In this document: one piece after another, positions 1 through 10,076 of the stretch
Layout of the letters: every line of letters begins with the position of its first letter
Position numbering within the stretch: position 1 is the first letter of the stretch
NCBI GenBank assembly: GCA_041639695.1
Contig: JBEQBQ010000024.1
Span: 1 to 10,076, forward strand
DNA: 10,076 bases
Direction of reading: 5' to 3'
Source of the DNA: Candidatus Nanohaloarchaea archaeon
GTDB taxonomy: Archaea; Nanohalarchaeota; Nanosalinia; Nanosalinales; Nanosalinaceae
Notes under the pieces: generated by a model
What the model was told of the DNA's origin: nothing
The model's database searches: none
What the model saw: only the letters and a program-made list of their open reading frames with translations
Program-made: the position numbers and the translations under genes

Positions 1-2
1 TC

Positions 3-1100
3 TCCGAGCTAGAACACTTCATCCATCCTCACGACGATGAACCAAACCTGGAGAAGGTTGAAGATGTCGAGCTCACTCTTTACCCAGCAACAGAACAGCA
101 GAAGGATGAAGGCGAGTACAAGCAGATGACAGTCAGGAAAGCTGTCGAGGACAACGTTATCGAGAGCGACTGGGTTGCCTACTACCTCGGTGTCGCGAAG
201 CGTTGGTACAGACGTGTCGGTATCGACATGGACCGTTTCCGTTACCGCCAGCACCTTGAAGGCGAGAGAGCTCACTACGCTTCAGATTGCTGGGATGCAG
301 AGGCAGAGATTGACGGCGACTGGATAGAAATATCCGGTTTCTCGGACAGAGGATGCTACGACCTGAAGAAACACCAGCAACACTCGGAGGAAAGCTACGA
401 GATCTTCGAGCAGTTCGATGAAACTGTGACCGAGGAAAAGGCACAGATTGACCCAGACATGTCCTGGCTTGGACCTACTTACGGCGACCATGCCTCCGAT
501 ATAGTCGATGAGCTTGAGAGAATGGTCGAGGAAGAACCTCAGGTCTTTGAAAGAAAATCTGAGCTGAGGATCGAGTTTGATGAGAAGACTTTCAACGTAC
601 CTGTCGACAAGCTGAACTTCGAGGTTGTTGAGGAGGAGAAGAACGGAAGAAAGATTCTTCCGCACGTCATAGAGCCTTCGTTCGGTGTTGACCGAATCCT
701 CTACGCTGTAATGGATCACAGCTTTGAACAGGATGAAGTTGACGGCGAGGAAAGGACTGTTCTCCAGTTCGATCCAGAGGTAGCACCTTCCCTGGTCGCG
801 GTATTCCCTCTCATGGATAAAGACGGCATGGGAGAGAAAGCCCAGGAAGTGGCGGAAAGACTCCGGAGAAACGGTTTCGAAACACGGTACGACGACTCCG
901 GTGCTATCGGAAGACGTTACCGGAGGCAGGACGAGATCGGTACACCTTACTGTGTGACTGTAGACCATGAAGCTCTGGAGGATGGAACAGTAACTGTCCG
1001 GGACAGGGACTCGACCGAGCAGAAAAGGGTCGATCTCGAAGAACTTGAAAACGTTCTACAACGTCTTGGGGACGGAGAAGTCAGTTTCTCCGACCTCTAA
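3..1100 (+). CDS. glyS: Glycine--tRNA ligase (alpha2 type), 5'-truncated by the window edge
   Basis: Frame is open from nt 3 (SELEHFIHP.., end of motif 2), upstream of the ORF-track start at 126. Contains RYRQHLEGERAHYASDCWDAE, WIEISGFSDRGCYDL, motif 3 PHVIEPSFGVDR and the anticodon-binding domain (YDDSGAIGRRYRRQDEIGTPYCVTVD). Confidence 0.97.
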   Translation, partial: SELEHFIHPHDDEPNLEKVEDVELTLYPATEQQKDEGEYKQMTVRKAVEDNVIESDWVAYYLGVAKRWYRRVGIDMDRFRYRQHLEGERAHYASDCWDAEAEIDGDWIEISGFSDRGCYDLKKHQQHSEESYEIFEQFDETVTEEKAQIDPDMSWLGPTYGDHASDIVDELERMVEEEPQVFERKSELRIEFDEKTFNVPVDKLNFEVVEEEKNGRKILPHVIEPSFGVDRILYAVMDHSFEQDEVDGEERTVLQFDPEVAPSLVAVFPLMDKDGMGEKAQEVAERLRRNGFETRYDDSGAIGRRYRRQDEIGTPYCVTVDHEALEDGTVTVRDRDSTEQKRVDLEELENVLQRLGDGEVSFSDL

Positions 1101-1117
1101 ACTTTTTTCTTTCTTCT
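1101..1117 (+). terminator. Putative archaeal oligo-T terminator of glyS
   Basis: ACTTTTTTCTTTCTTCT directly after the TAA stop. Confidence 0.4.
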
Positions 1118-1161
1118 GTATAGTGCCTATATTGATAAAATAGGGTTCCGCATGGTTGCGT

Positions 1162-2061
1162 ATGGCCGAGTGTTCTAAATGCGGATCTGAAACCATGAGT
1201 TTTACCTGCAAGTACTGCGGTGAGAAATACTGCTCAGAGCACCGGCTGCCAGAAAACCATGACTGTAATGGTTTAGAAGAAGAGATAGAGAAACAGAAGG
1301 AAGAAAGCCAGAAATGGTTCGAGGAAAAAGAAGTGAAGAACCCGGCACCATCAAAAGCAAAACCGAAGAAGCCCTCTCTTATCAAAGATATTTTCAGAAC
1401 CTTCAGGAATAACGCGACTTTGAGCATAATTACAGTTACAACTTTCGCATTCTTCCTTCAGTCGATGGTCGGCGGAGGCCTGCTTGAAGAACCTCTTAGC
1501 TATTTTGTTCTGCAATCACAGCTTTCAGACGTTCTAGCGCAGCCATGGACCCTAATTACCGTCATGTTTATGCACGGCGGCATGTTCCACTTGTTTGCCA
1601 ACATGGTAACATTATACTTCTTCGGAGAACCTATAGAGAAAACGGTGGGGTCCTGGAACTTCCTCAAGTTCTACTTCCTCTCCGGCCTGGCAGCAAGTAT
1701 AGGATTTGTCGCCGTAAGGAACATCCTTTCGCTCTACCAGGGTCTAGGAGTCTTTGGTCCGGCCGTAGGCGCTTCAGGCGCTGTAGTTGCATGCTTCGCG
1801 GCAGTCGCCATGCTTTACCCAAGAGCCGAAGTCCTACTTTACTTTGTGTTCCCGATGAAGATTAAGACCGCTCTCTATGCCTTCGGGGGACTCGAGCTTT
1901 TCAACCTAGTAGCTAAAGCTGCAGGAGTTTACCTTCCTGTGATAGGTGGTTTCGCATCATCAGCACACTTAACCGGAATGATTGTCGGCATATGGTACGG
2001 AAGAAAGTTAAGAGATAAGTATGCGAACCAAAGAGGAGTCTTTGACTTATTTGGAGCATAA
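1162..2061 (+). CDS. Rhomboid intramembrane serine protease with N-terminal AN1-type zinc finger
   Basis: ATG at 1162 (MAECSKCG). AN1 finger CxxC..FTCKYCGEKYCSEHRLPENHDC. Rhomboid motifs PWTLIT..FMHGGMFHLFANM, catalytic GASGA and AHLTG, plus multiple hydrophobic helices. Confidence 0.95.
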   Translation: MAECSKCGSETMSFTCKYCGEKYCSEHRLPENHDCNGLEEEIEKQKEESQKWFEEKEVKNPAPSKAKPKKPSLIKDIFRTFRNNATLSIITVTTFAFFLQSMVGGGLLEEPLSYFVLQSQLSDVLAQPWTLITVMFMHGGMFHLFANMVTLYFFGEPIEKTVGSWNFLKFYFLSGLAASIGFVAVRNILSLYQGLGVFGPAVGASGAVVACFAAVAMLYPRAEVLLYFVFPMKIKTALYAFGGLELFNLVAKAAGVYLPVIGGFASSAHLTGMIVGIWYGRKLRDKYANQRGVFDLFGA

Positions 2062-2095
2062 TATACTTAACTTTTGCAGAACAAAGTTTGGATTG

Positions 2096-2659
2096 ATGGG
2101 AGGCGCAAGCGGAAACGGCTACGGCTTTGGTTCAGATGAAAATGAAGGCGAAAATCGTTACAGAGATCTTCTAAAGCAGGGCAGAGGTGAGAGACCTGTA
2201 GAAGCAGTTCCCGGCACAGGTTTTAGACCCGAACAGCTAAAAAGTTATCCAATGATCAGAGTAGGCCCTAATCTTTATTCCGCGCAGATTGAAGCAGTCT
2301 TCCCATCTGAAGATCAGCGAGATCATATTATAGTAGATCCCAAAGAGATGGAAGATTACACTTCAACAGATAATCCTACCTCTGGAGAATTTGCAGATTC
2401 AGTCGTAACTTACCAGATCCGCGGACTCGAGCATGGAGGAACAATTCATGGAGGAGCTGTTCTATCCTATGAAGATCCAGACCCTTACTTCGATCAGATA
2501 GCGAGGAATAATGATGAACTTGCGGCCATGGAAACTGAAGAATACCCTAACGTAGTGCTAGCCACAAACAAAGGAGAGGGATTTCAGGAAAGAGGGCTTT
2601 CTCAGGTCAGGAGACTTATGGAGAATGAAAATGCGTTAATTCGTGTTTTAGGGAGCTAA
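2096..2659 (+). CDS. Hypothetical acidic protein (187 aa)
   Basis: ATG at 2096 avoids overlap with the rhomboid gene. AT-rich ATACTTAA lies about 28 nt upstream. Acidic composition matches neighbours, and the stop overlaps the endA stop by 4 nt. No family recognised. Confidence 0.75.
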   Translation: MGGASGNGYGFGSDENEGENRYRDLLKQGRGERPVEAVPGTGFRPEQLKSYPMIRVGPNLYSAQIEAVFPSEDQRDHIIVDPKEMEDYTSTDNPTSGEFADSVVTYQIRGLEHGGTIHGGAVLSYEDPDPYFDQIARNNDELAAMETEEYPNVVLATNKGEGFQERGLSQVRRLMENENALIRVLGS

Positions 2660-3201
2660 GGAGTAACACGGTCAACCTCGTAGTAAGTGACCTGTCTCTC
2701 CGAATCAACTACAGCCCACATCATCGTCGCCCTGATATTTTGAGCTAAACGAACAGCTCTAGACATTTCTTGGTAAGGCTGATTGTAGTTCTCGGGCACC
2801 GCATTAACAATCCATTTAGTGTGCTCTCTATCCTCTTTAGGTCCTTCCTTGTACGGGTTGACTCCTCTCGGGTAGACCCTGAAGTGGGCGCCGAACTTGA
2901 ACCCTGTCTTCACAATATAACCTCTCTCCCTTAAATCAGAATAAACCGCATACTTGTGGTCAAAATCCTCATCCAAATCAGAAAACTGCTGGAACATGTC
3001 CTCTCGGGACATAACCTCGTCACCTGAATCAAGAACTTCTAGTTCCTCCCTGTCAACCAAGTGTAACGCTTCAACAAGCGAAAGTTCTAGATACTCTTCA
3101 TCAATATACTTTCCGTAGTATAGTTCAGAGTGAAGTTTTTCGGCGTCCTCGTCGCCCCAGACCTTCACTTTTGCATCAGAGAGTTTTCCTTCAGTTGTCA
3201 T
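2656..3201 (-). CDS. endA: tRNA-splicing (intron) endonuclease, single-unit alpha-type, 181 aa
   Basis: Start MTTEGK at 3201. Motifs LELSLVEALHL, KYAVYSDLRERGYIVKTGFKFGAHFRVY, catalytic Tyr and His (..DREHT..), and C-terminal AVVD..VTYYEV. Collinear with Methanocaldococcus-type EndA. Confidence 0.95.
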   Translation of the reverse strand: MTTEGKLSDAKVKVWGDEDAEKLHSELYYGKYIDEEYLELSLVEALHLVDREELEVLDSGDEVMSREDMFQQFSDLDEDFDHKYAVYSDLRERGYIVKTGFKFGAHFRVYPRGVNPYKEGPKEDREHTKWIVNAVPENYNQPYQEMSRAVRLAQNIRATMMWAVVDSERQVTYYEVDRVTP

Positions 3202-3227
3202 ATTTGTACAAAATCTGTTCACTCTTT

Positions 3228-3788
3228 TTAATCGAGAGGGTTTTCCCATTCAAACTCGTGGTTGTAGACTTCTTCTTTAGCTTTCATGGCCGCAGGGTAT
3301 ACTTCTCCTTGATCCAACCCGGTTTCCTCCGTTGCATACCACGCAGGATTAATCCGGTTCTTGGTCTCAATATATGCCTCCGAATCTTCGAAAACCCATC
3401 CATAGTTCTTGTTATCCATGAAGTAGACAACATTTGTCAATTCTGGTACTCTGACCTCTCTGCCATCAATACTGACTTCAGAATTATTTTGGAGTTCCCC
3501 TGGCTCAAGTCTGTCCCAAGCTTTCTCGTTTCCGGATTCTTTGAAAACATAAGCCTCGACCGCTTCAATACGACCTTCTAAACTTCCTATATGGCTTACA
3601 AAGTCTTTCAAATCTCTGTTAGTTTCCCAGAAAAACGTGTAAATCGGGTCTTCACCGTACTCCTTAGTTTTAACGGCCTCAATACTGAATGGATCCGAAT
3701 CCACCTCAACTATAAAATTCTCACCGTTTTCATCGAGCCTTCCGGTTTTACGTCTCTCAACCTCGAGTTCAGATTCCTGAATAGACAC
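3228..3788 (-). CDS. Hypothetical acidic protein (186 aa)
   Basis: GTG-start ORF with Glu/Asp-rich halophilic composition that fills the gap between the PRTase gene and endA on the same strand. No family recognised; start uncertain. Confidence 0.75.
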   Translation of the reverse strand: MSIQESELEVERRKTGRLDENGENFIVEVDSDPFSIEAVKTKEYGEDPIYTFFWETNRDLKDFVSHIGSLEGRIEAVEAYVFKESGNEKAWDRLEPGELQNNSEVSIDGREVRVPELTNVVYFMDNKNYGWVFEDSEAYIETKNRINPAWYATEETGLDQGEVYPAAMKAKEEVYNHEFEWENPLD

Positions 3789-3836
3789 AACTCTAACTTT
3801 GCATTTTAACTGTTATATTTGAATCGCTTAGTAGCC

Positions 3837-4493
3837 TCAAACGCCATCCATACTTTCTTCCGTGCTAGAACTTTCACGGGCTTCTTCCTCATCCTGATAG
3901 CTGAACTGTTTGGCCTGAACCGTCTGCCACTCTTCCTCCAGATTCTCCCAAGGCAGTAGATGCGAACCTGTTTCGACACCAAGCTCCCTACACTCCTCCT
4001 TGGAAAGCTCTCTCGTTTCATTCGTAAGCCTTCCGTAGAACACCTCATCCGCATATTTATTTTCTTTATGCGAATAATCTATCTGGTCAGCTGCGTAAAG
4101 AATAGTTGCTTCCGGAATCTTCTGTTTGATGTTTTCAGCTGCTTTTCCGGCAGTTGTTCCAAAGCAGCGGTTGTCCTCTGTAAGAAGCAGGACCGGCTCT
4201 TCAGGAAGCTTATCTGAATCGATAGATGAAAGCTGTTTCAGCTCTATCTCCTTTCCTTCTTCTCCCTCGAAAAAGTACTTGTACTGAACCGGCATTATTC
4301 TCAGAACATTCAACTTATAGGCCAGATAAGTTCCAAGAAAGTTTCCGCCACGAAGGATGGGTACAACAGCATCAACCTCGAGATCGTTTTCCTTCAAGTA
4401 CTCCTCGATCTCCTGCTTCATACCGTCCATGTTTTCGACATGTTCCTCCCAGCTTACCCTTTCAAAGTCTTCCTTGGCGAAATCTTCCGACAT
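3837..4493 (-). CDS. Type I phosphoribosyltransferase-fold protein (purine PRT-like)
   Basis: ATG at 4493 (MSEDF). N-terminal VSWEE, DAVVPILRGG PPi loop, PRPP-loop equivalent VLLLTEDNRCFGTTA, C-terminal LPWE as in xanthine/hypoxanthine PRT-like proteins. Confidence 0.8.
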   Translation of the reverse strand: MSEDFAKEDFERVSWEEHVENMDGMKQEIEEYLKENDLEVDAVVPILRGGNFLGTYLAYKLNVLRIMPVQYKYFFEGEEGKEIELKQLSSIDSDKLPEEPVLLLTEDNRCFGTTAGKAAENIKQKIPEATILYAADQIDYSHKENKYADEVFYGRLTNETRELSKEECRELGVETGSHLLPWENLEEEWQTVQAKQFSYQDEEEARESSSTEESMDGV

Positions 4494-4604
4494 ACACAAA
4501 TTAACGCTTCTAAACGTTTTTATTTGTGTTTTCCAACCATTCCGCTGTTCCGTACCGTTTTATCAGGAATTTTATCAAATTTCTCGTAAAAAAAGTTATC
4601 AAGA

Positions 4605-5588
4605 ATGCATTCGCCTTGGAGCGACCTACTCAACAATCTGGAGAACTGGAAGAAGAAAGACGAAGAAGTTTCTCTTGGAGAACAAAACTGGGAGCCTACA
4701 GAGATAATGATGGAGATAAGAGACACAGTAGCCGACGCAAGAGAAACAAAAAGCGATCCGGAGCCTCACGAAATCTGCGAACATACCAGAGAATATATCT
4801 ACGATACAGAGTTTTCGGAAGGGATATTCGATGAGTACTCTAAGGAGGATCTTGAAAACGAGTGGCTAGACCATTTACTGCTCTTCACTGAAAAAGAGGG
4901 AGAGTATGAATTAGAAGATGATAAGTTTGCGAGATGGTACAGCCAGAACGGAAACTGGAGAGGGCTCCGAATTTCTACCGGTCTAGCTCAGGGATGGAAA
5001 ATACATATCTCCGCAGGACCCGACTCAGGCAGAGAGGTCTTAGAAACACTTCAACCGTATATGTTGGAGGAAAGTATCGCCCATAAAGCTAGAGATTCCG
5101 TCAAAACCGTCCAGAACAAGCTGGACGATGACCAGCCAGACAGAGCCAAAAAGTTCTTGACGATCTACCCGGAACCGGATGAAGACATGCTCGTGGACGG
5201 AGAACAGGTCTTCGAGCCGGGGAATGAAGATCTAAACAGGAGGTCGATGACAGCAAATCAGGAAAGAACCGAAGAAGTTATGGAAGAACTATATACCTTA
5301 CTTGCGGAAAACAATCTTCTTGAAGGGGAGACTATCGATGGAAGAAATGGCAGCGAGGTTCAGGTCGGCGATTCACGGGTTCACTTCCGTTACGGAGGAA
5401 TCACAAGGGGGATAGAACCCACAGTTATCGGTGGCAGAGAACAAGTTATAAACACAGACTCAATTTTTGATCCTACTATCAGAGGACTGGATGAAAACTG
5501 CGAACAGATAGGTGGCTATACACACCCGAATAAAATAGCCGGAATCGGTTATATCAACACACCTAAAGGATCATACATCTTCGATTAG
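4605..5588 (+). CDS. Stand-alone phospho-Ser/Thr lyase domain protein (OspF/SpvC, LanKC/LanL/RamC N-terminal lyase-like)
   Basis: Ordered motifs QGWKIHISA (4989-5015), AHK, KFLTIYP and VHFRYGG match class III/IV lanthipeptide lyase motifs (QGWKIHVS..FK..GKFITIYP..YxRYGG). Start may instead be the ATG at 4707. Confidence 0.8.
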   Translation: MHSPWSDLLNNLENWKKKDEEVSLGEQNWEPTEIMMEIRDTVADARETKSDPEPHEICEHTREYIYDTEFSEGIFDEYSKEDLENEWLDHLLLFTEKEGEYELEDDKFARWYSQNGNWRGLRISTGLAQGWKIHISAGPDSGREVLETLQPYMLEESIAHKARDSVKTVQNKLDDDQPDRAKKFLTIYPEPDEDMLVDGEQVFEPGNEDLNRRSMTANQERTEEVMEELYTLLAENNLLEGETIDGRNGSEVQVGDSRVHFRYGGITRGIEPTVIGGREQVINTDSIFDPTIRGLDENCEQIGGYTHPNKIAGIGYINTPKGSYIFD

Positions 5589-6244
5589 AAATCACTGAGA
5601 CCGCTCTGCTCCGACTCCTTCAAAATCCTTTCAGCTGTGCTCCATGAAAGCCTGGTTTCTTCAGGAAGCTCGCCTTTCTCTTCAACGAATTTTTCCAGAA
5701 AGTTGATCGTCGGCTTATCGTGAGGATAACCTGACTTGAAATCGTATCCATACTTCGACTTCAACTCATCAACATGATTTTCTCTAGCACTTTTCGCGAT
5801 GATCGATGCTGCGGAAACAATCGGAAAGTTATCATCGGCTTCATGTTCAGCAGTAAAGTCACGATCCTGGAAACGTGAAGGCAATTCTTTCTTCATCTTC
5901 CTGATGAAACGATCGCCATCCGGTTCCGGAAGGTCAACGATAATCTTGTCGGCATCCGATCTTTCGATAACATCGGTAAAGCCTTGTATCTCGATCTCGT
6001 TCAAAGACATTACTTCACGAAGATCATCGATTTCGGACGCAGTTATCTCTTTCAGGAATGGTTCTCCCACCTCTCTAAGTTCTTCGGCGAGGCGTTCTCT
6101 TTTTTTATCACTAAGTTTCTTCGAGTCTTTGACTCCTAGGTTCTCTACTTCTTCAAGTTTTTCTTCTTCGACCATGAAGCCGCCTATGAACAAGCTTCCG
6201 AGAACCGGCCCGCGGCCTGCCTCGTCCACACCGAGAACTTTCAT
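5585..6244 (-). CDS. rnhB: Ribonuclease HII
   Basis: Start MKVLGVDEAGRGPVLG at 6244. Motifs GVKDSKKL, IIVD, HEADD..VSAASIIAK, SGYPHD, and a C-terminal PIP-box-like QSGLSDF. Confidence 0.98.
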   Translation of the reverse strand: MKVLGVDEAGRGPVLGSLFIGGFMVEEEKLEEVENLGVKDSKKLSDKKRERLAEELREVGEPFLKEITASEIDDLREVMSLNEIEIQGFTDVIERSDADKIIVDLPEPDGDRFIRKMKKELPSRFQDRDFTAEHEADDNFPIVSAASIIAKSARENHVDELKSKYGYDFKSGYPHDKPTINFLEKFVEEKGELPEETRLSWSTAERILKESEQSGLSDF

Positions 6245-6325
6245 AGAATATTTTCGGCCACCATAGCTTTTAGACTTACCTGAACAGAACACTAGATAAG
6301 AAGGATTTCAAGAGGGCTGTCATAC

Positions 6326-6332
6326 TTTAAAA
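6326..6332 (+). promoter_or_regulatory. Putative TATA box for tRNA-iMet
   Basis: TTTAAAA 33-39 nt upstream of the tRNA 5' end. Confidence 0.5.
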
Positions 6333-6364
6333 GATTCACCTGCCGAACTTAGTATGTAGATAAA

Positions 6365-6470
6365 AGCGGGGTGGAGCAGCCAGGAGCAAAACTGCCTCTC
6401 TGAGGCGTTTTACTGCGTGCTCGTCGGGCTCATAACCCGGAGGTCGATGGTTCAAATCCATCCCCCGCTA
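6365..6470 (+). tRNA. Initiator tRNA-Met (CAT) with a 31-nt D-loop intron
   Basis: Acceptor AGCGGGG/CCCCGCT with A1-U72. D stem GAGC/GCTC. Anticodon arm TCGGG-CTCATAA-CCCGG with three G-C pairs (initiator hallmark). T arm GATGG-TTCAAAT-CCATC. Discriminator A6470; CCA not encoded. D loop is 41 nt instead of about 10. Confidence 0.95.
6387..6417 (+). other. Non-canonical tRNA intron (position ~20a/21) in a relaxed bulge-helix-bulge
   Basis: Removing it restores the typical archaeal iMet D loop AGCCAGGAGT. Intron hairpin AAAAC-T-GCCTC-TCT-GAGGC-GTTTT. Central helix CAGG/ACTG (3 pairs plus G.A), bulges AG^C and CG^T, outer helix AGC/GCT. Confidence 0.8.
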
Positions 6471-6650
6471 TCCGACTCTTATACCGTCTAAGCTTTCTAA
6501 TACACCTTCCATTATCGAAACCAATCTCTGTGAACTACTTTGATATTTGCTGCCTCTATTCGTCTGAAATCTAAGCTTGCCTTCTCCTATGTCATAACAT
6601 TCAAATCAAAAATTCTCTATCGACCCATCAACCCGCATTATTTCAACGAA

Positions 6651-6853
6651 CTTTGAACCGGAAGCCGTGTTCCTTATTTAATAAGTACAGAATTTATTTA
6701 TTTCCGGTAGAAATAGATTTTATCGAACTTTCAAGTTCTATAAAGCCATAAAAAGTTTTAAACAGATTTGAAGACTTTCCAAAAAAGTTTATTTAGATAA
6801 AGAGCGATAAAGAATGTATTTAAACTATTCTTGGTTCCGGCTGAACATTCCGG
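6651..6853. repeat. Cluster of TTCCGG / TTC-N5-GAA motifs and palindromes around an AT-rich core
   Basis: TTCCGG at 6702, 6835, 6848 (+) and 6658-6663 (-). Imperfect 26-bp palindrome 6719-6744. GATAAAGA direct repeat at 6796 and 6806. 6721-6830 contains 27 G+C in 110 nt. Confidence 0.45.
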
Positions 6854-6963
6854 GTGTTTCTGGTTTCCGATCCGTTAACTTAAATAAGGTTGTTAGTTCG
6901 TGTATTTATGTTAGGACACTGGGGAGTGTTGATCATGGTGGCAGAAAGGTCGTAGATACAAAA

Positions 6964-7317
6964 ATGAAGAAACTTGGAAACGTCTTGATCGAAGTAATGC
7001 AGGACCTCTCTAGAGTCTCGACTAACGGAGAGGCGACCGTCAAAGTCAACAGAACCATGTGTTCTCCAGAAAGATTTGAGCAACTGTTCAACTACTTTTC
7101 GAAAGGAACGATACTCGAAAGAATCAACCTAAACGTCCAGCCGATGGACTCCAAACTTGAATGCGGTTGCGGATACGCCGAAGTTATCGACGAAGATCAC
7201 AACGGCTACGATCGATGTCCGCAGTGCGGAAGGTTCGCCGACATCAAAGATACCGACTATCAGCTAGTTGATCCTCACCCTGAGAAGGCTATGGAACGGA
7301 AGAGCATCCGATTCTGA
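6964..7317 (+). CDS. HypA-like zinc-binding protein (117 aa), lacking the N-terminal MHE motif
   Basis: Likely start MKKLGN at 6964. SPERFEQLF..FSKGTILE..LNV..ECGCGY..RCPQCG follows the HypA layout (PE.L.F....GT...A.L.I....CxC/CxxC...CPxCG). Confidence 0.7.
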   Translation: MKKLGNVLIEVMQDLSRVSTNGEATVKVNRTMCSPERFEQLFNYFSKGTILERINLNVQPMDSKLECGCGYAEVIDEDHNGYDRCPQCGRFADIKDTDYQLVDPHPEKAMERKSIRF

Positions 7318-7575
7318 CAAGGATTTAAAACAATTCGCTACAGTATAACTTCTATGCTTTCGGCATTCAAACTTGACGTTTCTTCGATGACCGAGAGCAT
7401 GACCGCTATCATTTCGACTATTACTATTATGCCGATCAACTAAGAGTTCTTGATCGGCCTCGTTAATGTTTCTGAACAACTCGAGGTTGACCATAAAAAT
7501 GAAAACTGAAACACAACACCGCAACGATGCACCACGAAGAAAACCCCTGAAAAACTCTGGAAAGGAGAGCTATCG

Positions 7576-7893
7576 ATGTCTCTAACGCAAGAAACAGAAG
7601 AAAGTTACGATAGACCTTTAGATCTTCGAATCGATATAAAGGAAACAGATTACGATAATCTGAAAGAACACGAAGGTTCTGAGATACGTAATATTGCGGG
7701 TGCCGAAGCTGTTGACGTTTACTCGGGAGAGGGCTGGAACGATTCAGAGCTTACCGCTAGAGCCATGGAACTTGAAGACGGCAGTTACATCCTTTCCGTC
7801 ACCGAACATAAAAACGATAGCTCTTCCGAAGTGGAAGATCTCGGACCGGTTTACAACATTCTGGACGGCAAGCCTCCAAAAGGTTTCCCTTAA
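7576..7893 (+). CDS. Hypothetical acidic protein (105 aa)
   Basis: ATG preceded by SD-like AAAGGAGAG (7561-7569). Strongly acidic. Ends just before the tRNA-Lys promoter region. Confidence 0.7.
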   Translation: MSLTQETEESYDRPLDLRIDIKETDYDNLKEHEGSEIRNIAGAEAVDVYSGEGWNDSELTARAMELEDGSYILSVTEHKNDSSSEVEDLGPVYNILDGKPPKGFP

Positions 7894-7928
7894 AAAATTT
7901 CTTTCTTCTCTTTCAATTGTACCGGCTT

Positions 7929-8002
7929 GGGCCGGTAGCTCAGTCTGGCAGAGCGCTTGGCTCTTAACCAAGTGGTCGCGGGTTCAAATCCCGTCTGGCC
8001 CA
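7929..8002 (+). tRNA. tRNA-Lys (CTT), intronless
   Basis: Acceptor GGGCCGG/CTGGCCC, D stem GCTC/GAGC, anticodon arm CTTGG-CTCTTAA-CCAAG (CTT at 7963-7965), T arm GCGGG-TTCAAAT-CCCGT. Discriminator A; CCA not encoded. Confidence 0.97.
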
Positions 8003-8060
8003 TTTACACCATATAGATTTCTCCGCCCGGTTTAGATTAACAGATAAGACATCTCCACAA

Positions 8061-8070
8061 AAAATATAAG
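8061..8070 (+). promoter_or_regulatory. Putative TATA box for a leaderless transcript of the JAB-like gene
   Basis: AAAATATAAG centred about 27 nt upstream of ATG 8093; no SD sequence present. Confidence 0.45.
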
Positions 8071-8092
8071 TGTTACTAACTAATAACAACAT

Positions 8093-8617
8093 ATGACTCG
8101 TACCTTTACTATTCCTCAAGGTCAAGCCAAAAAATTGATAGCCTTTGCTAAAGCTTATGAAGAGGAAGTTGCTGGAAGATTACTTTACAGACAGGAAGGA
8201 AATAAATGTATTGTCGATGGCGGCTACTTGACAGGATCCGGAACTGAGACATCCCTTAGTGAAGACGATGAAGCGTTAGAAGTAGTTCAGACATTCTTAA
8301 ACAGAAATCCTGATTGGAATCAAGCGCCCTACCATACACACACTCGAAAGACTATAGACAGACACGGAGACCACTTTGAACAAAACTGGTCACAACAAGA
8401 TAGAGACCAAATAGAAGAAGGTATGAGACGCGACCCCGAGTACATGGCAGTATTGGCGACCCCAGAAGCCATACTTGTAGATGGAACTGATAATCCGGAA
8501 TTGAAAGTATTGCAGAGTCAAGAAGAAACATCATATAATGAAGCTGTAGGAGACTCATTAGACAAAATAGCTGATGAATTAGGATATGAAGAAGACTGGG
8601 ATCTTACAGAGTACTAA
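8093..8617 (+). CDS. JAB/MPN+ (JAMM) metalloprotease-like protein
   Basis: N-terminal strand-helix followed by EEVAGRL (catalytic E..G.L), YHTHT (HxH), WSQQD (SxxD) and a hydrophobic strand YMAVLATP. Confidence 0.7.
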   Translation: MTRTFTIPQGQAKKLIAFAKAYEEEVAGRLLYRQEGNKCIVDGGYLTGSGTETSLSEDDEALEVVQTFLNRNPDWNQAPYHTHTRKTIDRHGDHFEQNWSQQDRDQIEEGMRRDPEYMAVLATPEAILVDGTDNPELKVLQSQEETSYNEAVGDSLDKIADELGYEEDWDLTEY

Positions 8618-8722
8618 TATCTGTAAGGACACATAGTCTTCCCCCGGCAGAATACTGAGCTTATGGAGTAATACCTCGTCTGGCCAACCCATTCTAGATA
8701 ACTGAGAAACTAAGAAAATTAA

Positions 8723-9157
8723 TCCATTTCTCCAACACTTAAACTTTCGGACACGTTAAGGAACGAACAGCTCAAAACATCTTATCCAGGGGATAAACTC
8801 TGGGACCTGAACTCGAAACAAGACCTTCTGAAGCAGATAAAACCCGGAACCTTTCACCTTTTCATACAAATTCTCCAAGTCAATTCAGGAAAGGACGTCA
8901 GGAAGAACAGGCCTTTCGAATGGCAGCTGGACGCTGAGGGAAGCGGCACCCTGTACGTGAAGGACTAGTCCTACCAAGAGAACGGAGCATCCTTCAAAGT
9001 GCTCTACAGAATCACGGAAGAAGCACAGGACCCTCTCTTTAACGCGGAGGACTACCTGACCGGGCGCTTCGGTCAACCCATCGAGCTTCAAGATAACGGC
9101 TTCGATAACATGGGGGATGCCTACAGGTACGCTGAAGGAATTGTACGATCTGAATAG
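8723..9157 (+). pseudogene. Interrupted reading frame (145 codons, one internal TAG, no ATG at its 5' end)
   Basis: Frame reads SISPTLKLSDTLRNEQL..TLYVKD*SYQENGASFKVLYRITEEAQDPLF..YAEGIVRSE* with TAG at 8966-8968. The acidic 3' half ends 9 nt before the convergent Dph6 stop. Confidence 0.55.
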
Positions 9158-9166
9158 CCGGGAGTT

Positions 9167-10075
9167 CTAGCCCGGGAAGCCGGTTACCTCTGTCTCGTAC
9201 TCACCGCCCTCTCCTGCTGCGTTGAAGCCGTACTCTTTCGAGAGCTCAACCAGCTCCTCAACAGACTCCTCATCCAGAGTATCGCCGACCCATGATTCAT
9301 CGAGGCCTCTAGCTGCAGTACGGGTAATCTCTACCTCAAAACCTTCCCTGATCAGCCATTTCATGTAACGTTCCTGGTTTTCCTGCCAGAGAGGTGCAAA
9401 GACCTTCAGACCAAGCTTCTCAGCTACCTTCTCAACCCGATCACGTTGATAGGTTGATTCTATCGCTCCAGCAACTACACCCTCAACCCCATACTTCTCC
9501 GTCGCTTTCCTCAAACCCTCCTCAAGATCATCCAGCTCTTCCTCCTTCTCACCTTCAGTCTTCTGAACAATTAGAGGTGCACCTATCTTTTCAGCCTGCC
9601 TCTCTATAGCCGATTTATCTTTCCTTGAGTCAAACATGTAGCTATCCTTATTCTTCGATCTCAAAGTTAGCAGACAGGATATTTCGTTGTTTCTTCTCTT
9701 CATCCTGTATATTGCGGCGTTCGAATCCTTTCCTCCAGAAGTTAAACCGACAAGCTTCCTGTTCGGTTTATCACGGAAAGAGTTTAGATATGACTGTTTA
9801 TGGTCGAAGCCTTTGTCTTTTGAAAGCCTTGAGATTGCTTTATCGAAGTTTGAGCCGTACTGGGCCGCCGTCTTCTTCCTCCACGCAACCTTTTCCGGTA
9901 CGCCCAGTTTTTCTGCCGCTTTACGCAGAACGTACTTCCTGTAATCTTCTCTTACTTTGTATTCTTCAGGTATTGTTAATGCGTGTTCAATTAGTTCGTG
10001 GTCGAGAAACGGAAGCCTTAGTTCGTAGCCGTTCCTGAAACTGATTACGTTATCCCTGTAGAGATCACCCTCAAA
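9167..10075 (-). CDS. Asparagine synthetase (C-terminal domain) fused to diphthine--ammonia ligase (Dph6 / PP-loop ATPase); 5'-truncated by the window edge
   Basis: Frame is open from 10075 with no stop: DLYRDN..ELRLPFLD..RKYVLRKAA..WRKKTAAQYGS (AsnB), a linker, then RKLVGLTSGGKDS (SGGKDS at 9722-9739), SYMF, GAIESTYQRDRVE, PLWQ, GEGGEYET (Dph6). The ORF-track start at 9703 is internal. Confidence 0.92.
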   Translation of the reverse strand, partial: FEGDLYRDNVISFRNGYELRLPFLDHELIEHALTIPEEYKVREDYRKYVLRKAAEKLGVPEKVAWRKKTAAQYGSNFDKAISRLSKDKGFDHKQSYLNSFRDKPNRKLVGLTSGGKDSNAAIYRMKRRNNEISCLLTLRSKNKDSYMFDSRKDKSAIERQAEKIGAPLIVQKTEGEKEEELDDLEEGLRKATEKYGVEGVVAGAIESTYQRDRVEKVAEKLGLKVFAPLWQENQERYMKWLIREGFEVEITRTAARGLDESWVGDTLDEESVEELVELSKEYGFNAAGEGGEYETEVTGFPG

Positions 10076-10076
10076 G

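Follow-up and report, generated by a model that had tools for sequence, protein, structure and literature searches.

Known archaeal splicing endonucleases

Previous studies describe a conserved Tyr-His-Lys triad in the tRNA-splicing endonuclease (EndA), shared by all archaeal types and by eukaryotic Sen2/Sen34, and the available parts of these reports regard the triad lysine as a transition-state stabiliser (PMC6379350, PMC5829648). In the solved complexes covered by the available text of PMC12397907, the lysine makes a hydrogen bond to a non-bridging oxygen in the scissile phosphate; the phosphate is bound jointly by the lysine and the amide of the residue after the catalytic histidine (His+1) in ARMAN-2 and A. 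fulgidus, with K282 NZ and the S252 amide making the contacts in the ARMAN-2 RNA complex. Moreover, the K282A mutant of ARMAN-2 EndA was reported to have lost its activity, with no detectable cleavage (PMC3488258, available portion). The literature searched, in which reviews describe the triad as conserved, made no mention of a loss of the catalytic lysine from EndA.

The alpha4-type EndA of M. jannaschii (1A79) is a one-unit protein, about 180 aa long, that has both EndA Pfam domains and a 9-residue loop between the catalytic Tyr and His. N. equitans EndA (3IEY) has an insertion between these two residues, the NEQ loop or L3 (Hirata 2012, Kaneta 2018), keeps the catalytic lysine and needs a separate structural subunit. 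The three-unit epsilon2 EndA of ARMAN-2 (4FZ2, 9W2K) also has an L3-type loop (residues 240-247), together with an ASL loop that carries Lys161. According to the available text of Kaneta 2018 (PMC5829648), L3 occurs in many DPANN alpha4 EndAs and has been associated with a broad specificity and with tRNA genes that are disrupted; in the N. equitans and ARMAN-2 structures, as described in the available portion of PMC3488258, this loop lies near the triad.

The endA gene and its product

The window (the whole stretch of DNA that was analysed, 10,076 nucleotides from a Candidatus Nanohaloarchaea archaeon) contains an endA gene at 2656..3201 on the reverse strand, stop codon included, which encodes a single-unit (alpha4-type) tRNA-splicing endonuclease of 181 aa. 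Its start is probably the ATG at 3201 and not the ATG at 3249 (homologues of 176-182 aa, 98-100% query coverage). Both the N-terminal domain PF02778 (E 4.8e-17, 61.7 bits, cut-off 21) and the catalytic C-terminal domain PF01974 (E 3.5e-26, 91.5 bits, cut-off 27) were found, as in M. jannaschii EndA, with which the protein shares 36% identity. The AlphaFold2 model had a pLDDT of 92.1, the top Foldseek matches of this model were all EndA/TSEN chains, and the closest PDB structure was 1a79_A (TM 0.86/0.91, E 6.3e-18).

A four-copy model of EndA scored 0.49 against 0.02 for the best control. For comparison, the mark is attained by 20 of 30 proteins with a solved pair structure and by 1 of 23 whose structure is a single chain; prior exposure of the model to the solved 1a79 tetramer may account for the score. 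Agreement between runs was at least 84% of contacts, with a partner pLDDT of at least 80. The modelled interface runs through strand 172-181, a C-terminal strand interface like that of the M. jannaschii enzyme.

The triad lysine is absent

The initial annotation had placed an alanine at the catalytic lysine position, and this assignment was borne out by five HMMER alignments to solved EndAs. Ala158 (codon GCG, 2728..2730, reverse strand, as are all residues below) lies opposite the catalytic lysine of 5x89, 1a79, 4fz2, 3iey and 1r0v alike, and the stretch from His127 to position 158, where the alanine stands in the motif NIR-A-TMM, is free of gaps in every one of the five. In the AlphaFold2 model Ala158 falls between helix 143-155 and strand 159-165. 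The other active-site residues are in place: the catalytic Tyr110 (2872..2874) and His127 (2821..2823), which act as general base and general acid in the solved homologues, align in all five PDB alignments, and Arg151 of the RLA motif (2749..2751) aligns to the bulge-binding arginine of solved EndAs, its counterparts being R280 of A. fulgidus and R275 of ARMAN-2, for which the available text of PMC12397907 gives the bulge-binding role. Thus the canonical triad of this EndA consists of Tyr and His, with the RLA Arg present and the catalytic Lys absent.

In the query and the 120 database homologues that match it best (61-89% identity), position 158 holds Ala 114 times and Ser 7 times but never Lys, while Tyr110, His127, Thr128 (His+1, 2818..2820) and Arg151 are invariant (121/121); Arg157 (2731..2733), the basic residue just before Ala158, is Arg in 119 of the 121. 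The 34 EndA reading frames taken from genomes of the phylum gave the same picture (Ala 33, Thr 1, Lys 0). Because position 158 is without Lys in these 121 sequences and in the 34 frames, the absence of the lysine is a fixed trait of the lineage and no chance event, sequencing error or strain variant.

Indeed, the trait reaches beyond nanohaloarchaea. EndAs of Aenigmatarchaeota and Iainarchaeum show the same loss, with Ala, Ser or Thr at the lysine site and Thr after the catalytic His as in the query, and Lys-less EndAs span at least three phylum-level groups; on the tree the Lys-less state maps to just 2-3 changes.

Residues that accompany the loss

Thr at His+1 was found in 20 of 22 Lys-less units and in none of 125 Lys-bearing units among the representatives, and in 52/52 Lys-less and 0/27 Lys-bearing genome loci, counts that amount to only 1-3 phylogenetically independent contrasts, so that no significance can be claimed for the co-occurrence of Thr with the loss of Lys. 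In EndAs that retain the lysine, the His+1 residue is Ala or Ser (Ser in M. jannaschii). The residue before the lysine position is basic in 21 of the 22 Lys-less units versus 80% of the Lys-bearing ones (representatives), which makes Arg157 an alternative candidate for a substitute.

The loop between Tyr110 and His127 comprises residues 111-126 (2824..2871) and carries four basic residues, Arg112, Lys118, Lys122 and Arg125. Its 16 residues compare with 9 in 1a79 in the same HMMER alignment, and two of them are lysines, as the initial annotation had noted. The loop aligns to that of 3iey_A with one gap, and the two share G-V-x-P, a Lys, a Gly and a basic residue at His-5, which is Lys122 (2836..2838) here and Arg in 3iey. 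The long loop is therefore not new: it is homologous to the published L3 of N. equitans and ARMAN-2 (Kaneta 2018; PMC5829648, available text). The CSL and ASL loops (L1/L2), which the initial annotation had mentioned, are insertions with a conserved Lys at a different site, in the N-terminal part of the catalytic unit; the query has no insert there, and in the alignment to 4fz2 it shows a gap across from the ASL of ARMAN-2.

Within the query and its 120 best homologues the loop pattern GVNPY-x-[ED]-G-P-K is conserved; Lys122 is present in 120 of the 121 and in all 34 phylum frames, Lys118 in 74 of the 121. Lys122 is accordingly the candidate for a substitute within the loop, and the idea that a loop lysine replaces the lost one draws on its near invariance and on the position of the loop near the triad in homologues. 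Other observations pull against this idea. L3 enzymes that retain the lysine also carry a basic residue at His-5 (Arg in 3iey, P0217 and P0237), and the basic residue at this place therefore predates the loss of Lys or is independent of it. Moreover, some Lys-less EndAs have the short 9-residue loop (P0154, P0215, P0250, P0263, L079, L115, the last two from the Aenigmatarchaeota/Iainarchaeum group, which otherwise mostly has a 15-residue L3 loop with G-x-K), so that the long loop is dispensable for tolerating the loss. These two observations weaken a specific role for Lys122, and no effect of the ARMAN-2 loop mutants K241A and K244A is shown in the available portion of PMC3488258. The loss of Lys is also followed more closely by Thr at His+1 than by the loop lysine.

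Gene copy number

The search of the organism's own genome (89% complete) for a second EndA, at E values up to 10, returned one PF01974 and one PF02778 match, i.e. no second copy; a single one-unit gene and no structural-subunit gene were seen in it, which is the gene content of an alpha4-type enzyme, and here N. equitans, with its additional subunit, differs. Within the phylum, 67 of 70 genomes had an EndA match over the cut-off, including all 28 high-quality ones, with one strong copy per genome except in G062 and G069, which have two each; the copies read in these two are Lys-less. No second canonical EndA was found, either in the own genome or across the 70 phylum genomes, eight of which are single-contig. 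Recurring weak PF01974 matches (E 0.07-0.3, ORFs of about 250 aa) were considered as a second EndA and rejected in the two genomes read, in which these ORFs of the relatives proved to be Nop5/Nop56-like genes adjoining fibrillarin.

Outside nanohaloarchaea the situation differs in one genome. G070, a closed Aenigmatarchaeota genome, has a canonical Lys-bearing three-unit EndA of epsilon2 type alongside the Lys-less one, whereas nanohaloarchaea have a single gene; four of the five other Lys-less genomes searched have one EndA only. Judging from G070, the Lys-less form need not be a working enzyme outside nanohaloarchaea. The non-catalytic repeats of two-unit EndAs are mostly without His.

tRNA introns and the need for splicing

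Perfect hBHBh' motifs, located at predicted intron ends or at most 1 nt from them, were present in six tRNA genes (Asn, Met, Trp, Gly, Thr, Ile) in a check of the ARAGORN introns of up to 200 nt; ARAGORN reports longer ones for Ile-aat and Gln-ttg. The introns that ARAGORN reported for Thr C4, Ala C5, Arg C12 and Phe C33 were set aside as unreliable, with no BHB. A profile search for tRNA genes missed by ARAGORN gave two weak matches and one credible new gene, that of the initiator tRNA-Met at 6365..6470 on the forward strand of the window, which was found by nhmmer (Rfam tRNA 26.1 bits, under the gathering score of 29), is the single such match in the own genome and is a likely substrate of EndA with its intron in the D-loop. 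The intron is 31 nt long (6387..6417, forward strand), follows gene nucleotide 22 and folds into a near-canonical 3-4-3 BHB, with an outer helix of 3 bp, a central helix of 3 pairs plus G.A and an inner helix of 5 bp; intron-less 75-nt orthologues (L160, L161) fix the exon junction. Several expected anticodons were not found in the own genome, which its incompleteness or odd introns could explain, and four rRNA motifs had no match in 38 contigs. The 6-kb stretch around tRNA-Trp is contained in only one DNA run, and no RNA run is listed for it. RtcB is intact in the own genome.

Because a single EndA occurs together with RtcB, with tRNAs that have BHB introns and with a sole initiator tRNA that is itself interrupted, we infer from gene content that this EndA is very probably catalytically active.

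Proposed mechanism and alternatives

The explanation that we lean towards, with moderate confidence in it as a whole, is that the protein is the sole active BHB endonuclease of the organism, likely a homotetramer, in which the role of the lysine has been redistributed to nearby groups. EndA would then splice both tRNA and rRNA, most likely as a homotetramer like that of M. jannaschii EndA, with Tyr110 activating the 2'-OH and His127 protonating the leaving group. The loss of the lysine would date back to a common ancestor with Aenigmatarchaeota-type EndAs, or would comprise a few related events, and the part of the lysine in stabilising the transition state would have passed to other groups: Thr128, which would adjoin the vacated site, could supply an extra hydrogen bond, and a nearby basic residue could supply the positive charge, most likely Lys122 in nanohaloarchaea and otherwise Arg157 or Arg112. 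That some protein group compensates for the lysine is probable; that Lys122 is this group is a tentative proposal, and on balance an unlikely one. The inactivity of ARMAN-2 K282A, as given in the available portion of PMC3488258, is a counterpoint to activity and suggests that an enzyme without the lysine might be dead or very slow.

It is unlikely, in our judgement, that nothing compensates at all, i.e. that the lysine merely accelerates the reaction, that a slow Tyr-His enzyme suffices for a slow-growing symbiont with a small genome, that the residue was lost by drift and that Thr128 and the loop lysine are markers of the lineage. With only 2-3 changes on the tree, the co-occurring residues could indeed reflect shared ancestry, Lys-less forms with a short loop do exist, and DPANN genomes are described as reduced and fast-evolving (PMC5829648, available text), but the lack of detectable cleavage by ARMAN-2 K282A (PMC3488258, available portion) speaks against this reading. 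The state has, moreover, been kept in at least three phylum-level groups with strictly conserved neighbouring residues, and essential tRNAs, the sole initiator among them, require splicing.

Lysine and K+ exchange roles in other enzymes, and a monovalent cation (K+ or NH4+), with Thr128 and backbone carbonyls as its ligands, might supply the charge and fill the cavity left by the change from Lys to Ala. The DNA comes from a hypersaline lake metagenome, and a small residue (Ala, Ser or Thr) at position 158 is always paired with a hydroxyl at His+1 in the 121 homologues and the genome loci; the same pattern, however, is seen in genomes of Aenigmatarchaeota and Iainarchaeum recorded from groundwater and sediment and is therefore independent of salt, and we consider such a cation quite improbable.

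Still less probable, and in our view very much so, is a catalytically dead protein that serves as a structural or RNA-binding subunit while cleavage of the introns falls to a different nuclease, either the cell's own or one from its haloarchaeal host. Neither the own genome nor the 70 phylum genomes have a second EndA-family gene, four of the five other Lys-less genomes have one EndA only, and, contrary to known structural units, the homologues show no variation at Tyr, His or the bulge-binding Arg, even though the lost residue is the one whose mutation kills ARMAN-2 EndA (PMC3488258, available portion) and G070 has a canonical EndA in addition to its Lys-less one. A misalignment, frameshift or sequencing error that yields the alanine can be dismissed, for nothing was found in its favour, the five independent gap-free alignments agree, the lysine is absent from 121/121 sequences of many sources, and the structure model puts residue 158 at the helix-strand junction.

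Returning to a redistributed role of the lysine, a more specific form of it would hold that the catalytic residue has moved: the L3 lysine and the Thr beside His would replace the triad lysine, giving a Tyr-His-Thr plus loop-Lys site whose mobile charge would let irregular or misplaced BHBs be accepted, for instance those of D-loop and anticodon-stem introns in nanohaloarchaeal initiator tRNAs, in a clade of Nanohaloarchaeota, Aenigmatarchaeota and some Iainarchaeota. We regard this form as doubtful. A link with relaxed-BHB splicing as such seems plausible because the initiator tRNA has an intron in its D-loop, and the literature already credits L3 with this link; enzyme family, loop and substrates are already known, and no new kind of system is at hand.

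If the enzyme is active, a whole archaeal group runs an essential step of RNA processing without the triad lysine, and the Lys-less EndAs are a natural experiment on how the active site of the splicing endonuclease works, with a bearing on how DPANN archaea handle their heavily interrupted tRNA genes. Further, caution is advisable with annotation, and with evolutionary schemes in which the triad alone decides whether a subunit counts as catalytic or structural.

Initiator tRNA introns in related genomes

An intron at the same site of the initiator tRNA was found in G050, G065 and G007, where the sequences of the inner helix differ and yet pair. Both D-loop and anticodon-stem introns occur in nanohaloarchaeal initiator tRNAs.

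Catalytic residues of the splicing endonuclease

The endA reading frame lies on the reverse strand at 2656-3201 of the window and translates to 181 residues, with Pfam matches to PF02778 (residues 4-70) and PF01974 (residues 80-173). We placed its start at the ATG at 3201 and not at the upstream ATG at 3249, because homologues of 176-182 residues cover the protein end to end. When EndA was aligned by HMMER with five solved enzymes (M. kandleri 5x89, M. jannaschii 1a79, ARMAN-2 4fz2, N. equitans 3iey and A. fulgidus 1r0v), Tyr110 and His127 paired with the catalytic Tyr and His of all five, and the catalytic Lys of all five faced Ala158 (codon GCG, 2728-2730) with no gap between His127 and residue 158, which bore out the proposal that Ala stands in place of the catalytic Lys. 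The observation of a missing Lys is real and robust, and the initial annotation described the protein correctly in all details that could be tested. The AlphaFold2 model (90-row alignment) was confident (pLDDT 92.1, pTM 0.88) and placed residue 158 where helix 143-155 meets strand 159-165; the closest solved structure was 1a79_A, the homotetrameric M. jannaschii EndA (TM 0.86/0.91). A four-copy model scored 0.49 versus 0.02 for the best control. Of 30 proteins solved as pairs, 20 reached the mark, as did 1 of 23 proteins solved as single chains. At least 84% of the contacts recurred between runs, partner pLDDT was at least 80, and the predicted contacts pass through strand 172-181. This model is to be read as a likeness to 1a79, whose tetramer is already solved, and not as proof of assembly.

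The Tyr-His loop

Tyr110 and His127 are separated by 16 residues, including Lys118 and Lys122, versus 9 in 1a79, so that the lengthened loop with two Lys was confirmed. Alignment, with one gap, shows it to be a homologue of the "NEQ-specific loop" of N. equitans, with which it shares G-V-x-P, a Lys, a Gly and a basic residue five positions before the His. The crenarchaeal and ARMAN loops (CSL and ASL), cited in the initial annotation, sit elsewhere, in the N-terminal portion, where this protein has no insert. In Hirata et al. (2012, PMC3488258), the NEQ-specific loop and ARMAN-2 residues 240-247 lie close to the triad, K282A abolishes the activity of ARMAN-2 EndA, and the ARMAN-2 loop is not shown to matter. 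Kaneta et al. (2018, PMC5829648) rename the NEQ-specific loop L3, report it in the alpha4 EndAs of many DPANN lineages, link it with disrupted tRNA genes, and include EndA of Nanohaloarchaea SG9 in their tree. Since the Tyr-His loop is the published L3, the loop is already known and the missing Lys is the new element. By homology the protein is a member of the EndA family, and it falls in the L3-loop group, but it does not carry the full Tyr-His-Lys triad. No Lys-less EndA is reported in the accessible parts of the literature found on archaeal splicing endonucleases (Nanohaloarchaea, DPANN, Aenigmarchaeota, ARMAN-2), although the Ala may be present in an alignment figure there without remark. 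An EndA without the catalytic Lys contradicts a textbook statement and is simple to test.

Distribution of Lys-less endonucleases

An alignment of relatives, as the initial annotation suggested, took in the query with its top 120 database matches (61-89% identical; named members Nanohaloarchaea): position 158 was Ala in 114, Ser in 7 and Lys in none. Tyr110, His127, Thr128 and Arg151 were unchanged throughout, and Lys122 was kept in 120, Arg157 in 119, Arg112 in 116, Lys129 in 91 and Lys118 in 74. Among 34 EndA frames from Nanohaloarchaeota genomes, a count that takes in our endA twice and the second copies of genomes G062 and G069, 33 have Ala at position 158 and the remaining one has Thr. 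Loss of the Lys is a lineage trait. Among the best 150 matches to 50%-identity representatives, 149 without P0002, 139 catalytic units had sufficient coverage and kept Tyr and His, with Lys at position 158 in 124 and Ala, Ser or Thr in 12; according to source names, the Lys-less clusters P0127 and P0138 have Aenigmarchaeota members and cluster P0154 Diapherotrites. Searching species genomes with a Lys-less, Aenigmatarchaeota-led alignment brought up 80 loci, 79 of them readable. Lys-less forms made up 52 (Aenigmatarchaeota, Nanohaloarchaeota, "Nanobdellati", an Iainarchaeum, one "Methanobacteriota" bin, and two records under the titles Planctomycetota and Bathyarchaeota) and Lys-retaining forms 27 (Hadarchaeota, Altiarchaeales, Hydrothermarchaeota, an Undinarchaeota and others), a split that is not a frequency since the loci are the best matches to a Lys-less query.

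P0122 (360 aa) is a two-unit EndA with Tyr and His in both units and Ser at both Lys positions. It resembles an alpha'2-like fusion that arose within the Lys-less clade and may have two active units in each chain. P0196 and P0249 (about 170 aa) are single-unit kin of this clade in which the catalytic His is also gone and the RLA Arg is replaced by Lys, and are likely structural subunits.

Candidate replacements for the lysine

In the ARMAN-2 and A. fulgidus RNA complexes (PMC12397907), the Lys through its amine and the residue following the His (His+1) through its backbone amide jointly bind a non-bridging oxygen of the scissile phosphate. We compared 22 Lys-less with 125 Lys-bearing catalytic units and found the strongest contrasts to be Thr at His+1 in 20/22 versus 0/125, Asn three residues ahead of position 158 in 20/22 versus 7/125, a basic residue at Tyr+2 in 95% versus 42%, and loop Lys122 in 77% versus 2%. 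Thr at His+1 likewise occurred in 52/52 Lys-less and 0/27 Lys-bearing readable genome loci, and the closest Lys-bearing relatives (P0186, P0217 and P0237) have His-Ala. This pattern fits a coupled change at the phosphate-binding corner. Shared ancestry could also account for the co-occurrence of Thr with Lys loss, since just 2-3 changes of Lys state suffice on the EndA tree, which yields 1-3 independent contrasts.

The initial annotation had a loop Lys take over. In favour of Lys122, it is near-invariant in the phylum, and the Lys-less clusters with a long loop have a G-x-K motif; against it, Lys-retaining L3 enzymes have a basic residue at the equivalent position, and six Lys-less forms have a short loop (P0154, P0215, P0250, P0263, L079 and L115). 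Given this mixed evidence, we consider it probable, judging from sequence comparison, that some protein group makes up for the lost Lys, and rather doubtful that Lys122 specifically is that group.

Search for a second endonuclease

The proposed search for a second endA, which might act in place of this one, found none in the genome itself (971 kb, 38 contigs, 89% complete), where PF01974 and PF02778 each gave a single match at E values of up to 10. EndA matches over the cut-off were present in 67/70 Nanohaloarchaeota genomes and in 28/28 high-quality ones, and the eight single-contig genomes had one strong copy each. G062 and G069 had two strong copies each, and those read (both of G062, two of G069) were Lys-less; in G062 (contamination 7%) two copies lie about 4.4 kb apart on one contig (L036, G062:C1:4300-10600), a pair that reflects a genuine duplication or else an artefact of the assembly. 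Weak EndA-profile matches recurred in ORFs of about 250 aa in phylum genomes; the two that we read were Nop5-like genes adjoining fibrillarin, and we rejected these two as a second EndA. Outside the phylum, four of five Lys-less genomes had one EndA, and the closed Aenigmatarchaeota chromosome G070 encodes a Lys-less single-unit EndA together with a 399-aa three-unit, ARMAN-2-like EndA that keeps the Lys (L167, 865-2064).

Splicing substrates in the genome

RtcB is intact in the genome, and ARAGORN with introns allowed predicted 43 tRNA genes, 11 of them with introns of at most 200 nt. The full hBHBh' motif (central helix of 4 pairs, two 3-nt bulges, outer helix of 5-7 pairs, inner helix of 2-4 pairs) was found at the predicted intron ends or 1 nt off in 6/11 (Asn GTT, Met CAT, Trp CCA, Gly GCC, Thr CGT and Ile TAT), only at 4 nt off in Ser GGA, and not in the other 4/11. 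Across all contigs ARAGORN detected neither a tRNA for Asp nor tRNAs for several Leu, Val, Arg, Pro and Gly anticodons, and four rRNA motifs were unmatched in this 89% complete assembly; gaps in the assembly or heavy interruption may have hidden some of the missing RNA genes.

A profile search recovered an initiator-type tRNA-Met gene overlooked by ARAGORN (6365-6470, forward strand), the only initiator gene in the genome, whose Rfam score of 26.1 bits falls under the gathering score because the D-arm is interrupted. The position of the exon junction follows from intron-less 75-nt orthologues in G040 and in the congeneric genome G064, and the 31-nt intron (6387-6417, forward strand) lies in the D-loop after gene nucleotide 22, with a predicted 3-4-3 BHB (outer helix of 3 pairs, central helix of 3 pairs plus G.A, inner helix of 5 pairs). 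Initiator tRNAs of the phylum have introns at three sites (D-loop, 29/30 and 37/38) or none, with up to two per gene. The D-loop intron occurs in four genomes, whose inner helices differ in sequence yet still pair; the 29/30 intron occurs in six loci with confirmed BHB, and the canonical 37/38 intron once (452 nt, perfect BHB; L158, G043:C54:38900-39500). Such interrupted tRNAs are typical substrates of a broad-specificity EndA, and their presence makes an inactive enzyme very unlikely.

Other genes in the window

A 327-aa protein (4605-5588, forward strand) matches the RamC N-terminal domain (E 7.5e-17), which is unexpected in a nanohaloarchaeon. The gene at 1156-2061 (forward strand) encodes a rhomboid protease that begins with an AN1-type zinc finger at its N-terminus, and at 9167-10075 (reverse strand) one frame that continues beyond the window end joins the C-terminal part of an asparagine synthase to a diphthamide-synthase (Diphthami_syn_2) domain.
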